The notes under the pieces were generated by a model. The model worked only from the letters and a program-made list of their open reading frames with translations, had not been told where the DNA came from and searched no databases. Shown here piece by piece: positions 1 through 64,000 of a stretch of 64,000 nucleotides of DNA. The first letter of the stretch is position 1; every line of letters begins with the position of its first letter. The translations under genes were made by a program, and so were the position numbers. Source of the DNA: Selenomonadaceae bacterium (GTDB taxonomy: Bacteria > Bacillota > Negativicutes > Selenomonadales > Selenomonadaceae); NCBI GenBank assembly GCA_017428215.1, contig JAFRRH010000014.1, positions 10,112 through 74,111 on the forward strand, written 5' to 3'.

Positions 1-24
1 GGTTACGATAAAGACCGTACCCAC
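1..24 (-). CDS. partial small hydrophobic ORF, paralog of the Fst/PepA1-like toxin at 351..431 (runs off left edge)
   Basis: Minus strand reads AGGAGGTG, 6 nt, then GTG GGT ACG GTC TTT ATC GTA ACC (M-G-T-V-F-I-V-T...). Same SD spacing and same upstream block as the complete ORF at 351..431. Confidence 0.35.
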
Positions 25-75
25 ATCAATCACCTCCTTTCTAAGGTTCATAGGAGGCAAATTGCCATGAAATGT

Positions 76-104
76 ATTTTATCATAAAGTTTTCAGCTGT
101 TCAA
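76..104 (-). promoter_or_regulatory. sigma-70-like promoter of toxin copy 1
   Basis: Minus strand TTGAAC (99..104), 17 nt, TGaTAAAAT (-10 at 76..81, extended TG). Confidence 0.5.
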
Positions 105-169
105 CATTAATAACTAAAAAAGCTCGTCGGCGAAATTTGTCGGCATGTGTTTTTGCTTTTATCGTGCCG

Positions 170-198
170 TTGACAATTAGGTAATTTTATGATAAATT
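170..198 (+). promoter_or_regulatory. promoter of candidate antitoxin sRNA
   Basis: TTGACA (170..175), 17 nt, TGaTAAATT (-10 at 193..198, extended TG). Points toward the toxin ORF. Confidence 0.5.
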
Positions 199-204
199 AC
201 AGGC

Positions 205-291
205 GTTCAGCAGAAAACTGACAAGACCGTAAACATGTCAATGCCACAAAAAGAACCCCGAGCTGGCTACTCGGGGTTCAAACGTTTTAGG
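205..291 (+). ncRNA. candidate antisense antitoxin sRNA (type I TA, RNA II-like)
   Basis: Lies between the promoter at 170..198 and the hairpin at 253..279. Segment 225..247 is a near copy of the plus-strand sequence across the toxin start region (419..442), so it is antisense to the toxin TIR. No ORF. Confidence 0.4.
253..279. terminator. bidirectional intrinsic terminator shared by toxin mRNA and sRNA
   Basis: 10-bp stem GAACCCCGAG / CTCGGGGTTC with a 7-nt loop. Followed by TTTTT on the minus strand (strong) and AAACGTTTT on the plus strand (weaker). Confidence 0.7.
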
Positions 292-350
292 ACGCTGTTC
301 GTTTTTCGGTTTAACGATAACCACTGTGCTCTATCTTTTGTCTGTAACGC

Positions 351-431
351 TTAATTGCGCTTGTCGAGCCACTTGCAAATGAAGTACGAGACTACATTCG
401 CTACGACAGTCACGAAAAAAGCCGTAAACAT
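351..431 (-). CDS. type I toxin candidate, Fst/PepA1-like 26-aa membrane peptide MFTAFFVTVVANVVSYFICKWLDKRN
   Basis: ATG 6 nt after AGGAGGTG. Hydrophobic helix plus W-L-D-K-R-N basic tail. Anti-SD CCTCTT in the leader (plus 459..464) can pair with the SD (440..445) across a 13-nt loop. Below the ORF-track size cutoff. Confidence 0.55.
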   Translation of the reverse strand: MFTAFFVTVVANVVSYFICKWLDKRN

Positions 432-482
432 GCCAATCACCTCCTTTTCTAAATTGATAAGAGGCAACTTGCCACGAAATGT

Positions 483-511
483 ATTTTATCATAAAGTTTT
501 CAGCTGTTCAA
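483..511 (-). promoter_or_regulatory. sigma-70-like promoter of toxin copy 2
   Basis: Minus strand TTGAAC (506..511), 17 nt, TGaTAAAAT (-10 at 483..488). Confidence 0.55.
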
Positions 512-570
512 CATTAATAACTAAAAAAGCTCGTCGGCGGAATTTGTCGGCGGGCTTTTTGCTAACTTTT

Positions 571-1734
571 TTACTTTAGCTGGTTAAGAAAACTTTTACC
601 ATTAGTCTTAAGCTTGACGGAAAAAATTTCGGCAATCGTAGCGGCAATGTCAGCAAAAGTTTTTAGCGTTCCAAAATTGAAACCTGCGCGGATTTGCTTA
701 CCGTAAACAATTAACGGGACGTTTTCGCGAGTGTGGTCGGTGCCTTTAGCGGCGGGGTCGCAACCGTGATCTGCCGTTATCATCAATAAATCGTCGTCGC
801 GCATTTTAGATAAAAATTTACCAAGCTCCATGTCAAAAGTCGTCATGGCTTGCGCGTAGCCGTCAATATCGCGCCGGTGCCCGAATTTCATATCGAAATC
901 GACGAGATTCACGAAACATAAGCCTTGAAAGTCCTCTTCAGCGAGTTTCAGGGTTTTTTTCATGCCGTCGGAATTGTTTTCGTTAATGCCGAGCGAACGA
1001 TTAATGCCTTGCCCCGCGAAAATGTCAAAAATCTTGCCAACAGCGATTGTCGCGAGATTTTTTTCGTTCAGCGCGTCCAAAATCGTTTTTTTAGGCGGCT
1101 TGAGCGAAAAATCGTGGCGTCGTGGCGTGCGTTCGTAATTCGGGAACTTTCCGACGAACGGTCTGGCGATAATCCTGCCGACATCTGAAATTTCGCGTGC
1201 AATTCGGCAAAAATTATATAATTCGTCGACCGAAACGATATTTTCATGCGCGGCAATCTGCAAAACGCTGTCAGCAGAAGTATAGACAATTAAATCGCCC
1301 GTCGCCTCGTGCGCTTGTCCAAAGTCGTGAATAACTTGCGTGCCAGAATACGGCTTGTTGCACAAAATTTTCCTGCCAAAATTTTTTTCAAGTTCGCTGA
1401 TAATTTCGGGCGGGAAGCCGTCGGGATAAGTCGGAAGCGGTCGTTCAGAAATTATCCCGGCAATTTCCCAATGACCAATCGTCGTATCCTTGCCCACCGA
1501 CGCCTCAACAACCCTTGCGAACGAACCAAGCGGATTTTCTTCCCGTTGATAAAAATTTATGCCGTCGATATTAAACAAACCCAACTGCGCAAGATTCGGC
1601 GTGTAAAATTTTTCCGACGCGGCGATTGTCTTCAAAGTATTTGGATTTTCGTCGCCAAAATATCTTGCATCTGACGCGCCGCCTATCCCTACGCTGTCTA
1701 ACACGATTAAAAATACTCGATTAATTTTTTCCAT
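571..1734 (-). CDS. deoB: phosphopentomutase
   Basis: Full-length ORF. N-terminal VFLIVLDSVGIGG and C-terminal ITADHGCDP motifs typical of DeoB. Confidence 0.95.
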   Translation of the reverse strand: MEKINRVFLIVLDSVGIGGASDARYFGDENPNTLKTIAASEKFYTPNLAQLGLFNIDGINFYQREENPLGSFARVVEASVGKDTTIGHWEIAGIISERPLPTYPDGFPPEIISELEKNFGRKILCNKPYSGTQVIHDFGQAHEATGDLIVYTSADSVLQIAAHENIVSVDELYNFCRIAREISDVGRIIARPFVGKFPNYERTPRRHDFSLKPPKKTILDALNEKNLATIAVGKIFDIFAGQGINRSLGINENNSDGMKKTLKLAEEDFQGLCFVNLVDFDMKFGHRRDIDGYAQAMTTFDMELGKFLSKMRDDDLLMITADHGCDPAAKGTDHTRENVPLIVYGKQIRAGFNFGTLKTFADIAATIAEIFSVKLKTNGKSFLNQLK

Positions 1735-1735
1735 T

Positions 1736-3502
1736 TTAATCAGTCCTCGCGGCTTTCATAGCCAATTTATTTTCGTACATTTCCTTATCTGCCCGCTTGA
1801 AAACTTCATCAGCAGTTTTATCTTTATTCTGTTCGTAAAACGCAATTCCGACCGCCGCTGAAACTTTTTCCCACGCCTCAAGCAACTTATTAGCATTTTT
1901 TCGCGCCATTTCCGCTTTGAATTGCTCAACAAAATATTTACACAACGAAACTTTCTCGCCCTCAATGATAACTACGAATTCATCGCCGCCAATCCGATAA
2001 ACATGCTCCTCGCCGAAAACAGAACAAATAAGTTTGCTCGCGTTCAGCAAATAAGTATTGCCGCGCTCGTGTCCGTAGGTGTCGTTGACGCGCTTAAGAT
2101 AATTTACATCAATCATCGCGATACAAAACTCCGCTTTGCCCGCTGAAATTTTTTTATCAAGCAAAATAATCGTCTCGTCGTAGGCGGCTTTATTTTTTAT
2201 ACCCGTCAGCGAATCTTTATGCGCCAATTTGTCCATTTCGGCAACTTGACGCCGCGCTCGCCGCAATTTATCAAAATAATCCATAACATCTTGCGTTGTT
2301 TTCAACAATGCGTGATATAAATTTTCTATCTCGTCGCCTGTGTGGATATTCAGCCGCTCAAGTTGCTCATGATTATTCGCGCAACGTTTATCAGTGTCAT
2401 AAGCAAAATTATTAGCGCAATAAGCCATAGTGTTGACGGGTAAAACAATATTATTTTCGACGAAACGCAAACCAATGACAAATACGAACACAAAACAACC
2501 CGAAAACAGCGCGAGAACCTTAGCCGTGAACGTTCTGCCGTAATCTGAAATCAAATCAAGCGACATTTCAATCACAACGCAACATTGAGGCTTTCCGAGC
2601 GCGTCGTAAACAGGTTTATAAATCGTCAATGTGTCGTCAGAGATTATCGGCTTACCTGCAATTATATCGTCGCGAAATTTTTCAACTCGCAAACTTTTTA
2701 CGTCGGTGTTGCTGTTCTTTATGCTAAGAAAATTCTCTTTAGAGTCCTCAACGTGCGCAGGATCAAGTTGGCTCGCGGCAATCGTAGCCAATCCGTCCGC
2801 AATTTTCACTTGCACAGCGATTGCGCCTTGCTCAAAAATCCTGTAGCTGATTGACGCTATCGATGCCGCGATAAATAGCGAACTCAACATCAAGATTAGC
2901 AGGATTTTTACTCGGAGCGATGATTTTGGGCATTTGCGCTTGTAAACTGCGCGTTTCATATCGGCGGTTAGTGGTGCTTGCTTATGTCCCAATTCGCTAA
3001 AAGTATTTTTCACGTGCGGCGGCAAAATTTTTAACAACACGAACGCAATTATAACTGTTAAGCCCTTGTCTGCTAGCTCCTGCACAAAAATCGTCGCGAA
3101 GTGCATTTGAATTTCGCTTAGTGCTTGGACGACGCCCGTACAAAATAAAAATTTCCCTATGACTTCGCTTAAGATTGTCGCTATCAGAGCCAGCGCGGGA
3201 ATTGTTAACAGCGTCTTTAAAAAACTTTTGAAATATCCGCGCCGCGCCAAAAACGTCGTATAAATCGCAATAAAAATACTCACCGAGCAATAATACATTT
3301 CCGATTCATCGGCGAACGACGCTAAAAAATGCGTCACGAATCCAACTACAATGCCTGGAACGTAGCCGCTCATCATGGCGATTAAAATCGTGCCGCCCGT
3401 GTCTAAATACAGCGGCAGTTCAAAAGTTTTCGCGACGAACGCTCCGCACAAGTTCAGAACGATTGCCACGACGCAGGTTAAAATCGGCGAATTTGTAAAC
3501 AT
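1736..3502 (-). CDS. membrane-bound diguanylate cyclase (multi-TM N-terminus + GGDEF domain)
   Basis: RIGGDEF active-site motif and the DVNYLKRVNDTYGH region. Hydrophobic N-terminal ~200 aa. Confidence 0.9.
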   Translation of the reverse strand: MFTNSPILTCVVAIVLNLCGAFVAKTFELPLYLDTGGTILIAMMSGYVPGIVVGFVTHFLASFADESEMYYCSVSIFIAIYTTFLARRGYFKSFLKTLLTIPALALIATILSEVIGKFLFCTGVVQALSEIQMHFATIFVQELADKGLTVIIAFVLLKILPPHVKNTFSELGHKQAPLTADMKRAVYKRKCPKSSLRVKILLILMLSSLFIAASIASISYRIFEQGAIAVQVKIADGLATIAASQLDPAHVEDSKENFLSIKNSNTDVKSLRVEKFRDDIIAGKPIISDDTLTIYKPVYDALGKPQCCVVIEMSLDLISDYGRTFTAKVLALFSGCFVFVFVIGLRFVENNIVLPVNTMAYCANNFAYDTDKRCANNHEQLERLNIHTGDEIENLYHALLKTTQDVMDYFDKLRRARRQVAEMDKLAHKDSLTGIKNKAAYDETIILLDKKISAGKAEFCIAMIDVNYLKRVNDTYGHERGNTYLLNASKLICSVFGEEHVYRIGGDEFVVIIEGEKVSLCKYFVEQFKAEMARKNANKLLEAWEKVSAAVGIAFYEQNKDKTADEVFKRADKEMYENKLAMKAARTD

Positions 3503-3506
3503 AAGG

Positions 3507-4682
3507 TTAATTGGCTTTGATAAGGAAAATATCGCCTAAAGAACCAATCCAGTTGTCTGAATTCTTCCACTCCCAAAGCTTATCAATCGGATAAACTTTT
3601 TCTTGATTACGCTGAAGCATTTCGAGAACCCAAATAAAATGCGTATATCCAACCGTTTTCAGCAGGTCAATAAATCTTTCAAAGTAGCCGGTTTTATTCC
3701 ACGCCATCGGGTTGAACTCCATAAAAATTGGCGCGGGATTTTCTTTAAGTAAATTTTTAGCTCCAAGCAATACTTGAGCCTCGTAACCTTCCGTGTCAAT
3801 CCAAATGTATTTGACATCTTGCGCCGCAATTTTATTTTCGGCAAAGAAAGCGTCCAGCGGAATTATATTAATCGTCTCCGTCGGGAAATTGCGTTCGTCA
3901 GGCAACCATTTATTAAACATGCCGTTGCCGCCGGGATTAGTCAAGTTCATGTACATTTGCTGTTCCTCGAAAACTTCACCCAGCCCAAAATTGACAACGG
4001 TCGCTCTGTCGTCTAAGTCGTTTAAAATAACATTCACGTGCAGAAGTTTAAAATTTTCGGCGTCAGGTTCAAAGGCAAGATATTTCAAATTCGGCGCGAG
4101 CTTTTTGCAAAAATAAATGCCCGCTGTGCCGACGTTCGCGCCCAATTCCAAGAAAATACCTTCGCCTGTACTGTCAATGCCGTAATATTTTTTCGACAGC
4201 GCACGAAAAACTTTCAACTCGTGTGCCGTATGGTTTTCGCCAGTCATATACATTGAGCGAATAACAAAATTATCTGCGGCAGTAGCCAAGTAATTAAGAC
4301 CTTCAGCCGACGCGGAGATATAGTGGTGCCAACGCCTGTGGTTAAAGAAATTCCAATGGCGATAAAGTTCGTCGCATGTCTCCGGCTTTAAGAGCGCGTA
4401 AACTGCGGCGGGGTTATTCAGCCAACTGTTAAAATCCTTCACGAAGACGATATTATCCGTAGAAACTTTCATTGCCTGCATTGTCTTAAAAATTTCGTTG
4501 AAGATTTCGCGCTCGCCTTGCTCGAAAATCAAAACGAAATTCCAATCGCCGCGCATAATGACTTCCGCTTGATCTGCGTCGTTAGGGCGGAGCGTGCGGA
4601 TAATTTCAACGCCGCTTTTCAAAAAAACTTTAGCCCAATTCGCGCTCTCGCCTGTGTAATCCCAAAGCACAACTTTAAACAT
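3507..4682 (-). CDS. FkbM-family SAM methyltransferase with ~170-aa N-terminal extension
   Basis: LELGANVGTAGIYF and IWIDTEGYEAQVL motifs. AGGAGG RBS. Confidence 0.8.
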   Translation of the reverse strand: MFKVVLWDYTGESANWAKVFLKSGVEIIRTLRPNDADQAEVIMRGDWNFVLIFEQGEREIFNEIFKTMQAMKVSTDNIVFVKDFNSWLNNPAAVYALLKPETCDELYRHWNFFNHRRWHHYISASAEGLNYLATAADNFVIRSMYMTGENHTAHELKVFRALSKKYYGIDSTGEGIFLELGANVGTAGIYFCKKLAPNLKYLAFEPDAENFKLLHVNVILNDLDDRATVVNFGLGEVFEEQQMYMNLTNPGGNGMFNKWLPDERNFPTETINIIPLDAFFAENKIAAQDVKYIWIDTEGYEAQVLLGAKNLLKENPAPIFMEFNPMAWNKTGYFERFIDLLKTVGYTHFIWVLEMLQRNQEKVYPIDKLWEWKNSDNWIGSLGDIFLIKAN

Positions 4683-4694
4683 AAAAATTCCTCC

Positions 4695-5867
4695 TTAAAA
4701 AATTTCCTTATCAGTTAAGTAACAAGACGGGTCACTCGCCCAAAAATCTCCGGTGACGGCTTCGGCACGAGTTCTAAAATTGCCGTTGCAGTTGTCAAGG
4801 AATTTGCATTTAGCGCAACGACCTTTTAACAGCGGCTTACGATTTTTAAGCCCCGCCAAAATCGGATTGCTTAAGTCAGTCCAAATGTCACCAAACTTTT
4901 TTTCGCGAACGTTGCCAAAAGTGTGATGTTGAGTAAATTGGTCGGAGTGCACATAGCCGAGAGGGTCAACTTCGCCGAACGCAATGCCCGAACGATTGCC
5001 GCCGTTCATGCTGATAAATTTTTTTATCTGCGCGGCGGTTTTATCGTCTCCTTCTGCCAAAGCTTTAAGATACATATAAACGCCGTCGCAGTGATTATCA
5101 ACAGTCAAAATTTCTTTAGCAAGTCCACGAGCGGCAAAATCTTTCGTACGGCGGATAATCGTATCCATAGCTTGCCGAGATTCTTCGGGTGTAACGTCTT
5201 CATCAAGCATTTGACTGCCGCGCCCCGAATAAACCAGATGATAAAAACACACGCGATTAATTTTCTCCGCCTCTATGAAGTCAAAAATTTTATCTAGTTC
5301 TTCAAAGTTATGATGATTAATCGTGAAACGCAAGCCGACGCGTTGACCGACTGCCACGCAATTTTCTATGCCGCGCATGGCAAGATTAAACGCTCCTTTG
5401 ACGCCGCGAAATTTATCGTTAACATCTTCCAAGCCGTCCAGCGAAATGCCAACGTAGCCCACGCCGATATTTTTAATTTCTTGGGCAACTTCGCGGGTAA
5501 TCAAAGTTCCATTTGTCGAAAGCGTCGGGCGAACATTTTTTTCAGCCGCATAAGCCGCAAGCTCAAAAAAATCCTCGCGAATTAGCGGTTCACCGCCCGA
5601 AAATAAAAGAACTGGAACTTTGAATTCGGCAAGGTCATCAATAAATTTTTTAGCCTCGTCAGTCGTCAGCTCGTCTTTATATTTTCGAGAATCTGAATCC
5701 ATGTAACAATGGCGGCATTTCAAATTACAAGTGCGCGTAGAATTCCACACGACGACAGGACCAATGCCCTCCGCCGCGCCATTAGTCATACGGTGCGCAT
5801 TTTTCGTATAGCGCAGAGTGTCGCCGAAATAATTATCGGCAAAAAGCAACTTCGTTACGCTTATCAT
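4695..5867 (-). CDS. radical SAM / SPASM-domain protein, NirJ/AhbC/AhbD-like
   Basis: CNLKCRHCY radical-SAM cluster motif. C-terminal Cys cluster GRCAKCKFLDNCNGNFRTRA...DPSCY. Confidence 0.8.
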   Translation of the reverse strand: MISVTKLLFADNYFGDTLRYTKNAHRMTNGAAEGIGPVVVWNSTRTCNLKCRHCYMDSDSRKYKDELTTDEAKKFIDDLAEFKVPVLLFSGGEPLIREDFFELAAYAAEKNVRPTLSTNGTLITREVAQEIKNIGVGYVGISLDGLEDVNDKFRGVKGAFNLAMRGIENCVAVGQRVGLRFTINHHNFEELDKIFDFIEAEKINRVCFYHLVYSGRGSQMLDEDVTPEESRQAMDTIIRRTKDFAARGLAKEILTVDNHCDGVYMYLKALAEGDDKTAAQIKKFISMNGGNRSGIAFGEVDPLGYVHSDQFTQHHTFGNVREKKFGDIWTDLSNPILAGLKNRKPLLKGRCAKCKFLDNCNGNFRTRAEAVTGDFWASDPSCYLTDKEIF

Positions 5868-6466
5868 AAAAAATTTTTCTCCCTTATTCCGTCTAACAAA
5901 ATTTTTACTTTGAGACGAATATTTTCTTGAAACGAAATTTCCAACTTACTAAACGCCGTCGTTTGATAAATCGAGTGAATCATTTCCGAAATTATATTTG
6001 CGGGTACATCGGCGCGAAATTCGCCGCGCTCCTGCCCGCGCAAAATTATTTCCTCAAATAATTCTCTAAAGCCCGGCGATAAACTCTTCGGGATTTGTTC
6101 GGGCTTGTCAGAGTGCTCACTTGCGCTTATAAATAATGGCAAGATAAATCGGTTCTCGTCAATTAATCTGGACGTACATAAGCAACATAGTTCCAAAAGT
6201 TCTGGCGACGACTGATTTATTTTACGCGCCGCCGCTATGCTTTTCTCCACACGCCCGCGCAGATTTTTTGCCAACGTCAGCAAAACTTCTTCTTTGGAGC
6301 TAAAGTAATTGTAAAAAGTCCCGACGCCTAAACCCGCCGCTTGCATAATTCCCGCGATTGACGTGTTCGCAAAGCCGTTAATTTCAAATTGTTGAGCTGC
6401 GGCGTTTAAGATTGTTTGCCGCGCTTGAAATTTTTTCTGCTTCCTCAAGCTGATTTTTTCTGCCAT
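5864..6466 (-). CDS. TetR/AcrR-family transcriptional regulator
   Basis: N-terminal HTH (FEINGFANTSIAGIMQAAGLGVGTFYNYFSSKEE). Stop overlaps the next start (ATGA). Confidence 0.85.
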   Translation of the reverse strand: MAEKISLRKQKKFQARQTILNAAAQQFEINGFANTSIAGIMQAAGLGVGTFYNYFSSKEEVLLTLAKNLRGRVEKSIAAARKINQSSPELLELCCLCTSRLIDENRFILPLFISASEHSDKPEQIPKSLSPGFRELFEEIILRGQERGEFRADVPANIISEMIHSIYQTTAFSKLEISFQENIRLKVKILLDGIREKNFL

Positions 6467-6550
6467 TGCCGCGCTCCCCCAAAAATTTTTTTACCATTAT
6501 ATCACGAACATGCTATAATAAAAAGAAATTAATTATTTGGAGGCGATTTT

Positions 6551-7687
6551 GTGTTTGATGTAGTAATAATCGGCGCGGGACTCGCAGGTTCAGTTTTGGC
6601 GGAGCGTTTTGCGTCAAGCGGAAAAAAAGTTTTATTGATTGAGCGTCGTCAACACGTCGCAGGAAATTGTTATGACGAGGTTGACGCCAACGGCATTTTG
6701 ATTCACAAGTACGGACCGCACCTTTTCCACACCGACGACGCGCAAGTTTGGTCGTATTTATCGCGGTTCACGGATTGGCACTTGTATTTTCATCGCGTTG
6801 AAGCGGTTGTTGACGGCAAGCCCGTTCCCATTCCGTTTAACTTTAACACGTTGCACGCAGTTTTTCCGAAAAGTTTAGCGGACAAGTTGGAAGCGGCTCT
6901 TCTCAGAAATTTTGAGTACGGGAAGAAAATTCCGATTCTGGAGTTAAAAAAATCCGCCGACGCCGATTTGCAATTCTTAGCGGACTTTATCTACGAAAAA
7001 ATTTTCCTGCATTACTCCGAAAAGCAATGGGGACTTTCGCCCGATAAACTTTCCGGCGCGGTTACGGCTCGTGTACCTGTTTTAGTTGGACGCGATAATA
7101 ATTATTTTAGCGACCGCTTTCAAGCTATGCCTAAGCTCGGCTACGGTGTCCTCGTCAAAAACATGCTTAACCATAAAAATATAAAGCTCTTACTTAACAC
7201 GGACTTTAAAGAGGTTATGGAACTGCGCGGCGAGCAAACTTATTTGTTTAGGAAAAAATTTAAGGGGCGTTTGATTTACACAGGGCAACTCGACGAGTTA
7301 TTTAATAAAAAATTTGGCACGCTCCCCTATCGTAGCATTGACATGAAGTACGAGACTGTCGACACGGAAATTTTCCAATCGGCTCCCGTCGTTAACTACC
7401 CGAATAATTGCGACTTCACGCGAATCACCGAGTTTAAACAGATTCACCCCGCTAAAACGCCGCGCACTACTATTGTAAAAGAATATCCGCTGGATTACGT
7501 TGCGGGCAAGAACGAACCGTATTATCCGCTTTTCACGGACGAGGCGCGCGGTGCTTACGAAAAATATTTTGATGAGCTGTCGAAGTTTAAAAATATTACT
7601 GCAGTCGGACGTTTAGCGGAATATCGTTATTATGACATTGACGACGTTGTTAAGCGTGCGCTGGACGTCTTCGCCGAATTAAATTAA
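6551..7687 (+). CDS. glf: UDP-galactopyranose mutase
   Basis: FAD fold VVIIGAGLAGS. YGPHLFHT and EYRYYDID motifs. GTG start after GGAGG. Confidence 0.95.
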   Translation: MFDVVIIGAGLAGSVLAERFASSGKKVLLIERRQHVAGNCYDEVDANGILIHKYGPHLFHTDDAQVWSYLSRFTDWHLYFHRVEAVVDGKPVPIPFNFNTLHAVFPKSLADKLEAALLRNFEYGKKIPILELKKSADADLQFLADFIYEKIFLHYSEKQWGLSPDKLSGAVTARVPVLVGRDNNYFSDRFQAMPKLGYGVLVKNMLNHKNIKLLLNTDFKEVMELRGEQTYLFRKKFKGRLIYTGQLDELFNKKFGTLPYRSIDMKYETVDTEIFQSAPVVNYPNNCDFTRITEFKQIHPAKTPRTTIVKEYPLDYVAGKNEPYYPLFTDEARGAYEKYFDELSKFKNITAVGRLAEYRYYDIDDVVKRALDVFAELN

Positions 7688-7720
7688 AAGTTGTGTGACA
7701 TACAATTTTACAGATTTGCA

Positions 7721-7777
7721 AAATCGCCGTTAGTTTCTCAAATGTGACAATGAGACGGCGATTTTTATTTTTTTGCC
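7721..7777 (+). terminator. candidate glf terminator (long-loop hairpin + T-run)
   Basis: AAATCGCCGT (7721..7730) pairs with ACGGCGATTT (7755..7764), followed by TTTTTATTTTTTT. Confidence 0.45.
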
Positions 7778-8175
7778 CCGAAATCGGGCTTAATCGTCCC
7801 AAAATTCTTGCCACGCCACAAAACTTCTTACACTGCCAAGGAAAATATTTTATCGTTCCGCGTAGCTATGACCTCCTCGCCGTCAAACAAGCTATGGGAC
7901 GAGCAGGTCTTCAACTTCTCCGCCGTATTGTCGATAACAAACAAGTTATCGAACCGGCATGGGGCATTTCAATTCGCGAATTCACTCGCCACGATCAAAA
8001 TTCCAAAGTTCCGCAAATTGATTCCGATTTTGTTTTGCTCGACGGCGATCCGGAAAATATCGACAGTGAACTCCACTTTAACACCCTTTGCTACGAACTT
8101 TCGTGGGCGTTCGGCGGGCGTTGCCATTACATTTACGCGCCCGTTATCACACACACTGCTGAGATTAACGAATAG
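7744..8175 (+). CDS. hypothetical protein or gene fragment (true start uncertain)
   Basis: Open frame with host-like codon usage. No recognisable motif. The annotated start lies inside the glf terminator hairpin. The 3' end overlaps the convergent HNH gene by 11 nt. Confidence 0.25.
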   Translation: MTMRRRFLFFCPEIGLNRPKILATPQNFLHCQGKYFIVPRSYDLLAVKQAMGRAGLQLLRRIVDNKQVIEPAWGISIREFTRHDQNSKVPQIDSDFVLLDGDPENIDSELHFNTLCYELSWAFGGRCHYIYAPVITHTAEINE

Positions 8176-8872
8176 AATTTTTATGCTTTGTTTTGTGATA
8201 GCATTCCTGAGAACAATATTTTCTGTTGCGCGATTGGCGAAAACTCATCTCTTTGCCACATACAAGACATTTTTTAATCTCATGTTTGCGCAGAGATGCG
8301 AATAAACATTCACGGCTACAAAATTTCTGTTTTCCATATTTGTAAGCTGAAAATGGCTTGCCACACTGAGGACATATTCGAGTTTCATCATATATTTCAC
8401 GAGCCGCTGCGTAACGACATTCCGAAGAACAATACTTGTTAATTCCAGCGTGAAATGCTTCGTACTCTTTTCCGCAGTAGACACAAACGAACTTTTTCTT
8501 CTTCATTACAGGTTTAATATTTTTCTTCAATTCCTTGTGAAGTTGTTTATGTTCTTCCGTTGTAAGAAGTTGTAAATTCGAGATGTCGTTGTTGTCGTGA
8601 TTGAGGTCGCGATGATGAATCTCGTAACCGTCAGGAATTTCGCCGTTTACATATTGCCAAATGAACCGATGAAGAGTAATGGAGCAAAGATAGTTTCCGC
8701 GCCCATCTCTGTAAAAATTGATTCCGTTAAACGTTTTCTTTGTGTCTGTTACGGTTTTAATCGGTGGCATAATTCCTTCGACTTTGCAAATCATTTCTTC
8801 GACAGCAAACGATTCTTGCGGCGTCTCGACACTGTCGCGCAATAGTTTGAAAAGTCTTTCCTTATCTTTCAT
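8165..8872 (-). CDS. HNH endonuclease (NUMOD4/HNH_3-like N-terminus) with 3 tandem C4 zinc-ribbon units
   Basis: HRFIW...GYEIHHRDLNHDNNDISNLQLLTTEEHKQLH. Three repeats of CxxCGK..(9-11)..K(F/Y)CSxEC. Confidence 0.85.
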   Translation of the reverse strand: MKDKERLFKLLRDSVETPQESFAVEEMICKVEGIMPPIKTVTDTKKTFNGINFYRDGRGNYLCSITLHRFIWQYVNGEIPDGYEIHHRDLNHDNNDISNLQLLTTEEHKQLHKELKKNIKPVMKKKKFVCVYCGKEYEAFHAGINKYCSSECRYAAAREIYDETRICPQCGKPFSAYKYGKQKFCSRECLFASLRKHEIKKCLVCGKEMSFRQSRNRKYCSQECYHKTKHKNSIR

Positions 8873-8967
8873 AATATCGCCTCGCTAAAATTTTGACAAA
8901 CAGCCGACGAGACGTTAAAATAAATGTGCAAAGACGCCTCGACGGCTTTGGTTGATTTGACATCACC

Positions 8968-8996
8968 ATTTTAGCTTATCAAAGCGTCTTTAGCAA
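8968..8996 (-). promoter_or_regulatory. promoter of HNH cassette 1
   Basis: Minus strand TTGCTA (8991..8996), 17 nt, TAAAAT (8968..8973). Conserved in cassette 2. Confidence 0.45.
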
Positions 8997-9282
8997 TATT
9001 CGGCTGTCAATCGGTCGATTTTTTTTTGCACAGCTGGGTCAGCGGAATTATTCCGACGCTGATTGTCCTGCGCGTCGCAATGAATTCAATCGTTAAAATG
9101 GTAGGCAATGAAAAAATTGAGAAATTCGCGGGAGTCTGCGCGGGCAATTCGATTTAGTGCTACATCGTGTTGCCAGTTATAGGCGTGTTCTTCTTCTGCA
9201 ATCCGATGACGCTCTCGCTCGTAAAATTCATGCCGAATTTTAAATTTTTCTTAATGCAAGTGCAACGGGAAGTTGCCACACG

Positions 9283-9507
9283 TTGAACGGAATGTTTCCG
9301 CACATCAATCTCGGCGAATTGTTCGTTTATCTGGGTATTGCTAACGGAATTACGACGCTCGGACTTAACTCGGTTGACTTGGCACTTCGCTACTTGTTAA
9401 TTGGCATAGTTATTAACTTCATTCGCGGCTGGGTGACCGATTTTACAACGGCTTATGTTCAGAAGCAACAGGGCATTTCACTCAGCAAAACTTTGAAAAC
9501 GGCTTAA
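9283..9507 (+). CDS. hypothetical small hydrophobic protein
   Basis: ORF track only. Its stop is embedded in TAAGGAGGA, which serves the next small ORF (operon-like coupling). Confidence 0.3.
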
Positions 9508-9519
9508 GGAGGAATTAAC

Positions 9520-9630
9520 GTGGCTGATTATAAAGCGGTAGTCGTAAAAGCAGGTAGCGGCGGATTCGGCGGCTATTTTTTACGTTTTGAGGCATTAAAA
9601 CATTCACGCGAACAATATTTCCTTTTATGA
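9520..9630 (+). CDS. hypothetical 36-aa ORF (MADYKAVVVKAGSGGFGGY...), apparently truncated by the HNH cassette
   Basis: GTG 7 nt after AAGGAGGA. The last 58 nt are antisense to the HNH-2 coding sequence. Confidence 0.25.
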   Translation: MADYKAVVVKAGSGGFGGYFLRFEALKHSREQYFLL

Positions 9631-10352
9631 GAAGGAGAAGATTCAAAACTTTTTCCACATACTGGACAAATTATTTTTTCGCGGTTAAGCAAACTTTTTC
9701 TAAAACATTTATCAGAACAATATATTCGTTTAAGTGAAATTTTTGCAGTAAAGCTTTTGTTACATATTGGGCAGATTTTAATTTCATGTCTTTTTCTATA
9801 CTCACAACTACAATCTGCAGAACAAAATTTTTGATTTGAATCAATTCTGGCAGAAAATTCTTTTCCGCATTGAAGACATTTTCTAATCTCACGTTTTCTT
9901 TTTGTTTCAAGGTAACATTCTCTAGAACAAAATTTTCTTTTTGATGAAGGAATGGATTTAAACCTTTTTCCACATATTGGACAAATTATGGTCTCACTTG
10001 GTGCAGTATTCCAACCATGAATTTTTTTATGCTCGTCTTTTGTGAGTAACTCAAGATTGGAAATGTCGTTGTTGTCGTGATTAAAGTCGCGATGATGAAT
10101 TTCGTAACCGTCGGGAATTTTGCCGTTAAAATATGTCCAAATAAAGCGATGCATTACTACTGAACAGACAAAACGTCCTTGATTATTTTTGTAAAACTTA
10201 AAACCGCAACATTCTTGATGATTTTCGTCGACAACTTCAATTTTCGGCATAGTTCTTTCAATCTTTGAAATCATTTCTTCGACGGCGAGCGATTCTTGCG
10301 GGTTCTCAACACTTTCGCGCAGGAGTTTGAAAATTTTTTCCTTGTCTTTCAT
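9573..10352 (-). CDS. HNH endonuclease paralog with 4 tandem C4 zinc-ribbon units
   Basis: N-terminus collinear with the 8165..8872 product (MKDKEKIFKLLRESVENPQES..., HHRDFNHDNNDISNLELLTKDEHKKIH). ATG at 10352 preceded by GGAGG. The ORF-track start at 10409 is probably too far upstream. Confidence 0.85.
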   Translation of the reverse strand: MKDKEKIFKLLRESVENPQESLAVEEMISKIERTMPKIEVVDENHQECCGFKFYKNNQGRFVCSVVMHRFIWTYFNGKIPDGYEIHHRDFNHDNNDISNLELLTKDEHKKIHGWNTAPSETIICPICGKRFKSIPSSKRKFCSRECYLETKRKREIRKCLQCGKEFSARIDSNQKFCSADCSCEYRKRHEIKICPICNKSFTAKISLKRIYCSDKCFRKSLLNREKIICPVCGKSFESSPSHKRKYCSRECFNASKRKK

Positions 10353-10446
10353 GATAACGCCTCCAAATTTTTGACAAACAGCCGCTGAGACGTTAAAATA
10401 AATGTGCAAAGACGCCTCGATGGCTTGTGTTTACCTTGACAGTAAC

Positions 10447-10475
10447 ATTTTAGCTTATCGGAGCGTTTTCTGCAA
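10447..10475 (-). promoter_or_regulatory. promoter of HNH cassette 2
   Basis: Minus strand TTGCAG (10470..10475), 17 nt, TAAAAT (10447..10452). Confidence 0.45.
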
Positions 10476-10528
10476 TATTCGGCTGTAAATCAGTCGATTT
10501 TTTCTTCACGGATTAAAATTTTCGGCGT

Positions 10529-10957
10529 TTGAAAGTGCAAAGTGCAAATTCCACATATATGGAATTTGTGTATACACGATTTGTCGCGGTTATCGCGAAT
10601 TTGCTCTCGCCGCTCGCAGGTAATATCGTCGGGCTTGTGATTTTGTCGTGTATATGTTCGTTCCCGTTCTTGTCTCCATTCTTGGGACCAGGCGCGGTTA
10701 TCGCTCAAGTTATCGGTGTTTTAATCGGCGTTCAAATCGGCGAAGGCAATATTCCCCCGCATTTGGCATTGCCCGCACTTTTCGCTATCAACGCTCAATG
10801 TGCTTGCGACTTCGTTCCTGTTGGCTTAGGTCTTGCTGAGGCTGAAGCTGAAACTGTCGAAGTCGGCGTTCCCTCCGTGCTGTATTCGCGCTTTATCACT
10901 GGTCCAATTTCCGTTATTCTCGCTTGGCTCGCTAGTTTCGGTCTCTACGAATCATAA
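10529..10957 (+). CDS. hypothetical hydrophobic Gly/Val/Ile-rich protein
   Basis: ORF track only. No motif recognised and no clear RBS. Confidence 0.25.
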
Positions 10958-11014
10958 AAAAAATAAGCGAGCATAAGACTCGCGTAAAAAAATATAAAGG
11001 CAGGTAATTATACA

Positions 11015-12223
11015 ATGGCAGAAAAGATTTATTCAAGTAAAATCGTCGAACTCGGCGGACAAGTCGGCGACTTCATCGCGGCGGCAAATATGATTATCAT
11101 GTTCGAGGAATCTCTCGCTCTGCCCGAATTGCGCGACGCTTGCGTTATGCACACCGGCAACGAACTTTCCGGCATGATTAAACCCGGCAATATTTACAAA
11201 ATCGCGGGCACCGAATTTAAAATCGTCAAAGTCGGCTCCGAAGTTCAGAAAAATTTGATGAATCTCGGACATATCACGATTAAATTCGACGGCGGTAGCG
11301 GCGAACTTTTAGAAGGCTCCATTCACGTCGAAGAAAAGCCCGTTCCCACAATTAAAGCCGGCGATATGATCGAAATTTTCAAGCGCGAGGATAAAAGAAT
11401 CGCTGACGGCTCTTGGCTCGGCTTAAAAGGTAAAACTGCTGTCGTAACCGGCGCGGCAAGCGGTATCGGCAAGGCTGTTGCTCAAGCTTTCCTCGATAAC
11501 GGCGCAAATGTTGTCGTCTGCGATTTAAATCCCAATGAACCCGAATTTAACATCACAGAAGACAGCGGCAAGGTTAAATATGTCATCACGAACGTAGCGG
11601 AGGCGGCAAGCGTCGAAGCTATGGTTAAAACCGCTCTCGATACCTTCGGATAAATTGATATTCTTGTAAACAACGCGGGCATTAACATTCCTTGCTTGCT
11701 CGTCGACCCCAAAGATCCGCACGGCAAATACGAACTTAACGAAAAAATTTACGATAAAGTCACAGGCGTTAATATCAAAGGCGTTTATCTCGTCGCGCAG
11801 GCTGTCGGTCATGAAATGGTTAAGGCGGGCGGCGGAGTTATCATCAATATGAGCAGTGAATCTGGTTTGGAAGGCTCGGAAGGTCAAAGCATTTACGCCG
11901 CAACTAAAAATGCCGTCAATAGTTTCACTCGCAGTTGGGCTAAAGAACTCGGCAGATATAAAGTTCGCGTCGTCGGCATGGCTCCCGGCATTATGGAGGC
12001 GACCGGGCTTAGAACTCTCGCTTACGAAGAGGCTTTAGCTTATACTCGCGGCATTACCGTTGATGATTTGCGCAAAGGTTACAGTTCAACTAAGACAACT
12101 CCGCTTGGGCGCAGTGGCAAACTCTCCGAAGTCGCCGACGCCGTTGTATTCTTGGCAAGTGACAGGGCGTCTTATGTTGACGGCGTAACTGTTAATGTTG
12201 CGGGCGGCAAAACTCGCGGCTAA
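11015..12223 (+). pseudogene. PTS IIA(Gut/SrlB)-domain fused to a sorbitol-6-P-dehydrogenase-like SDR, interrupted by an in-frame TAA at 11651..11653
   Basis: N-terminus aligns by eye with SrlB (LGHITIKFDG, GSIHVEE). SDR motifs TGAASGIG, then DTFG-TAA-IDILVNNAG, YAATK. Both ORFs (11015.. and 11696..) are in the same frame. Confidence 0.8.
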
Positions 12224-12260
12224 TTCTTAAACCAACTTACCACTTCCCCAAAAATTTAAA

Positions 12261-12297
12261 AACCCTCCGGCAAAATGCTTGAGGGTTCTTTTTTTAT
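12261..12297 (+). terminator. intrinsic terminator after the SDR gene
   Basis: AACCCTC, 13-nt loop, GAGGGTT, then CTTTTTTT. Confidence 0.7.
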
Positions 12298-12300
12298 GAT

Positions 12301-12882
12301 TTATGCTTCTAAAAACTTTATCGCGACGTCATCGCTCTTTTCAATCGCCATTTCTACCGCTTTTTTAGCATTGAATAACAATTTTTCTGACTCGCTACGC
12401 AGTTTGAATGATTCCGACACCTGCGCGGCGATTTTTTCTTGGATTTCTCGCTCAATCACTGGCAACGGCAAGCTTAAAAAATTTTCTCGTGATATTGCCG
12501 TTAAAATCGTACCCGTGCATTGTTGACGCATTAAATTTTGCATTAACTCCTATTTAAACAGCACTAACAATGTCTCCGAATTGAATTTTTTTGAATCTAT
12601 CACGAAAAATACCGTCGAACATAACGCGCCGTCCAATTCTTCCGTTATCAATGCGCAATTCCGCAATGAACCCTCGATTGACGAAATAATTACTTGTCCT
12701 TTTTTGAGCATTCGCCGTGCTCGCGTAGGTAATTCTTCGCCTAAAATTTCATCTGGCGTCGAAATATTTCTGTTTGATTTGACGTTCGCAAGTTCAATGT
12801 ATTTGTAAATTGTTTTCGGATTCGGCATAAAATTTTTGTCATGAATTTCGCAAAGTTCGCTGACCGTTCCCGCTATTGTCAT
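12301..12882 (-). pseudogene. hsdS: orphan half-size type I R-M specificity subunit (HsdS, one TRD + one conserved region) with an in-frame TAG at 12550..12552
   Basis: TRD-like YKYIELANV...KKGQVIISSI...STVFFV, then the conserved region GTILTAISRENFLSLPLPV...EREIQEKI. Both ORFs share one frame. No hsdM or hsdR nearby. Confidence 0.7.
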
Positions 12883-13246
12883 TAAATTTTTCCAGTCGTT
12901 TTACTTTGGTTGATAATTTTGCCTATGACATTTAATAAAAATTTCCTCGAATGCGTTATAGAGGCAAAGAATAAGGCTGATATACGTTATAATTTGACCA
13001 GTAGGATTATTCGCCAAATTCGTTTTACAAAACCTAAAAATTTGAGGTATCGCTACGAGATAAATTTCAAGAATGTCGCTCCATTCAAGACCACTGCAGA
13101 CACATTGATATATCCATCCCTTAAGTTTTAATTATCGCGTCTTTAAGTTAATGCCATTGCCCATTTTGCTTAAACGTTTGTGAACAAATTTTGTAAGACG
13201 CAAAAAAAATCCCCACTGCATAGCGCGGCGGAGAGTTTTTTTATGC

Positions 13247-14998
13247 TTATAAAGTTGCACCGAAAATCTCGATAATATCTTGGCTATTGCGGTCGGAAAC
13301 ACTTCTGCCCGTTAGGCTTTCAATTTTATCAAGAATATTTTTAGCTCTGTCGACAACAAAATCGTCGAATTTATCTGCATGGCAGAGGTTAGCGTCGGCG
13401 AAATGTGACTTGAGAAAATCATCAACGTCATTACTTGAACAGCCCGTTTTGTTTTGAATGTTCGTCAGATATTTGCTCGGTGGTTTATCACGAATCATTT
13501 TATTTGTACTGCCTAAAATCGGAGTTTTATTGGCAATGCTGTCGTACTTATTCTCCGGATAACCTTGTTGTATGCAATATTCTTTCGGGAAAATATGATG
13601 AATATCGATGCTCTCGGCGTAAGCGGCACTTGAACTCATGCTGTTGTTGGCAAGAAAATCCTTCGCGCCATTCCGGAAGATTATCGAAATGATTCCCTTA
13701 TAAGCCGCCGAAGTTCTCGTCTTTAAAAACAAAAGACGCAACGCGCTCATTTGCGTTTCGTTAATCATCTTTGGAGCGTTGCCATTAGCAATCCAATCTG
13801 TAATCTCTGAAATATCGCGCCCATAACGAGTTTCTTGCGCCGATCTGTAAGATTCGCCGAAAACGCCGCACCAATACCATTGTCGGATTTTATTTATATC
13901 TACCTTGACGCCACTCAATTTTAATTGCGCGAAAATCGCCGACATGGGGATAAGTTGCGTCGCGTAGGGAAGATATTTTTTTGCTCTGATACATTCACCG
14001 TCGAGAAATTCTGCGCAACTGGTAAACCCTTCGATAAGAGAATCTTTATACTGCAAATAATCGGAGCCGTTCAAATTTAAAATGTCTTCGCGTTTGCAAC
14101 TGGCGGCACGACCTTTCCGATAAGTCGCCAACAAAGTTAAAGCCGTGACAAAATCCGTTGCGCTTACCACGTCTAATACGGCAGAATTCGGGTCGCTTGA
14201 AAATTTTGCTCGAATTTCTTTCCAATCTTCAGGAAGATTTATGCGTTTTCCGGTTGTGTTATCTGGATAAATCGCAAGAATCGCCGTCAACAATTCAAAT
14301 ACTGTTAACTCCGTGCCGCCCGTGTTTACTTTCTCGAAAATCTTGCAGACTATTGCTATCGGCGTAGTCTTTTCAAGCTTAATATAAACAATTTTGTAAG
14401 CAATACAGTTCTTAATGACACGGTCTTCAAATTCTTTCGCGAATATCACCGCTGAAGGATTAGTCGCATTTTTTACAATGTAATCCATAATCCAACCGTC
14501 GCGAATGATTTTATTAAGCGGAGCTATATTTGCGGCAAATTCTTTTTCGGGCGTCGACAAGTCCAAAGTCTTTGTTTTCTTATTCTCTGGAACTGAAATA
14601 ATCATGCTTTCAACATTCGTGGAATTTTTTATCGATTCGACTGCCTTCTTCATGTCTACATAATAATAGCGTTTTGTGCCGTCGGGAAGCTCCACAGGAT
14701 TTTTAGAATAAAGTGCACAGAAAAGCGAAGTCAACCGCTGTTGCCCGTCTAAGACTAAATATCTCGGCGTGCCAGAGGTTGAAACGCCCTTTATCGGCTT
14801 ATAAGAAAATTTTGTCTTATCTGCGTCACACTCAAGGAGCATGATTGAATTTATCGGGAAACCGCGAATAACGCTTTCAATCAGCGATTTAATCTGGTCG
14901 TCATTCCAAACCCAATCGCGCTGAAAATCGGGGATTTGCAATTCGTTGTCTTTTATGCTTTCTAACAATTTTCCGAGAACAAAGCTTTCAGATTCCAA
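13247..14998 (-). CDS. GmrSD-family type IV (modification-dependent) restriction endonuclease, DUF262 + DUF1524
   Basis: N-terminal IPDFQRDWVW and DGQQRLTS (DUF262). C-terminal IDIHHIFPKEY...NKTPILGSTNKMIRDK (His-Me finger, DUF1524). TTG start 8 nt after AGGAGG. Confidence 0.85.
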   Translation of the reverse strand: MESESFVLGKLLESIKDNELQIPDFQRDWVWNDDQIKSLIESVIRGFPINSIMLLECDADKTKFSYKPIKGVSTSGTPRYLVLDGQQRLTSLFCALYSKNPVELPDGTKRYYYVDMKKAVESIKNSTNVESMIISVPENKKTKTLDLSTPEKEFAANIAPLNKIIRDGWIMDYIVKNATNPSAVIFAKEFEDRVIKNCIAYKIVYIKLEKTTPIAIVCKIFEKVNTGGTELTVFELLTAILAIYPDNTTGKRINLPEDWKEIRAKFSSDPNSAVLDVVSATDFVTALTLLATYRKGRAASCKREDILNLNGSDYLQYKDSLIEGFTSCAEFLDGECIRAKKYLPYATQLIPMSAIFAQLKLSGVKVDINKIRQWYWCGVFGESYRSAQETRYGRDISEITDWIANGNAPKMINETQMSALRLLFLKTRTSAAYKGIISIIFRNGAKDFLANNSMSSSAAYAESIDIHHIFPKEYCIQQGYPENKYDSIANKTPILGSTNKMIRDKPPSKYLTNIQNKTGCSSNDVDDFLKSHFADANLCHADKFDDFVVDRAKNILDKIESLTGRSVSDRNSQDIIEIFGATL

Positions 14999-15030
14999 AC
15001 AAATTACCTCCTATTACAAAATTTTTTATA

Positions 15031-15059
15031 AGTTTATCACCAGTATAATTAGCTGTCAA
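15031..15059 (-). promoter_or_regulatory. promoter of the GmrSD-like gene
   Basis: Minus strand TTGACA (15054..15059), 17 nt, TAAACT (15031..15036). Confidence 0.55.
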
Positions 15060-15093
15060 ACAAAAACGAGACAAGCCCTAAAGCTCGTCCCGT
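15058..15093 (-). terminator. rpsO intrinsic terminator
   Basis: Minus strand ACGGGACGAG, loop, CUUGUCUCGU (two G-U pairs) followed by a U-run. Confidence 0.7.
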
Positions 15094-15113
15094 TCGTGTG
15101 CTTATATAAAAAA

Positions 15114-15380
15114 TTATTTGCGCAAATTGAGTTGTGCAAGAATTTCGCGGTAGCGATTGATGTCCTTTTTGTTAAGGTAGTTCAAAAGGCGGCGGCGTTG
15201 ACCGACCATTTTCAACAGCCCGCGACGCGAATGATGATCTTTCTTGTGCTGTTTAAGGTGCTCGGTGAGGTAAGCAATACGAGCCGTCAAAAGTGCGATT
15301 TGAACTTCGGGGGAGCCGGTGTCGCCTTCGTGCACGGCGAATTTCTCCATAATCTCCTGCTTTGCTTGTTTGTCTAACAT
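15114..15380 (-). CDS. rpsO: 30S ribosomal protein S15
   Basis: 88 aa. [14 protein letters not shown]...[15 protein letters not shown] signature. Confidence 0.97.
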
Positions 15381-15467
15381 GTATCGTATCCTCCTGTGTA
15401 GAAATTTTTCCTGTAGCGAAGTCCGCGTCGGAGTGTCGACGAACCGCGCTAAGGTTAAGATTGACGC

Positions 15468-15496
15468 AGTTTAACATAAGAATTTTTTCGCGTCAA
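15468..15496 (-). promoter_or_regulatory. rpsO promoter, followed by a ~85-nt structured leader
   Basis: Minus strand TTGACG (15491..15496), 17 nt, TAAACT (15468..15473). Confidence 0.55.
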
Positions 15497-15501
15497 CATT
15501 A

Positions 15502-16230
15502 TCATACCAAGGACAAAAATTTTTCGCGCTTTAATTCGGCTAAGGCGGGGTCTTTAGCTCCATTCAGTGCAAAAGCTTGCGCCCTATCAATACACGTAGC
15601 ACATTGACCGCAGGGAATATCGCCGCGCTCGTAACAGCTCCAAGTTAAGTGATACGGCGCACCAAGTTCCAAACCAACCTTAACGACATCGGCTTTTCTT
15701 TGACAGAGGAAGGGCGCAACGATATGAACTTTTTCATACGTGCCGATTCGGATTGCCGCGCTCATAGAGGCTACGAATTTCGCGCTACAGTCGGCGTAGG
15801 CATGCCCTTCCGCGTTGTCGTCGGAGTGCACGCCGATATAAAGCTCAACCGAATCATCGTTAAAAAGCCCGTCCGCAAAACTTGCCGCCATAGACAGCAT
15901 AAGCCCATTACGGAAAGGAACGTAGGTTGCAATGCGCGGCGAATGATTTTTTTTAATCTGCGCGGCGTAGGAACTTTTTTCTAGCGATTCTGTCGAACTG
16001 TTAAGCAAGGCTGAATTAGAATGACGAAAAATTTCTGCGGCGTCAAGTTCGTAGTGCGCGACATTGTAAAATTTGGCGACGTTGCGAGCCGCTTCAAGTT
16101 CTTTTACATGGCGTTGACCGTAGAAGACTGATAAAGCAGCAACATTTTCCGCGCCGAGTTTATTTACCGCAATGGCTAGACACGTCGTCGAATCCAGCCC
16201 GCCACTTGAGAGAACGATTGCCTTATTCAT
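15502..16230 (-). CDS. queC: 7-cyano-7-deazaguanine synthase
   Basis: MNKAIVLSSGGLDSTT PP-loop and C-terminal CGxCxxC cluster. ATG at 16230 overlaps the upstream stop (ATGA). Confidence 0.9.
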   Translation of the reverse strand: MNKAIVLSSGGLDSTTCLAIAVNKLGAENVAALSVFYGQRHVKELEAARNVAKFYNVAHYELDAAEIFRHSNSALLNSSTESLEKSSYAAQIKKNHSPRIATYVPFRNGLMLSMAASFADGLFNDDSVELYIGVHSDDNAEGHAYADCSAKFVASMSAAIRIGTYEKVHIVAPFLCQRKADVVKVGLELGAPYHLTWSCYERGDIPCGQCATCIDRAQAFALNGAKDPALAELKREKFLSLV

Positions 16231-16490
16231 TGTGCTACCTCGAAAACTTTCTTTACATTGGCAAAACACTCTTCGTAACTTTCGCCTGGGTGTGCCTCGT
16301 AAATTTTTTTACCGTCAACGTACATACTCGGCACGTAATAATAATCGGTAAACTTTTCAGCAAGTTTTGGTTGAAAATTTTCGTCGATAATCTCAAGCTC
16401 AGTTGTCGAATGCCCAAGTTCGTTAATCGCTTTGAAAGCCGCCGCGCAGTACGGACAGCCCTCCATTTTAATCAGCGTGATTTTTTTCAT
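16227..16490 (-). CDS. glutaredoxin/thioredoxin-fold protein (CPYC)
   Basis: 87 aa, CPYC motif near the N-terminus. Confidence 0.7.
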   Translation of the reverse strand: MKKITLIKMEGCPYCAAAFKAINELGHSTTELEIIDENFQPKLAEKFTDYYYVPSMYVDGKKIYEAHPGESYEECFANVKKVFEVAQ

Positions 16491-16502
16491 GCTAAGCCCT
16501 CC

Positions 16503-17408
16503 TTAACTAGCTAGAACCTCCGCGCCATTTTCCGTTATTAAAATAGTTTTCTCCCATTGCGCCGATAAACTGCCGTCCGCCGTCCGAACCGTCCAATGAT
16601 CGTCTGTATCAGTCGTAACGTTATATTTGCCCGCGTTAATCATCGGCTCAACCGTTAGGACAATGCCAGGCACGAGCAACATTCCGGTATCAGCTTTGCA
16701 ATTATGACTTACGAACGGTTCCAAGTGAAATTTTTTCCCGACGCCATGACCGCCCAAATCCGTAACAACCGAATAGCCGTTATCGTGCGCCATTTTACCG
16801 CAAGCCGCGCCAATATCCCCGACGAAATGCCACGCCTTAGCCGCCGCAATTCCCGCCTCCATAATGTCGTGCGTCACGTCGATTAATCTTTGGGCTTCGG
16901 GAGAAATTTCGCCGACGGTGTACATGCGCGAGGCGTCTGCAAAATAGCCGTCCAAATCCGTCGTAATGTCAATATTGAGAATATCACCCGACTTGAGAAT
17001 TTCCTTGCGCGAGGGTATGCCGTGACAGACAACATTATTGACAGAAATACAAATGCTCTTCGGATAACCTTCAAAGCCGAGACAACTTGGATTAGCCCCG
17101 TGACTTACAATGAATTCGTGCGCGGCGTCGTTTAACGTCAAAGTATCGACACCCTCTTTAACCAGCTCGCTCATAAGGTCTAGTGCACCCGTGTTGATAA
17201 CTGCCGCCCGTTTAATGCCCTCAATGTCAGCCGCGTTGTTAATTAATCTTTTCGGCGGGCGAACTTGATTTTTGGCTTTGATAAATTTTATCTCGTCAAT
17301 TCGGGCGTCAAAATCCGCGTGACATTTTTTATATTTTTTGCCACTGCCGCACCAACACGGGTCGTTTCGTTTCATATTTTGCAACATCTCCCTGAAAAAC
17401 TTTAGCAT
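16503..17408 (-). CDS. map: type I methionine aminopeptidase with N-terminal SEC-C zinc motif
   Basis: DPCWCGSGKKYKKCH, followed by the M24A core (VCHGIP, DITT, GHGVG). Confidence 0.95.
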   Translation of the reverse strand: MLKFFREMLQNMKRNDPCWCGSGKKYKKCHADFDARIDEIKFIKAKNQVRPPKRLINNAADIEGIKRAAVINTGALDLMSELVKEGVDTLTLNDAAHEFIVSHGANPSCLGFEGYPKSICISVNNVVCHGIPSRKEILKSGDILNIDITTDLDGYFADASRMYTVGEISPEAQRLIDVTHDIMEAGIAAAKAWHFVGDIGAACGKMAHDNGYSVVTDLGGHGVGKKFHLEPFVSHNCKADTGMLLVPGIVLTVEPMINAGKYNVTTDTDDHWTVRTADGSLSAQWEKTILITENGAEVLAS

Positions 17409-17411
17409 AAA

Positions 17412-18083
17412 TTATTTCCTCATCGCGCAATCCAGTTTGTTACACGTCGCACAAGATTTTTTCTGCGAAGATTTTTTTTGCGCGGAAATTTTTTCCAATC
17501 CGATAATCGCCGTAACAGATTTGCGCGGCTCCAACATCATTGCTGAAGTTAAGCTCATGCCGATTTTTTCTGCGCCGCTGATTTTAAAAAGTTTATCCTG
17601 CTCTGTCAATTTCCAATCGCCATAACCGGGACTGAACCGCCAACGCATTTTATAACCGTCCTTAGAAAACTTCGCCGCAAAATTTTTCTCCATTAAATCA
17701 GCCGCTTGCTCAACTGCACAAGTTGCCGCCGCATCTAAAAGTACCGAGCTTAAATATTCTCCGCGCTCAAATTTTTTATTAATCTCGCGTTCGATTTCCG
17801 CGCCGACTGTTACCGCCATACAGATAACTTTTTCGCAACCGTCGAGGTGTTTTATAATCGAATTGCCGACGATTGTAAAGGGCGGCTCACTCGCGACGGT
17901 CTGATTGCAATAATCGTAGACTTCCCACGCGCCGCGCACTTCAATCAACAGTAAAGCCTCTTCGCAAGCCTCGCGAATATTTTTTTCGCCAAAATCTTGC
18001 GCCTTCCTCAAGCCCGCGTATCGTCGGGTTTCCGCCGCGTCAATTTCTAAAATCTGCGCGTTATATATCGGCAAGTCAATCAC
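17412..18083 (-). CDS. methionine synthase (MetH) activation-domain-like protein
   Basis: Pattern RRYAGL..., RWRFSPGYGDW, PRKSVTAIIGL as remembered from stand-alone Met_synt_B12-domain proteins of Firmicutes. Confidence 0.65.
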   Translation of the reverse strand: MIDLPIYNAQILEIDAAETRRYAGLRKAQDFGEKNIREACEEALLLIEVRGAWEVYDYCNQTVASEPPFTIVGNSIIKHLDGCEKVICMAVTVGAEIEREINKKFERGEYLSSVLLDAAATCAVEQAADLMEKNFAAKFSKDGYKMRWRFSPGYGDWKLTEQDKLFKISGAEKIGMSLTSAMMLEPRKSVTAIIGLEKISAQKKSSQKKSCATCNKLDCAMRK

Positions 18084-18202
18084 TCCTTTATAAAAATTTT
18101 ATCGTCAAGTATTAAAAGCGTCAATAAAAATTTTTATCCCCGCGCAGGGCTTATATTTTTTTAGCCGCCATTTTATAATCCTTTCAAAGGAGATGTTTAC
18201 TT

Positions 18203-19732
18203 ATGAAAAAATTTTTAGCGGCAATCTGCGCGGCGGCGTTGCTGATGACGGGTTGCGGCGGCGGAGAAAAAACTTCTTCGACTGATGAAAAAACTTTTAC
18301 TTATGGAACGGTAGCTTACGGCGTGGCTATGGAGAACGTCGGCACTAATCCGCACGAAAGTTACAGCGGCTGGAGCACTATTCGCTACGGAATTGGCGAA
18401 ACTCTTTTTAAATTTAACGAGCACATGGAGCTTGAACCCTGGCTTGCAGAAAGTTTTGAGCAAGTTGATGACTTCACCGTAAAAATTAAAATTAACGACT
18501 CCGCGACCTTTAGCAACGGCAAAAAAGTTGACGGAGCCGCTGTTAAGAAATGTTTGGAGGCTTTAATTGCGAATCACGACCGCGCCCCACGCGACTTGAA
18601 AATTTCTTCGATTGAAGCCAACGGACAATTCGTTACGATTAAATCTTCAGAGAAAATGCCCGCGTTGTTGAATTATCTTAGCGACCCTTACGGCTGTATT
18701 GTAGACGTGGACGAGGGCGTTAAAGATAATATCGTTGTCGGCACGGGACCTTATAAAGCCGTCAAAGTCACCGACACGCAGATTGATTTAGTCAAGAACG
18801 AAAATTATTGGGGCAACGTCAAGCCGAAACTTGATAAAATTATCGTCAAGAGCATAACCGACGGCGACACGCTTACTATGGCTATGCAAAACGGCGAACT
18901 CGACGCGGTGCAAGGTTTGCCCTATTCCAGTCTGCAACTTTTTAAGGACGGCTATAAAATTTCGCAAGTAGAAACGTCCAGAGTTTATCAAGCCGCGTTC
19001 AATTTTAAGACTCCCGAATTGCAAGATTTAAATGTTCGTAAGGCAATTTCTATGGCGATTGATAAGGAAAATTTCACTAAAGTTTTGCTCAACGGCAACG
19101 GCGCACCCGCAATCGGACCTTTTCCCTCAAACTTGACTTTCGGCGGCGATAAAGTTCACTCGGTTGCTTACGACCTCGACGGCGCGAAAAAACTTTTAGC
19201 TGATTCCGGCTGGGCTGATTCTGATAATGACGGTTATGTTGACAAAAACGGCAAAAATCTTGAGCTGAACTATTTAACTTACACCTCGCGCCAAGAACTT
19301 CCTCTACTCGCCGAAGCCGCGCAGGCTAACCTAAAAAAAATCGGCATTAAACTCAACGTCAATGCCACTGATAATTATAAAACTTTTCTCAAGAACGGAG
19401 ACTACGATATTTTTTCTAAAGCTATCGTAACGGCTCCCACTGGCGACCCAGAATATTATTTTACAAGTCATATCGTGCCAGGCGCAGTTGATAATGCTGG
19501 TTTTTATGATAGCGAACAAATTGCCGCGCTAGAAAACGAATTGCACAATACTTTTGGTGCGGATAAACGTTCGGAGCTTGCGATTAAAATGTCTCAACAG
19601 GTTTTAGACGATTGCGCTTTGATTTACGCCTCGCATTTGCGCATGTCCTTTGTTATGAAAACTAATGTCGAAGGTTTTACCGCGCACCCCTCCGATTATT
19701 ACGAAATTACTGCCGCGCTCGACAAAAAATAA
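18203..19732 (+). CDS. ABC transporter substrate-binding lipoprotein, family 5 (peptide/nickel type)
   Basis: Lipobox LLMTGCGG. SBP_bac_5-like length and motifs. No cognate permease or ATPase adjacent. Confidence 0.88.
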   Translation: MKKFLAAICAAALLMTGCGGGEKTSSTDEKTFTYGTVAYGVAMENVGTNPHESYSGWSTIRYGIGETLFKFNEHMELEPWLAESFEQVDDFTVKIKINDSATFSNGKKVDGAAVKKCLEALIANHDRAPRDLKISSIEANGQFVTIKSSEKMPALLNYLSDPYGCIVDVDEGVKDNIVVGTGPYKAVKVTDTQIDLVKNENYWGNVKPKLDKIIVKSITDGDTLTMAMQNGELDAVQGLPYSSLQLFKDGYKISQVETSRVYQAAFNFKTPELQDLNVRKAISMAIDKENFTKVLLNGNGAPAIGPFPSNLTFGGDKVHSVAYDLDGAKKLLADSGWADSDNDGYVDKNGKNLELNYLTYTSRQELPLLAEAAQANLKKIGIKLNVNATDNYKTFLKNGDYDIFSKAIVTAPTGDPEYYFTSHIVPGAVDNAGFYDSEQIAALENELHNTFGADKRSELAIKMSQQVLDDCALIYASHLRMSFVMKTNVEGFTAHPSDYYEITAALDKK

Positions 19733-19737
19733 AAGTT

Positions 19738-21270
19738 TCAGTTGTCAATTTCAAAATCACTGCGGAGCTTGACTGCCTCGCCGATATGCCGCGCAGAAAT
19801 TAATTCCTTTCCGCCGTCCAAATCTGCAATCGTCCGCCCGACTTTAATAATCCTGTCGTAAGAGCGGGCAGAAAGTTTTTTAGTCTCGAAAACATTTTTT
19901 AAAAGATTTTCGGCGTCAGGCTCCAAAATGCACAATTTTTGAATCAGCGCATGGTTCATTTGTGCGTTGCAGAATAGATGATATTTTTCGAGGCGTTCAA
20001 TCTGAATTTTTCTTGCCGCCGACACTCGTTCGCGAATCACGCTCGACGGCTCATTTTTGCGTTTAGAGCTAAGTTCGTCGTATTTGACACGCGGCACGCG
20101 AATTTGAATATCAATTCGGTCAAGCAACGGTCCAGACAATCGGCGCGTATATTTTTTTATATCAAGCGTAGAACAGCGGCAGAAATGATCGGGGTCACCA
20201 TTCCAACCGCACGGACAAGGATTCATTGCGCAAATTAAAATCATACTACACGGGAAAGTTAGCGTCCCACTTACACGGCTGATTGTAATCTGTCTTTCTT
20301 CGAGCGGCTCGCGCAGAGCCTCCAGCGTAGTCTTTTTAAATTCTGGTAACTCGTCGAGAAATAAAACGCCGTTGTGCGCTAAGGTAACTTGTCCAGGCGT
20401 AGGATTAGTTCCGCCGCCGATTATAGCCGCCGTCGAGGAATCGTGATTCGGATTCTGAAAAGGTCGTTTAGTCATAAGCCCGCTACCTTGCGCCAATTTC
20501 CCCGCTATGCTGTAAATCTTCGTGACTTCTAAAGCTTCTTCGCGAGTCATTTCGGGCAAAATTGAACTCATGCGTTTGGCGAGCATAGTTTTTCCGGAAC
20601 CGGGCACGCCGACCATTAAAACATTATGCCCGCCCGACGCGGCAATTTCCAACGCCCGTTTAGCCATGAATTGGCCTTGCACGTCTGCAAAGTCGTCTAC
20701 AAGTTCGATAAAACCTTCCGGCTCGTTTATGGGTTGAGGTGTCGCGGGTTTAAGTTCAATTTCGCCGTCAATGAAGTCAACCAATTCGATTAAATTTTTC
20801 GGAGCGTAAACTTCTATGTTGTCAACTAAGAGAGCCTCGTTGATATTTTCCTGCGCGACGATTATTTTCTTAAAGCCTTGTTCGCGGGCGGTTATAGCTA
20901 TCGGCAAAACGCCCGTTACACTGCGCAAATTTCCTTCCAACGACAGCTCGGCTATAAATAAAAATTCCTCGCAAATTGACGGGCGTAATCTTCCCTGCGC
21001 GGCAAGCAAACCTATTGCTATTGGCAAGTCAAGTCCTGCGCTTTCCTTTTTAACACTTGCAGGCGCGAGGTTGATTGTAATTTTTTCAGCGCGGCTACGC
21101 AGTCCCGAATTTTTTATTGCAGTCCTCACGCGCTCTTTAGATTCACGGACGGCAGTCGAAGGTAAGCCGACAATATCAAAGGCGGGCATTCCGTTCGCGC
21201 TGTCAACTTCGACGCAAATTATCATTCCGTCAACGCCCTGCGTCGTCGCCCCAAATGTTCTTGCGTACAA
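19738..21270 (-). CDS. YifB/ComM-family Mg-chelatase-like ATPase
   Basis: Lon-like N-domain, Walker A GVPGSGKT, VLFLDELPEF, C-terminal ChlI domain. Confidence 0.93.
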   Translation of the reverse strand: MYARTFGATTQGVDGMIICVEVDSANGMPAFDIVGLPSTAVRESKERVRTAIKNSGLRSRAEKITINLAPASVKKESAGLDLPIAIGLLAAQGRLRPSICEEFLFIAELSLEGNLRSVTGVLPIAITAREQGFKKIIVAQENINEALLVDNIEVYAPKNLIELVDFIDGEIELKPATPQPINEPEGFIELVDDFADVQGQFMAKRALEIAASGGHNVLMVGVPGSGKTMLAKRMSSILPEMTREEALEVTKIYSIAGKLAQGSGLMTKRPFQNPNHDSSTAAIIGGGTNPTPGQVTLAHNGVLFLDELPEFKKTTLEALREPLEERQITISRVSGTLTFPCSMILICAMNPCPCGWNGDPDHFCRCSTLDIKKYTRRLSGPLLDRIDIQIRVPRVKYDELSSKRKNEPSSVIRERVSAARKIQIERLEKYHLFCNAQMNHALIQKLCILEPDAENLLKNVFETKKLSARSYDRIIKVGRTIADLDGGKELISARHIGEAVKLRSDFEIDN

Positions 21271-21298
21271 AAATTTACACTCCTTATCAAAACAGTTT

Positions 21299-24016
21299 TT
21301 AAGTATTGCTTCTATGCGGCAACCATTCCACTTTTATAATAATTTCTTGGAAGGCTGGTAATTTCACAGTGTAACGGTAAGGCTTATCATGCCAAGCCGA
21401 CTTGAGACTACCAAATATTTTCTTGTCGTTTATCGTCAATCTAGTGTAATCTATCCAGTAGGGAATTCGTTTAGATTTATCTTTGTTGTCGCGAACATCT
21501 ACTCCTTTAAGTTTCAAGGTAAATTGTCCGTTCGACGTGGCTTTAGCGAAAATTTCAATTTTGCCAGCGTATGAATGAATCACATAAGCAGTACCGTCTT
21601 TTTGGAACCAACTAGGTTTAACGACAGATGATTGATTGTCGGACACGTTAAGTATTTGCAAATCGCCCTCAGCTAATTCCGATAAAAATTCAATGTCCAA
21701 TCTGGCTGTAATATACGGTTTTAATCTATTGAGAAGTTTAGCATTATCGGAGCTTAATTTTCTGTCGTTGTCGATTACAGAGAAAAAGAACGGTACAGTT
21801 GCGTCAGAGATATACGCCGCTTTATTAAATTCATGATATAAAGTTTCGTAAACTTCAGGATTATTCATGGATCCTCGCGCTTCATTGGTACGATTGAGAC
21901 ACCATTCAAAGTGCCCGCCTCTTGTGGCTTCGTAGCAGTAATAAGGATTTTCTCTTAAGAATTCAGTTTTGTTTTGAAGATCGTTTAAAGCCCTTAAAAA
22001 GGCAACAAATGCTTCAACCCAATAAGATAATTGCTCGGAAGGCACTCTTGTTGCACGAGTTAGGGAAGTGGCATTATAACGCCTGTAGAAGTAAAGCGGC
22101 GTTGGCAGTCTCAAAAATCTATTCGCATATGCATAAACATTAATGCACCATACGCAATCGCCGCCCGTAATTATATCCGGAAAATGAATATCGTTTTTGA
22201 GTAAATAATCGCGGCGAACAAATTTTGACCACGGATGACGGAAATTTCCCTCGCCTGAACCAGGAGTTACAAATTGCTGGAAAATTTTATGTCTATCGTC
22301 TACCGTCAAATTAGTTTTGTCCTCAATGCCTTCTCTAGCCCACTTTCTACCTAAGCCGTCTCGTTGCAGATAAATATCATTGGGTTGTTTCAAGTTGTAA
22401 TAACTGCTGGAATAGACAACTTCGGCGTCATGTTCTTTTGCGGCATTGTATAAAGTTTCCAAAGCTGAACCCAAAAGGAAATCGTCGGCGTCTAAGAAAA
22501 TGACATACTCGCCACTAGCAAGCGACAAGCCCAAATTGCGCGGAATATAACCGCCACCGCCCGAATTCTTTTTAGTCCGTGTAAGTTGAAGGCGTCCGTT
22601 AAATTTTGGCGCATATTCTTCGACAATTTTAACGCTGTCATCAGTTGAACAATCGTCAGCAACGATAACTTCAAAATCCGTGAACGTCTGAATTAAAAGG
22701 CTATCGAGGCAGTCTCTGATATATTCTTCCGCGTTGTACATGGGGACAACAACCGATACGGCGCATGAATTAGGCTTAACAACATTGACTGGCGGCGGCG
22801 CGGGCATAACTAAATCATCGTAATTAATTTGGAGCAGAGAAGGTATTTCCGTCAAATTAGATTGTTCTTTTTTAAGGCGGCTAACTTCATTTATCAAATA
22901 TTTAATCTCGTCTTCAAGTTCAACAATGCGCTGTTTATCTTTTTGCGAGGCTTCGTTGAGGCTTTTAATTTTACGTTGACTTTCCCGCGACTCATCATCA
23001 CAAATAAACATACGAGTGCAAAGGTAAGAAATTAAAAGATTTTGCTCGCCGTTATCTTTAGCGAATTCATTAAGAAAAATTTCGTAGACTTGATTAATTG
23101 GCAACTCTTTACAGACGGGATATATCACGTTAAACGAGTGGCGCGTTGAGAGGTGTTGAAATACTTTATAGCGATATTCGGGATTGTCGCGGAAGAAATC
23201 CAATTTGTCCATAAAATTATTCACAAACTGCAAGCCACGAATCGTTATGTCCATCCATTGGTGAATGTGTCTGTTCGGGGATTTCTTACTGCTTTTGGTA
23301 AAAGATTCGTCGTACATGCGCCGTATATAGCAAGAATTCGGCACGCGCAAAAATTTTTTCGCAAAACATAAAACCGCCAAGCACCAAACAACGTCATCGG
23401 AGCCAATAATTACTGGGAAATTTATATTGTTGTCGGCGAGCAATTTACGCGATACTAATCTTTGCCACGGCGTAACCCAAAATTTTCTTTGAAATAATTC
23501 CTCTAATCTGTCAGCCAAATTGTCAGAGATAAATGTTGGCTTATCGACAAAGCCGCCAATTTGTATGCTACCGTCAGCAGGGTGAACATTTCTAACAAAT
23601 TCTTTACCTACGCCCGTTGACATGAAATATTTTTCGCAATAGACAACATCGGCGTCGTATTCTTTGGCGAGACCGTACATTTCCTCAAGGGCGGTTTCAG
23701 TAAACACGTCGTCAGAGTCCATAAAAAAAATATATTCGCCGCGGGAAATGAGGAACCCCTTATTGCGAGGCGCAGGAGCACAGCCAGAATTTTTATCCAT
23801 CTGTAGAAGTTTCAAGCGACCGTCAAATTTCGGAATGTAACTTTCGACGACCTTATAACTTGAATCGGTGGAGCAATCGTCAACAACAATTACTTCAAAA
23901 CTTGTAAGAGTCTGAATCAAAATACTGTCGAGAGCTTCGCCGATATATTTTTCCGCGTTATACACAGGAATAATAATTGAAATTGCCGGTGCAGTTGAAT
24001 CCGTAGTTTTCGCCAT
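21299..24016 (-). CDS. bifunctional glycosyltransferase: GT2 domain, short coiled coil, GT2 domain, ~200-aa C-terminal domain
   Basis: Two copies of (I/V)PxYNAExYI...DDCSTD...F(M/L)D(S/A)DD. A heptad-like segment RKIKSLNEASQKDKQRIVELEDEIKYLINEVSRLKKE lies between them. Confidence 0.85.
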   Translation of the reverse strand: MAKTTDSTAPAISIIIPVYNAEKYIGEALDSILIQTLTSFEVIVVDDCSTDSSYKVVESYIPKFDGRLKLLQMDKNSGCAPAPRNKGFLISRGEYIFFMDSDDVFTETALEEMYGLAKEYDADVVYCEKYFMSTGVGKEFVRNVHPADGSIQIGGFVDKPTFISDNLADRLEELFQRKFWVTPWQRLVSRKLLADNNINFPVIIGSDDVVWCLAVLCFAKKFLRVPNSCYIRRMYDESFTKSSKKSPNRHIHQWMDITIRGLQFVNNFMDKLDFFRDNPEYRYKVFQHLSTRHSFNVIYPVCKELPINQVYEIFLNEFAKDNGEQNLLISYLCTRMFICDDESRESQRKIKSLNEASQKDKQRIVELEDEIKYLINEVSRLKKEQSNLTEIPSLLQINYDDLVMPAPPPVNVVKPNSCAVSVVVPMYNAEEYIRDCLDSLLIQTFTDFEVIVADDCSTDDSVKIVEEYAPKFNGRLQLTRTKKNSGGGGYIPRNLGLSLASGEYVIFLDADDFLLGSALETLYNAAKEHDAEVVYSSSYYNLKQPNDIYLQRDGLGRKWAREGIEDKTNLTVDDRHKIFQQFVTPGSGEGNFRHPWSKFVRRDYLLKNDIHFPDIITGGDCVWCINVYAYANRFLRLPTPLYFYRRYNATSLTRATRVPSEQLSYWVEAFVAFLRALNDLQNKTEFLRENPYYCYEATRGGHFEWCLNRTNEARGSMNNPEVYETLYHEFNKAAYISDATVPFFFSVIDNDRKLSSDNAKLLNRLKPYITARLDIEFLSELAEGDLQILNVSDNQSSVVKPSWFQKDGTAYVIHSYAGKIEIFAKATSNGQFTLKLKGVDVRDNKDKSKRIPYWIDYTRLTINDKKIFGSLKSAWHDKPYRYTVKLPAFQEIIIKVEWLPHRSNT

Positions 24017-24020
24017 TAAA

Positions 24021-25256
24021 TCAATCCTCCTTAAAAATTTTCATTTCTACGAATCGGCGAATGCGTGCCTTGTGAATCCATTTGCCGACTTCGGAGCCTT
24101 TAAGTTCGGGTGGTGCGTCCTTACCGCCTATTTTCAACAACTCGTCAATAATTTCCTGCGCGTGCTCAAGATAAAATGGTAAGCCGTGATTGTCAAGGTT
24201 AATTATGTCGCAGAAATCTTTCACGCCGAGTTTCAAGCCGTTTAGTTTTAATAGCAGATCAACGATTTTTCCGGACTTTTTAAGACGCGCTGCCCGCATG
24301 TGTTCATGTATGACGAATGCCGCCGATTTTTTCCATTCGTTAGGTAAAGTCATTCGTTGATTCATTTGGTTTAGGACATCAAGCCCGCGCTTTTCGTGAT
24401 GATAATGGTGCGGAAGCATTTCGGGTGGCGTGGTGCCCTTGCCTATGTCGTGCATAAGTGCCGCGAATCTAACCATTGGCTTGGAATTAATTTTCGCCAC
24501 GTCATCGACAATTTTTAATGTGTGTTCGTAAGAGTCGCCTTCGGGGTGATGAGCTGTCGGCTGAATTTTTCCGCGCAGAGCGTTAATTTCTGGAAAAGTT
24601 ATTTCAAGTAAATTCGCCCGCTCCAAACTCCTAAAAAAAATCGACGGCTTGTCGGTTTTAAGTGCGGTTTCCAGCTCGTCGAAAATTCTTTCTGTTGGCT
24701 CGTGTGCAAGTTCTTCGCCACAACGTCGCATTGCCTCGATTGTCTCCGCGCAGATTTCAAAATTAAATTGCGCCGATTGTCTTGCCGCCCTCAATGCCCT
24801 AACTGGGTCGTCGGTGAAATGTTCGCTAACAGCGCGAATTTTTTTATTTAGAACGTCTTCGCGCCCGCCGAATGGGTCAATAAGCTCGCCGCTTAAAAGT
24901 TCAATCGCCATAGCGTTAATCGTCGTGTCACGTCGAAATAAATCTTGCTCAATCGTCACATTCGGCGCAAATAAAATTTCAAAGCCGCGATAACCCACAC
25001 CGACTTTTTTTTCAGTGCGGGCAAAAGCGACCTCGCAAAATTTTCCGTCAATCTCAACGGAATAAACAGGAAAAGACTTGCCGAACTTCGCCGCATTTGG
25101 GAAGGCTTCAGCAAAAATTTTTTCGTCAACGCCCGTTACGCAATAATCTCTGTCATGCGCCTCTACACCGCGAAATTTATCACGAACCGCGCCGCCGACA
25201 AGATACGCCGTGCCGCCAAGTTCGTGAATTTTTTTTGCAAAGTCAAACTCGATCAT
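24021..25256 (-). CDS. cca: CCA-adding tRNA nucleotidyltransferase with HD domain
   Basis: YLVGGAVRD, RDxTINA, HDIGK motifs. ATG at 25256 preceded by GGAG. The ORF-track TTG at 25304 is less likely. Confidence 0.9.
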   Translation of the reverse strand: MIEFDFAKKIHELGGTAYLVGGAVRDKFRGVEAHDRDYCVTGVDEKIFAEAFPNAAKFGKSFPVYSVEIDGKFCEVAFARTEKKVGVGYRGFEILFAPNVTIEQDLFRRDTTINAMAIELLSGELIDPFGGREDVLNKKIRAVSEHFTDDPVRALRAARQSAQFNFEICAETIEAMRRCGEELAHEPTERIFDELETALKTDKPSIFFRSLERANLLEITFPEINALRGKIQPTAHHPEGDSYEHTLKIVDDVAKINSKPMVRFAALMHDIGKGTTPPEMLPHHYHHEKRGLDVLNQMNQRMTLPNEWKKSAAFVIHEHMRAARLKKSGKIVDLLLKLNGLKLGVKDFCDIINLDNHGLPFYLEHAQEIIDELLKIGGKDAPPELKGSEVGKWIHKARIRRFVEMKIFKED

Positions 25257-25331
25257 ACTAAACTCCATGAAAATTTTTATCGCATTATACATCAAACGCC
25301 GCAATTAGGCTACTTTGTTCAAATATTTTTC

Positions 25332-25360
25332 TTGACGCTGCGAACTTCGGCGAATATAAT
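25332..25360 (+). promoter_or_regulatory. promoter of the TetR-HlyD-ABC2 operon, with a 5-3-5 inverted repeat over the -10
   Basis: TTGACG, 17 nt, TATAAT. CGAAT-ATA-ATTCG (25351..25363) is a possible TetR operator. Confidence 0.55.
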
Positions 25361-25409
25361 TCGTTTAATGATACCGTTCAAGAAATTTAAAGTACTCGGA
25401 GGAAAAACT

Positions 25410-25961
25410 ATGGAGGAGAAAATAATTTCCGCCGCGCTGGAGGAAATGAAAGTTCACGGTTTCCGATTCACTATGGACGACTTGACGCGACGACTTCACA
25501 TGAGCAAAACTTTTTTGTACAAACAGATTGAGTCTAAGGAAAAACTCGTCGCCAAAATCCTTGATTACTTGATGGCAAAATTTGAGCGAGAGGAAAAATT
25601 AATTTCGGAGAGCGAATTGCCTTTGCCGGAAAAATTGATTTACTTCGTCCGCGCCTATGCCAAAACTTTTCAATTCCTAGACCACGGCATTTATACCGAT
25701 CTGCAAAGTTCCTACCCACAAGAGTGGCGGCGTTGGGAAAATTTTCGTCGGCAAAAGGTCGAAGTATTTTTACGGCGCATTCGGCAAGGTATTGATAAAG
25801 ACATTTTTCGCCCGATAAATCTAGCGGTCGTCGAAAGATTTTTACTGGTCATGTCGTCGAGTTTAGCAGACGAATCTTTTTTGCGCGAGAACGATTTGAC
25901 TTACGCACAGGCAATCGAAAGCATGAGCGACTGGATGTTTCACGGCTTCATAAAAAAATAA
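25410..25961 (+). CDS. TetR-family transcriptional regulator
   Basis: ATG after GGAGGAAAAACT. N-terminal HTH FRFTMDDLTRRLHMSKTFLYKQIESKEKL. Confidence 0.85.
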   Translation: MEEKIISAALEEMKVHGFRFTMDDLTRRLHMSKTFLYKQIESKEKLVAKILDYLMAKFEREEKLISESELPLPEKLIYFVRAYAKTFQFLDHGIYTDLQSSYPQEWRRWENFRRQKVEVFLRRIRQGIDKDIFRPINLAVVERFLLVMSSSLADESFLRENDLTYAQAIESMSDWMFHGFIKK

Positions 25962-26052
25962 TCTTGAAATTTTCGGGCGACTCAACGCCCAATTATTTTT
26001 ACTCGTTAGGATACTCAATAAATCAATTTAATTACTTGGAGGCGCAAATAAA

Positions 26053-27090
26053 ATGCAAACGGAAGAATTAGCTCGGCAATACAGAAAATATCGGAACGCG
26101 CTGAAAATTTTAACGCTAGTGCTGATAATCTCGGTCGGCTTCGGAATTTTTTATTGGCAAGTCACGGCGGCGAAAGCTGAAGTCGTCGAAACTTGGGGCA
26201 TGGCAGACGCAAAAGAAATAAACATCAATTCCAAAGTCACGGGGCGCGTCGTGAAACTTTTCGTCGATGAGGGGGCGCACGTCGAAAAGGGGCAACTGAT
26301 AGCTAAAATTGACAGCGACACTCAAGAACCTCAACAACGTTCGGCGCAAGCAAATTTGGCGGCGCAATACGCTCAACTTCAGCAAGTGATAATTTCCTCG
26401 CGAAATTTGGAGGAGACACTCAACGCAAGTTTGCGGGCGGCTCTGGCTCACGAGGCTCAAGCACAAACAGCATTGGATTTGGCGGCGAAGGACGAGGCTC
26501 GTTATCGCGAACTTTTGGCGGCGGAGGCGATACCCGCGCAGACTTACGACACTTATCAATCGAAACTGGAAAATGCTCAAGCAGTATTCGTAGCGGCTCA
26601 AGCGGAAGTCGAAAGTGCAAGAGCAAACCTCCTCAAGAACGATGAAAACAAAGCTCTCGAACTTGCGGCAAGAGAACAGGCGGCGGCTTTGCAAGGACAA
26701 CTCGACGCGGTCAACGTCATGCTCGGCGAGACGGAAATTTTAGCGCCATTCGCGGGCGTCGTCACAAAAAAATTCGCCGAAGAAGGAATGCTCATATCAA
26801 CTTCGGTGCCGCTCTATTCTCTGCAAGATGTAAATGATAATTGGATTGACTTCAAGGTTGACGAGACCGCGTTGAAAAATTTTTCTTTGGGCGAATCGAT
26901 AACTTTGGAAGGACGCGACGGCTCAACGAAAATTTTCGGGACGGTAGAAAGCATTCGATGCAAAGCCGACTTCGCGACGCAAAAGGCTACTTCCGAACGC
27001 GGCGACCCCGACATTATCGCCTTCAATGTAAAAATTCGCACGAACAATCCCGGCGTTTGGCCCGGCATGAGATTTAGAATTTTGAGGTAA
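26053..27090 (+). CDS. HlyD-family membrane fusion (periplasmic adaptor) protein
   Basis: N-terminal TM, long Ala/Gln-rich coiled-coil hairpin, barrel-sandwich motifs (ILAPFAGVV). Confidence 0.9.
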   Translation: MQTEELARQYRKYRNALKILTLVLIISVGFGIFYWQVTAAKAEVVETWGMADAKEININSKVTGRVVKLFVDEGAHVEKGQLIAKIDSDTQEPQQRSAQANLAAQYAQLQQVIISSRNLEETLNASLRAALAHEAQAQTALDLAAKDEARYRELLAAEAIPAQTYDTYQSKLENAQAVFVAAQAEVESARANLLKNDENKALELAAREQAAALQGQLDAVNVMLGETEILAPFAGVVTKKFAEEGMLISTSVPLYSLQDVNDNWIDFKVDETALKNFSLGESITLEGRDGSTKIFGTVESIRCKADFATQKATSERGDPDIIAFNVKIRTNNPGVWPGMRFRILR

Positions 27091-27094
27091 CGTC

Positions 27095-28258
27095 ATGAAA
27101 AATTTTTTCAGCGAATTAAACGACTGCGCGGCGGCGATGTTCGGCGTCAATCGTCAAGGCGTTGTGATTTTGATTTTCCTGCCGATAATTTATACGCTGC
27201 TGTTCGGCGGGCTATTTTATAAAAATTCGCTGACGAAAATCCCCGTTATAATTTGCAATCTCGACGATGGCTCGGCGGCTCAAGCTTTGGTTGAAGATTT
27301 TTTGAATACTCCCGAATTGAAAGTTATTTCGATTGAGGGCGACGCTCTTAACGAAAATTTTTTGCGCGAAGATACTGCAGAAGGTTTAATCGTTATCCCG
27401 AAAAATTTTTCAAACAAGATTGCTCGCGGCGAAAATGTCTCGATTGAACTCGTCGCGGATTATTCAAGTAGCGTGATTGGCGGAACGATTGCTCGCGTCG
27501 TTCAAAGCGTCGTTGCCACGAAAAATTTTGAAGTCTTAATCAATCGCCGAATCGCGGCGGGTTGGAATGAAACTCTCCCGAATAACCAACTTTCCTTAAG
27601 CTCGCGAATCCTCTACAATCCGACGGGCGGCTACACAGATTTTTTTTTGGCGGCGTTGATTGTTCACGGCGGACAAATCGCAACGGTTTTCGTGCTCGGT
27701 CCTTCATTGGCAATCAGAAAAAAATATCGCGGCGAAAATCTTTTCCGAAATCCCGCACGTTGTCTCGCCGCAAAAATTTTTCTCTACACGCTCTTTGAAA
27801 CGTCGGTCATGGCAATTTGCCTCGCGATAGGAATAAAATTTTTCGGAATGATTTGTCGCGGCAGTTGCTCGGAGATTTTAATTTTGGTCGCGGCTTACGT
27901 GTTTTGCGTGACGGCGTTCGGGCTACTTATGGGCGCACTCGCCCGCGAACCTCATCAAGCGATAACGTGGTCGCTGTTTTACATCATGCCGTCGGTACTC
28001 TTTGCCGGAGCAATTTGGCCGCGCACGTCAATGGACAACGTAAGTTTATTTTTATCTTACGTCATGCCGATTGGTTACGCGGCGAACGATTTGCGAAGCC
28101 TTTTCGTCAAAGGTTCGGCGGCAAGCCTCGATTTTCACATTGCGATTTTAATTTTTATGGGCGGAATATTTTTCACGGCGGCAACGTTGGCTTTGAAGTT
28201 CGGAGGAAAAAATTTTGTTGAAGATAATGCGCAGGGAACTCGATTTGCTGATTCATGA
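27095..28258 (+). CDS. ABC-2 type transporter permease (YhhJ/YbhS-like)
   Basis: One N-terminal TM, a large extracytoplasmic domain, then 5 C-terminal TMs. Confidence 0.85.
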   Translation: MKNFFSELNDCAAAMFGVNRQGVVILIFLPIIYTLLFGGLFYKNSLTKIPVIICNLDDGSAAQALVEDFLNTPELKVISIEGDALNENFLREDTAEGLIVIPKNFSNKIARGENVSIELVADYSSSVIGGTIARVVQSVVATKNFEVLINRRIAAGWNETLPNNQLSLSSRILYNPTGGYTDFFLAALIVHGGQIATVFVLGPSLAIRKKYRGENLFRNPARCLAAKIFLYTLFETSVMAICLAIGIKFFGMICRGSCSEILILVAAYVFCVTAFGLLMGALAREPHQAITWSLFYIMPSVLFAGAIWPRTSMDNVSLFLSYVMPIGYAANDLRSLFVKGSAASLDFHIAILIFMGGIFFTAATLALKFGGKNFVEDNAQGTRFADS

Positions 28259-29342
28259 GCGGCTCGCGGTTTTGATAATCTTGTTGTTCGCGGCGACGGC
28301 TTACAGTCTTTTAATCGGCAATCTTTATCGCGGCGGCATCGTGCAAAAAATTCCGGTGGCGGTTTGCGATTTGGAAGATTCGCCATTGAGCCGTGAATTG
28401 ATTCGTGCGACAGCCGAAGCCGACCAATTTAATTTTTGCGGGACGGTCTCGGACGACGCGGAGGCTGTAAAACTTTTGGAACGCGGAGAAATTGCGGCGG
28501 CTTTGATTATCCCGAATGACTTCAGCGAAAAATTTTATTGTTCGGAATCTGTGACGTTGGCTTTTCTTCAAGACGGCAGCAACACTTTGCAAGCGGGTTA
28601 TGCCTCTGCGCCAATGCAATCAATCTGCGCGGCGTTCTCGGCTGAATTCAATCAACGAGCGGCAACGGCGAATTCGACACCGGAAATTTCTCCCGCGCCC
28701 GTGACTTTGAGTTTGCGACTTCCAGCAAATCCGACGCAAAGTTATTTGGCGTTTTACATGTACGGCGTCATGTTAATGGCGGCGCAAATCGGAATGATAA
28801 TGGGCTTTTCAATGTCGATTCACGAAGATTTCCGCGCAGGATTTTTTCGGCAAGGAATTTTACTCGCGCTCGTGTCGAAAATAATTTTTTATCTCGCGTT
28901 GAGTTTGTTATCGGTTGCGCTCGGAATATTTTTCTTGACGACGTTCGGGAATTTGCCTTTTCGTGGAGACTTCGGCAACATGATTTTAATCTGCGCGGCA
29001 TTTTTATTTGCAGTCGAAGGACTCGCGGGCTTGGCGGGAATTTATTTCAAAACGAAACTCGCGCTCGTGCAAGCAATGGTTTTCTACACGTTGCCGGCTT
29101 TTTTGCTGTCGGGCTACATTTGGCCTGAAGTCGGCATGACGGAAATAATTCGTTGGGTCTCGATGTTGCAACCCGTCCACTACGTTTTGACTGACTTCAG
29201 AATTTTATCGTTGACGGGCGTCGCGCCGCAAATAAATCAACACGCCGCGGTTTTGTTTGCAATCGGCAGCGTGTCGTTCGTTTTGCTGTATGGATTTTTA
29301 TTCTTCGACGAAAGACCTTCTGTCACGTCAGAAATTTTTTAA
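28215..29342 (+). CDS. ABC-2 type transporter permease, paralog of the preceding gene (start uncertain: TTG 28215 or ATG 28227)
   Basis: Same architecture as 27095..28258. Confidence 0.83.
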   Translation: MLKIMRRELDLLIHERLAVLIILLFAATAYSLLIGNLYRGGIVQKIPVAVCDLEDSPLSRELIRATAEADQFNFCGTVSDDAEAVKLLERGEIAAALIIPNDFSEKFYCSESVTLAFLQDGSNTLQAGYASAPMQSICAAFSAEFNQRAATANSTPEISPAPVTLSLRLPANPTQSYLAFYMYGVMLMAAQIGMIMGFSMSIHEDFRAGFFRQGILLALVSKIIFYLALSLLSVALGIFFLTTFGNLPFRGDFGNMILICAAFLFAVEGLAGLAGIYFKTKLALVQAMVFYTLPAFLLSGYIWPEVGMTEIIRWVSMLQPVHYVLTDFRILSLTGVAPQINQHAAVLFAIGSVSFVLLYGFLFFDERPSVTSEIF

Positions 29343-29527
29343 AACTCTGTTCAAAAAGTCAACGATGCATGATAAGGAAAGGCGGAGTGTTCTTGCTGAT
29401 GTGAGTTATCGGATTGAAATCGCGAGCGGTTTCGAGCGTATCAAGACGCCGCGAAATTTACCATGAATCGCGCCACCGACAAGGTAAGCTGTACCGTTCA
29501 GCTCGTGAATTTTTTTTTGCAAATTCT
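29341..29527 (-). pseudogene. chimeric gene-fragment scar: esterase 3' end + esterase internal piece + cca 5' piece
   Basis: 29341..29369 matches 31329..31356. 29366..29446 matches 31503..31583. 29447..29527 matches 25164..25243. All in the same orientation as the intact genes. Confidence 0.75.
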
Positions 29528-29530
29528 AAT

Positions 29531-31309
29531 TCAGTCATAATCAGCTGCAAAAAACCTATTAAACCTTTCGTTAAGACTCGTAACAAGATCTTCAAGTTGC
29601 TCGATTTGTTTTTGTTGTTCGGACAGCTTTTGAGTTAACGGGGCAATTAATTTTTCTTGGGAGGTGGTTTCGTTAAATTTCTTTACGGCACCTTCAAGTT
29701 CTTCGATTCGTTTTTGCTGTTCGGACAGTTTTTGGGTCAAAGGAGCAATCAATTTTTCTTGAGACGTGGTCTCGTTAAATTTTTTCACGGAACCTTCAAG
29801 TTGCTCAATTCGTTTCTGTTGCCCCGATACCGTTTGACTTAAAGAGTTAATCGACTTTTCTTGGGACATCGTAGCATTACCCAAATCCCGCAAATATTGT
29901 TCCTTTTCCAAAATGTCAACTTCCGCTATTGTATGAATCGAACGAAGTTTTGGGGTAGAGAACAAAATTTCATAAAGATTTTCAAAAAATTTTTCGTCGT
30001 CATGGAGTGCCAAAATTCGGCGATAGTTATCTTCAGAAACGTATTTACTAAAGTCTGTCAACCCGTTTCCATTAGAATAATATTTCAGGCGGTTGTTAAC
30101 ATAGAAATGACATTCATCGAAATCTTTTTTATCAAGTATGGTATTTATTATGCTAAACATCGTCAGGCGGACATTAAAAGGCCAGCGGTGAGAAATTAAC
30201 TCATGCTTCATAAGTTCATAATCAACGGGAATTATTTTCCCGTCTTCTTTGTAGACAAAATTCCAAGGCTGTAAGTCTGTTTGATAGTAGCCATGTTTCT
30301 CAAGGAAAATTAGCCAACGCAATATTTGTTCAACAATATTCCACCTAGCTGATTCTTCATTGATTGTAGAGACTTTTTCAGACAATAAATTCCCCAATGG
30401 AAGCCCTTTTATATTGTCACGAATTATAAATGTCCACTTACCTGTTTCATCATCTTCTTGTATAGTGGCGTGCAGTCTTGGCAAACCGTTTTTCCCGCCG
30501 AGTTCTTGTAAAAATTTGATTTCGTTTTGAACCATTTCAAAAGCTCTTTGACTTGAAGCATTGACGATTTTTATAAATTTGTCGCCAGATTGAAAGTGTT
30601 TTTTATTTCCACCCATTACATGGTCGATTTTTAAGATTCCAAACTCGTCGAAGTGCGCATATTTTTTACTGGCAAAAAGGAGCGGGCGTTGGGAATTCTT
30701 CATGTTGCGCCAGTTGCAGTACTTCAGCACGCGAACAAAGAAATAACCTTTTAAATAATCTCGATAATTGGCTGGTAATTTAAGGTCTGGAAATTCTGCG
30801 GCTCGCGCAAGTTCAAACAATCCGACAGGGATTTTTTCTGCCAAATCAGTTAACAGTTTTTGCACATTTTGAAAACCGCTTTGTTGGGTGGCCCAATGCA
30901 ACATGGAGAAACACAAAACTAAGTCGTACTCGCCCTCTTTAATGGACGGGATAAATTTTTGAATGTTCTCCTGAACAAACTTAATTTTAAAGTCTGGGTG
31001 CTCGCTCGCCAAGAGGTTGCAGATTTCCACAAATTGCTTTGAAGAATCAACACCAACAACTACCCCCCCCCATTTACAGATATGGAAGCCGAAGTAACCA
31101 TAGCAAGCTCTCAAATCCAAGACGCGCAGGGGACGTTGCAATTTTGCGCTCAATTCGTCGTAAATTTTTTTGACTTCAGGCAACCGCTCTTGGCAATCTC
31201 TTTGAGCTTTTTGATCCCACTCGCTGTGCCCGTAAATTGGCTGATAAATTCCTGGCAGTGCATTTACCAGCTCATTGAGTTTTGGATTAATCTCTGACAA
31301 ATTTATCAC
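29531..31309 (-). CDS. WbdD-like bifunctional SAM methyltransferase / kinase-fold protein with C-terminal coiled coil
   Basis: Methyltransferase motif I VLDLRACYGYFG. Kinase-like YYQTDLQPWNFVY...IPVDYE. C-terminal heptad repeats. Confidence 0.65.
   Translation of the reverse strand: MINLSEINPKLNELVNALPGIYQPIYGHSEWDQKAQRDCQERLPEVKKIYDELSAKLQRPLRVLDLRACYGYFGFHICKWGGVVVGVDSSKQFVEICNLLASEHPDFKIKFVQENIQKFIPSIKEGEYDLVLCFSMLHWATQQSGFQNVQKLLTDLAEKIPVGLFELARAAEFPDLKLPANYRDYLKGYFFVRVLKYCNWRNMKNSQRPLLFASKKYAHFDEFGILKIDHVMGGNKKHFQSGDKFIKIVNASSQRAFEMVQNEIKFLQELGGKNGLPRLHATIQEDDETGKWTFIIRDNIKGLPLGNLLSEKVSTINEESARWNIVEQILRWLIFLEKHGYYQTDLQPWNFVYKEDGKIIPVDYELMKHELISHRWPFNVRLTMFSIINTILDKKDFDECHFYVNNRLKYYSNGNGLTDFSKYVSEDNYRRILALHDDEKFFENLYEILFSTPKLRSIHTIAEVDILEKEQYLRDLGNATMSQEKSINSLSQTVSGQQKRIEQLEGSVKKFNETTSQEKLIAPLTQKLSEQQKRIEELEGAVKKFNETTSQEKLIAPLTQKLSEQQKQIEQLEDLVTSLNERFNRFFAADYD
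29590..29870 (-). repeat. 2.8 tandem copies of a 102-bp (34-aa) repeat encoding the coiled-coil tail
   Basis: Units start at 29590, 29692 and 29794 (CTTCAAGTT...). Protein repeat: SQEKLIAPLTQKLSEQQKRIEELEGAVKKFNETT. Confidence 0.9.
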
Positions 31310-31321
31310 TCCTTTAATTTT

Positions 31322-32272
31322 TTAACGTAAAACCCTGTTCAAAAAGTCAACGATGATTCCGAAAGCTTTCGGCTGATAAAAATGCGCCGCGTTGTGTTCG
31401 CCGCCGTTGACGACATAATAATCAACGTCGACGCCATTTTTAATCAGCGCGTCATAAAAAATTTTTGATTGGCTCGGCGAAACGGTTGTATCTGCGTTGC
31501 CGTGCATAATAAGGAAAGGCGGGGTGTTCTTGCTGATGTGAGTTATCGGATTGGAATCGCGAGCGGTTTCGGGCGTGTCGAGAATACTTCCGCCGCGATT
31601 GCCTTTGTAACAGGGCACGCCGTTGACAAACAGCGACGGAGGTCCGCCGGGCGAGTAGTAAAGTTTCTGCGTATCCTTAGAAAAATCTGCGGCGATTTTC
31701 GTCAGGTCAGTCGGTCCAAAAATATCAACGACGGCTTGAACTTCGCTACTTTGGTCGAGGTTGTCGCCGAAGTCAAATTTTTGCTCGCCACCCGTGACGC
31801 CGACCATCGAGGCGAGATAACCGCCTGCCGACATTCCCACGATTGCGATTTTATTTTTGTCAATGTTGAATTTGTCGGCATTTGCGCGAAGCCAGCGAAT
31901 CGCCGCTTTCACGTCGCCGATTGACTCAATGTAATTGACCGTGCCGATGGTTCGATATTCGATTGACGCCGCGACGAAACCCGCTTGCGCCAACTGATAA
32001 CCAATTTGCGTTCCCGCAACTTTCGGAGCCGTCAGCCACCAACCGCCCGGCGCAAATATCACAGCGGGAACTTTTCCCTTGACGGCGGGTCTGAAAATAT
32101 CCATTTGCAAACGACTTTCAGGCCACGTGAAATATTGCGCGAAAGTCACGTTCTGATGAAGACCGATTTCCGGCACGCTTGATTCAACTTCAATAACTCC
32201 GCTTTTCGCCGCGCAGGTTGAAGTTACAAACATAACCGCCGCAATTATCGCGACCAAAAATTTTTTAAACAT
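31322..32272 (-). CDS. secreted alpha/beta-hydrolase (esterase/lipase family)
   Basis: Signal peptide, HGGG-like oxyanion region (FAPGGWW), nucleophile elbow GMSAGG, and a C-terminal GGEH segment likely carrying the catalytic His. Confidence 0.85.
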   Translation of the reverse strand: MFKKFLVAIIAAVMFVTSTCAAKSGVIEVESSVPEIGLHQNVTFAQYFTWPESRLQMDIFRPAVKGKVPAVIFAPGGWWLTAPKVAGTQIGYQLAQAGFVAASIEYRTIGTVNYIESIGDVKAAIRWLRANADKFNIDKNKIAIVGMSAGGYLASMVGVTGGEQKFDFGDNLDQSSEVQAVVDIFGPTDLTKIAADFSKDTQKLYYSPGGPPSLFVNGVPCYKGNRGGSILDTPETARDSNPITHISKNTPPFLIMHGNADTTVSPSQSKIFYDALIKNGVDVDYYVVNGGEHNAAHFYQPKAFGIIVDFLNRVLR

Positions 32273-32275
32273 AAT

Positions 32276-33778
32276 TCAATCTCCTATTCTGTCACGCAAA
32301 ATTACATCGTGACTACCACCCTCAACAATGCTTGTTGACGAGACCAAAGTTATCTTAGCCTTATCGCGCAGTTCAGCCAAAGTCAACGCACCGCAGTTGC
32401 ACATCGTCGAACGAATTTTTGACAGCGTACTTGCCATGTTGTCTTTAAGCGAGCCGGCGTAAGGAACGTAAGAATCAACGCCTTCCTCGAAAGAAAGTTT
32501 TTTGTCGCCGCCCACGTCGTAGCGTTGCCAGTTGCGAGCGCGGTTGGAACCTTCGCCCCAATATTCCTTATAATAAGTTCCGTTGATTCTAATTTTATCG
32601 GTCGGGCTTTCGTCGAAGCGCGAAAAATATCTGCCGAGCATGAGAAAATCCGCGCCCATAGCTAAAGCAAGCGTCATGTGATAATCGTGAACAATACCGC
32701 CGTCAGAGCATACGGGAATATAAACGCCCTTTTCCTTAAAATATTCGTCACGAGCGCGGCAAACGTCAATAACCGCCGTCGCTTGTCCGCGCCCAATGCC
32801 TTTAGTCTCACGGGTTATGCAGATTGAACCGCCGCCAATACCGACTTTAACAAAATCTGCGCCCGCGTCCGCCAAAAATCTGAAGCCTTCCGCATCAACG
32901 ACATTGCCCGCACCAACTTTTACTTCCTCGCCAAAAGTTTTATGGATATATTCCAGCGTAATTTTCTGCCACTCGCTGAAACCTTCCGAGCTGTCGATAC
33001 ATAAAACGTCCGCACCAGCTTTTAGCAATGCAGGAACTCTCTCCGCGTAATCACGAGTATTAATGCCCGCGCCGACAACATAACGTTTTCTGCGGTCGAT
33101 AAGTTCAAGCGGATTAGTTTTGTTGTCAGTGTAATCTTTGCGGAAAACCATGTAGCGAAGGCGTTGTTTCTTGTCGACGAGCGGCAACATATTAAGTTTA
33201 TGTTCCCAAATTAAATCATTAGCTTTAGGGAGTGTCGTCGTATCGGCGTCAGCGTAAATTAATTTCTCAAATGGCGTCATGAAGTCTTTAACAAGTTCGT
33301 CGCCGGTCATGCGCGAGATTCGATAGTCGCGGCTTGTCACAATTCCAAGTAATTTGCCTGTTGGCTTGCCGTCGTCAGTCACAGCCATTGTCGAATGTCC
33401 AGTTTCCTTGAGCAATTCCAACATTTCGCGGAGTGTCGTCGTTGGCTTAAGATTTGAATCACTCGACACGAAACCAGACTTGTAATTTTTGACGCGGGCA
33501 ACCATAGCTGCCTGTTCTTTAATCGGTTGCGAGCCGAAGATAAACGAGACGCCGCCTTCTTTTGCAAGCGCGATTGCCATTGTGTCGTTGGAAACCGACT
33601 GCATAATTGCTGAAGTCATCGGAATGTTGATAAGAAATTTGCACTGTTCACCGCGACGAAATTTTACCAGCGGCGTAGACAAGTCAACGTTCGCGGGGAT
33701 GCAATCTTTTGACGAGTAGCCCGGTACGAGTAAATACTCTCCAAATGTGTGTGATAATTCCTGATAATAAAATGCCAA
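32276..33778 (-). CDS. guaB: IMP dehydrogenase family protein with CBS pair
   Basis: GSICITRE catalytic loop and GGIxxxGH region. TTG start after GGGAGGG gives [20 protein letters not shown]. Confidence 0.9.
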
Positions 33779-34098
33779 TTCAATCCCTCCCGAAAATAAT
33801 AAATATAAATGCAATATTTTAGTGTTATGTTTTTCTGCAAATTTTTATTGCAGATAGCAAACATAATCAATAATATTTTTTGTAAAAGCTATTTCTACAG
33901 TAATTTTCTTAATCATTCGTCAAGTATTGTAGGCGTTAAATCCTGAACCTTCACCTAAATTTGGAATAATGTGATTTTGGAAATGGAATTTATATGTTTG
34001 AATCAAAGTTGACTTGACGTTCGCCGTAACGACTTCATTAACCATTTTAATCACAAATTTTTTTTCATGATAGCACAAGCAAACAATTTTGACAATAA

Positions 34099-34439
34099 CA
34101 GAAAGCGTCGGCGGGGGGAAATTGGGAGCTGAACTGCGACGGAGAAAAAATAAAAGTCCTGCACGTTTACATTTTGGAAGAATGCGAACGACAGAGCCTT
34201 ACCTGTCAAGAATTTAACAGGTTGCGCTATTTGCTTGAAAAAAGTGATTCAAATCGCGGCAAAACAATCCTAACTTTGCTGATACTTACTATAATCGTGC
34301 AGTGGCTTATTACGGTCAAGGAAATTTATCCTGTGCTCTACTAGATGTGAGCAAAGCAAGCACTTTGAATCCGAATGACTCCGCTACAAAAATTTTAAAA
34401 AGTTTTTATGAAAGTCTTATTCAGAGTTCCTCTCGCTAA
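34099..34439 (+). pseudogene. remnant of a TPR-repeat gene (no start codon, one frameshift)
   Basis: Canonical TPR PNFADTYYNRAVAYYGQGNLSCALLDVSKASTLNPND in one frame. The upstream open frame (…LLEKSDSNRGK) lies in another. They join near the A4 run at 34261. Confidence 0.5.
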
Positions 34440-34658
34440 AGAACCTTTGTCCGTCTTGAAGACGATATTAGAGCCGTTTAGAGTTAAGCGAAATTTTATC
34501 GTTAAAGGTATTATTTTACAGCTGATAATAAAAAAAGATGACAATCACTAGATGAATGCCATCTTTTTTACTGCAAGAGTAATTGAAAGTCAATGGCGGC
34601 TTACTCCTTATTTGATAATACCTAGAGTAAGTTCTGAATTTCCACCCCAAATAGATTT

Positions 34659-34692
34659 ATGATTAACCTTATGAAAAATATGGTTGATAAAT
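34659..34692 (+). promoter_or_regulatory. candidate BirA operator upstream of bioY
   Basis: ATGATTAACC, N13, GGTTGATAAAT. This is an imperfect inverted repeat resembling the Firmicute bioO half-site TGTTAACC. Confidence 0.3.
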
Positions 34693-34738
34693 AAAATTGC
34701 GCCGTGTATCTTAACCTAGAATTCTGAACTTTAAGGAG

Positions 34739-35293
34739 ATGTTTGGCTTGAAATTAAAAAGTCGAGAGTTAGTCTTTGCGGGGTTATTTGCGGCACTAAT
34801 CACGCTCGGAACTTTTATAAGAATACCGATTGGCGCAGATTTCTACACGTTGCAATTTTTGTTCACGTTGCTGGCGGGCTTGGTGCTCGGAGAAAAGCTT
34901 GGAGCGTTTGCAGTCGGCATGTATGTTTTAATGGGGCTGATCGGACTGCCCGTATTTGCTTCAGGTGGCGGAATAGCTTATCTTTTTAAGCCGACTTTCG
35001 GATATTTGGCGGGATTTATAATTCAAGCTTGGTTCTGCGGAAGATTTTCGCGAAATTTATCGGACGTAAACTTCAAAAATATTCTCTGTGTGAATTTAAT
35101 CGGCATGTTGATAGTTTATGTAATCGGCATGAGCTGGATGTATATTGTTTCCAATTACGTACTTGACGCGCCGTTGACATTGTGGGTATTATTTATTGAT
35201 AGTTTTGTACTGCAAGTATTGCCCGACGGCTTTTTATGTGTTTTGGCGGCAATATTGGCTTTGCGTCTCAAAAAAGCTAGGATATGGTTTTAA
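34739..35293 (+). CDS. bioY: biotin transporter S-component BioY (start may be TTG 34748)
   Basis: Six-TM profile with the GLIGLPVFASGGG and KPTFGYLAGF motifs. Confidence 0.9.
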   Translation: MFGLKLKSRELVFAGLFAALITLGTFIRIPIGADFYTLQFLFTLLAGLVLGEKLGAFAVGMYVLMGLIGLPVFASGGGIAYLFKPTFGYLAGFIIQAWFCGRFSRNLSDVNFKNILCVNLIGMLIVYVIGMSWMYIVSNYVLDAPLTLWVLFIDSFVLQVLPDGFLCVLAAILALRLKKARIWF

Positions 35294-35946
35294 TGGGCAA
35301 ATGTATTTTTGTAACAGGAACTGGAACTGACATAGGAAAAACTTATGTAACGGCTCTGATTGTAAAAAAATTGCGCGAAATGGGAATTTCGGCAGGTTAT
35401 TATAAATTTGCGGCGTCGGGAGGAGAAATTGATAATATTCCTTCCGATGCTTGGCACGTAAAAAGCGTTGCAAACCTTCCAGACGGAAAATTTGTATCGT
35501 ATTCGTACAGAGAAACCTTATCTCCACACTTGGCGGCGAAGTTAGAAAATCGCCCAATAGAAATTTCCGTGCTTAAAAAAGATTTTAATGCGGCGCAGAA
35601 TAATTTTGATTTTCTCGTTGTTGAGGGTAGCGGCGGGATAATTTGTCCTTTACGTTGGGATAACGAGCAAATTATTTTAAGCGACGTTGTAAAAAAATTT
35701 AATTTGCCGACGATAATCGTTGCTGATTCGGGACTGGGCACGATAAACGCTACAGTTTTGACCGTAGAACATTTGCGGGCGAAAAATATTCCGATAAAAG
35801 GCATAATCCTAAATCGCTTTGATGAGAATCGTTTAATTGACGTTGACAACGCAAAAATGATAGTTGAAATGACCAATTTGCCAATAATCGCTAAAGTTCC
35901 TGTGGACGCTTCAGAAATTGAAATCGAAACGAACTTGACAATATGA
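35293..35946 (+). CDS. bioD: dethiobiotin synthase
   Basis: FVTGTGTDIGKT P-loop. TAATG overlap with bioY. Confidence 0.9.
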   Translation: MGKCIFVTGTGTDIGKTYVTALIVKKLREMGISAGYYKFAASGGEIDNIPSDAWHVKSVANLPDGKFVSYSYRETLSPHLAAKLENRPIEISVLKKDFNAAQNNFDFLVVEGSGGIICPLRWDNEQIILSDVVKKFNLPTIIVADSGLGTINATVLTVEHLRAKNIPIKGIILNRFDENRLIDVDNAKMIVEMTNLPIIAKVPVDASEIEIETNLTI

Positions 35947-35986
35947 GCTTTAACGATTATTTTTGCAGAAAACGGAGGCTTTGAAT

Positions 35987-36799
35987 TTGCTTTACTTATG
36001 CGCGACGCCTATTGGCAACTTGGAAGACATGACATTTCGGGCGATAAGAATTTTGCGCGAGGTGGATTTAATTGCGGCGGAAGATACTCGACGGACGCGA
36101 AAACTATTAACGCACTTCGACATACATACGCCGATGATTAGGTTTGATGAAAATTGCAAGTCAAGCGTTGCCGAAAAAATTTTGCAAAGACTTCAAGCGG
36201 GCGAATCAGTTGCCGTCGTGAGTGACGCGGGATTACCGGCAATTTCGGATCCTGGCGCAGATTTGGTAAGGCTTGCAATCGACAACGGAATAAGTGTTTG
36301 TCCGATACCTGGCGCGAATGCGGCATTGAGTGCATTAATCTGTTCGGGGCTTGATACGACGAAATTTTTATTCGCTGGCTTCGCACCTAAGACGAAAAAA
36401 AATCGCCGTGAATTTTTAGAAAAGCTTTCTACGGTTGAGGCGACAATAATTTTTTACGAGGCACCGCACCGATTGAAAAATTTTTTAGCGGAGCTGGCAG
36501 AAGTTTTCGGGGAGCGGCAAGCAGTTTTAGCAAGGGAATTAACTAAAGTTCACGAAGAATTTCTGCGCGGAAGCATTTCGGAGCTAATAAAAAATATTGA
36601 CGAGCCGCGTGGAGAATTCGTCGTTGTAGTGGAAGGCAACAAAAATTTTCAGCCGATTGAAGAAAATCCGTTAGAATTCTACGAAAAACTTTTGGAGCAG
36701 GGACTGGATAAAAAATCTGCTATGCGCGAAGCGGCTAAAAAATTTAATGTAAGCCGTCGCGAAATTTATAACACATTGCTTAAGGAGGACACTAAATGA
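35987..36799 (+). CDS. rsmI: 16S rRNA (cytidine1402-2'-O)-methyltransferase
   Basis: LYLCATPIGNLEDMT. TTG 8 nt after GGAGG (the ORF-track start at 35963 is also possible). Confidence 0.9.
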   Translation: MLYLCATPIGNLEDMTFRAIRILREVDLIAAEDTRRTRKLLTHFDIHTPMIRFDENCKSSVAEKILQRLQAGESVAVVSDAGLPAISDPGADLVRLAIDNGISVCPIPGANAALSALICSGLDTTKFLFAGFAPKTKKNRREFLEKLSTVEATIIFYEAPHRLKNFLAELAEVFGERQAVLARELTKVHEEFLRGSISELIKNIDEPRGEFVVVVEGNKNFQPIEENPLEFYEKLLEQGLDKKSAMREAAKKFNVSRREIYNTLLKEDTK

Positions 36800-38316
36800 A
36801 AACTTTTTATATTACGACACCAATTTACTATCCAAGCGCGAAATTGCACATAGGACACGCCTATTGCACGACTATTGCCGACGCCATTGCCCGATTCAAA
36901 CGTTTGGCGGGTTATGAAGTTTTTTTCTTGACAGGTAGCGACGAACACGGGCAAAAAATTCAACGCACCGCGCAGGCTCAAGGCAAAACGCCGCTCGAAT
37001 ATATTGACCCGATTGTTGACAGCTTCAAAGACCTATGGAAAAAATTTCATATCTCGAACGATGATTTTATTCGCACAAGTGAACCGCGCCACGAAAAAGT
37101 TGTTCAAGAAATTTTCAAGCGCATTCAAGAAAACGGCGACATTTACAAGGGCGAGTACACCGGACTTTATTGCACGCCCTGCGAATCGTATTGGACGGAA
37201 TTACAGCTTGACGAAAACGGCTGTTGCCCTGATTGTCATCGTCCCGTTGAAAAAGTTTCCGAAGAGGCTTATTTTTTCAAGCTGTCGAAATATGCCGATA
37301 AACTTTTACAACACATTGAGGAGCACCCCGAATTTATCGTGCCGACTTCGCGCCGCAATGAAATGATTAACTTTATTAAAAGCGGGCTTGAGGACTTGTG
37401 TATTTCGCGCACGTCGTTTGATTGGGGAATTCCCGTGCCTGGCGACGAGCGGCATGTCATTTACGTTTGGTTCGACGCCGTAATAAATTATTTAACGCCG
37501 ATGATAAACAATCCGGAACTAAAAAAATTTTTCCCTGCGGATATTCACCTCGTCGGCAAGGAAATTGTTCGTTTCCACACGATTATTTGGCCAGCAATGC
37601 TCATGGCGGCAAATCTCCCGCTACCTAAAAAAATTTATGGGCATGGCTGGCTTGTAACTGACGGCGATAAAATGTCAAAATCTAAAGGCAACGTCGTTGA
37701 CCCCGTGCTTTTGGTTGAAGAATTCGGCGCGGACGCAATCAGATATTTTCTTTTGCGCGAAATAACTTTGGGGCTTGACGGCAATTTTAATCGCGACGCG
37801 CTGATTCAACGGATTAATGCCGACCTCGCTAACGATTTAGGAAATCTTTTGCATAGAACACTTAACATGATTGGCAAATTCCAGAAAAAAATTCTTCTGC
37901 CGACGACTGACGGCACCGACCTCGACAAAAGTTTTCGTCAAGAGGCGGTTGAAACTGCGCGGGAATATCGGCGACTCATGGAAAATATTCAGTTGTCCGA
38001 CGCCGTTAAAGTCGTGTGGAAATTTATTGGGCGGGCGAACAAGTACATTGATGAAACTATGCCGTGGAAACTCGCTAAAGACGAAACTCAACGTCAAAAT
38101 CTCGCGAATGTCTTGTACAACCTCGCCGAAGCTTTAAGAATTGTAAGTATATTAATTGCGCCGTTTATGCCCTCTACGGCTAAAAAAATTCGTGAACAGT
38201 TAAAAATTTCAGCGGAACTTAAACTCGACGACGCGGAAGTTTTCGGACAGCTTGAGCCTAATCACGAAGTCGGCAAGCCCGAACAACTTTTCCCGCGCAT
38301 TTTAATTGACAAGTAA
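36796..38316 (+). CDS. metG: methionyl-tRNA synthetase (short form)
   Basis: HIGH (AKLHIGHAY) and KMSKS motifs, CxxC zinc knuckles. Confidence 0.96.
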   Translation: MKTFYITTPIYYPSAKLHIGHAYCTTIADAIARFKRLAGYEVFFLTGSDEHGQKIQRTAQAQGKTPLEYIDPIVDSFKDLWKKFHISNDDFIRTSEPRHEKVVQEIFKRIQENGDIYKGEYTGLYCTPCESYWTELQLDENGCCPDCHRPVEKVSEEAYFFKLSKYADKLLQHIEEHPEFIVPTSRRNEMINFIKSGLEDLCISRTSFDWGIPVPGDERHVIYVWFDAVINYLTPMINNPELKKFFPADIHLVGKEIVRFHTIIWPAMLMAANLPLPKKIYGHGWLVTDGDKMSKSKGNVVDPVLLVEEFGADAIRYFLLREITLGLDGNFNRDALIQRINADLANDLGNLLHRTLNMIGKFQKKILLPTTDGTDLDKSFRQEAVETAREYRRLMENIQLSDAVKVVWKFIGRANKYIDETMPWKLAKDETQRQNLANVLYNLAEALRIVSILIAPFMPSTAKKIREQLKISAELKLDDAEVFGQLEPNHEVGKPEQLFPRILIDK

Positions 38317-38339
38317 ATTTTCCTGCACGCAATAAAAAT

Positions 38340-38371
38340 TCCGTCGCTCAAATGAGTTGGCGGATTTTTTT
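38340..38371 (+). terminator. metG terminator
   Basis: TCCGTC, 13-nt loop, GGCGGA, then TTTTTTT. Confidence 0.6.
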
Positions 38372-38383
38372 GGAGGATTAACT

Positions 38384-39034
38384 ATGGAAAATAAAATTGT
38401 TGTCGCTGGCATAGGTCCCGGCAACGAAGATTTTATTACACCTGCTGCGCTGAAAAAAATTCGTGCGGCTAAATTTTTAGTTGGTGGACGACGTGCGCTA
38501 TCAGAATTCGCTAAAGAAAATCAGATAACTTGCGCGATAACCCGCGACCTCGACACGCCAATAAATTTTATCCGCGAAAAAATTCTACTCGGCGAAGTCG
38601 TCGTAATGGTTAGCGGCGACCCAGGATATTATTCAATGCTAGACTTGCTAAGAAAAAAATTTCCGCCGTCAATGATTGAAGTTATTCCGTCAATCAGCGC
38701 AATGCAACTCGCTTTTGCAAAAATCGCTTTATCGTGGCACGACGCAACACTTTTAAGCTTTCACGGGCGGCAACCTGCGCGGGCGGCTTTAGAATATTCA
38801 GCGGGAAAAATTTTGGGATTATTAACCGACGCCGAATTTAATTCCGCGACAATCTCCAAAATTCTGCTTGATTGCGGCTGGGATAAAAATTCTTCCGTCA
38901 CAATCTGCGAAAAACTTTCCTACCCCGACGAAAAAATTTCTACGATAACTTTAGACGCCGCCGCCAATGCTGAACCCATCAAACATTGCGTTTTAATTGT
39001 CAACGGCTATAATGATTCGCGAGGTGATTTTTAA
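38384..39034 (+). CDS. cbiE: precorrin-6Y C5,15-methyltransferase subunit CbiE-like
   Basis: VVAGIGPGNEDFITPAA...VVVMVSGDPGYYS. Isolated from other cob/cbi genes. Confidence 0.8.
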   Translation: MENKIVVAGIGPGNEDFITPAALKKIRAAKFLVGGRRALSEFAKENQITCAITRDLDTPINFIREKILLGEVVVMVSGDPGYYSMLDLLRKKFPPSMIEVIPSISAMQLAFAKIALSWHDATLLSFHGRQPARAALEYSAGKILGLLTDAEFNSATISKILLDCGWDKNSSVTICEKLSYPDEKISTITLDAAANAEPIKHCVLIVNGYNDSRGDF

Positions 39035-39795
39035 TGACTTATAAGTTGTGGAATTTTTTTAAGGAATTGCAAACGGATTATGAACTTATCGACTTAACGC
39101 ACCCGCTCGACAATGACAGCCCGTATTGGTCGGGTATACCAGAAGGCTCCGTCGAACTTTGCAAAACGTGCTTTGATTGGGGCAGTCCTATGCTCGAATG
39201 CTTGATTCAAACGTTCAAGTTTCCTGGACAATTCGGCACGCATATTGACTTTCCAGGTCACTTTATAAAAAATGCGCCGCTTAGTGAGGCTTACGGCGCG
39301 AAAAATATGATTTATCCGTTGTGCGTCGTCGACATTAGCGCGAAGGTTAAAGATGATGTTCACTACGCTGTAACGGCGGAAGACATTAAAGCTTATGAAA
39401 AAATTTACGGTGACATTCCCGACGGCGCGTTTGTTGCGCTTTATAGCGGCTGGTCTAAGCATTGGCCGAACATGGACGCCATTTCCGGTATCGCTGAAGA
39501 CGGTAGCGAAAATTTTCCCGGTTGGTCGCTTGACGCGCTCAAATATATTTACGAAACGCGCAACGCCGCCGCCAATGGTCACGAGACTTTAGACACGGAC
39601 GCTTCAGCGGAGGCGGCTAAGGCGGGCGATTTGGCTTGTGAACGTTATCTGCTGTCCAAAGGCAAGCTTCAAGTCGAAGTCATGACTAATCTCGATAAAG
39701 TTGCTCCAGCGGGCGCATTATTATTTGTTGCGTGGCCGAATATCAAAGGCGCAACCGGTTTGCCCGCTCGACTTTTGGCAATCACTCCGCACTAA
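39034..39795 (+). CDS. cyclase-family protein (kynurenine formamidase-like)
   Basis: FGTHIDFPGHF (HxGTHxDxPxH-type motif). Confidence 0.85.
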   Translation: MTYKLWNFFKELQTDYELIDLTHPLDNDSPYWSGIPEGSVELCKTCFDWGSPMLECLIQTFKFPGQFGTHIDFPGHFIKNAPLSEAYGAKNMIYPLCVVDISAKVKDDVHYAVTAEDIKAYEKIYGDIPDGAFVALYSGWSKHWPNMDAISGIAEDGSENFPGWSLDALKYIYETRNAAANGHETLDTDASAEAAKAGDLACERYLLSKGKLQVEVMTNLDKVAPAGALLFVAWPNIKGATGLPARLLAITPH

Positions 39796-40146
39796 AGTTT
39801 TATGATTATTCCGCGCAGATAAAAGAATTCGGCAATCGGCAACCACAGCAAAGCCCATATCGCACAAAAGAGCGTTGCGCCGAATTCTGTTGAGATTAAT
39901 CCTTGCGTCGTGTTTTGATAAAGTTGCTCCAGCGGGCGCGTTATTATTTGTTGCGTGACCGAATATCAAAGGCGCAACTGGTTTGCCCGCTCGACTTTTG
40001 GCAATCACTCCTAAAGTTTTATGATTATTCCGCGCAGATAAAAGAATTCGGCAATCGGCAACCACAGCAAAGCCCATATCGCGCAAAAGAGCGTTGCGCC
40101 GAATTCTGTTGAAATTAATCCTTGCGTCGTGTTTTGATAAAGTTGC
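39694..40146. repeat. tandem duplication (223 + 219 bp) covering the 3' ends of two convergent genes
   Basis: Unit A 39694..39916 and unit B 39917..40135 differ by a few SNPs and a 4-bp indel. Each boundary carries GATAAAGTTGC. Confidence 0.9.
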
Positions 40147-41126
40147 AGATAGAAGCCGCCAAAATTTTTTCCGTCGGGCAAAACATACAGTAAAGTTAAA
40201 ATCGCATTGTTCATCACGAAGAAAAATAGCGGATTGATTCCGAGTGCGCCGAGTGGTTGCGAAATTTTTTTAGCAAGCGTCGAGGCGTCGAATAATTTCA
40301 TAAATAGCGCGAGAAACCAAAAATCAATTCCCGCATTTATCAGCGCGTAAGGCGTCGTCCAAAGTTTTTTCGTGATGATGTCAAATTCACTCCACGCGCC
40401 GCCTGCGATTATCAATGCTGAACCCGCCGCGCAGAAGAGCTGAACTTTGTTACTAATAGACGAATTGTCGATAAGAACCTTTCCCGCTAAAAATCCAAAC
40501 AACACGGACGCCGTACCCGCTAAACAGCCGTAAAGTCCTTCGGGGTCGTGCGTCGGTCGGTAAATGTGATTCACGCCGGGGAAAATATAATCGACAGCTT
40601 GGCTAATGTTGTGCGCTTCGTCAAAAGAATTAACTGGCGCGTAAAGATGATAGCCCATCGAAGATACAGTTAATAGCACAAATGCCGTGAGTAAAATATC
40701 GCGGCTATTTTTTATTGCCCGCGCCAAAAAAATTCCGAGCGCGTAGGTTATTGCGAGGCGTTGAATTATTCCAAAAAGGCGTCCGTGAATGATTGCCCGC
40801 TCAAAAAAATCTGCCGCCGTAAAGTCGCTAGAAAAAATTGGCAAAAGTATAAACGGTTCCATTTCTAAAAGAATTCCGATAGCGAACATGAACGCTGTCC
40901 GCTTTAGGATTTTTTTCGTGCTGGGTTCGCGCTTAGACATGGAAATTGCCGCCGACGCGCCCATTGCAAACGCGAACATTGGCAACGCAATATCGGGGAT
41001 TGTCAACCCTGCCCATTGTGGGTGTTCGAGAATTGAATAAATTTTATCGGGTGGTCCGTCAAGGAAAAGCATTATCGCTATCGCCACGCCGCGCAATACG
41101 TCTAGCGCATAAATTCTTTTTGTCAT
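40011..41126 (-). CDS. DUF1624/HGSNAT-like multi-pass membrane acyltransferase-family protein
   Basis: RIYALDVLRGVAIAIML N-terminal motif, about 10 TMs. ATG at 41126 after GGAGG. Confidence 0.7.
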   Translation of the reverse strand: MTKRIYALDVLRGVAIAIMLFLDGPPDKIYSILEHPQWAGLTIPDIALPMFAFAMGASAAISMSKREPSTKKILKRTAFMFAIGILLEMEPFILLPIFSSDFTAADFFERAIIHGRLFGIIQRLAITYALGIFLARAIKNSRDILLTAFVLLTVSSMGYHLYAPVNSFDEAHNISQAVDYIFPGVNHIYRPTHDPEGLYGCLAGTASVLFGFLAGKVLIDNSSISNKVQLFCAAGSALIIAGGAWSEFDIITKKLWTTPYALINAGIDFWFLALFMKLFDASTLAKKISQPLGALGINPLFFFVMNNAILTLLYVLPDGKNFGGFYLQLYQNTTQGLISTEFGATLFCAIWALLWLPIAEFFYLRGIIIKL

Positions 41127-41315
41127 GAGATTTCCTCCATGAAATTTTGTTAAATGAATTTTATCACAGTGGGAAAAAAAAATCTTCCCTGCGATTGATT
41201 GTACGCGGGCAAATTTTTTCATTGTAAAATTATTCATTTTATAATTGACAAAAAAAACAATTATTATAATGCTTATAAGTACACTACAAAAAATTTCTTA
41301 GAGGAGATGAGGAAA

Positions 41316-43849
41316 ATGTTTAAACGAACGATTTTAGCCGCTATTATTCTCGTTGCGACGCTGTGTTTTATGGTTAAATCTGACGCCGCAAAAAACGATA
41401 ATTGGCTCGTCTATTGGTACGTGTGTGGCACCGATATTGAGACCACGCGAATTGCTTTTGGCAACGGCACAAATTTGATGTCGAATGATTCCAAAGCATT
41501 GATTCTTGCCGAACCCGACAGAGAACCAGGAGATGCTACACGTAGCATTAAGGAGGTCGAAAAGGCTACGCTTTCCCCCAACGTGAGAATTTTCATGCAA
41601 GCGGTCGGAACGTACATTTGGGGGCACGAAAAATTCCGCGACCTCAACGCCAAAATTCAAACGAACGTAACAGCTTACAATCGAAATGCTGACGGTACGT
41701 TCAGTCCTGTTCAAGGTACCGTTCTTTCCGGTAGAAAAGTTAGGATTCCGCAATGGTTCCTGAACACTGTTGAAAAGCCCGAAGTCAATGGCAAAATCGG
41801 TCGCTACGTCTATGACAAATATCATCGCAACTGGCACGCCCGCGAACAGTTACCCATAAGCGGCGCACAAGATACCGAAACCGACATGAGTTCTCAAGCG
41901 GGCTTGGTTAGCTTCCTGCAAGCCGGTCAACGCCTTGAACAATCTCTTTATCCCGACGGCAATGTACGCAGAGTTTTTATTTTCGTCGATCACGGTTAAG
42001 GCTGTATCAATCACCCGAACTTGGGCGGCGTTATTTGCAACGATGAGTATACGCAAAATATGCTCAGCTTAAAAGAAGTTCGCGACGCTTTTGCTCAAGT
42101 TAAAGACGGCTGGTCAAATCCCGAAGAAAAACCATTTGAAGTAATAGCCTTTGACGCTTGCCTAATGTCTACTTACGAAACGGCGCAAGCCCTAAAGGAC
42201 ACGGCTAATTATATGGTCGCTTCACAAGAAGAAGGCAACAGCAAAGTCATGTTCGGTTATACCGACTTGCTTAACAAGTTATCGAAAAATCCTGCAATGA
42301 GCGGAGCACAACTTGGTAAAGTCATTTGCGACACTTATTGGGACGACTCCAAAAACACCGATAAAAAATTTAACATGGACTTCAACGCCATTTTAACTTT
42401 GTCGGTTACGGATCTTTCCGAAAATAAAATGGAGACGCTTAAAACAGCTTATGATAATTTCGGCAATGCGGCTCTCTTATATTTTCAACAAAAACCGGAA
42501 GAATTATCCCGTATTTTCGCGGATTTCAATAAGGCGGCGAATAGAACAGAAAGGTATCCTTCCGAAGCCGCATCTAAACATTTCAGCGATTACCAAATTA
42601 CTGAACTGGTAGACTTGAAAGGCTTTGCAAAAAATCCTGCTCAAAATATTCCCAAACTTAAGCAAGCCAGCGATGAACTCGTTTCTGCTGTCAACAATGC
42701 CGTAATTTATCAAAAGCGCGGCGATTCTCTAAAATACGGCGGCGGACTTTCGACTTACTATCCATTCAATTTACTTGAGAATTTAACAAATATCAATTCT
42801 TACGTTGAACTTGCTAATGATAACTTGGCTCCTGTAAATCAAGCAAATTTTTATTCACAATTGTATAATTCGGTAATCGGTAATTTAAAACAAGTTGAGG
42901 TTCCTGTTCTTGATTTTGAAAGTGGAAAAGAAATTAAGAATGACGAAACCGGCGAAGTAATCAAGGAGCCGAAATGGCAAATTCCTGTCGACAGTATTTT
43001 TAACATCAGTGATTTTTCTGAAGTGGAAGTTCAGCTAGACGAGAGAAACAAAACTGCATGGATTAAACTTGACGAAAATCAACTCAACCGAATTGAAAAC
43101 GTTCGTTGCCAACTGATACGTACCGAGACCGCCGAAGGTAGCGACAGATTAATCGGTTCTTATTTGGGTAGCGATAACAGCATGAACGGAAATTGGCAAA
43201 CTGGCAAATTCGAGAATACTCTTCGTGGCAAATGGCTAAAGATTGATGGAAATATCGTTTCAGCTCAACTTCTCTCTGATTCTACAAAAAGAAATAAACG
43301 TGGAAAAAAAGTCGGCGGCTCCGAACTTTACGCCATTCCCATTAATTTGAACGGTGCCAGTTACGCTGTCTTAGCCTCTTGCAGTTATCCTAATGAGAAA
43401 TTCCGTATAATAGGCGCACGTCCTATTGAAGAAGCTCAATCAACATTGGCGGGTACTCTCTTTGCACTTAACAAAGGTGACGCATTGAGCCATATTACAT
43501 GCCGTTTAACGTAAGCGAAGAAGATATAGAAGAAATTGAGGCAAACGCTCGCGAAGAATATGGTAAACAACTTGGCAAATTACCAGTTGAGATACAACGC
43601 AACCTTTTGGCAGGGCATATCGATTTAGTTACGGGCAATCCTTTTACAATCGGGGATTCGCCGAAAATCGAAATGGGAACTTTACCTGACGGCAAATACG
43701 CTTATATTTTCGAGTTTGTCACTCCTGTTGGCGGCGAAGTACGCACATCTCAAACCACAGGTTTCATAATTAAGGACGGAGAAATCGTGTCGGTGAAAAT
43801 TCTTGATGATATTCGAGACATTAATACTTGGGAAGATTTTAGTGAATAA
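41316..43849 (+). pseudogene. secreted C11 (clostripain-family) cysteine peptidase, disrupted by an in-frame TAA (41997..41999) and a -1 frameshift near 43480
   Basis: Signal peptide. FIFVDHG-TAA-G... then FEVIAFDACLMS (His and Cys of the dyad end up on different ORFs). The third ORF (43499..) continues the reading frame if one base is restored (KGDRIEPYYMPFNV). Confidence 0.78.
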
Positions 43850-43924
43850 AGTTTTTAACGCCACCTACATTGCAATAACAAATCAAAAGCGGGCGGCTAA
43901 TTTTTATTCAAAGGAGGAATTTGT

Positions 43925-44204
43925 ATGAAAAAAATTTTGGCGATACTGCTTGTAGTCGTCGCGTTCCACGTTGCCATGCCGAATTCGAGTTCAGCCATAT
44001 TTATATTTTTTATAGACTGCAAAGAATGTGGCGGTTCAGGGCAATGTACAAATTGTGACGGAACAGGCAATTTAGGGGGGATATATGGTTTTAGATAATG
44101 GAAGAGATAGTGAACCACCGCCGGACTGTGATGTATGCTATGGTACGGGCAAGTGCCAAAAATGCGACGGCTCCGGCAAAATTCCCGTCAATACTCTTAA
44201 ATGA
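43925..44204 (+). pseudogene. small secreted DnaJ-type zinc-finger protein (4 x CxxCxGxG), split by a frameshift at a G6 tract (44075..44080)
   Basis: AAGGAGG RBS and signal peptide. CKECGGSG, CTNCDGTG | CDVCYGTG, CQKCDGSG. Removing one G fuses both halves into a 92-aa ORF. Confidence 0.6.
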
Positions 44205-44285
44205 AAAATTTTCGTCTCCTGCGCCTGCGACACTATGTCGAGAGCGGGCGGTACAATCTTACTTTTAAATAAGGAGGAAATACTC

Positions 44286-44669
44286 ATGAAAAAATTATTT
44301 ACTCTCGCGGCATTTCTCTTCATCATAGCAATTTCGTCTTCGGCTCTGGCGGCAAATTGGGTGCGTGTTGCAAGGAATGATGATTACGGCGGTAAAACAT
44401 ACGTAGATTATTATGTGGATAAAGATTCGATTAGACGCGCCACAAATTCCAAGTTTTCTCAGCCGAATGCTGTCCTTGCAGTTGTTAAACAAATATCGAA
44501 CAAAGGACATGTCAAAGAAAATATCATGGGTTTCTGGAGAGAGGACGGTAAAAAATATTTCGCTTATCCGACCAGCTATCTGGACGGTAGCGACGGCGTA
44601 TATAATAACATGGAAGTCAATAGATCGTGGAGTATAGTTTGGGACTACGTCTATAATAATCTTCCTTGA
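44286..44669 (+). CDS. small secreted protein (127 aa), paralog of 45193..45621
   Basis: AAGGAGG RBS. Signal peptide ending ALA-ANWV. Shared motifs YVDKDSIR, FWREDGKK, WDYVYNNL. Confidence 0.7.
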   Translation: MKKLFTLAAFLFIIAISSSALAANWVRVARNDDYGGKTYVDYYVDKDSIRRATNSKFSQPNAVLAVVKQISNKGHVKENIMGFWREDGKKYFAYPTSYLDGSDGVYNNMEVNRSWSIVWDYVYNNLP

Positions 44670-44765
44670 TTCAAATAAATTTCGTCACTTACAATTTGCG
44701 CCGCCTGCTCTCACAAACTCGGCGGGGGTGGGCGACGTAGCTTCATTAACAAGGGAGGAATTCCC

Positions 44766-45173
44766 ATGAAAAAATTTTATTTAACGTTGGTTGTATGCTT
44801 TGTGCTTGTGAGTTCGCAAGTTGTTTCTGCGGCAGACTTTCCTGATATTCGCAATATTGCCCCTGACAAAATTATACTTGAATGGAAATATCCCAGCAAA
44901 AATGACGACGACGGTTGTTACGAATATTCCTGCGCAGACGGAAACGGTTTACTGTATGCAGAACAGTACATTAAATTATTGACAAAGAACGGTTTCAAAT
45001 TGGTAGGTAAAGATGTTGATTCCTCCAGAACGATATGGGGATTCGTTATATCCAACAAAAATCTTCCTGCGGTTGACTTTTACGCGGTACCGCCTTGTCA
45101 TATTTTGATTGAGGCTTTTAAGGACGGAGAAATTCAAATACGTTTAGCACCACGAATTACATATGGCGATTAA
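44766..45173 (+). CDS. small secreted protein (135 aa), unknown family
   Basis: GGGAGG RBS and signal peptide (VVSA-AD). Confidence 0.65.
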   Translation: MKKFYLTLVVCFVLVSSQVVSAADFPDIRNIAPDKIILEWKYPSKNDDDGCYEYSCADGNGLLYAEQYIKLLTKNGFKLVGKDVDSSRTIWGFVISNKNLPAVDFYAVPPCHILIEAFKDGEIQIRLAPRITYGD

Positions 45174-45192
45174 GTTAAGGAGGGTATTAAAA

Positions 45193-45621
45193 ATGAAAAA
45201 AATATCTATACTCGCGGCAGTTCTCCTCATCGTGGCGATTTCGTCGACGGCTCTGGCGGCAAATTGGGTGTATATTGCAACGAGAGAAGAAGCGGGATTC
45301 GATGTTTATGTTGACAAAGATTCAATCCGTCATGGAATTCACTCCGCTAAATGCAACATAACACGTAACGACGGTTTCAGTGCACACATCGATCTTAAAG
45401 ACAATCAAGGAAGTTTAATATTTTTGGTATGGTTTTGGAGAGAAAACGGGAAAAAACATTGTAAATTTTTAGAAGTGTACGATGAGAATGGAAATTCTTC
45501 GCCATACGAAAGTGGTTTTCCCGATAGAGGCACTGAGATCGCTGAAAACGATACAGAGACTCTGATGGTCTTTGATTACGTGGAAAATAATCTCCGTGAG
45601 TGCAAGCCGCGTTCCGAGTAA
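45193..45621 (+). CDS. small secreted protein (142 aa), paralog of 44286..44669
   Basis: AAGGAGG RBS. Signal peptide ALA-ANWV. YVDKDSIR, FWRENGKK, FDYVENNL. Confidence 0.7.
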   Translation: MKKISILAAVLLIVAISSTALAANWVYIATREEAGFDVYVDKDSIRHGIHSAKCNITRNDGFSAHIDLKDNQGSLIFLVWFWRENGKKHCKFLEVYDENGNSSPYESGFPDRGTEIAENDTETLMVFDYVENNLRECKPRSE

Positions 45622-45705
45622 AAAATTTTCGTATCCTGCGCCTGCGGTATTGTTCGAGAGCGAGTAGCGTAAATTCTAATTTTCAAGATAAAGGAGGTGA
45701 TTCAC

Positions 45706-45949
45706 ATGAAAAAAAATTATCGCCGTTTTAGCTGCGGTCGCCGTGTTCTCTGTTGTTTTTCCGACTTTTGCCAAATCATTATGTACGACATGTCGCGGTT
45801 CAGGCAAAATTATGTATAATCAAACCGTTCCCGCTTACAATTACAGATACGACCGAAAGGCTGGCAGAAACATACGTGTTCCACCGTACAACAAGTTAAA
45901 AACGATGGTTCGAGTTTGTTCATCGTGTAGAGGAAAAGGACATAGTTAA
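45706..45949 (+). pseudogene. small secreted protein with 2 x CxxCxGxG, out of frame at an A8 tract (45709..45716)
   Basis: AAGGAGGTG RBS and ATG. With A7 the frame reads MKKIIAVLAAVAVFSVVFPTFAKSLCTTCRGSGK...CSSCRGKGHS (80 aa). With A8 it stops after 37 codons. Confidence 0.55.
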
Positions 45950-45978
45950 AAATTTTTTCGACAACAATCCAATAAAAA

Positions 45979-46007
45979 ATCCCGTCACTCGGATTGAGTG
46001 GCGGGAT
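45979..46007. terminator. bidirectional terminator between the small-protein cluster and efp
   Basis: 12-bp stem ATCCCGTCACTC / GAGTGGCGGGAT, 5-nt loop, A-run upstream and T-run downstream. Confidence 0.8.
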
Positions 46008-46027
46008 AATTTTTTATCTGAAATATT

Positions 46028-46585
46028 TTATGCGCGTTCGATGTAAGAGCCGGTTCGCGTGTCAATTCTAAGAACGTCGCCTTCGTTGATGAAGAGTGGC
46101 ACACGAACGACGTAACCAGTTTCAAGCGTGGCATTTTTAGTTGCGCCAGTGGCAGTGTTGCCTTTAACGGCGGGTTCACATTCAGTAACTTTAAGTTCGA
46201 CGCTGTTGGGCAGGTTGACGCCGATAATGCGCCCCTTAAACGTCTGCAAGTTGACTTCCATATTTTCCATTAAGAAATTGAGCGCGTTGCCGAGTTGTTC
46301 CTTGTTAAGTTCAATTTGCTCGTAAGTCTCAACGTCCATGAAAGTATATTGCCCGTCGGATTCGTAAAGGAACTGCATTTTGCTAGTATCAAGGCGGGCG
46401 GGCGGCATTTTCTCGTTGGGGTTGAAAGTGCGCTCAACAACTGCGCCAGTCTCCACATTTTTAATTTTCGTGCGAACAAACGCCGCGCCTTTGCCGGGCT
46501 TGACGTGCTGGAATTCAACGACCTGCCACGCCATACCGTCAATCTCAATCGTTAAACCTGTCCGGAAATCTGTACTTGAAATCAT
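46028..46585 (-). CDS. efp: elongation factor P
   Basis: 185 aa. [16 protein letters not shown] signature. Confidence 0.97.
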
Positions 46586-46599
46586 TTTAAAACCTCCAA

Positions 46600-47664
46600 T
46601 TATAATTCAATCAAAGTTTTAGGCGAACGGGTTAAAGCTTGCGCCTTGCCGTTCGTTACCAAAACTGTATCTTCAATCCTCACGCCGCCGAAATTTTCAA
46701 TGTAAATGCCAGGCTCGTCAGTTACAATCATATTCGGCAAAAGTTTTTCGCATTTGCTTAGCTTGCTTAAACGCGGCTCCTCGTGAATTTCCAAGCCGAC
46801 GCCGTGCCCTAATCCGTGAACAAAAAATCTTCCATAACCGGCATTATCCAATCGCTCGCGAACTGCCGCGTCAATTTCCACACCGCCCTTGCCCGCCGCG
46901 ATAATTTCTAATCCGTAAAGTTGCGCGTCGAGGACAAGATTATAAATTTTTTTCTGTTCGTCCGAAGCTTTTCCTACGCAAATTGTTCGCGTCATATCGG
47001 AGCAATAGCCATTATAAATCGCGCCGAAATCCATAGTGACAAGTTCGCCCGCGCAGATTTTTTTATCAGTCGCCGTGCCGTGTGGTAGACTTCCTCGCCA
47101 ACCTGACGCAACAATCGTAGTGAACGCCGCATTTTCAGAGCCGAGCCGCCGCATTAAATATTCCAGCTCCGCCGCAGTGTCAATTTCGCGAACACCAGGC
47201 TTTATAACTTCTAAAATTTTTTCAAAGGCATCATCGGCAATCTTGCACGCCTTACGAATATTTTCAATCTCCGCCGCGTCTTTAACTTGTCGCAACGTGT
47301 CCAACTCAACTGATTTAAATTCAACGTCGGCGAGTTCTTTTTTTAAATAGCTGTGATGAGCAACCGTCATAATTAAACCTTCAAAGCCGATTTTCTTACA
47401 GCCAGAAATTTTTATCTCGTCGACGATTTTTTTATAAAGCCCTTCGGTTTGCTCGACTAGCGTAAAATTTTTCGCCTGAATAATTGCCTGTTCCATATAT
47501 CTGCCGTCGGTTATGAGCTTGCGAAAATTTTTTCCGATAAGCAAAGCGGAACTGTCGCCACTAAAGCCGCTGAAATAATTTACGTTGGAAATTTTCGTAA
47601 TTAGGAGCGCGTCGACATCTTCGGCGGACATTTTTTCGTAAAGATTAATTAATCGCCTGTTCAT
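46600..47664 (-). CDS. pepP: Xaa-Pro aminopeptidase/dipeptidase (M24B)
   Basis: Creatinase-like N-domain plus [15 protein letters not shown]. Confidence 0.9.
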
Positions 47665-48137
47665 TTGGTATCCTTTTGAATTTTGCGAATAGCAATGTCA
47701 AGCGCGGCAATGTAGCTGTCGACGCCGAAACCGCAAATTTGCCCCATGACGACTGGCGCAATAACCGACGTGCGGCGGAATTCCTCGCGGCGGTGAATAT
47801 TCGACAAATGAATTTCAATCACGGGAACGGGCACAGCTGAAATTGCATCGCGCAAAGCAATGCTGTAATGTGTAAGTGCGCCCGCGTTCAGCAAAATAAA
47901 ATCGTAACGCCCGCGAGCCTTTTGAATCGCCTCGACTAGTTCGCCCTCAAAATTCGACTGCAAAAAATCAATCGTATCTACTTCCGCCTCATTAGCTCGT
48001 TGGCGCAAAATTTCATTTATATCGTTGAGCGTTGTCCGTCCGTAAATTTCCGGCTCTCGTGTGCCCAACAAGTTTAAATTTGGTCCGTTCAAAACCAAAA
48101 TTCGCTTTACGTTTACGCCGTCAGTGTTTGATTGCAA
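47661..48137 (-). CDS. aroQ: type II 3-dehydroquinate dehydratase
   Basis: ILVLNGPNLNLLGTREPEIYG. TTG start after AAAGGAGAGG. Confidence 0.93.
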   Translation of the reverse strand: MQSNTDGVNVKRILVLNGPNLNLLGTREPEIYGRTTLNDINEILRQRANEAEVDTIDFLQSNFEGELVEAIQKARGRYDFILLNAGALTHYSIALRDAISAVPVPVIEIHLSNIHRREEFRRTSVIAPVVMGQICGFGVDSYIAALDIAIRKIQKDTK

Positions 48138-48174
48138 ATGTATCCTCTCCTTTCACAGCGGCAAGTTAGGTATT

Positions 48175-48429
48175 TTAATATTTAATGGCAAATTTATTTT
48201 CTCTTTTCTCGACGGGCAAATCAAAAACTTCAAATTTAGTGATTTTAATACGTTCATTGCCCTTTTTTATTTGTTCAATAAGCTGTTCGATAATCGGAGA
48301 TGTACCCTGCAATTCCATTATTAAAGAACCATCATGCATTTTTCTGACCCAACCCGTAGCGTCTAAAAAGTTTGCGCAAGCCTGCACGAAATATCTAAAA
48401 CTGACGCCTTGAATTCGACCTTTAGCCAT
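48175..48429 (-). CDS. acyP: acylphosphatase
   Basis: GRIQGVSFRYF...GWVRKMHDGS. ATG at 48429 after GGGAG. Confidence 0.85.
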   Translation of the reverse strand: MAKGRIQGVSFRYFVQACANFLDATGWVRKMHDGSLIMELQGTSPIIEQLIEQIKKGNERIKITKFEVFDLPVEKRENKFAIKY

Positions 48430-48448
48430 TACTCCCTTGCGGACTTTT

Positions 48449-48796
48449 TTAATATCGGATTGCAAATTTATTCTCTCCTCCGACAACTGGCAAATCAGAA
48501 ATTTCAAAGTTAGTTACTTTAATCCAATCGTTGCCGCGTTTTATTTTAGCGATTAAGCGTTCGACAATTTCAGGCTCGCCTTGCAGTTCCATTGTTACAG
48601 AGCCGTCGCTCATGTTTTTTACCCAGCCTGTTATGCCCATAGCTTTTGCGTTGCTTTGAACAAAAAATCGAAAGCCGACGCCTTGAACGCGACCTTCAGC
48701 ACGTCCCGCCTTACGAACGGCATTTTCAAGATTAACGGGGGCAACGGGTTCGGCGTCCTCGTTACTGCCGCCAAAAATATTACTCCAGAAACTCAT
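48449..48796 (-). CDS. acyP: acylphosphatase paralog with ~30-aa N-terminal extension
   Basis: GRVQGVGFRFF...GWVKNMSDGS. Confidence 0.85.
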   Translation of the reverse strand: MSFWSNIFGGSNEDAEPVAPVNLENAVRKAGRAEGRVQGVGFRFFVQSNAKAMGITGWVKNMSDGSVTMELQGEPEIVERLIAKIKRGNDWIKVTNFEISDLPVVGGENKFAIRY

Positions 48797-48800
48797 TTTA

Positions 48801-50009
48801 TCAACTCCTTAACAGTGACCAAATTTCTACAGGCTCGACGACGGGAATTTTCACGATTTGTTGAGCGTGCGGCGCAGAAAAAATTTCTGTACCGTCTTCG
48901 TCGCGCATTGAAGTTATTATCTGCGAAAATGTTTTGCCCGTCGGCTGAAAAAATTCTATGCGCTGATTGACTTCAAACTTGCCGCGCTGTTCAATCGTCG
49001 CCGTCATTGTTTTAGCGTCAAAATCTCTAACAATTCCTAAAAAATCAGAGGCGCGGCTCGGCTTAGACGTTGAATAAATTTCAGTCGGCTTGCCGTCGCT
49101 TAGGAAAAATCCCGTCGTATATGGTCGATGCGCAATTTTATCAAGCTCGTTAAGCCACTCATCACGAACGCTAAAATTTCCGTCGAAGTAAGAATCAATC
49201 GCCGCCCGATAAACTTTGACGACGCCCGCCACATAATTAACGCTCTTCATGCGACCTTCAATTTTTAGCGACGCGACGCCGCTTTGAATAACTTTATCCA
49301 GATACGGGAGCAAACACAAATCTTTTGAATTCATGATGTAAGAGCCGCGCTCGTCCTCGCCAACAGGGAAAAATTCGCCAGCTCGCATTTCTTCCACCAG
49401 ATTATATTTCCAGCGGCAAGAATGAGTACACGCGCCTTGATTCGCGTCGCGCCCCGTCAAAAACTTTGACAGCCAACACCGCCCCGAATACGATATACAC
49501 ATTGCGCCGTGAACGAAAATTTCTAATTCCGCCGCGCAGTTTTGCTTAATATCTAAAATTTCCGCGCAGGTCAATTCTCTTGCTAAAACAATTCTCTCCG
49601 CGCCTAAGTCGTGAAAAAATTTTGCCGCCCGCCAATTCGTGACGTTTGCTTGGGTGCTAATGTGAATTTTTAAGTTCGTCTCCTTAGCCAAAGCAAGAAC
49701 GCCCAAATCGGAAACTAAAACCGCGTCAACGCCCGCGCTATCAAGAAATTTTAAGTAGTCGGCTAGCGCGTCAAGGTCAGCATTATGTGCAAAGATGTTA
49801 ACTGCCGCATAAATTTTCTTGCCGCGCTCATGCGTGAACTCGACTGCTTGTAAAATTTCGTCGCGTGTGAAGTTGTCGCCGAACGCTCGCAAGCTAAAAT
49901 TTTTCCCGCCGAAGTAAACAGCGTCGGCTCCGTAAATCAGCGCGGCTTGCAACTTCTCAAAGTTTCCGGCAGGCGCAAGCAGTTCCGGCTTAACGATATT
50001 GATTGACAA
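48801..50009 (-). CDS. U32-family peptidase (YhbU/RlhA-like)
   Basis: ELLAPAGNFEKLQAAL..GADAVYFGG and a central Cys-rich region. Confidence 0.9.
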   Translation of the reverse strand: MSINIVKPELLAPAGNFEKLQAALIYGADAVYFGGKNFSLRAFGDNFTRDEILQAVEFTHERGKKIYAAVNIFAHNADLDALADYLKFLDSAGVDAVLVSDLGVLALAKETNLKIHISTQANVTNWRAAKFFHDLGAERIVLARELTCAEILDIKQNCAAELEIFVHGAMCISYSGRCWLSKFLTGRDANQGACTHSCRWKYNLVEEMRAGEFFPVGEDERGSYIMNSKDLCLLPYLDKVIQSGVASLKIEGRMKSVNYVAGVVKVYRAAIDSYFDGNFSVRDEWLNELDKIAHRPYTTGFFLSDGKPTEIYSTSKPSRASDFLGIVRDFDAKTMTATIEQRGKFEVNQRIEFFQPTGKTFSQIITSMRDEDGTEIFSAPHAQQIVKIPVVEPVEIWSLLRS

Positions 50010-51168
50010 GATTTAAATGCTCCTCGTAAGTGTAAGCGTAATGATTATGTCCGAGCTTATCGGCGACAAAGTAAAGATAATCCGTCTCGGAAGGGTGCAA
50101 GACAGCCTCAATCGACGCCATACCAGGATTGGCAATCGGTCCAGGCGGCAAGCCCGTATGCTGATAAGTGTTATACGGCGAATCAATTTGCGTGTCCTCG
50201 ATTGAAACTTCAACTTTGGGCGTGTCCATTAAATATTGTAACGTCGCGTCAGTTTGTAACGGCATATTTAATTTGAGACGCTTTAACAAAACTTGCGCGA
50301 CAATCGGGCGGTCTTCAGGGTAGCGAACTTCGCGTTCAACCAGCGACGCCAGCGTTATTAAATCGTAAACCGACAATCCCATTTTCTCAGCGGTAACACG
50401 CATTGTTGGCGTTATTCTGTCGTCAAAATTCGCCGCCATTAGATTTAAAATTTCGTCAATGTCAATGTCGCTCTCGACGTTGTAAGTGTCAGGGAAAAGA
50501 AAACCTTCCGCCGCGTAGAAAACATTTTGCCGCTTGCGCATGTAGTCGTAGGGTGCAAAATCCGCCGCCGCCTTGAGAAATTCTTCTTTATCGGCTAAAT
50601 CAAGATTGTACAGACGCTCGGCAATCTCCTTGACTCCAAAACCTTCGGGCACCGTGAATCGCACAAATTTTTTCTCGCCCGTCAAAAGTTTCTCGAAAAC
50701 TTCCTCGTCAGACATGCCAACTGTAAACGTGTAAGCACCAGGACGAAATTTATCATCGTAGCCATAAAAACGCGCAAGAAGTCTGAACCTCAACGAGCTG
50801 TCGATTATACCTTTTTCTACCAATCTATCAGCAATTTCCGCTGTCGAAATTCCCTCGCGAATTTTTACGTTTATACGTTTTTCCTCTTCCGTAGTGGTTT
50901 CAGTCGTCGTCTCGGTTTGAACAGGCTGTTCAATCTGCGCAATACTTGGATCCGCAAAGACTAGCACCGCACCGATAACTATCACGCAAGCAAAAACTAC
51001 GCCCGCCACAGTCGCCACATATCGAAAAGAAATTTCCGCTTTTAAATCGCTTAAAGAAATGTTCAGCTTTTCGCGAAAAGTTTTCTTGCCTTCGCGGCGC
51101 GAGGGAATTTTTAATTGCTTGGTATCGGCGTCGCTTGAAAATTTTTTATCGTCGGGCGCGTTACTCAT
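49990..51168 (-). CDS. mltG: endolytic murein transglycosylase MltG (YceG-like)
   Basis: N-terminal TM. PEGFLFPDTY and ASLVEREV motifs. Confidence 0.92.
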   Translation of the reverse strand: MSNAPDDKKFSSDADTKQLKIPSRREGKKTFREKLNISLSDLKAEISFRYVATVAGVVFACVIVIGAVLVFADPSIAQIEQPVQTETTTETTTEEEKRINVKIREGISTAEIADRLVEKGIIDSSLRFRLLARFYGYDDKFRPGAYTFTVGMSDEEVFEKLLTGEKKFVRFTVPEGFGVKEIAERLYNLDLADKEEFLKAAADFAPYDYMRKRQNVFYAAEGFLFPDTYNVESDIDIDEILNLMAANFDDRITPTMRVTAEKMGLSVYDLITLASLVEREVRYPEDRPIVAQVLLKRLKLNMPLQTDATLQYLMDTPKVEVSIEDTQIDSPYNTYQHTGLPPGPIANPGMASIEAVLHPSETDYLYFVADKLGHNHYAYTYEEHLNLVNQYR

Positions 51169-51467
51169 TCTTCCTCATCCAAAAGTTTTTCATAGGCCTC
51201 TTGAACTTTCTCAAATTCCTCGTCCGTCGGCTCGATATATTCTTCCTCGCCATTCTCGTTGATGATAATTTTAGCAATGATAACGTCGTCGTCATCGCAA
51301 CCGCAATCGCAACCCGCCTCGTGGTCTTCGTCTTTAACTTCAACCAACAGCGCGAAATTTTCGCCGTCAACGGGGATAATCATTTCCTCGACGTAATAAA
51401 AAACATTGCCGTCCTCGTCAGTCATCTCAATCAAAAAATCGTCGTCCAAAACTTCTTTATCAGCCAT
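51165..51467 (-). CDS. DUF1292-family small acidic protein
   Basis: LIEMTDEDGNVFYYVEE...FALLVEV pattern. Confidence 0.8.
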   Translation of the reverse strand: MADKEVLDDDFLIEMTDEDGNVFYYVEEMIIPVDGENFALLVEVKDEDHEAGCDCGCDDDDVIIAKIIINENGEEEYIEPTDEEFEKVQEAYEKLLDEEE

Positions 51468-51470
51468 TTA

Positions 51471-51890
51471 TTAATCTCCTCTCCTGCTATCCAAATATCC
51501 TTGCAAGATATAAACTGCCGCCATCTTGTCGATAACTTTTTTGCGTTTCTTGCGACTCAAATCCGCCTCGATTAAACTTTTTGCCGCCGCGACGGTACTC
51601 AAGCGTTCGTCCCAAAAAATTTGATTGACTTTGGGAAACGCCGCGCAGAGTTTTTCCGCAAATTTTTTTACAAGTTCACAACGAGTTCCTTCGGTGCCGT
51701 CCATATTTTTTGGCAAGCCGATTACAAAAGTTGTCGCCTCAAAATTTTTAACGAGTTCGCCGAGCCGTTGCAAATCGTTTTTATTGGAAGTGCGACGAAT
51801 TGTTTCGACGCCCTGCGCGGTTAATCCAAGTACATCACTTGCCGCAACGCCGATTGTTTTGTCGCCAATGTCAAGAGCCAAAGCCCTCAC
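51471..51890 (-). CDS. ruvX: Holliday-junction-resolvase-like nuclease RuvX/YqgF
   Basis: [29 protein letters not shown]. Confidence 0.93.
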
Positions 51891-52168
51891 CTTTTGCCCT
51901 CCAATCGCTCAAGATAACTGCGCACGAGTTCTTCCAAAAGTTCGTCGCGCTCAACTTTGCGAATCATACTACGCGCCTCAAGATAACTTGTCACATAGGC
52001 GGGGTCGCCGCTCAAAAGATAGCCAACCAGTTGGTGCACGGGATTATAGCCCTTTTCGGTCATAGCTTTGTATGCATTCTTTATGACTTTCTGCGCACGA
52101 TTTTCCTCAACGCCGAAGCGGAACATTCTAGTTTCGTCGCTGACGGTTTTAGTTTCGTCGCCGCTCAT
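51887..52168 (-). CDS. ireB: IreB-family regulatory phosphoprotein (UPF0297)
   Basis: [25 protein letters not shown] at 52168 after AGGAG. Confidence 0.85.
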
Positions 52169-52305
52169 GTAATCACTCCTCTGCAAACTGTTTTGCGCAT
52201 TTTACACCAAATACGCGGTTAGTGACAAGAAAAACTTTTGGCGATTGACTTTGAAGAATTACCTGCTAAACTTACAGCTGAATTTCAAATAAAGGAGTTA
52301 GAAAA

Positions 52306-52701
52306 ATGAATAGCATTAAAATGACGGTTCCGGTTACGGTAAAGGCAAAACTCACGGAGAAATTGCGTGCGCGGCTCGTTGACGAGGCAGTTAAAGTCGC
52401 CGAACAAATGGAGCTTGAACTCAAGCAGATTAACATCGACATGCAACGCGAACTGGACAGAAGTCCTCAACACGAACCGCAGATTAGAGATTTCTTTAGT
52501 AGGGAAATGGCACCGCGTCAAGGGCGTTTGGACGAGGCACGTCATCGCAAAGAAACTTTCGAGAAATTGGCACTCGGCGCGGAAATTGTTCAAGGCACGA
52601 CGGAACGGCAAGTGGAGCTTAAAGTCGGCGACAATCTGCGCGAGGCTATGAACGTAGAAATTTTGGTGGAAGATGACAAAATCATTGCCATTCGCGGCTG
52701 A
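52306..52701 (+). CDS. ylqD: YlqD-family protein
   Basis: Position just upstream of rimM-trmD, plus size and coiled-coil character. Confidence 0.7.
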   Translation: MNSIKMTVPVTVKAKLTEKLRARLVDEAVKVAEQMELELKQINIDMQRELDRSPQHEPQIRDFFSREMAPRQGRLDEARHRKETFEKLALGAEIVQGTTERQVELKVGDNLREAMNVEILVEDDKIIAIRG

Positions 52702-53164
52702 AATAATTATCGGGAAAGTCGGCGCGGCTCGCGGGCTTGACGGCACATTGAAAATAATTCCGCTGACAGATTTTGAAGGGCGTTTCGACGGCTTAGAAAA
52801 AATTTCTGTCGGCGGGAAAATTTTTCGTGTCGCGGAAGTCAAACACATCGGCGGACAACTTTTTATAAAATTCGCTGGCGTGGACAGTCGGGAATCTGCG
52901 CGGGCTTTGACGAATAAATTTTTGACGGTCGATAGAAAAGACGCCGCGCCGCTCGCTGACGGAGAATTTTATACCTTCGACATAATCGGATGTGAAGTTT
53001 TCGACGACGAAAAAAAACTCGGCACTGTTACCAACGTCCTCAAAACCGGTAGCAATGACATTTTCGAGGTCGACGGAAATATTTTAATTCCCGCGCTGAA
53101 ATCTGTCGTAAAGTCGATTGACATTGCCGCTAAAAAAATTTTGGTTGATTCTAATGCTTATTAA
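52673..53164 (+). CDS. rimM: 16S rRNA processing protein RimM
   Basis: IGKVGAARGLDGTLKI and PRC-barrel C-terminus. Confidence 0.9.
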   Translation: MTKSLPFAAEIIIGKVGAARGLDGTLKIIPLTDFEGRFDGLEKISVGGKIFRVAEVKHIGGQLFIKFAGVDSRESARALTNKFLTVDRKDAAPLADGEFYTFDIIGCEVFDDEKKLGTVTNVLKTGSNDIFEVDGNILIPALKSVVKSIDIAAKKILVDSNAY

Positions 53165-53855
53165 TATAATAACTTTATTCCCTGAAATGTTTACGGGCGT
53201 TTTTGGAGAGAGCATAATTAAACGCGCCGTCGAGAAAAATATTTTGGAGATTCGTTTTACGCAATTGCGCGACTTTGCTTTTGATAAACACAAGCAAGTT
53301 GACGATTCACCCTTCGGCGGCGGCGCGGGCATGGTTTTAAAGCCCGAACCTGTTTATCGTGCCGTGCGTGACGTGTTGAGTAAATCCGACGAAAAACTTT
53401 CACGCAAGATAATTATCACCGACCCAAGCGGCGAAGTCTTTACTCAAGCTAAAGCAAAGGAACTTGCCGCGCTTGACCAAATTATTTTTATCTGTGGACA
53501 TTACGAGGGCTTTGACGCGAGGATTTACGATTTAGCGGACGAATTAATTTCAATCGGCGATTACGTGTTGACGGGCGGCGAATTGCCCGCAATGGTTATC
53601 GTCGACGCGGTGGCGCGAATGTTGCCTGACGTTTTAGGCTCGGCGGAATCAGCCACGACGGATTCATTTTTTGACGGCATGTTAGGTTATCCGCAATACA
53701 CACGCCCGCGAGATTTCGAGGGAAAAGTTGTGCCCGAAGTTTTGTTATCAGGACATCACGCGAAAATAAAAAAGTGGCGTGAAGAGCAAGCACTAAACCT
53801 GACACGCCTTAGGAGGCCTGAATTAATAAAATGCCAAGTCCAAAATATATGCTGA
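53154..53855 (+). CDS. trmD: tRNA (guanine37-N1)-methyltransferase
   Basis: INIITLFPEMF, DDSPFGGGAGMV, GHYEGFDAR, GGELPA. Confidence 0.95.
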   Translation: MLINIITLFPEMFTGVFGESIIKRAVEKNILEIRFTQLRDFAFDKHKQVDDSPFGGGAGMVLKPEPVYRAVRDVLSKSDEKLSRKIIITDPSGEVFTQAKAKELAALDQIIFICGHYEGFDARIYDLADELISIGDYVLTGGELPAMVIVDAVARMLPDVLGSAESATTDSFFDGMLGYPQYTRPRDFEGKVVPEVLLSGHHAKIKKWREEQALNLTRLRRPELIKCQVQNIC

Positions 53856-54853
53856 TTGCCGTCATCATTATGCTTTCGTTGATTGGCGGCGGTATCTTTG
53901 CTAGTCGGAGCTGGTATCAACACAAGCGGCTAAACGAAAACCCTGCAATCCTTGCTAGGCAAGCAGTGGAAGCACACGACCTCGAAACGTTTAAACGATA
54001 TGTCGACCTTGATAAGCTGATTGATTCGGCGGCGGAAGAAATCTTGACGGAGCAAATCAACTCAACACTTGCCCCTACGGCTTATTCAATGGACGAACTA
54101 CAAAGCCGCTATGATAAACTTAAGCTGGACTTTGTAGATACTGCGCGGGCGGCGGCGGAAGAATATATTTCAACGGGCAAAGTTACTTTTCCGAATAATC
54201 TTAGCGACGCGCAAAATTTATTAAAAAAATCGGACGTGGCGTCCTGCGAAATTAAAAGTATTACTAAACCGCAAAAGGACGGCAATACAAAGATTGTAAC
54301 GATGATGATTCATAATCCGACTATGAAGTTCAATTTTGAGATTGAATTGATATTGGAACCCGGCGGGGAAGTTGAATGGCGAATCACGGACGCGAAAGGT
54401 TTTGGCGACTATTACAAAGGCTATCGTCGTATGCTAAGGCGCAAGCTAGATTCACTCAACGCTCCGATTGCCCGCGAAATGGATTCAACCTTCAAAGTTA
54501 AAAGTTTTAGCGTGAAGAACGAGGGCGGCGACGAGTACGGCTTCTCCCAGACGTTGAACATCGAGATAAAAGCTAGCGTTCTTTCCGATAAACCGATTGC
54601 TCAAATTCACGGCGATATTGTCCTAAACGGCAAAGACGAAAATGAAAGCCGCACGCCCTTTACTGTCGACATAACGAACCGTGCGCAAGGCTTGCAGACA
54701 TTCAACGTGACGAAAACTTTAAATCCGTTCGTGCGCGCTGACGCTGACGCAATGAAGCACGGCTTTAGGAAAAACGATATTCACATCGAAGTTACAGAAA
54801 TAATTTTTGCTGACGGCACGAACTTAAAACAACTTGACAGTTTGCCCGAATAA
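53831..54853 (+). CDS. membrane-anchored hypothetical protein (N-terminal TM)
   Basis: ORF with a single TM near the N-terminus. No catalytic motif recognised. Confidence 0.55.
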   Translation: MPSPKYMLIAVIIMLSLIGGGIFASRSWYQHKRLNENPAILARQAVEAHDLETFKRYVDLDKLIDSAAEEILTEQINSTLAPTAYSMDELQSRYDKLKLDFVDTARAAAEEYISTGKVTFPNNLSDAQNLLKKSDVASCEIKSITKPQKDGNTKIVTMMIHNPTMKFNFEIELILEPGGEVEWRITDAKGFGDYYKGYRRMLRRKLDSLNAPIAREMDSTFKVKSFSVKNEGGDEYGFSQTLNIEIKASVLSDKPIAQIHGDIVLNGKDENESRTPFTVDITNRAQGLQTFNVTKTLNPFVRADADAMKHGFRKNDIHIEVTEIIFADGTNLKQLDSLPE

Positions 54854-54874
54854 AAATTTTTTGGAGGTGTTGTC

Positions 54875-56452
54875 TTGAAAAAAATTAATGCTGTACTTGT
54901 CACATTGAACAGAGAATCTTTGACGAGTGCCGTAAAAAATTTGAACTTCGATAACTTGAATTTGTCGGAGATAATCGCGGAGGATAGCGACGAGAAATTT
55001 TTTAAGGTTGCCAATAAAAAAATCCCGCTGTCGTCGTTAAGTCAACTCAATGATTCGGTAAAAAGATTTACGGATTATGCTTGGCTGGTTAGCAACGACT
55101 TTGACAGATTGAAAAATCTTTTAACAGAAAATGGCGTGCCAGAAAATAGAATCATCAACTTTGAGCTTTTCTTGCAGAGGAACATTTCGCCAGTTGAAAA
55201 TTTTTGCGACATGAGCTATAGATATTTTAATCTGCTGTCTTTTATTGCGCCTAAAGATGAATACAATGCGTTAATGGAAAATGTTTTCAAGGCGTCCGCG
55301 CAGATGATTCGTAGTAAAGATAAAATCAAAGTCGGCTTTGTGCTCTATGATTCGGCGATATGGTGCGGCGACGAGCTTTATAATTATTTTGCGCAAGATG
55401 AACGCTTCGAGGTGACGATTTATCTCTGTTTGCGAGCCGATACAGCTAATATGGAGCTTGTCCGTCGAGCTTTTCTTTACAGCCTTAAACAATTTGAAAC
55501 GCACGGCTTAAAAGTAGTTCCGATTAAAGACCGCAATGAACCAATTCCCGCGCAGGACCTTTTTATTTTCTTGACGCCGTATTTCGCAGTATTGCCCGTT
55601 GCTTTGCACCCCGCGAATATCACCGCCAAAACTTTGATTGCATATGTTCCTTACGGCTTTAGTGCTTTGAAATACAACGTTGCTAATCATATGATGTCCC
55701 GTTTTGTGTGGAAATTTTTCTTTACGTCAAAAGTTGCGCTGGAAACTTACGATAGACTTTGCAAAGTCGGAATGCCTCGCGGATTATATAGCGGTTGTCC
55801 CAAGACAGATATTTTCTTTGATAAAAGTGTAAAGTTTCGTTTCGATTGGAAGATGACACGCCCCGACGCGAAGAAAATTATTTACGCGCCGCATTGGTCG
55901 ATAAATTCTGGTGTAAATTACGCAACATTTCAATGGAACTTCAAATTTATGTACGAATTCGCTAAAGCGCACCCCGAAATTTCATGGGTATTCAAGCCAC
56001 ACCCGAATTTACTTTTCTCGGCAATAACAGAAAAGGTTTTTCCGTCTGCTGAGGCGTTAAAAGAATATCTGCAGGAGTGGGATAAACTTCCCAACGCATT
56101 ATTCTACACGGGAGCTTATTATCAAGACATTTTCGCTACTTCCGACGGCATGATTCTGGACAGTTGCTCTTTCCTCGTCGAATATCAATTTGTAGATAAG
56201 CCGCTGATTTTCTTGACCCGCGCAGGCGAACAATTTAATAAGATAGGCGAGGCGATTTTAAAGGCGTCTTATACTGTCGACGGGCGCGATTTGAATTCTA
56301 TTGCCGAACTTATGCAGAAAGTTTTTATCGAGGGCAAAGATGATAAAGCCGCTAAGCGCAAAAAAGTTTTCGACGAATACATTAACTACCCGAAATATAC
56401 CGGCATGTTGGCGAGTGAATTCATTTATAAGAATATTGCTGACGAATTTTAA
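54875..56452 (+). CDS. CDP-glycerol glycerophosphotransferase (TagB/TagF) family protein
   Basis: KIIYAPHWS and ILDSCSFLVEYQFVDKPLIFL resemble the TagF-family YAPT(F/W)R and D.SS..FDY...KP motifs. Confidence 0.75.
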   Translation: MKKINAVLVTLNRESLTSAVKNLNFDNLNLSEIIAEDSDEKFFKVANKKIPLSSLSQLNDSVKRFTDYAWLVSNDFDRLKNLLTENGVPENRIINFELFLQRNISPVENFCDMSYRYFNLLSFIAPKDEYNALMENVFKASAQMIRSKDKIKVGFVLYDSAIWCGDELYNYFAQDERFEVTIYLCLRADTANMELVRRAFLYSLKQFETHGLKVVPIKDRNEPIPAQDLFIFLTPYFAVLPVALHPANITAKTLIAYVPYGFSALKYNVANHMMSRFVWKFFFTSKVALETYDRLCKVGMPRGLYSGCPKTDIFFDKSVKFRFDWKMTRPDAKKIIYAPHWSINSGVNYATFQWNFKFMYEFAKAHPEISWVFKPHPNLLFSAITEKVFPSAEALKEYLQEWDKLPNALFYTGAYYQDIFATSDGMILDSCSFLVEYQFVDKPLIFLTRAGEQFNKIGEAILKASYTVDGRDLNSIAELMQKVFIEGKDDKAAKRKKVFDEYINYPKYTGMLASEFIYKNIADEF

Positions 56453-56536
56453 TATAAAAAAATTGCCCGCCGATTTCGACGAGCGATTTTTATTTGCAAA
56501 AAAATTGACGTGCGGTTGATTGCACGCCATTTTTAT

Positions 56537-58675
56537 TTAGAAAGAAGTTCCTACCGTGAAATGGAATCTGCCGCCTTGTGAGCCGCGTCCATAATCTAAA
56601 CGCAATGGACCCATTGGAGTATTGAGCGCGACGCCAAAGCCCACAGAGCCTTTCATATTGCGCGGTCGCAAGCCCGTATCCCACACGCCGCCGAAGTCCG
56701 CAAAGAGTGCGCCTTGAATTTTTTTATACAGCGGGAAACGATATTCAATCGAGCCGAGAATCATTCTATTGCCGCGAAATTGGTCGTCACGATAGCCGCG
56801 CAGAGAACCTTGTCCGCCGATCCTGAATTGGTTAAATTCTGTCATGTCGCCGCGAGCGTAACCGTACATGCCGCGTAACGCCCAAACTTGATCGTGGTCG
56901 CCTGCCACTCTGTAATGTTGATGGTCAATCGAAACTTTTTGGAAGTTAAAATCGCCACCAAAATTGCCAACTTCCAAAGAGAGATTAACTTTATTGCCCG
57001 TCGTCGGCGAATAAATGTTATCGCGAGTATCAGTGACGTGTTCAAGGATAATGGAGCGCGTCAAGCCGAAATTATCATGACGCCATTTTTTCCATTCCGG
57101 AGTATCGCGCCGTCCCACATTGCCGCTTGAAACGTGTCGAACATATTTATCTTTGCGGTTGCGGAACGTGATAAAATTCGTCGAATATTCGCTGACAGGT
57201 CGGCTAAAAGTAAATTCGCCGCCGGAATATCTGCGCATGTATTCTTCTTTAAAATGTCCCCTAGTGTCGTAGTCGTTGTAAGCGTAGGTGCGATTGTAAA
57301 TTTGAATTCTAAACGCGGTCTCGTGACGGTCCATCCACGGGTGGCGGAAAGTAAAGCTATAGCCGTGAGCGTCGGTTTCGTCGCCGCTCTTTTCGTACAT
57401 TACGGCAATCGCATCGCCGCGCCCGCGAAAGTTCGTATCACTTACACTAACCATACCGATAATACCGTCGGAAGTCGAATAGCCCGCGCCTATACCAAAA
57501 GTGCCCGTGCGTTTTTCCTTAACGTTAACTTCCATGATAATCGCATTAGGCTCGATGCCGGGATTCATTTTAATATTAACGTCCTCGAAAAATCCGAGAT
57601 TATAAACACGCTGCATACTGCGTCGCGCCAATTTAGCATTAAACGGCGTGCCGACTTCTTGACGCATTTCGCGCAGAATAACTTTATCCTTAGTCTTCTT
57701 ATTGCCTTTGACGGCGTAGCCTTCCAAAATGCCCTCGTTGATTCTTAAGGTAAGGACGCCTTCCTTGTCAACGTTCATATCGGTAACTTTCATGAGGATA
57801 AAACCTTCGCCGCGATAATCCTCTTGAATTGCCGCAATGTCGTCGTGCAAAGTGTTGCTGTTAAGAATTTCGCCCTTTTTGAGCGTCACAATGGCATCAA
57901 GTTCTTCTTTGGTGTAAAGCGTGTTACCCGTGTAAACTATATCCGTAAGAATCGGATTTTCCAAGACGTGGAAAGTTATAACAATGCCCTCCGGAATTTC
58001 CTCGAAAGTTTGATACGCCTCGTAGAAATATCCCGTGTTGACGAGCGCATTTCTATCGCGCAAAGCCGTCGCCGCGTCGAAAGTATCGCCGACATTTTCA
58101 GTTACGGCAACTTTGACTGTCGGCAATGTTGCTTCACTTGCGCCCTCGAACTCAATATCGACAATAGTTTTGCCCTCGAATTGTTTCATATACTCCAAAA
58201 TCGTCGTGTCGACTTGAGAGCGATAAGGTTCAGGCGTAGTGGGCGTAGTTGGCTCCGTTGTCTCAACCGTCGGCTTTTCGGGCGGAGTAGTATCAATCTT
58301 TGACGTGTCAATTTTTGATGTATCAACCGGCTCGCTCGCGGGCTGTTCAGTTGGTTTAGCTTCGGTTGGTTGAGCTTCAGTCGGTTGAGTTTCAGTTGTA
58401 TCGACGGGTTGCGGCTTAAGTTTTGATTGTTCGGGGTCAACTACCTCGACTTCTGACGAATCGGCGGGTGGTTCCTGCGGCTGTTCTTGCTCCGGTTTTT
58501 TCTCAAGTGGAATATCGACTTCAACAACAGGTGAATCAAATTGTGGGGTGCCGGGATTTGTTCCGAACGGTTCATCAACTATATCTGGGGGAGTTGCCTC
58601 GCCTGTTGCAGACAAAAGCATTAACGCCGCGATTAATGCCGCTCGTCTCCTCCGCAAAAATTTTTTAGCTTTCAA
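56537..58675 (-). CDS. bamA: outer-membrane protein assembly factor BamA/Omp85 with Pro/Thr/Glu-rich N-terminal linker
   Basis: POTRA-like repeats and a C-terminal beta-barrel ending in ...HFTVGTSF. Low-complexity region TEAQPTEAKPTEQ / DTSKIDTSKID. Confidence 0.9.
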   Translation of the reverse strand: MKAKKFLRRRRAALIAALMLLSATGEATPPDIVDEPFGTNPGTPQFDSPVVEVDIPLEKKPEQEQPQEPPADSSEVEVVDPEQSKLKPQPVDTTETQPTEAQPTEAKPTEQPASEPVDTSKIDTSKIDTTPPEKPTVETTEPTTPTTPEPYRSQVDTTILEYMKQFEGKTIVDIEFEGASEATLPTVKVAVTENVGDTFDAATALRDRNALVNTGYFYEAYQTFEEIPEGIVITFHVLENPILTDIVYTGNTLYTKEELDAIVTLKKGEILNSNTLHDDIAAIQEDYRGEGFILMKVTDMNVDKEGVLTLRINEGILEGYAVKGNKKTKDKVILREMRQEVGTPFNAKLARRSMQRVYNLGFFEDVNIKMNPGIEPNAIIMEVNVKEKRTGTFGIGAGYSTSDGIIGMVSVSDTNFRGRGDAIAVMYEKSGDETDAHGYSFTFRHPWMDRHETAFRIQIYNRTYAYNDYDTRGHFKEEYMRRYSGGEFTFSRPVSEYSTNFITFRNRKDKYVRHVSSGNVGRRDTPEWKKWRHDNFGLTRSIILEHVTDTRDNIYSPTTGNKVNLSLEVGNFGGDFNFQKVSIDHQHYRVAGDHDQVWALRGMYGYARGDMTEFNQFRIGGQGSLRGYRDDQFRGNRMILGSIEYRFPLYKKIQGALFADFGGVWDTGLRPRNMKGSVGFGVALNTPMGPLRLDYGRGSQGGRFHFTVGTSF

Positions 58676-58719
58676 AAATAAAATCCTCCTTCTAACAGCT
58701 AAAAGCTAACAGCTATCAG

Positions 58720-61700
58720 CTAGAACTTATATTGCGCTTCAATGCTGAAGATAAAATGTTTTCCCTCTTGCTCAATCGTCAAGCCCATGTTGTCGTTAAA
58801 GTCGTAGTGAATGCCGTAACGATTAACCCTGTGACTGCCAAAACCGTGCGTGTAGCGAATCATGAACTTTTCACCGATATATTTGCCGATTGTAAAGTTA
58901 TAATCTTTGTCGCGATTGTTGCCTTGCTCGCCTGGATTATGGCTTTCAAACATGGAGCCGGAGCCTCTGGAGACGCTAAGTTTGTCAATGCCGAGCGTAC
59001 GTTTCAAGGCGTCTTCGATTTCAGAAAGAACTGTAATTTGCAAGCCGATAGCCAACGCATCAGCTCCCGTCAAATTGTTATCGCCGCCTTTGGAATAAGC
59101 TTCGCGCAAGGTCAGCAACTTGATAATTTCTTCTTGCGACATTTCGGGGCTTGATGTCAAATTTAAGTCCATATTGTTAGGTTGTCCGTTGACTTTTAAG
59201 AAAATTTTCGTGTTAGCGATTTTGGTATCGGCGGCAAAGTGTACCGTCGGCATGAACGAGCCAACTTGATTGAAGTGCGCTTCGCCCTCCCGAATATTAA
59301 ACACTGATTCCAAATAAGTCAAGGTACCGCCGCGCTTAACCTTGATTACGCCAGAAGTTTTCGGTTGATTCGTCGTGCCCTCGAATCGTGCGTTGCCTGT
59401 AAAGTATGCATCCATTTTTATCCCGAAAAAGTTTGGCTCGTAAAAGTGAACTTTATCGCCGAGATTTAACGAAACGTCCAAAAGAATATTCGGTAATGGC
59501 TCGTCATCTGTTGTAATGTCGGGAATGCCGAATCGACATTTGTCGAGATTAATTTGCCCAGATAATTTCGGCAACGTCCAATGATAGAACGTACTTTCGC
59601 TAAAGTTAAAGTTCGCATTTAAAATTCCTTTGAAAACGTTGCTATCAATGTCGAGGTTAACCGCCGCGAAGTCAAAGTTATAATCTTTAAATTCCAAGTC
59701 CCTGAAACTTAAACCACCCGTCAACGCAAAAGTTCCCGATCCGATATTGCCCGAAAAATCTTCTATGTCGAATTGTTCGCCTTTAAACGCCGTCGCAATA
59801 TTTATGTGCTCAATCAAAGTTTTCATGCCCTTAACTTTAATCGAGCCGTCGTTGAGCGAAATTTTTCCGTTGAATTGAGGATTAGCAATCGTGCCGGTAA
59901 TTTTAACTGCGCCGTCGAGGTCGCCGATACCCCACGCTATTTGCTTGCTTAGGACGGGCAACAAACTCAAATCCGCGCCGTCGAGTGATACCGTTAAATC
60001 CAACTGCTCATTGGCGGGCAGATTTTCTTTACTGCGAGCAGTCAAAGCTTTAAACGGAATATAACCTTGCGCACTTGCGCCGTAAGTCTTGCCGCCCAAT
60101 TCGCGTTGTATAGTTAATTCTTCAACATTGACGCGCCAATCTTTTAACAGAAAATGTCCGTGCAAAAGATCGAAAGTCGAACCCCTAATGCCGCCCGTCG
60201 CCGTTAATAGTACCTCGCCAAATGGATTATCAATCGTGCCTTTAAGGTCTGCGACAATATTCGACGTGCCAACCATATCAACATTATAGCCCGCCGCCGC
60301 ACTGAAAATCCCCAGCTCCAAATCCTTAGCAACTAATCTTAAACCAAGTTCGCCGCCCAGATTAGCCGAGCCGTTCAAGTCAAAAGTTCCCTTATCGCCC
60401 TGCTTGCCCTCGAATTGATTGACGTAAACAATATTATGGAGTAATCGCGCGTCAACTTTTACGTCGTGAATGTCATGTCCCGCCAACGTGCCTTTAGAAA
60501 TTTCGCCAGTCAAGGATCCAGTCGGTTTGCTTAAAGTGCCGCTTACCAAAATTTTGCTGTTCAAAGTGCCGTTGAGGAGATCGTTTTTCTGCGCGGCGAT
60601 AATAAACATTCTGCCGATATTAGCGTTGGTTACGTCAATTTCGCCGCTGATGTTTTCGCTTTGAAGATTCATAGAAACTTGCATTTGACAGCTTGCCTCG
60701 CCGTCATGGAAACTAAAATCATCAAGATAAACATTCATGCCGTTAGATTCGAGGTGCCCGTAAACGTCAGTTAGTGCGACGCCGTTCAAAGTAATTTCTT
60801 CCGCTTTAAGTGTGCCGTCGAAAATCGGGACGTCGGGCGTACCCTTTATAGTTCCCTCAAAAATCGTGTGACCTTCAGCGGTATAATTTTCGGGCAATTT
60901 ACTTTTGAAACGCTCAAGCCGAATATCTTTACCTTGAACTACAAAATCCATAACTCGCGTATTTTTATTAATCGTGCCGTTCAAAACCATATCAACCATC
61001 GGCGAAGTAATTTCAAACTCTTGAAGCCGTAAAATATCGCCGTCCAAAAAATAGTCGCCCGTCATGCCGTTTAAGAGGATACCGTTATAACTGCCGCGTT
61101 TGAATTTGATATTGCCGGCGACTTGCGGATTGTCGATTGTGCCAGTGATTTTTACGGTGTTTGAAACGTTGCCGGTAATCGGTTGGTCGGGCGCGACGAG
61201 TGCGGCAATATCTTCCGCCCTAACAGTCGTCGTGTCGAGTTGCAAGTTAATTGTCTTCTCGCCCGTCAAGCTAACTTTGCCTTCAATAATTTTCCACTTA
61301 ATTTGCCCGTCTTTTTCCAAGTCGAATTTATCTATGTTTACGCCGTCAAGACTACCAGACAACGCAAGCTGAATTGAATCAAAAGGTTGCTTAAATAATT
61401 TCCCTACGAAACGTTCGCCCTCGCGTTTAGAGTTGTCAACGGCGGAGAGTTCCAAAGTTACGTTGGGATTGGAGGTGTCGCCTTGAACAGTTCCCTTGAA
61501 GTCGGAAAGCCCGCTCATGTCGAGTTGCTCATTAAATCTTTTCAAAAGAGCCATATCGACGTGTGCGCCGTAAAAATTCAAATTAAGATTATTCATGTCG
61601 AGGATTGTGCCCTCAACGCCCAACGTGCCTTTATTTGGCAAATTCGCGCTAAGGTAGTCAAGCGTCAAATTGTTATCGGCAAAATAAAAAGAGGCGTTCG

Positions 61701-63126
61701 CGTCGCTAACGTAGAAGCCCTCAACGTCAAGCCCCGTAGCACCCGCACTGCCGTAAACTTTAACCTGCGCGAGTTCGGAGGTTTTGCCGTTAATGCCGAC
61801 GTCCGCGAAGAGTTTGCCGTTGACAATTTTATCGGAGCCGCTGAAGTCGCAAAGCGTCGCCGCGTCAAGTCCATTAGCTTTGACGTGTGCATTAAAAGAA
61901 AAATCTTCCGTTTTAATTTCCGCCGTACCAGCGACATTCCCGCCGAAAATATTTGCGCTGGTATCAGTGAGATAAATCATTTCGCCAACATAGCGGAATT
62001 TGGTTGAAATATTTTGCGCGGAAAGGTTTTCATAAGCAAGATAATCGGAATAAATATCGGCATCGACTTGAGGATTTTTGGCAGTGCCGACTAAGTGACC
62101 GCGAACAGAAGCCGCGCCGTCAATGCCAATGTCGCTGATAATGGCGGCGGGCGCAAAACTATCAGATTCGGCGTAGATGTCAAAAAAAGGCTCGTCGGTG
62201 TCGAGTCGAATTGTACCGCTTGCAGAGGCGGATTGTCCGTTAGCAGTAGCGGAGGCGTCTAAAATAATTTCGTGCTCGCTAAAGGTGATGTTGCCGTTAA
62301 TATTTTCAACGTCGGTTTGCTCAACCTTAACAGCCGCACCCTTAACTTGCGTTGAGCCGAGATAAGTCAACGTGTCGTCGCGGTGCAGAACGTGTATAGA
62401 AAATTTTTCTGCCGCGCCGCTCAAAATTTCTACACCGTCGGGAATTTTATCGGCGGGCAAATAGGGCAGAATTTTATCAAAATTAATCGCGTCAACTTCC
62501 GCGTTAATAACTTGTTGCTTTAAGCTTACAGTTCCGGAAGCCGCGACATTCGCGCCCAAAGTTTTAGCGTTGACTTTAGCGGGAATTGCATTCATGTCCG
62601 CGCAGTCCGCCTCTGCAGAAATTTCTTCGACGGAAATTTTTTTCTTGTCAAAGTCTGCATTAATCGTTCCGTGCGTCAAAGAAATTTTCGCGCCGAAAGT
62701 CGACTCGCCCTCGCTCTCAAGCTTAATGTCGTTGACGTTCCAAGACTCGTCGTCGCGTTGCTTAAGATTGAGCGTCGCGCCGTCAAGTTTAATTTCGTCG
62801 AGGGCGGCAACAGGATCATCACGCAAGGCAAGCAATTTAAAACTAATGTCCGTCGTATCGACGCGGGCAATCAATTCGTCCTGCTTATCGAAAATTTCTA
62901 CATCGTGAATTGTTATGTCGCTGTTCTTGTTGCTGTCGAATAAATTTATTTCGTTTAAGTCTACGCTACCAATTTTGACGGGCACGCCCAAAGTTTTGGA
63001 AGCAGTTTCTTCAGCCGTAGTCAAAGCCTTTTCGATAATCGCCGCCCGCTGTGAATTTATATAAAGCCCGCCGCTCAGCGCAACAACTGCTAATATTCCG
63101 CCGAGAATTTTTAAAACTTTTAACAC
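58720..63126 (-). CDS. tamB: TamB/AsmA-like translocation and assembly module protein (DUF490 C-terminus)
   Basis: 1468 aa, N-terminal TM anchor, long repetitive beta-rich body. Sits between tolC and bamA. Confidence 0.85.
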   Translation of the reverse strand: MLKVLKILGGILAVVALSGGLYINSQRAAIIEKALTTAEETASKTLGVPVKIGSVDLNEINLFDSNKNSDITIHDVEIFDKQDELIARVDTTDISFKLLALRDDPVAALDEIKLDGATLNLKQRDDESWNVNDIKLESEGESTFGAKISLTHGTINADFDKKKISVEEISAEADCADMNAIPAKVNAKTLGANVAASGTVSLKQQVINAEVDAINFDKILPYLPADKIPDGVEILSGAAEKFSIHVLHRDDTLTYLGSTQVKGAAVKVEQTDVENINGNITFSEHEIILDASATANGQSASASGTIRLDTDEPFFDIYAESDSFAPAAIISDIGIDGAASVRGHLVGTAKNPQVDADIYSDYLAYENLSAQNISTKFRYVGEMIYLTDTSANIFGGNVAGTAEIKTEDFSFNAHVKANGLDAATLCDFSGSDKIVNGKLFADVGINGKTSELAQVKVYGSAGATGLDVEGFYVSDANASFYFADNNLTLDYLSANLPNKGTLGVEGTILDMNNLNLNFYGAHVDMALLKRFNEQLDMSGLSDFKGTVQGDTSNPNVTLELSAVDNSKREGERFVGKLFKQPFDSIQLALSGSLDGVNIDKFDLEKDGQIKWKIIEGKVSLTGEKTINLQLDTTTVRAEDIAALVAPDQPITGNVSNTVKITGTIDNPQVAGNIKFKRGSYNGILLNGMTGDYFLDGDILRLQEFEITSPMVDMVLNGTINKNTRVMDFVVQGKDIRLERFKSKLPENYTAEGHTIFEGTIKGTPDVPIFDGTLKAEEITLNGVALTDVYGHLESNGMNVYLDDFSFHDGEASCQMQVSMNLQSENISGEIDVTNANIGRMFIIAAQKNDLLNGTLNSKILVSGTLSKPTGSLTGEISKGTLAGHDIHDVKVDARLLHNIVYVNQFEGKQGDKGTFDLNGSANLGGELGLRLVAKDLELGIFSAAAGYNVDMVGTSNIVADLKGTIDNPFGEVLLTATGGIRGSTFDLLHGHFLLKDWRVNVEELTIQRELGGKTYGASAQGYIPFKALTARSKENLPANEQLDLTVSLDGADLSLLPVLSKQIAWGIGDLDGAVKITGTIANPQFNGKISLNDGSIKVKGMKTLIEHINIATAFKGEQFDIEDFSGNIGSGTFALTGGLSFRDLEFKDYNFDFAAVNLDIDSNVFKGILNANFNFSESTFYHWTLPKLSGQINLDKCRFGIPDITTDDEPLPNILLDVSLNLGDKVHFYEPNFFGIKMDAYFTGNARFEGTTNQPKTSGVIKVKRGGTLTYLESVFNIREGEAHFNQVGSFMPTVHFAADTKIANTKIFLKVNGQPNNMDLNLTSSPEMSQEEIIKLLTLREAYSKGGDNNLTGADALAIGLQITVLSEIEDALKRTLGIDKLSVSRGSGSMFESHNPGEQGNNRDKDYNFTIGKYIGEKFMIRYTHGFGSHRVNRYGIHYDFNDNMGLTIEQEGKHFIFSIEAQYKF

Positions 63127-63159
63127 GGCGAAACTCCTTTCAGGTCAAGTGTGCGCTAC

Positions 63160-64000
63160 TCATTGCTGGAAGGGAGTATTGTTGGTGTCGTCGCTCGGTG
63201 TCGCCTCAGAATTTTCACGTTCCGCGAATTGTTGAGCCTCGCCAGAAAGTTCGCGTTCGACGCTCTCGGAAGGCAACGGCGACGAATTTTCAAAATCAAT
63301 CAATACGACCGGCGCAACTTCACCAGTCTCCGGAACAGCGGCGGATTCACTTGTCAAGGCGGCGTCTTCGCGGGATTGTGCAGCTGTCTTGCCTTCCTTT
63401 TCGGATTCAACATAGCGCACAACATCAAGCGTTACGGGAACGCCCATATACCTATCAAGCGACGCCTTAGCAGTATTGTAATTATAAAGTGCAGTAAAAT
63501 AATTGGAACGCGCCTCTGTCAATTTGCGGGAAGCGTCCATAACGTCGAGATTGGTGCCGACACCCGCCGCATATCGAACTTGCGCAATTTTATAGTTCTC
63601 TTCGCCGAGAACAACCGCCACTTGAGTTGTAGCGATATTTCTTTCTGCCGCGTGAAGGTCTAGGAACGCCGATTGAACGTCAAGCTGAACTTGCTCACGG
63701 GTTTGGGCGGCGACTTCTTGCGCACGAATGAGAGCCGCGTCTGCTTGATTGACTTGCGCACGAGTTATGCCGCCGTCAAAGATATTCCAACTTGCGCTGA
63801 CTCCAATCGACCACTGATCGTTTGTCTTGTGCCCGAACATATTTTCCGTATCAATTTCTTTGGAAATGCCCGCGTTGACAGATGGATACCAGCCTGACTT
63901 GGCAGATTTTTTTGCGGATTCGGCTTGCTTGACGGCATAATCAGCCACTGCGACATCTGCACGATTCTCCAAAGCATAAGCCGTACAATCGCCCAAGTTC
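63160..64000 (-). CDS. tolC: TolC-family outer-membrane channel (C-terminal part; gene continues beyond right edge) with acidic ~90-aa tail
   Basis: Second TolC repeat pattern (WNIFDGG.., Q..LDV...F, AKASLDRYMG). Confidence 0.85.
   Translation of the reverse strand, partial: NLGDCTAYALENRADVAVADYAVKQAESAKKSAKSGWYPSVNAGISKEIDTENMFGHKTNDQWSIGVSASWNIFDGGITRAQVNQADAALIRAQEVAAQTREQVQLDVQSAFLDLHAAERNIATTQVAVVLGEENYKIAQVRYAAGVGTNLDVMDASRKLTEARSNYFTALYNYNTAKASLDRYMGVPVTLDVVRYVESEKEGKTAAQSREDAALTSESAAVPETGEVAPVVLIDFENSSPLPSESVERELSGEAQQFAERENSEATPSDDTNNTPFQQ

Follow-up and report, generated by a model that had tools for sequence, protein, structure and literature searches.

On the 3' side of deoB, the window (the whole stretch of 64,000 nucleotides that was analysed) contains a tandem array of tiny, unannotated membrane-peptide genes, each with a predicted convergent gene for an antisense small RNA (sRNA). 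The repeating unit has a period of 407 bp, with 85% identity between positions 2-153 and 409-560 in a self-comparison of the window, and this leftward recurrence of the promoter, leader and start region, with a CCTCCT motif at 57-52, is as described in the original prediction. The array is complete on metagenome contig L001, which is identical to positions 1-600 of the window by sequence comparison and carries three predicted toxin genes (T1, T2 and T3) and two units without an open reading frame (ORF). Promoter-like sites are frequent here: 1 kb contains 7, compared with 1.6 +/- 1.2 in shuffled sequences. The features that I assign to the window, listed from the T1 promoter leftwards and ending with two additional hairpins, are the following.

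483..511, minus strand: T1 promoter, TTGAAC-17-TGaTAAAAT with an extended -10; predicted start of transcription near 476
432..476, minus strand: T1 5' leader, with the anti-Shine-Dalgarno (anti-SD) sequence UUGCCUCUU at 467-459 and the SD AGGAGGTG at 445-438
351..431, minus strand: predicted toxin ORF T1, 26 aa, ATG start, MFTAFFVTVVANVVSYFICKWLDKRN; purifying selection and an alignment to PepA1
280..350, minus strand: toxin 3' UTR, with a near-invariant block GTGGTTATCGTTAA...AAAACGAA at 324-297 in the alignment of relatives
248..279, both strands: shared intrinsic terminator, hairpin GAACCCCGAG-7-CTCGGGGTTC at 253-279
223..242, no strand assigned: direct repeat of the toxin start region, ATTGACATGTTTACGGTCTT vs ATTGGCATGTTTACGGCTTT at 436-417
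205..288, plus strand: predicted antitoxin sRNA of about 80 nt, with a single-stranded 5' part bearing the repeat, then the terminator hairpin
170..198, plus strand: predicted convergent sRNA promoter, TTGACA-17-TGaTAAATT, 10/12 matches, with TG
76..104, minus strand: T2 promoter, TTGAAC-17-TGaTAAAAT, the same as that of T1
25..69, minus strand: T2 leader, with the anti-SD CCTCCT at 57-52 and the SD AGGAGGTG at 38-31
1..24, minus strand: start of predicted toxin T2, first 8 codons, GTG at 24-22
524..560, plus strand: plus-strand-only hairpin, copy 1, followed by a U-rich tail; -22.3 kcal/mol on the plus strand (z -5.0) vs -8.9 on the minus strand
117..153, plus strand: plus-strand-only hairpin, copy 2, upstream of the T2 promoter; -11.8 kcal/mol on the plus strand vs -2.4 on the minus strand

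The 26-codon ORF, its extended -10 promoter and its strong SD are all present as originally predicted. The SD is separated by a 6-nt spacer from the ATG at 431-429, and the encoded peptide consists of one hydrophobic helix followed by Trp21 and a charged tail. The second ORF, which had been noticed to leave the window after G-T-V-F-I-V-T, starts with GTG and is completed on the identical contig (M/VGTVFIVTVAANVVSYFICKWLDKRSKR), where the full peptide is MGTVFIVTVAANVVSYFICKWLDKRSKR. In the relatives, the promoter geometry is that of T1, the 5' UTR measures 39-49 nt, and a strong SD at fixed spacing is found in every one of them. T1 sits within a listed ORF of 38 aa with a TTG start. This longer ORF, a 53-aa ORF at 331-492 and a 74-aa ORF on the plus strand all overlap the locus, and I rejected them as genes because each begins before the predicted transcription start or has no SD, and because none is in the conserved frame.

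Within the 13-codon core of the family, pN/pS is 0.28, entropy is highest at the third codon position (0.68, 0.40 and 1.08 for positions 1, 2 and 3), and identical peptides use either TCN or AGC codons for serine. The peptide motif is kept across classes of the Bacillota, whereas the flanking DNA is not. Judged from these comparisons, the small ORF is conserved as coding and its peptide is under purifying selection.

Members of the Fst/Ldr superfamily are recognised by a hydrophobic transmembrane helix, a conserved Trp and a charged cluster (Fozo 2010; Weaver 2020). T1 carries this signature, with a hydrophobic stretch from F2 to C19 that is followed by K20, W21 and L-D-K-R-N; among 25 relatives, K20 never varies, and conservation of W, L and D is 90% or more. 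The majority of Fst/Ldr members also contain a P/D/S/T-XXX-G(C) motif, of which the Pro and Gly are essential for the toxicity of Fst(pAD1) (PMC7472228). This motif is absent from the window peptides, which read A-N-V-V-S-Y-F-I-C without a Gly and whose hydrophobic stretch, at about 18 residues, is short. The sibling peptide L018 retains N-V-V-S-G where PepA1 has P-V-I-S-G-C, and the window clade shows a four-residue deletion at this place.

This sibling provides the link to known toxins. Four residues longer than the window peptides, it scores 31.3 bits over the full profile of NCBIfam model NF033608 (type_I_tox_Fst), above the 26-bit cutoff, whereas T1 stays below it with 13.8 bits over residues 17-26 only; the model is matched by 10 of the 25 family members. 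Searched against the PDB, L018 retrieves only PepA1 (4B19, E 0.014) and LdrD (5LBJ, E 0.66). T1 aligns to PepA1 with 40% identity and one four-residue gap, and the family and PepA1 have the motif A-x-V-[IV]-S ... WL-x-[RK]-RN in common. The PepA1 sequence quoted in the original prediction is right according to 4B19, and its reading of an Fst/PepA1-like type I toxin gains support through L018; the toxin-family search that it suggested succeeded for this sibling, but not for the window peptides themselves. In Pfam, T1 matched no type I toxin family (Fst_toxin, Ldr_toxin) and hit just a sub-threshold ATPase_gene1, while the 25 relatives gave only 4 weak matches to Ldr_toxin (best E 0.067). Ten relatives from viral contigs showed no match to the Fst model at E up to 1 and passed no NCBIfam cutoff. 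I rejected membership of NF047374, the type I toxin family of Clostridioides difficile, as the best relative reached 18.9 bits, far under the cutoff of 60. A family profile run against the PDB sequences returned only a spurious kinase segment and was discarded, the single sibling query being more informative.

What makes the type I reading convincing is the convergent sRNA gene predicted on the plus strand at about 205-288, which the original prediction had not seen. Its ends are placed from the positions of the promoter and the terminator, and since the terminator tail on the antisense side (AAACGUUUU) is weak, the sRNA may exceed about 80 nt. On the toxin strand the tail is good (UUUUU), and either strand forms a stable hairpin at 253-279 (-21.6 and -18.9 kcal/mol), with compensatory changes in 7 of 10 pairs; for a small stem in the toxin 3' UTR such compensatory support is limited. 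A convergent promoter beyond the repeat occurs in 29 of 31 modules, against 4 of 31 on the sense strand and 10% of shuffled sequences, and nearly all of these promoters combine an extended -10 of the TGn type with a 17-nt spacer. Two weaker promoter-like sites on the plus strand (62-90 and 469-497) were rejected as the antitoxin promoter, as RNAs starting there would not overlap the toxin mRNA. The hairpin at 524..560 forms on the strand that is antisense to both deoB and the toxin gene, and is a candidate fail-safe terminator for transcription in the antisense direction. Rfam gave no match at gathering scores across the whole window, and only unrelated sub-threshold matches in 1-1500 at E up to 10.

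A plus-strand transcript of 223..242 is complementary to the translation initiation region of the toxin. The predicted duplex between the sRNA of the first unit (U1) and T1 amounts to -34.6 kcal/mol; in the mRNA it takes in the 3' end of the SD and the start codon, as well as about 8 codons. For U2-T2 and U3-T3 the energies are -33.7 and -34.0 kcal/mol, compared with -18.6 to -30.4 for non-cognate pairs. From these energies, U1 would be predicted to protect partially against T2. The repeat was scored by local alignment of each start region with the DNA downstream of an ORF, and cognate pairs score 13.0 on average, against 7.0 (sd 1.35) for non-cognate pairs and 6.7 for shuffled downstream sequence. 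The cognate pair ranks first in 26 of 36 modules and first or second in 31 of 36, and the T1 repeat of the window is ranked 1 of 36. Among the relatives in IMG/VR, the cognate score reaches 11 or more for 43 of the 47 distinct start regions (mean 14.0 vs 6.8). A subgroup of peptides ending in IIKWLD is without the repeat. Single-copy loci in distant taxa (L016, L018, L021, L031, L032 and L039) contain the start-like element as well.

The leader of the mRNA may provide a further level of control. In the minimum free energy fold of the predicted T1 transcript, UUGCCUCUU (467-459) and AAGGAGGUGA form a stem with a 13-nt loop, in line with the pairing originally proposed, and CGUG at the 5' end base-pairs with CAUG at the start codon. 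The probability that the SD is paired is 0.94 for T1, against 0.60 for shuffled upstream sequence, and 0.99 for T2. Predicted folds sequester the SD in T1, T2 and most relatives, although shuffled controls already pair it at 0.5-0.8. Cognate leaders fold on average at -14.6 kcal/mol and chimeric leaders at -12.4, a small advantage for the former, and a MAFFT alignment of 20 leaders analysed with RNAalifold yielded no consensus structure, because the anti-SD arms were mis-aligned. For both these reasons I do not claim covariation of the leader hairpin: the predicted folds fit a sequestered SD in both copies and in most relatives, but support for the hairpin from covariation, and beyond base composition, is weak.

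The module is kept in dozens of other genomes. I found 27 related loci in genomes, chiefly of Selenomonadaceae but also of [Eubacterium] yurii and Erysipelotrichaceae, and relatives in 96 stretches of IMG/VR. The family member of [Eubacterium] yurii ATCC 43714 (L025) is arranged in the same way. The original prediction considered such loci little described in diderm Firmicutes, and indeed no paper found in the literature search (which covered main texts outside subscription journals) ties type I toxins to the Negativicutes or to Selenomonas; within the same scope, the CKWLD motif is printed in no paper found. However, the family is not particular to diderms, with further members in Peptostreptococcaceae, Erysipelotrichaceae and many viral contigs of IMG/VR. 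The deoB, GGDEF and flagellin neighbours are absent within about 3 kb in 26 of the 27 genome loci, a flagellin gene being present only at L027. As just 1 of 27 loci has a neighbour in common, I rejected a functional tie to deoB or flagellin. Type I loci are typically tandem and unannotated (PMC2887945), and at this array no gene is called in any metagenome assembly. Eight of ten family peptides are missing from a collection of 15 billion proteins, and a protein search with the extended T3 ORF (46 aa) retrieved one called relative. Neither PLSDB plasmids nor INPHARED phages gave a tblastn match to the peptide, and PADLOC gave no match either.

The predicted architecture of the array agrees with the list of features that define par-like loci (PMC7472228). 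As in par(pAD1) of Enterococcus faecalis, which encodes Fst and RNA I-RNA II (Weaver 2009; PMC7472228), the promoters are convergent (here predicted at 511-483 on the minus strand and 170-198 on the plus strand), one terminator would serve both an mRNA of some 230 nt and a short antisense RNA, and a direct repeat in the DNA would render the sRNA complementary to the toxin SD and start codon, outside the overlap. In par-like loci a 5' stem-loop hides the SD and a helix sequesters the 5' end, and according to the predicted folds the array leaders may do the same. Both systems have frequent GTG or TTG starts and a peptide in which a hydrophobic helix leads to a conserved Trp and a charged tail. 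In contrast, par(pAD1) has two repeats, DRa and DRb, and the array modules one; Fst measures 33 aa, whereas the window peptides have 26-28 aa, lack PXXXG and stay under the cutoff of the curated Fst model; and RNA II is about 40 nt long (PMC7472228), compared with about 80 nt for the sRNA predicted here. Unlike par(pAD1), the array lies on the chromosome of a Negativicute and is tandem, with orphan sRNA units.

The closest relative with a solved structure (4B19) is PepA1, the toxin of the SprA1/SprA1AS system in Staphylococcus aureus. The antisense RNAs of Fst (RNAII) and SprA1 overlap their mRNAs at the 3' end only and pair outside this overlap; SprA1AS targets the SD and start codon through a 5' domain that does not overlap (PMC8594479), and the array sRNA would behave likewise. 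PepA1 differs by PVISGC and four extra residues in the helix, and SprA1 is located on a pathogenicity island and has no nucleotide-level similarity to the array. The enterobacterial ldr/rdl and ibs/sib loci likewise have several tandem copies per intergenic region and were missed in annotation (PMC2887945), but their antisense RNAs lie opposite the 5' end or the ORF, whereas the array sRNA is at the 3' end. The C. difficile type I toxins (NF047374) are also small and hydrophobic, have antisense RNAs and show weak N-terminal similarity, but with about 50 aa and a long charged tail they are unlike the window peptides.

I therefore propose, with a probability of about 0.8, that each unit of about 407 bp is a type I toxin-antitoxin module of the par/Fst type. 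The extended -10 promoter would give rise to an mRNA of about 230 nt encoding a single-helix membrane peptide of 26-28 aa, and in the mRNA alone the 5' leader would fold such that the SD and start codon are paired. From the convergent promoter just past the terminator, an antisense RNA of about 80 nt would be made that has the terminator hairpin in common with the mRNA. Because of the short direct repeat in the DNA, the 5' part of this sRNA would complement the stretch of the mRNA between the 3' end of the SD and about codon 8, which includes the start codon, and pairing in this region would block ribosome binding. Depletion of the sRNA would lead to synthesis of the peptide and its insertion into the cytoplasmic membrane, with arrest or death of the cell. 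As the repeat has diverged among the three tandem copies, each sRNA would pair best with its own toxin, while the two additional units appear to have retained the sRNA gene alone. In this scheme I infer transcription, transcript ends, in vivo RNA-RNA pairing and toxicity from the sequence. The biological role is probably stabilisation, stress response or phage-related. By its sequence, the locus would represent a divergent, previously uncatalogued relative of Fst-type systems, with expression and toxicity as predictions.

Alternatively, the gene pair may be real and the peptide non-toxic, for example a regulated small membrane protein that modulates a transporter or the envelope, with the sRNA tuning its level. 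The short hydrophobic segment, the missing PXXXG that is essential in Fst, the scores under the curated toxin-family cutoffs and the existence of chromosomal Fst-like loci without proven function (PMC7472228) would all fit such a protein. However, the intermediate sibling connects the family to Fst, PepA1 and LdrD, all of which are toxic peptides, and the predicted double lock on translation (leader hairpin and sRNA over the start site) is a hallmark of toxin control, as are the tandem amplification with divergence in specificity, the orphan sRNA units and the frequent occurrence on viral contigs. Genomic neighbours are moreover not conserved (26 of 27 genome loci share none), and I consider a non-toxic peptide unlikely.

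The start-like element could also be a leftover of duplication, the truncated 5' end of a next copy without a functional antisense RNA, in which case the toxin would be controlled by the leader or by other means. Such fragments do arise in tandem arrays, and the element in the window opens a pseudo-ORF of 9 codons (ATGTTTACGGTCTTGTCAGTTTTCTGCTGA) that resembles a decayed gene start. I regard this as very unlikely, as the element is found in single-copy loci of distant taxa, is followed by the opposite-strand promoter in 29 of 31 modules, and tracks the start of its own toxin locus by locus, which independent decay would not. Still less credible is a mere non-coding repeat array of terminators and promoters 3' of deoB with a fortuitous 26-codon ORF. 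The ORF is indeed under the usual gene-calling size and uncalled in the metagenome assemblies, and most family peptides (8/10) are missing from the large protein collection, but the strong SD at a constant distance in all relatives, the low pN/pS with synonymous codon turnover that includes TCN/AGC serine switches, and a peptide motif kept across Bacillota classes despite unconserved flanking DNA all speak against chance.

As type I toxin-antitoxin modules, these units would define a new recognisable subfamily of Fst/par, with a ..[YH][FY][IV]CKWLD.. peptide, a repeat of the start region past the terminator and a convergent TGn promoter, whose members were missed by gene callers and by the curated HMMs tried. 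They would extend Fst/par-type systems to the Negativicutes and to many phage-like contigs, in gut and rumen metagenomes. With four residues fewer and no PXXXG, the peptide raises the question of the minimal requirement for toxicity. The co-variation of repeat and start region at each locus offers a natural data set on the evolution of antisense specificity, and the tandem array with its orphan sRNA units is a testable case of cross-protection among paralogous modules. More tentatively, 'CKWLD' may be a large uncatalogued branch of Fst/Ldr, with a short helix lacking PXXXG, in rumen and gut Bacillota including the diderm Negativicutes and in sequences classed as viral, in which array pairs have diversified in pairing specificity and ORF-less sRNA units serve as stand-alone antidotes. 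If true, these ORF-less units could neutralise related toxins borne by prophages, as a form of anti-addiction or immunity at the RNA level.

Downstream of deoB the window carries a predicted module, a small putative toxin ORF with a convergent candidate antisense sRNA gene, whose parts are as follows (SD, Shine-Dalgarno sequence; T1, the putative toxin within the window).

571-1734, minus: phosphopentomutase-like gene with a Metalloenzyme domain, ending inside window 1-600; the repeated unit comes after it
524-560 and 117-153, plus: terminator-like hairpin upstream of each toxin promoter, with a further copy on the flagellin side of the array (12775-12815 in L001, a contig that includes window 1-600 exactly)
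511-483, minus: promoter-like sequence of T1, TTGAAC-17-TGaTAAAAT
467-459, minus: UUGCCUCUU in the T1 leader (about 45 nt), paired in the predicted fold to the SD region AAGGAGGUGA across a 13-nt loop
445-438, minus: SD AGGAGGTG, then a 6-nt spacer and the ATG
431-351, minus: T1 reading frame MFTAFFVTVVANVVSYFICKWLDKRN, 26 codons (start 431-429, stop 353-351)
279-253, minus: strong intrinsic terminator downstream of the T1 ORF
170-198, opposite strand to the toxin: convergent promoter TTGACA-17-TGaTAAATT, beyond the start-region repeat

The original prediction was thus correct in all its details between 351 and 511, from the 26-aa ORF with its strong SD and 6-nt spacer to the extended -10 promoter, and the proposed anti-SD pairing is present in the predicted fold. 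The recurrence of the block further left was also found: window 409-560 is 85% identical to a second copy at 2-153, which has the anti-SD CCTCCT and a GTG-start ORF running past the window edge. An exact-sequence look-up gave 22 metagenome contigs sharing the neighbouring protein; L001, in which window 1-600 is present exactly, shows the complete deoB-flagellin intergenic region, with three complete modules encoding T1, T2 (MGTVFIVTVAANVVSYFICKWLDKRSKR) and T3 (MLATFLTAVVANVVSYFICKWLDKRN), and two more units without ORF, reduced to the 3'UTR block, terminator, downstream element and convergent promoter. Module number varies among assemblies with identical deoB protein (L002 and L007 vs L001, L003, L004 and L006), which contain three toxins, T3 alone or T1 alone, owing either to strain variation through recombination between the repeats or to repeat collapse by the assembler.

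A degenerate-pattern scan that took one genome per species brought up 27 loci, the majority in rumen Selenomonadaceae or Quinella MAGs and the remainder in [Eubacterium] yurii ATCC 43714, a Peptostreptococcaceae MAG, Bulleidia, an Erysipelotrichaceae MAG and other Bacillota. In all of these loci a strong SD precedes, at a constant distance, an ORF of 25-35 aa with the ending ..CKWLD[KR]R..; many relatives start with GTG or TTG, and tandem copies are common. Conservation of the small ORF as coding, on which the original prediction depended, is seen in a 13-codon core of 36 modules (pS 0.69, pN 0.19, pN/pS 0.28; entropy 0.68, 0.40 and 1.08 at codon positions 1, 2 and 3), and the serine of the identical peptide ANVVSYFICKWLD is encoded by TCG, TCT, TCC or AGC. 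These substitution patterns indicate that the T1-type ORF is a gene whose peptide is under purifying selection. Among the pattern-scan loci, the toxins closest to those of the window are from MAGs of Selenomonadaceae, which are placed within Negativicutes, and window 38985-39316 shows 80% nucleotide identity to a goat-omasum MAG; a rumen member of Selenomonadaceae is therefore the probable source of the window. No conserved neighbour genes were found around family loci. Peptides with the ending IIKWLD[RS] form a subgroup (L026 minus strand, L030, L033 and L035) that keeps SD, ORF and terminator, has no downstream start-region repeat and may be controlled differently.

Otherwise each module carries, shortly after its terminator, a second version of the 12-30 nt around its own start codon; in the window this is ATTGACATGTTTACGGTCTT (242-223), which corresponds to the start region ATTGGCATGTTTACGGCTTT (436-417). 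When each start region was locally aligned with the downstream DNA of its own module, that of other modules or shuffled sequence, the average score was 13.0 for its own, 7.0 (sd 1.35) for other modules and 6.7 for shuffled sequence, and the cognate pair ranked first in 26 of 36 modules (first or second in 31). The 47 distinct IMG/VR modules behave likewise (14.0 vs 6.8; at least 11 in 43). The repeat varies between loci, yet it tracks its own toxin's start region. A convergent promoter is observed in 29 of 31 modules, compared with 4 of 31 on the sense strand and 10% of shuffles, and the two modules counted without it have one slightly further off; nearly all these promoters combine a spacer of 17 nt with an extended -10 of the TGn type. 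The predicted sRNA, about 80 nt, would start at about window 205 and run through the shared hairpin, in whose terminator helix 7 of 10 pairs show compensatory changes; its 5' part is complementary to a stretch of the mRNA that begins at the SD 3' end, includes the start codon and reaches about codon 8. Computed duplex energies are -34.6, -33.7 and -34.0 kcal/mol for the cognate pairs of sRNA and toxin (U1-T1, U2-T2 and U3-T3), against -18.6 to -30.4 kcal/mol for non-cognate ones. Rfam gave no relevant family match in window 1-1500 at E up to 10, where all sub-threshold matches were to unrelated families, nor in the whole window at gathering scores. The loop of the shared hairpin (263-269, hairpin 253-279) reads CUGGCUA on the antisense RNA, including a YUNR-type CUGG that, judged by eye, is not kept in all relatives, and UAGCCAG, without such a motif, on the toxin strand; in pAD1 the U-turn sits on the toxin RNA.

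The toxin-family search bore out the predicted likeness to Fst and PepA1 through a longer sibling, but not through profile scores of T1 itself. T1 carries the superfamily signature of hydrophobic helix, conserved Trp and charged tail; its score on the NCBIfam Fst model, 13.8 bits, is below the cutoff of 26, the Pfam toxin families gave no match, and the PXXXG(C) motif is missing. None of 10 viral-contig relatives scanned passes any NCBIfam cutoff. The sibling MTTLFLVTVAANVVSGVALYFVCKWLDKRNR, from a Selenomonadales MAG, has four extra residues exactly where T1 gaps against PepA1, reaches 31.3 bits (cutoff 26) along the entire Fst profile, and matched only PepA1 (E 0.014) and LdrD (E 0.66) in the whole PDB; T1 and PepA1 are 40% identical over 25 aligned columns. 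On these comparisons, therefore, the window peptides are homologous to Fst/PepA1/Ldr, in a shortened branch outside the curated models scanned. The superfamily layout and the homology via the sibling support an Fst/PepA1-like type I toxin, a reading strengthened by the co-varying antisense sRNA gene.

Loci of the par(pAD1) type have convergent promoters, a common bidirectional terminator, direct repeats that make the sRNA complementary to the toxin initiation region, and a 5' stem-loop that masks the SD until the antisense RNA binds (PMC7472228). The window modules have the same arrangement of predicted promoters, terminator and repeat, together with a predicted leader stem-loop, and also fit the rule for Fst/RNAII and SprA1 that antisense RNA and mRNA overlap at the mRNA 3' end alone, with pairing elsewhere (PMC8594479); the same mechanism is therefore proposed. 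By this analogy, I infer transcription of the modules, sRNA-mRNA pairing and peptide toxicity: the sRNA would repress toxin translation, leader folding would add a second brake, and a fall in sRNA level would release a membrane-active peptide. In the predicted leader fold the probability that the SD is paired is 0.94 for T1 and 0.99 for T2, and it exceeds 0.75 for the majority of relatives; however, shuffled leaders also pair a strong SD often, chimeric leaders are only about 2 kcal/mol less stable than own leaders, and sequence alignment of leaders gave no consensus structure. The fold is predicted consistently, with weak statistical support.

Of the two strands, only the one antisense to deoB and the toxins gives the hairpin upstream of the toxin promoters the quality of a good terminator (-22.3 vs -8.9 kcal/mol, a difference due to G-U pairs). 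This hairpin may end antisense transcription that reads through, and it has no obvious counterpart in other species. The toxin 3'UTR block GTGGTTATCGTTAA..AAAACGAA (297-324, minus) is almost invariant across the aligned Selenomonadaceae modules and is kept in the ORF-less units too. In two loci its 5-bp stem (TCGTT/AACGA) has G-C compensations; the block could serve RNA stability or processing, or could belong to a longer antisense RNA. Elsewhere in the window, two minus-strand ORFs (8165-8872 and 9573-10409), whose L001 counterparts match the HNH_3 endonuclease domain, sit among short pieces of a glucitol/sorbitol PTS operon (EII-GUT, EIIBC-GUT_C, PTSIIA_gutA), which suggests mobile endonuclease insertions in that operon.

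A further 96 relatives lie on IMG/VR contigs. One large clade (L040-L119), on viral or prophage-like contigs, has peptides of 25-35 aa, with M[DE]xI..F..SV.A.VV.YYICKWLD[GR]D[KE] as the typical sequence, and the same repeat architecture. By tblastn, plasmid and cultured-phage collections gave no peptide match; eight of 10 family peptides are absent from a 15-billion-protein collection, and the two found are nameless there. The searchable literature does not print the CKWLD motif and gave no link of type I toxins with Negativicutes or Selenomonas. The family also occurs outside diderm Firmicutes. As Firmicutes are already known to carry Fst-like systems widely, in tandem duplicates and without annotation (PMC2887945), the window array is a divergent new Fst-like system and not a new kind of system. 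The two ORF-less units left of the window (L001:12290-12770) each combine a terminator with a start-like repeat and a convergent promoter, and so look like orphan antitoxin sRNA genes; one (U4) duplicates the 5' part of U1, and the other (U5) has no matching toxin in the array, though its repeat could be read as the beginning of a toxin gene (M-V-T-T-L-L..) since lost. The array would be of greater interest if these orphan units were stand-alone antidotes, or if the shortened peptide acted differently from Fst.

Follow-up and report, generated by a model that had tools for sequence, protein, structure and literature searches.

Staphopain-staphostatin and the Bfp-Bfi pair of Bacteroides fragilis are cysteine-peptidase operons with a small co-encoded partner, and peptidases of family C11 are common in gut bacteria. 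For the CxxCxGxG repeats of the chaperone DnaJ, repeats 1 and 4 form zinc centre I and repeats 2 and 3 form the other zinc centre. Plants have DnaJ-like relatives with two or four repeats that function as assembly factors or disulfide isomerases, away from a chaperone setting of the cytosolic type (PMC4754418). Protein E of Haemophilus influenzae (Adhesin_E superfamily) is built from 6 strands, and a helix lies on the concave side of the sheet (PMC7857515). The locus analyzed here lies in a 64-kb window (the whole stretch of DNA that was analyzed) and is probably the decaying tail of a strain-variable operon encoding a C11 peptidase and small exported proteins in a rumen Selenomonadaceae-like diderm.

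Five consecutive small genes on the + strand span positions 43925-45949, each with an AAGGAGG-like site 6-9 nt upstream of ATG AAA AAA. In all five products an N-terminal MKK, a hydrophobic core and an AxA-type cleavage site were observed and a lipobox was absent, as judged by a crude check that calls signal peptides by simple rules. The array ends at a bidirectional intrinsic terminator (45979-46007, no assigned strand) with a 13-bp stem, an A-run on the 5' side and a T-run on the 3' side, which is common to the small genes and the convergent efp gene (46028-46585, - strand), and no internal terminators were predicted within the peptidase/small-gene array. The initial annotation, which had described five small signal-peptide genes with their own ribosome-binding sites (RBS) and a bidirectional terminator flanking the set, is borne out in these respects. 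Omp85/POTRA and TamB genes are present in the 64-kb window, indicating a diderm host, and relatives of the source are rumen Selenomonadaceae/Quinella MAGs. Because Sec signal peptides occur here in a cell with BamA and TamB, the small-gene products are predicted to go to the periplasm or envelope. None of the five proteins scored above the cut-offs of Pfam, NCBIfam, PHROGs or PADLOC, an Rfam scan of the region gave no meaningful match, and none of the RNA-seq runs looked through contains the locus.

Upstream of the small genes is a gene encoding a clostripain-like (C11) secreted peptidase (41316-43849, + strand; PF03415, 77 bits), which had been regarded as dead and was found to carry both a nonsense codon and a frameshift. 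The gene is split into three ORF pieces (41316-41999, 42021-43514 and 43499-43849), with an in-frame TAA (41997-41999) immediately 3' of the VDHG motif of the catalytic His and a second lesion, the frameshift, near 43500; an unbroken relative of 695 aa is present in the related locus L015. The operon would thus consist of the secreted C11 peptidase gene followed by a changeable cassette array ending at the terminator shared with efp, with three putative cassette families: the ANWV family (genes 2 and 4), the zinc-ribbon family (genes 1 and 5) and an orphan alpha/beta protein (gene 3).

The exported-type zinc-ribbon mini-proteins of the paralogous genes 1 and 5 have four and two CxxCxGxG repeats, respectively, and both genes are frameshifted. 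Gene 1 (43925-44204, + strand) as written has 57 codons followed by TAA (44096-44098), with repeats 3 and 4 in the +1 frame, which is open to TGA at 44202-44204. When the G6 run at 44075-44080 is read as G5, the gene is joined to give 92 aa, and 92-aa unbroken orthologs are present in P0014, L016 and L024. In related strains this site reads GGC GGA ACT ATG, in frame, indicating that the G6 run arose by insertion in this lineage; the idea of a slippery G tract conserved across strains was rejected for the same reason. Gene 5 (45706-45949, + strand) starts with ATG (45706) followed by an A8 run (45709-45716), and the ATG frame stops after 37 codons, while the signal peptide and both repeats are in the +1 frame, out of frame from codon 4. 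Shortening A8 to A7 would restore an 80-aa product. A7 is present at the gene 5 start in four related strains (in X5, X8, X10 and X11) and in the unbroken 80/81-aa orthologs of L013, L016 and L024, and the zinc-finger gene of L015 has A6 at the same place, out of frame. Across lineages this poly-A tract in the 5' coding region is therefore A6, A7 or A8, and a change in its length switches the frame.

Six of the seven CxxCxGxG matches in a six-frame translation of the 64-kb window are within genes 1 and 5. The hairpin center of the aligned zinc-finger proteins contains an invariant G-R-x4-P-P, and, in the alignment, the two repeats retained by the natural two-repeat forms correspond to repeats 1 and 4 of the proteins with four; the mature gene 5 product is very basic. 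Matches to existing models stayed below their thresholds: against the Pfam model DnaJ_CXXCXGXG (PF00684, cut-off 32.7 bits) gene 1 scored 15.3 and gene 5 scored 24.4 bits, the NCBIfam DnaJ models matched the zinc-finger proteins only at E > 0.08, and DUF7895 (PF25433, cut-off 27 bits) reached 26.9 bits over 19 residues of its 75 positions, a partial match corresponding to the tandem knuckle. The gene 1 family is very small, with 3 of the 5.8 billion protein clusters, and in the searches made here the zinc-finger family was seen solely at the C11-efp locus. The two outer genes had been described initially as encoding exported proteins of four and two CxxCxGxG repeats, an exported version of a chaperone module. 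Their motifs and signal peptides were confirmed, but the genes are not unbroken, the two frameshifts having been read through, and since gene 1 is frameshifted by an extra G and gene 5 by an extra A, the exported zinc-finger module is not made in the source strain.

Gene 2 (44286-44669, + strand), encoding an intact ANWV...YVDKDSIR protein of 127 aa, and gene 4 (45193-45621, + strand), encoding a protein of 142 aa with an altered C-terminus, are 68% identical over the signal peptide and 34% over the mature sequence, which confirms the paralogy proposed for them. The gene 4 product ends in NNLRECKPRSE, whereas all orthologs end in NNLP and stop; a 1-nt deletion at the last codon (CTTCCG to CTCCG) has replaced the terminal P by RECKPRSE. 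The ANWV cleavage site (ALA/ANW) is of the signal peptidase I type without a lipobox, gene 2 encodes no cysteine, and the gene 4 cysteines are not conserved across the family. ANWV proteins would be about 105 residues long, with a beta-sheet and a C-terminal helix. The AlphaFold2 (AF2) model of gene 2 (pLDDT 77.8) has predicted strands at 25-33, 38-45, 63-71, 76-86 and 89-93 and a helix at 114-124.

On the evidence of profile comparison, the ANWV proteins are placed within the Adhesin_E (protein E) superfamily, as a distant branch without lipidation. The ANWV profile retrieved 9 proteins matching PF16747 (Adhesin_E), three of them above the gathering score of 23.7 bits (P0066, 34.6; P0048, 30.5; P0068, 28.9 bits), and an hhalign comparison of mature-only alignments gave 98.3% probability (E 1.7e-14, 103 columns), the nine Adhesin_E proteins in it having been picked by the ANWV profile itself. 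Genes 2 and 4 searched directly against PF16747 gave nothing at E <= 1, and none of the core ANWV family members tested matches it. Protein E was not recovered when PDB sequences were searched with the ANWV profile, P0048 and the Adhesin_E-positive group. A Foldseek comparison of the gene 2 model with the PDB returned nothing below E 0.3, with protein E outside the top 50 and only weak lipocalin/beta-barrel matches (E 0.3-1.6). The suggested link to the protein E family therefore holds at the profile level and not as a direct Pfam match, a lipobox, a disulfide or a fold match to protein E.

Gene 3 (44766-45173, + strand) is intact and encodes an orphan exported-type protein of 135 aa, with a single relative (82%) among 5.8 billion protein clusters. 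Its model, based on a two-sequence alignment, is of low confidence (pLDDT 60.7) and suggests an orphan alpha/beta protein, for which Foldseek gave only weak matches of the Flpp3/BamC/RnlA type. Three small genes are intact, including gene 4 with its altered C-terminus, and two are frameshifted; only the products of genes 2 and 3 and the altered product of gene 4 can still be made in the source strain. The operon of this strain would be decaying through the nonsense codon and frameshift in the peptidase gene, the +1 homopolymer insertions in genes 1 and 5 and the loss of the gene 4 stop.

Between the small genes, a repeated intergenic element (AAAAATTTTCGTCTCCTGCGCCTGCG ... TCGAGAGCGGGCGG; 44204-44262, + strand) was observed, containing a weak GC-rich hairpin without a U-tract, with a second copy at 45621-45680 and degenerate copies at 43849-43905 and 44683-44745. 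An RNA element was rejected for this repeat because its consensus folds weakly (-7 kcal/mol) and shows almost no covariation. The cassettes probably share a conserved module made up of this element, the RBS and the signal-peptide coding sequence, and have probably been shuffled, deleted and exchanged among lineages, with one recombination junction within the shared module. An X10 contig fuses 44285 to 45193, placing the beginning of gene 4 where gene 2 would begin; the intergenic and signal-peptide module 5' of the gene 4 ortholog in L016 is 94.8% identical to the module before gene 2 of the window; and in 91% of pairs conservation is higher in the signal peptide than in the mature protein (57% vs 36%).

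At least eight related arrangements were found in which the same families lie between the C11 gene and efp, with cassettes gained, lost or inactivated. These include C11-ANWV-ZnF (L015), C11-ANWV-ZnF-efp (L032 and L033), C11-g2-g3-ANWV (L028), C11-g1-g5 (L024/25), C11-g1like-ZnF (L027), g1-ANWV-g4-g5-efp (L016) and ANWV-g5-efp (L013). The C11 gene is directly upstream of the small genes in the window and in L015, L024, L027, L028, L030, L032 and L033, counts that are not phylogenetically independent since most relatives are short metagenome contigs from few closely related lineages. The co-occurrence of the families at the same locus in several related lineages agrees with the earlier view of the set as an accessory unit. 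DNA identity to L016 is 94-95% in the islet compared with 88.7% in efp and 82% in pepP, indicating recent exchange of the islet against 82-89% identity in the flanking core genes. Likewise, in the comparison with L016, efp has a dS of 0.76, whereas the values for genes 1, 4 and 5 are 0.07-0.15 (Fisher p = 5e-14). For most pairs dN/dS is 0.13-0.5, indicating coding selection.

Alternatively, the small genes might be unrelated to the peptidase, and the gap between C11 and efp would then be a recombination-prone parking place for unrelated envelope or adhesion genes that each act alone, including Adhesin_E-like binders for attachment to, for example, feed particles, the host or other microbes. 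This explanation is considered rather unlikely, although several observations agree with it. The ANWV family extends beyond the locus (57 representatives at 50% clustering); in more distant Selenomonadaceae (L007-L012 and L018-L023) a lone ANWV gene stands beside LPS-core or other genes with no C11 or zinc-finger gene nearby; L013 and L016 have kept small genes while the peptidase is absent; and a toxin-antitoxin pair occupies the same gap in L013. It is opposed by the zinc-finger family, which the searches found at the C11-efp locus only, by the lack of predicted internal terminators, and by the order C11-ANWV-ZnF-terminator, which recurs in L015, L032, L033 and the window despite 30-60% protein divergence.

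With low confidence, the most likely role of the small proteins is a periplasmic accessory one linked to the peptidase. It is possible, as a tentative suggestion, that the small proteins, where intact, serve the peptidase as partners in binding, holding or modulation and are lost along with it once the peptidase is no longer maintained. The link of the small genes to the peptidase is one of adjacency only. A more specific version is quite improbable: that the zinc-ribbon proteins are a new class of exported C11 regulators with the ANWV proteins as a second partner, the module being traded as cassettes and co-lost with the peptidase. The zinc knuckles would then clamp the hairpin, and the G-R-x4-P-P loop would serve in a diderm Firmicute's periplasm as substrate-like bait for an Arg-directed C11 peptidase. 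A strict rule by which a dead peptidase entails a dead zinc-finger gene fails on L015, with an intact peptidase and a frameshifted zinc-finger gene, and on L013, with an intact zinc-finger gene and no peptidase. Signs of decay were also observed at this locus in relatives, namely TGA at the invariant Trp and a frameshifted second copy in L030, a truncated peptidase and degenerate knuckles in L027, CTTW instead of CTTC in L016, and deletion of the peptidase in L017.

A phase-variable contingency locus, in which the poly-A of gene 5 and the poly-G of gene 1 switch by slipped-strand mispairing and the window has both genes OFF, is unlikely; under it, small amounts of in-frame product could also arise if transcription slips on A8. 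The out-of-frame A6 and A8 on either side of the in-frame A7 imply two independent slippage events in opposite directions, and G6 runs are rare (2 in the 64-kb window). However, high-rate switching would normally call for longer tracts, the G run of gene 1 is not conserved, and A7 simply corresponds to the codons for M-K-K-I. Both frameshifts are base-for-base the same in six contigs from independent assemblies (different assemblers and samples), which stand for at least 24 contigs carrying the exact gene 3 protein, and G6 and A8 are the only tract lengths in the compared contigs of the source strain (depths 16-172), with no variant contig, as read from assembled contigs, which drop rare variants. 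The peptidase and gene 4, moreover, carry non-reversible or non-tract mutations, which fits general decay of the operon.

It is very unlikely that genes 1 and 5 encode Sec-dependent cysteine-rich antimicrobial peptides with genes 2-4 as periplasmic immunity proteins. The zinc-ribbon products are small and cysteine-rich, have their own signal peptides and include a very basic mature form, and the content is strain-variable as in polymorphic toxin/immunity arrays, but the profile scans gave no match to bacteriocin, immunity or defense families, neither a transporter nor an immunity-type membrane protein is present, and zinc-finger genes occur without ANWV (L024) just as ANWV occurs alone elsewhere. 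Sequencing or assembly error, with all five small genes really intact, is scarcely credible and was rejected. Both frameshifts do lie in homopolymers, the classic place for such errors, but the same tract lengths recur across assemblers and samples in a locus carried by at least 24 independent metagenome contigs (Illumina-type k-mer assemblies, depth up to 172), and a second strain, P0015, shares the 57-aa truncation of gene 1 plus one substitution.

For annotation, genes 1 and 5 should here be recorded as pseudogenes and not as proteins. The locus would be a clean natural example of cassettes being shuffled by way of a conserved signal-peptide module, and of an accessory operon decaying step by step in a widespread rumen strain. 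Should the intact proteins act together with the peptidase, a DnaJ-type zinc knuckle would here be put to exported use in bacteria for the first time, and C11 peptidases would have a new kind of partner; if true, this would also give a function to a non-lipidated Adhesin_E branch outside pathogens.

Compared with staphopain-staphostatin and Bfp-Bfi, the locus is similar in that a secreted cysteine peptidase and small, predicted beta-rich proteins encoded directly 3' of it share one transcription unit. Inhibitors of the staphostatin/Bfi type have an eight-stranded beta-barrel fold and act on the cognate peptidase. The locus differs in the peptidase family, C11 here and C47 and C10 in the staphopain and Bfp operons, and neither sequence nor fold comparison linked the small proteins to staphostatin or to lipocalin-type inhibitors, the gene 2 model giving only the weak lipocalin/beta-barrel matches noted above. 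For gene 3, the best Foldseek matches of the predicted model are Flpp3 (a Francisella surface lipoprotein, PDB 6PNY) and helix-grip domains of the BamC type, at E 3.5e-3 to 5e-3, above the 0.001 level, and TM 0.34-0.41; Flpp3 and BamC are small envelope proteins, as the gene 3 product is predicted to be, but neither resembles gene 3 in sequence, and gene 3 lacks a lipobox.

The ANWV proteins resemble protein E/Adhesin_E in a domain that begins at the first mature residues with a conserved Trp and goes on with a Y-(V/I)-D-x-D/N-S-I strand-turn, followed, in the predicted model, by antiparallel beta-strands and a C-terminal helix. The gene 2 model has 5 predicted strands, a bridge and a C-terminal helix compared with the 6 strands and helix of protein E, which is a lipobox lipoprotein, whereas the signal peptides of genes 2 and 4 are of the type cleaved by signal peptidase I. 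The 99-148 disulfide of protein E has no equivalent in the ANWV proteins, and its vitronectin and laminin ligands do not apply to them since the host is a rumen anaerobe.

Genes 1 and 5 were compared with the stand-alone DnaJ-like zinc-finger proteins LQY1, CYO1/SCO2 and BSD2 of plants and anti-TRAP of Bacillus. Like these proteins and the DnaJ cysteine-rich domain, they have CxxCxGxG repeats, two for gene 5 and four when gene 1 is read through, and the two-repeat form of the gene 5 type retains repeats 1 and 4, the zinc centre I pair of DnaJ. Unlike DnaJ, they have no J domain, stand alone at 80-95 aa and carry a Sec signal peptide to the diderm periplasm; their repeats are spaced 9 residues from start to start compared with 14-22 in DnaJ, and the invariant G-R-x4-P-P in the hairpin center sets them apart from it.

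Behind a broken gene for a C11 (clostripain-like) peptidase, five + strand genes lie in a row (43925-45949): two zinc-finger genes with CxxCxGxG repeats (genes 1 and 5), two paralogs with an ANWV...YVDKDSIR pattern (genes 2 and 4, ANWV genes) and an orphan (gene 3). An AAGGAGG-like site stands 6-9 nt before ATG AAA AAA in every gene, and each product starts with MKK and a hydrophobic core of 10-12 residues (mean Kyte-Doolittle 3.2-3.7). In a rule-based check, all five products had a small-x-small cleavage site (SSA/IF, ALA/ANW, VSA/AD, ALA/ANW and TFA/KS for genes 1-5) and none had a lipobox cysteine. The separate ribosome-binding sites and cleavable signal peptides described in the initial annotation were thus borne out, as was a flanking terminator, a strong hairpin of 13 pairs (45979-46007) with an A-run 5' and a T-run 3' that parts the gene set from the convergent efp; no terminator was predicted inside 43925-45949. 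In the six-frame translation of the 64-kb window, six of seven CxxCxGxG matches were within genes 1 and 5, indicating that the repeats are no chance feature. Omp85/POTRA and TamB proteins are also encoded in the window, indicating a host cell with an outer membrane and periplasm, and the five products are probably periplasmic or envelope proteins. Other features of the window are two acylphosphatase genes that overlap in tandem (110 and 115 aa; 48175-48796, - strand) and a gene encoding a GmrSD-type (DUF262) restriction endonuclease (13247-14998, - strand).

The most unusual genes of the locus are pseudogenes in the window. Gene 1 as written has 57 codons and stops at TAA 44096-44098; its repeats 3 and 4 belong to the +1 frame and are joined only when G5 is read at the G6 run (44075-44080). 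In gene 5, the ATG (45706) is followed by A8 and opens a frame of 37 codons; seven A's are required to reach the +1 frame, which encodes the signal peptide and both repeats. Of the two exported zinc-finger genes claimed initially, the repeats and signal peptides stand but the intact frames do not. Gene 4 ends with ...NNLRECKPRSE, vs ...NNLP and a stop in every ortholog, and the DNA alignment (relatives CTTCCGTGA, window CTCCGTGAG) reveals a 1-nt deletion. The C11 peptidase gene has an in-frame TAA (41997-41999) directly behind the VDHG motif and a second break, a frameshift, near 43500. Five disabling or altering changes lie within 4.7 kb, and the flanking housekeeping genes are intact. The accessory operon is decaying in this widespread strain. 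The observation of the initial annotation was partly confirmed, and its interpretation was partly supported.

For gene 5, a phase-variable A-tract rather than a decayed gene is a live alternative: A6, A7 and A8 all occur at one site across lineages, but the tracts are short, the G run of gene 1 is not conserved, contigs are uniform in tract length, and the mutations in the peptidase gene and gene 4 fall outside tracts. A C9 run (31063-31071; G9 on the coding strand), the sole long G/C homopolymer of the window, is a stronger phase-variation candidate than the gene 1 and gene 5 tracts; it is in frame (...CKWGGVVVG...) inside a methyltransferase-like ORF (29531-31309, - strand).

The exact gene 3 protein was found on at least 24 contigs. 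Six contigs from different samples and assemblers were fetched, five being 100% identical to the window across 4.8 kb and the sixth, shorter one 99.8% identical across 4.2 kb; G6 was present in all six and A8 in the five that extend to gene 5. No variants were seen in Logan contigs of four runs (depths 16-172), and the 57-aa truncation recurs, with one substitution, in the protein P0015 of a second strain. Since contigs from different samples and assemblers agree, the mutations are real, and the identical G6 and A8 in independent contigs rule out assembly error as their source. Compared with the contig L004, all seven differences of the window are within 48 nt (45283-45330), near the contig end and where the mature part of gene 4 begins; this cluster may be due to strain variation, or to a recombination or assembly junction with another paralog.

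Genes 1, 2 and 3 belong to very small families: a search of 5.8 billion protein clusters gave 13 proteins for gene 2, three for gene 1 read with G5, and the protein itself plus one 82% relative for gene 3. The genome matches were all rumen Selenomonadaceae/Quinella MAGs, and the runs with the locus were ruminant gut metagenomes. Contigs of related lineages (L-numbers) had differing gene content at the same chromosomal site beside efp: an intact 695-aa C11, ANWV and a four-repeat zinc-finger gene frameshifted by A6, with A7 required (L015); C11 end, ANWV, four-repeat zinc-finger gene and efp (L032, L033); C11 end, gene 2 and gene 3 orthologs and a further ANWV (L028); C11 end with intact gene 1 (92 aa) and gene 5 (81 aa), without ANWV (L024/L025); truncated C11, a 69-aa gene 1 remnant and a four-repeat gene with spoiled knuckles (L027); and intact gene 1, ANWV, gene 4 and gene 5 orthologs and efp, with C11 entirely missing (L016/L017). 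L017 joins window position 41325 to 43903, the whole C11 gene being gone in the strain of L016, and the gene 5 ortholog of L016 (1441-1683) reads CTTWRGSG vs CTTCRGSG, losing a zinc-ligand cysteine. At the C11 site of L013 there are a toxin-antitoxin pair and an inverted ANWV, then a gene 2 ortholog, intact gene 5 and efp; in this replacement (286-1317), the toxin gene is of the BrnT type, the antitoxin gene is small and putative, and the ANWV paralog is inverted. L030 (286-687 and 687-1450; also L031) carries an ANWV gene whose invariant Trp codon is replaced by TGA (AAN-stop-VYV), then a frameshifted second copy, further decay at the locus. The cassette array is fluid, with frequent inactivations in many lineages. 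The families, whose co-occurrence had been proposed as a check, recur together at the same locus, so it does not hold that these genes are never found together elsewhere. More distant Selenomonadaceae have a lone ANWV gene in unrelated surroundings that lack C11 and zinc-finger genes. In Quinella and Selenomonadales MAGs, ORFs with double-glycine-type leaders (...DEEL..VAGG) were observed at a distance of a few kb from lone ANWV genes (L009 1351-1809; L012 6228-6728 and 7267-7824), and two ANWV copies of L012 have a repeated sequence upstream in common.

A conserved module, made up of an intergenic element (AAAAATTTTCGTCTCCTGCGCCTGCG ... TCGAGAGCGGGCGG), RBS and signal-peptide codons, stands before every cassette. 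The element is repeated between cassettes (44204-44262, 45621-45680; degenerate copies 43849-43905, 44683-44745), also stands ahead of gene 1 in contigs of related strains (runs X5, X8, X10 and X11), and forms a GC-rich hairpin without a U-tract, with a weak fold and almost no covariation. The module before the gene 4 ortholog of L016 is 94.8% identical to that before window gene 2, and in an X10 contig 44285 is fused to 45193, with loss of genes 2 and 3. Signal peptides are usually less conserved than mature proteins. Among 24 family members the signal peptide was the more conserved part in 91% of pairs (57% vs 36%), which fits homogenisation by recombination. Relative to L016, synonymous divergence was 0.07-0.15 in genes 1, 4 and 5 vs 0.76 in efp (Fisher p = 5e-14), and DNA identity was 94-95% in the islet, 88.7% in efp and 82% in pepP, indicating recent exchange of the islet between lineages. 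The dN/dS was 0.13-0.5 in most comparisons, indicating that the small genes are or were real coding genes, and 0.79 for the window-L016 gene 5 pair, where both copies are defective. The locus is an accessory operon that is built of cassettes, is exchanged laterally and lies behind the gene for a secreted C11 peptidase.

The tentative link of genes 2 and 4 to the protein E family was upheld at profile level only. Neither had a direct Pfam match. An ANWV profile search of 1.84 billion representatives gave 57 proteins; 9 of the 41 scanned among these profile-selected proteins matched Pfam Adhesin_E (3 above the cut-off), the domain beginning at the same mature N-W, and hhalign of mature-only alignments gave 98.3% probability (E 1.7e-14, 103 columns). 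The AF2 model of gene 2 (pLDDT 77.8) shows an antiparallel sheet plus a helix at the C-terminus, as in the general plan of protein E (PMC7857515). Foldseek of this model against the PDB gave no significant match and no protein E entry, and the sequence profiles did not reach solved protein E, which has a lipobox and a disulfide, whereas ANWV proteins have neither. Given the profile match without these features, the family is filed as a putative remote, non-lipidated branch of the Adhesin_E superfamily, not as protein E orthologs.

Genes 1 and 5 are paralogs, connected through the four-repeat forms of L015, L027, L032 and L033, and score below the cut-offs of Pfam DnaJ_CXXCXGXG and DUF7895. A central G-R-x4-P-P is invariant in all the zinc-finger proteins, and two-repeat forms retain repeats 1 and 4, which in DnaJ close zinc centre I; this argues indirectly for an interleaved DnaJ-type topology. 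The mature part of gene 3 is conserved, its model is poor (pLDDT 60.7), and weak matches are to small envelope proteins, e.g., Flpp3. In other bacteria, secreted cysteine peptidases with small partners are known. With low confidence, the small proteins, where intact, would assist the C11 peptidase in a binding, holding or modulating role; a substrate-like contact of the invariant Arg-containing loop beside a clostripain-type enzyme is speculation. The locus brings together exported DnaJ-type zinc-ribbon mini-proteins, an orphan and a divergent branch of Adhesin_E within a cassette array linked to a peptidase; its gene association and cassette dynamics are unusual. Among known systems, plant DnaJ-like zinc-finger proteins work outside the classical chaperone, as disulfide isomerases and assembly factors (PMC4754418).
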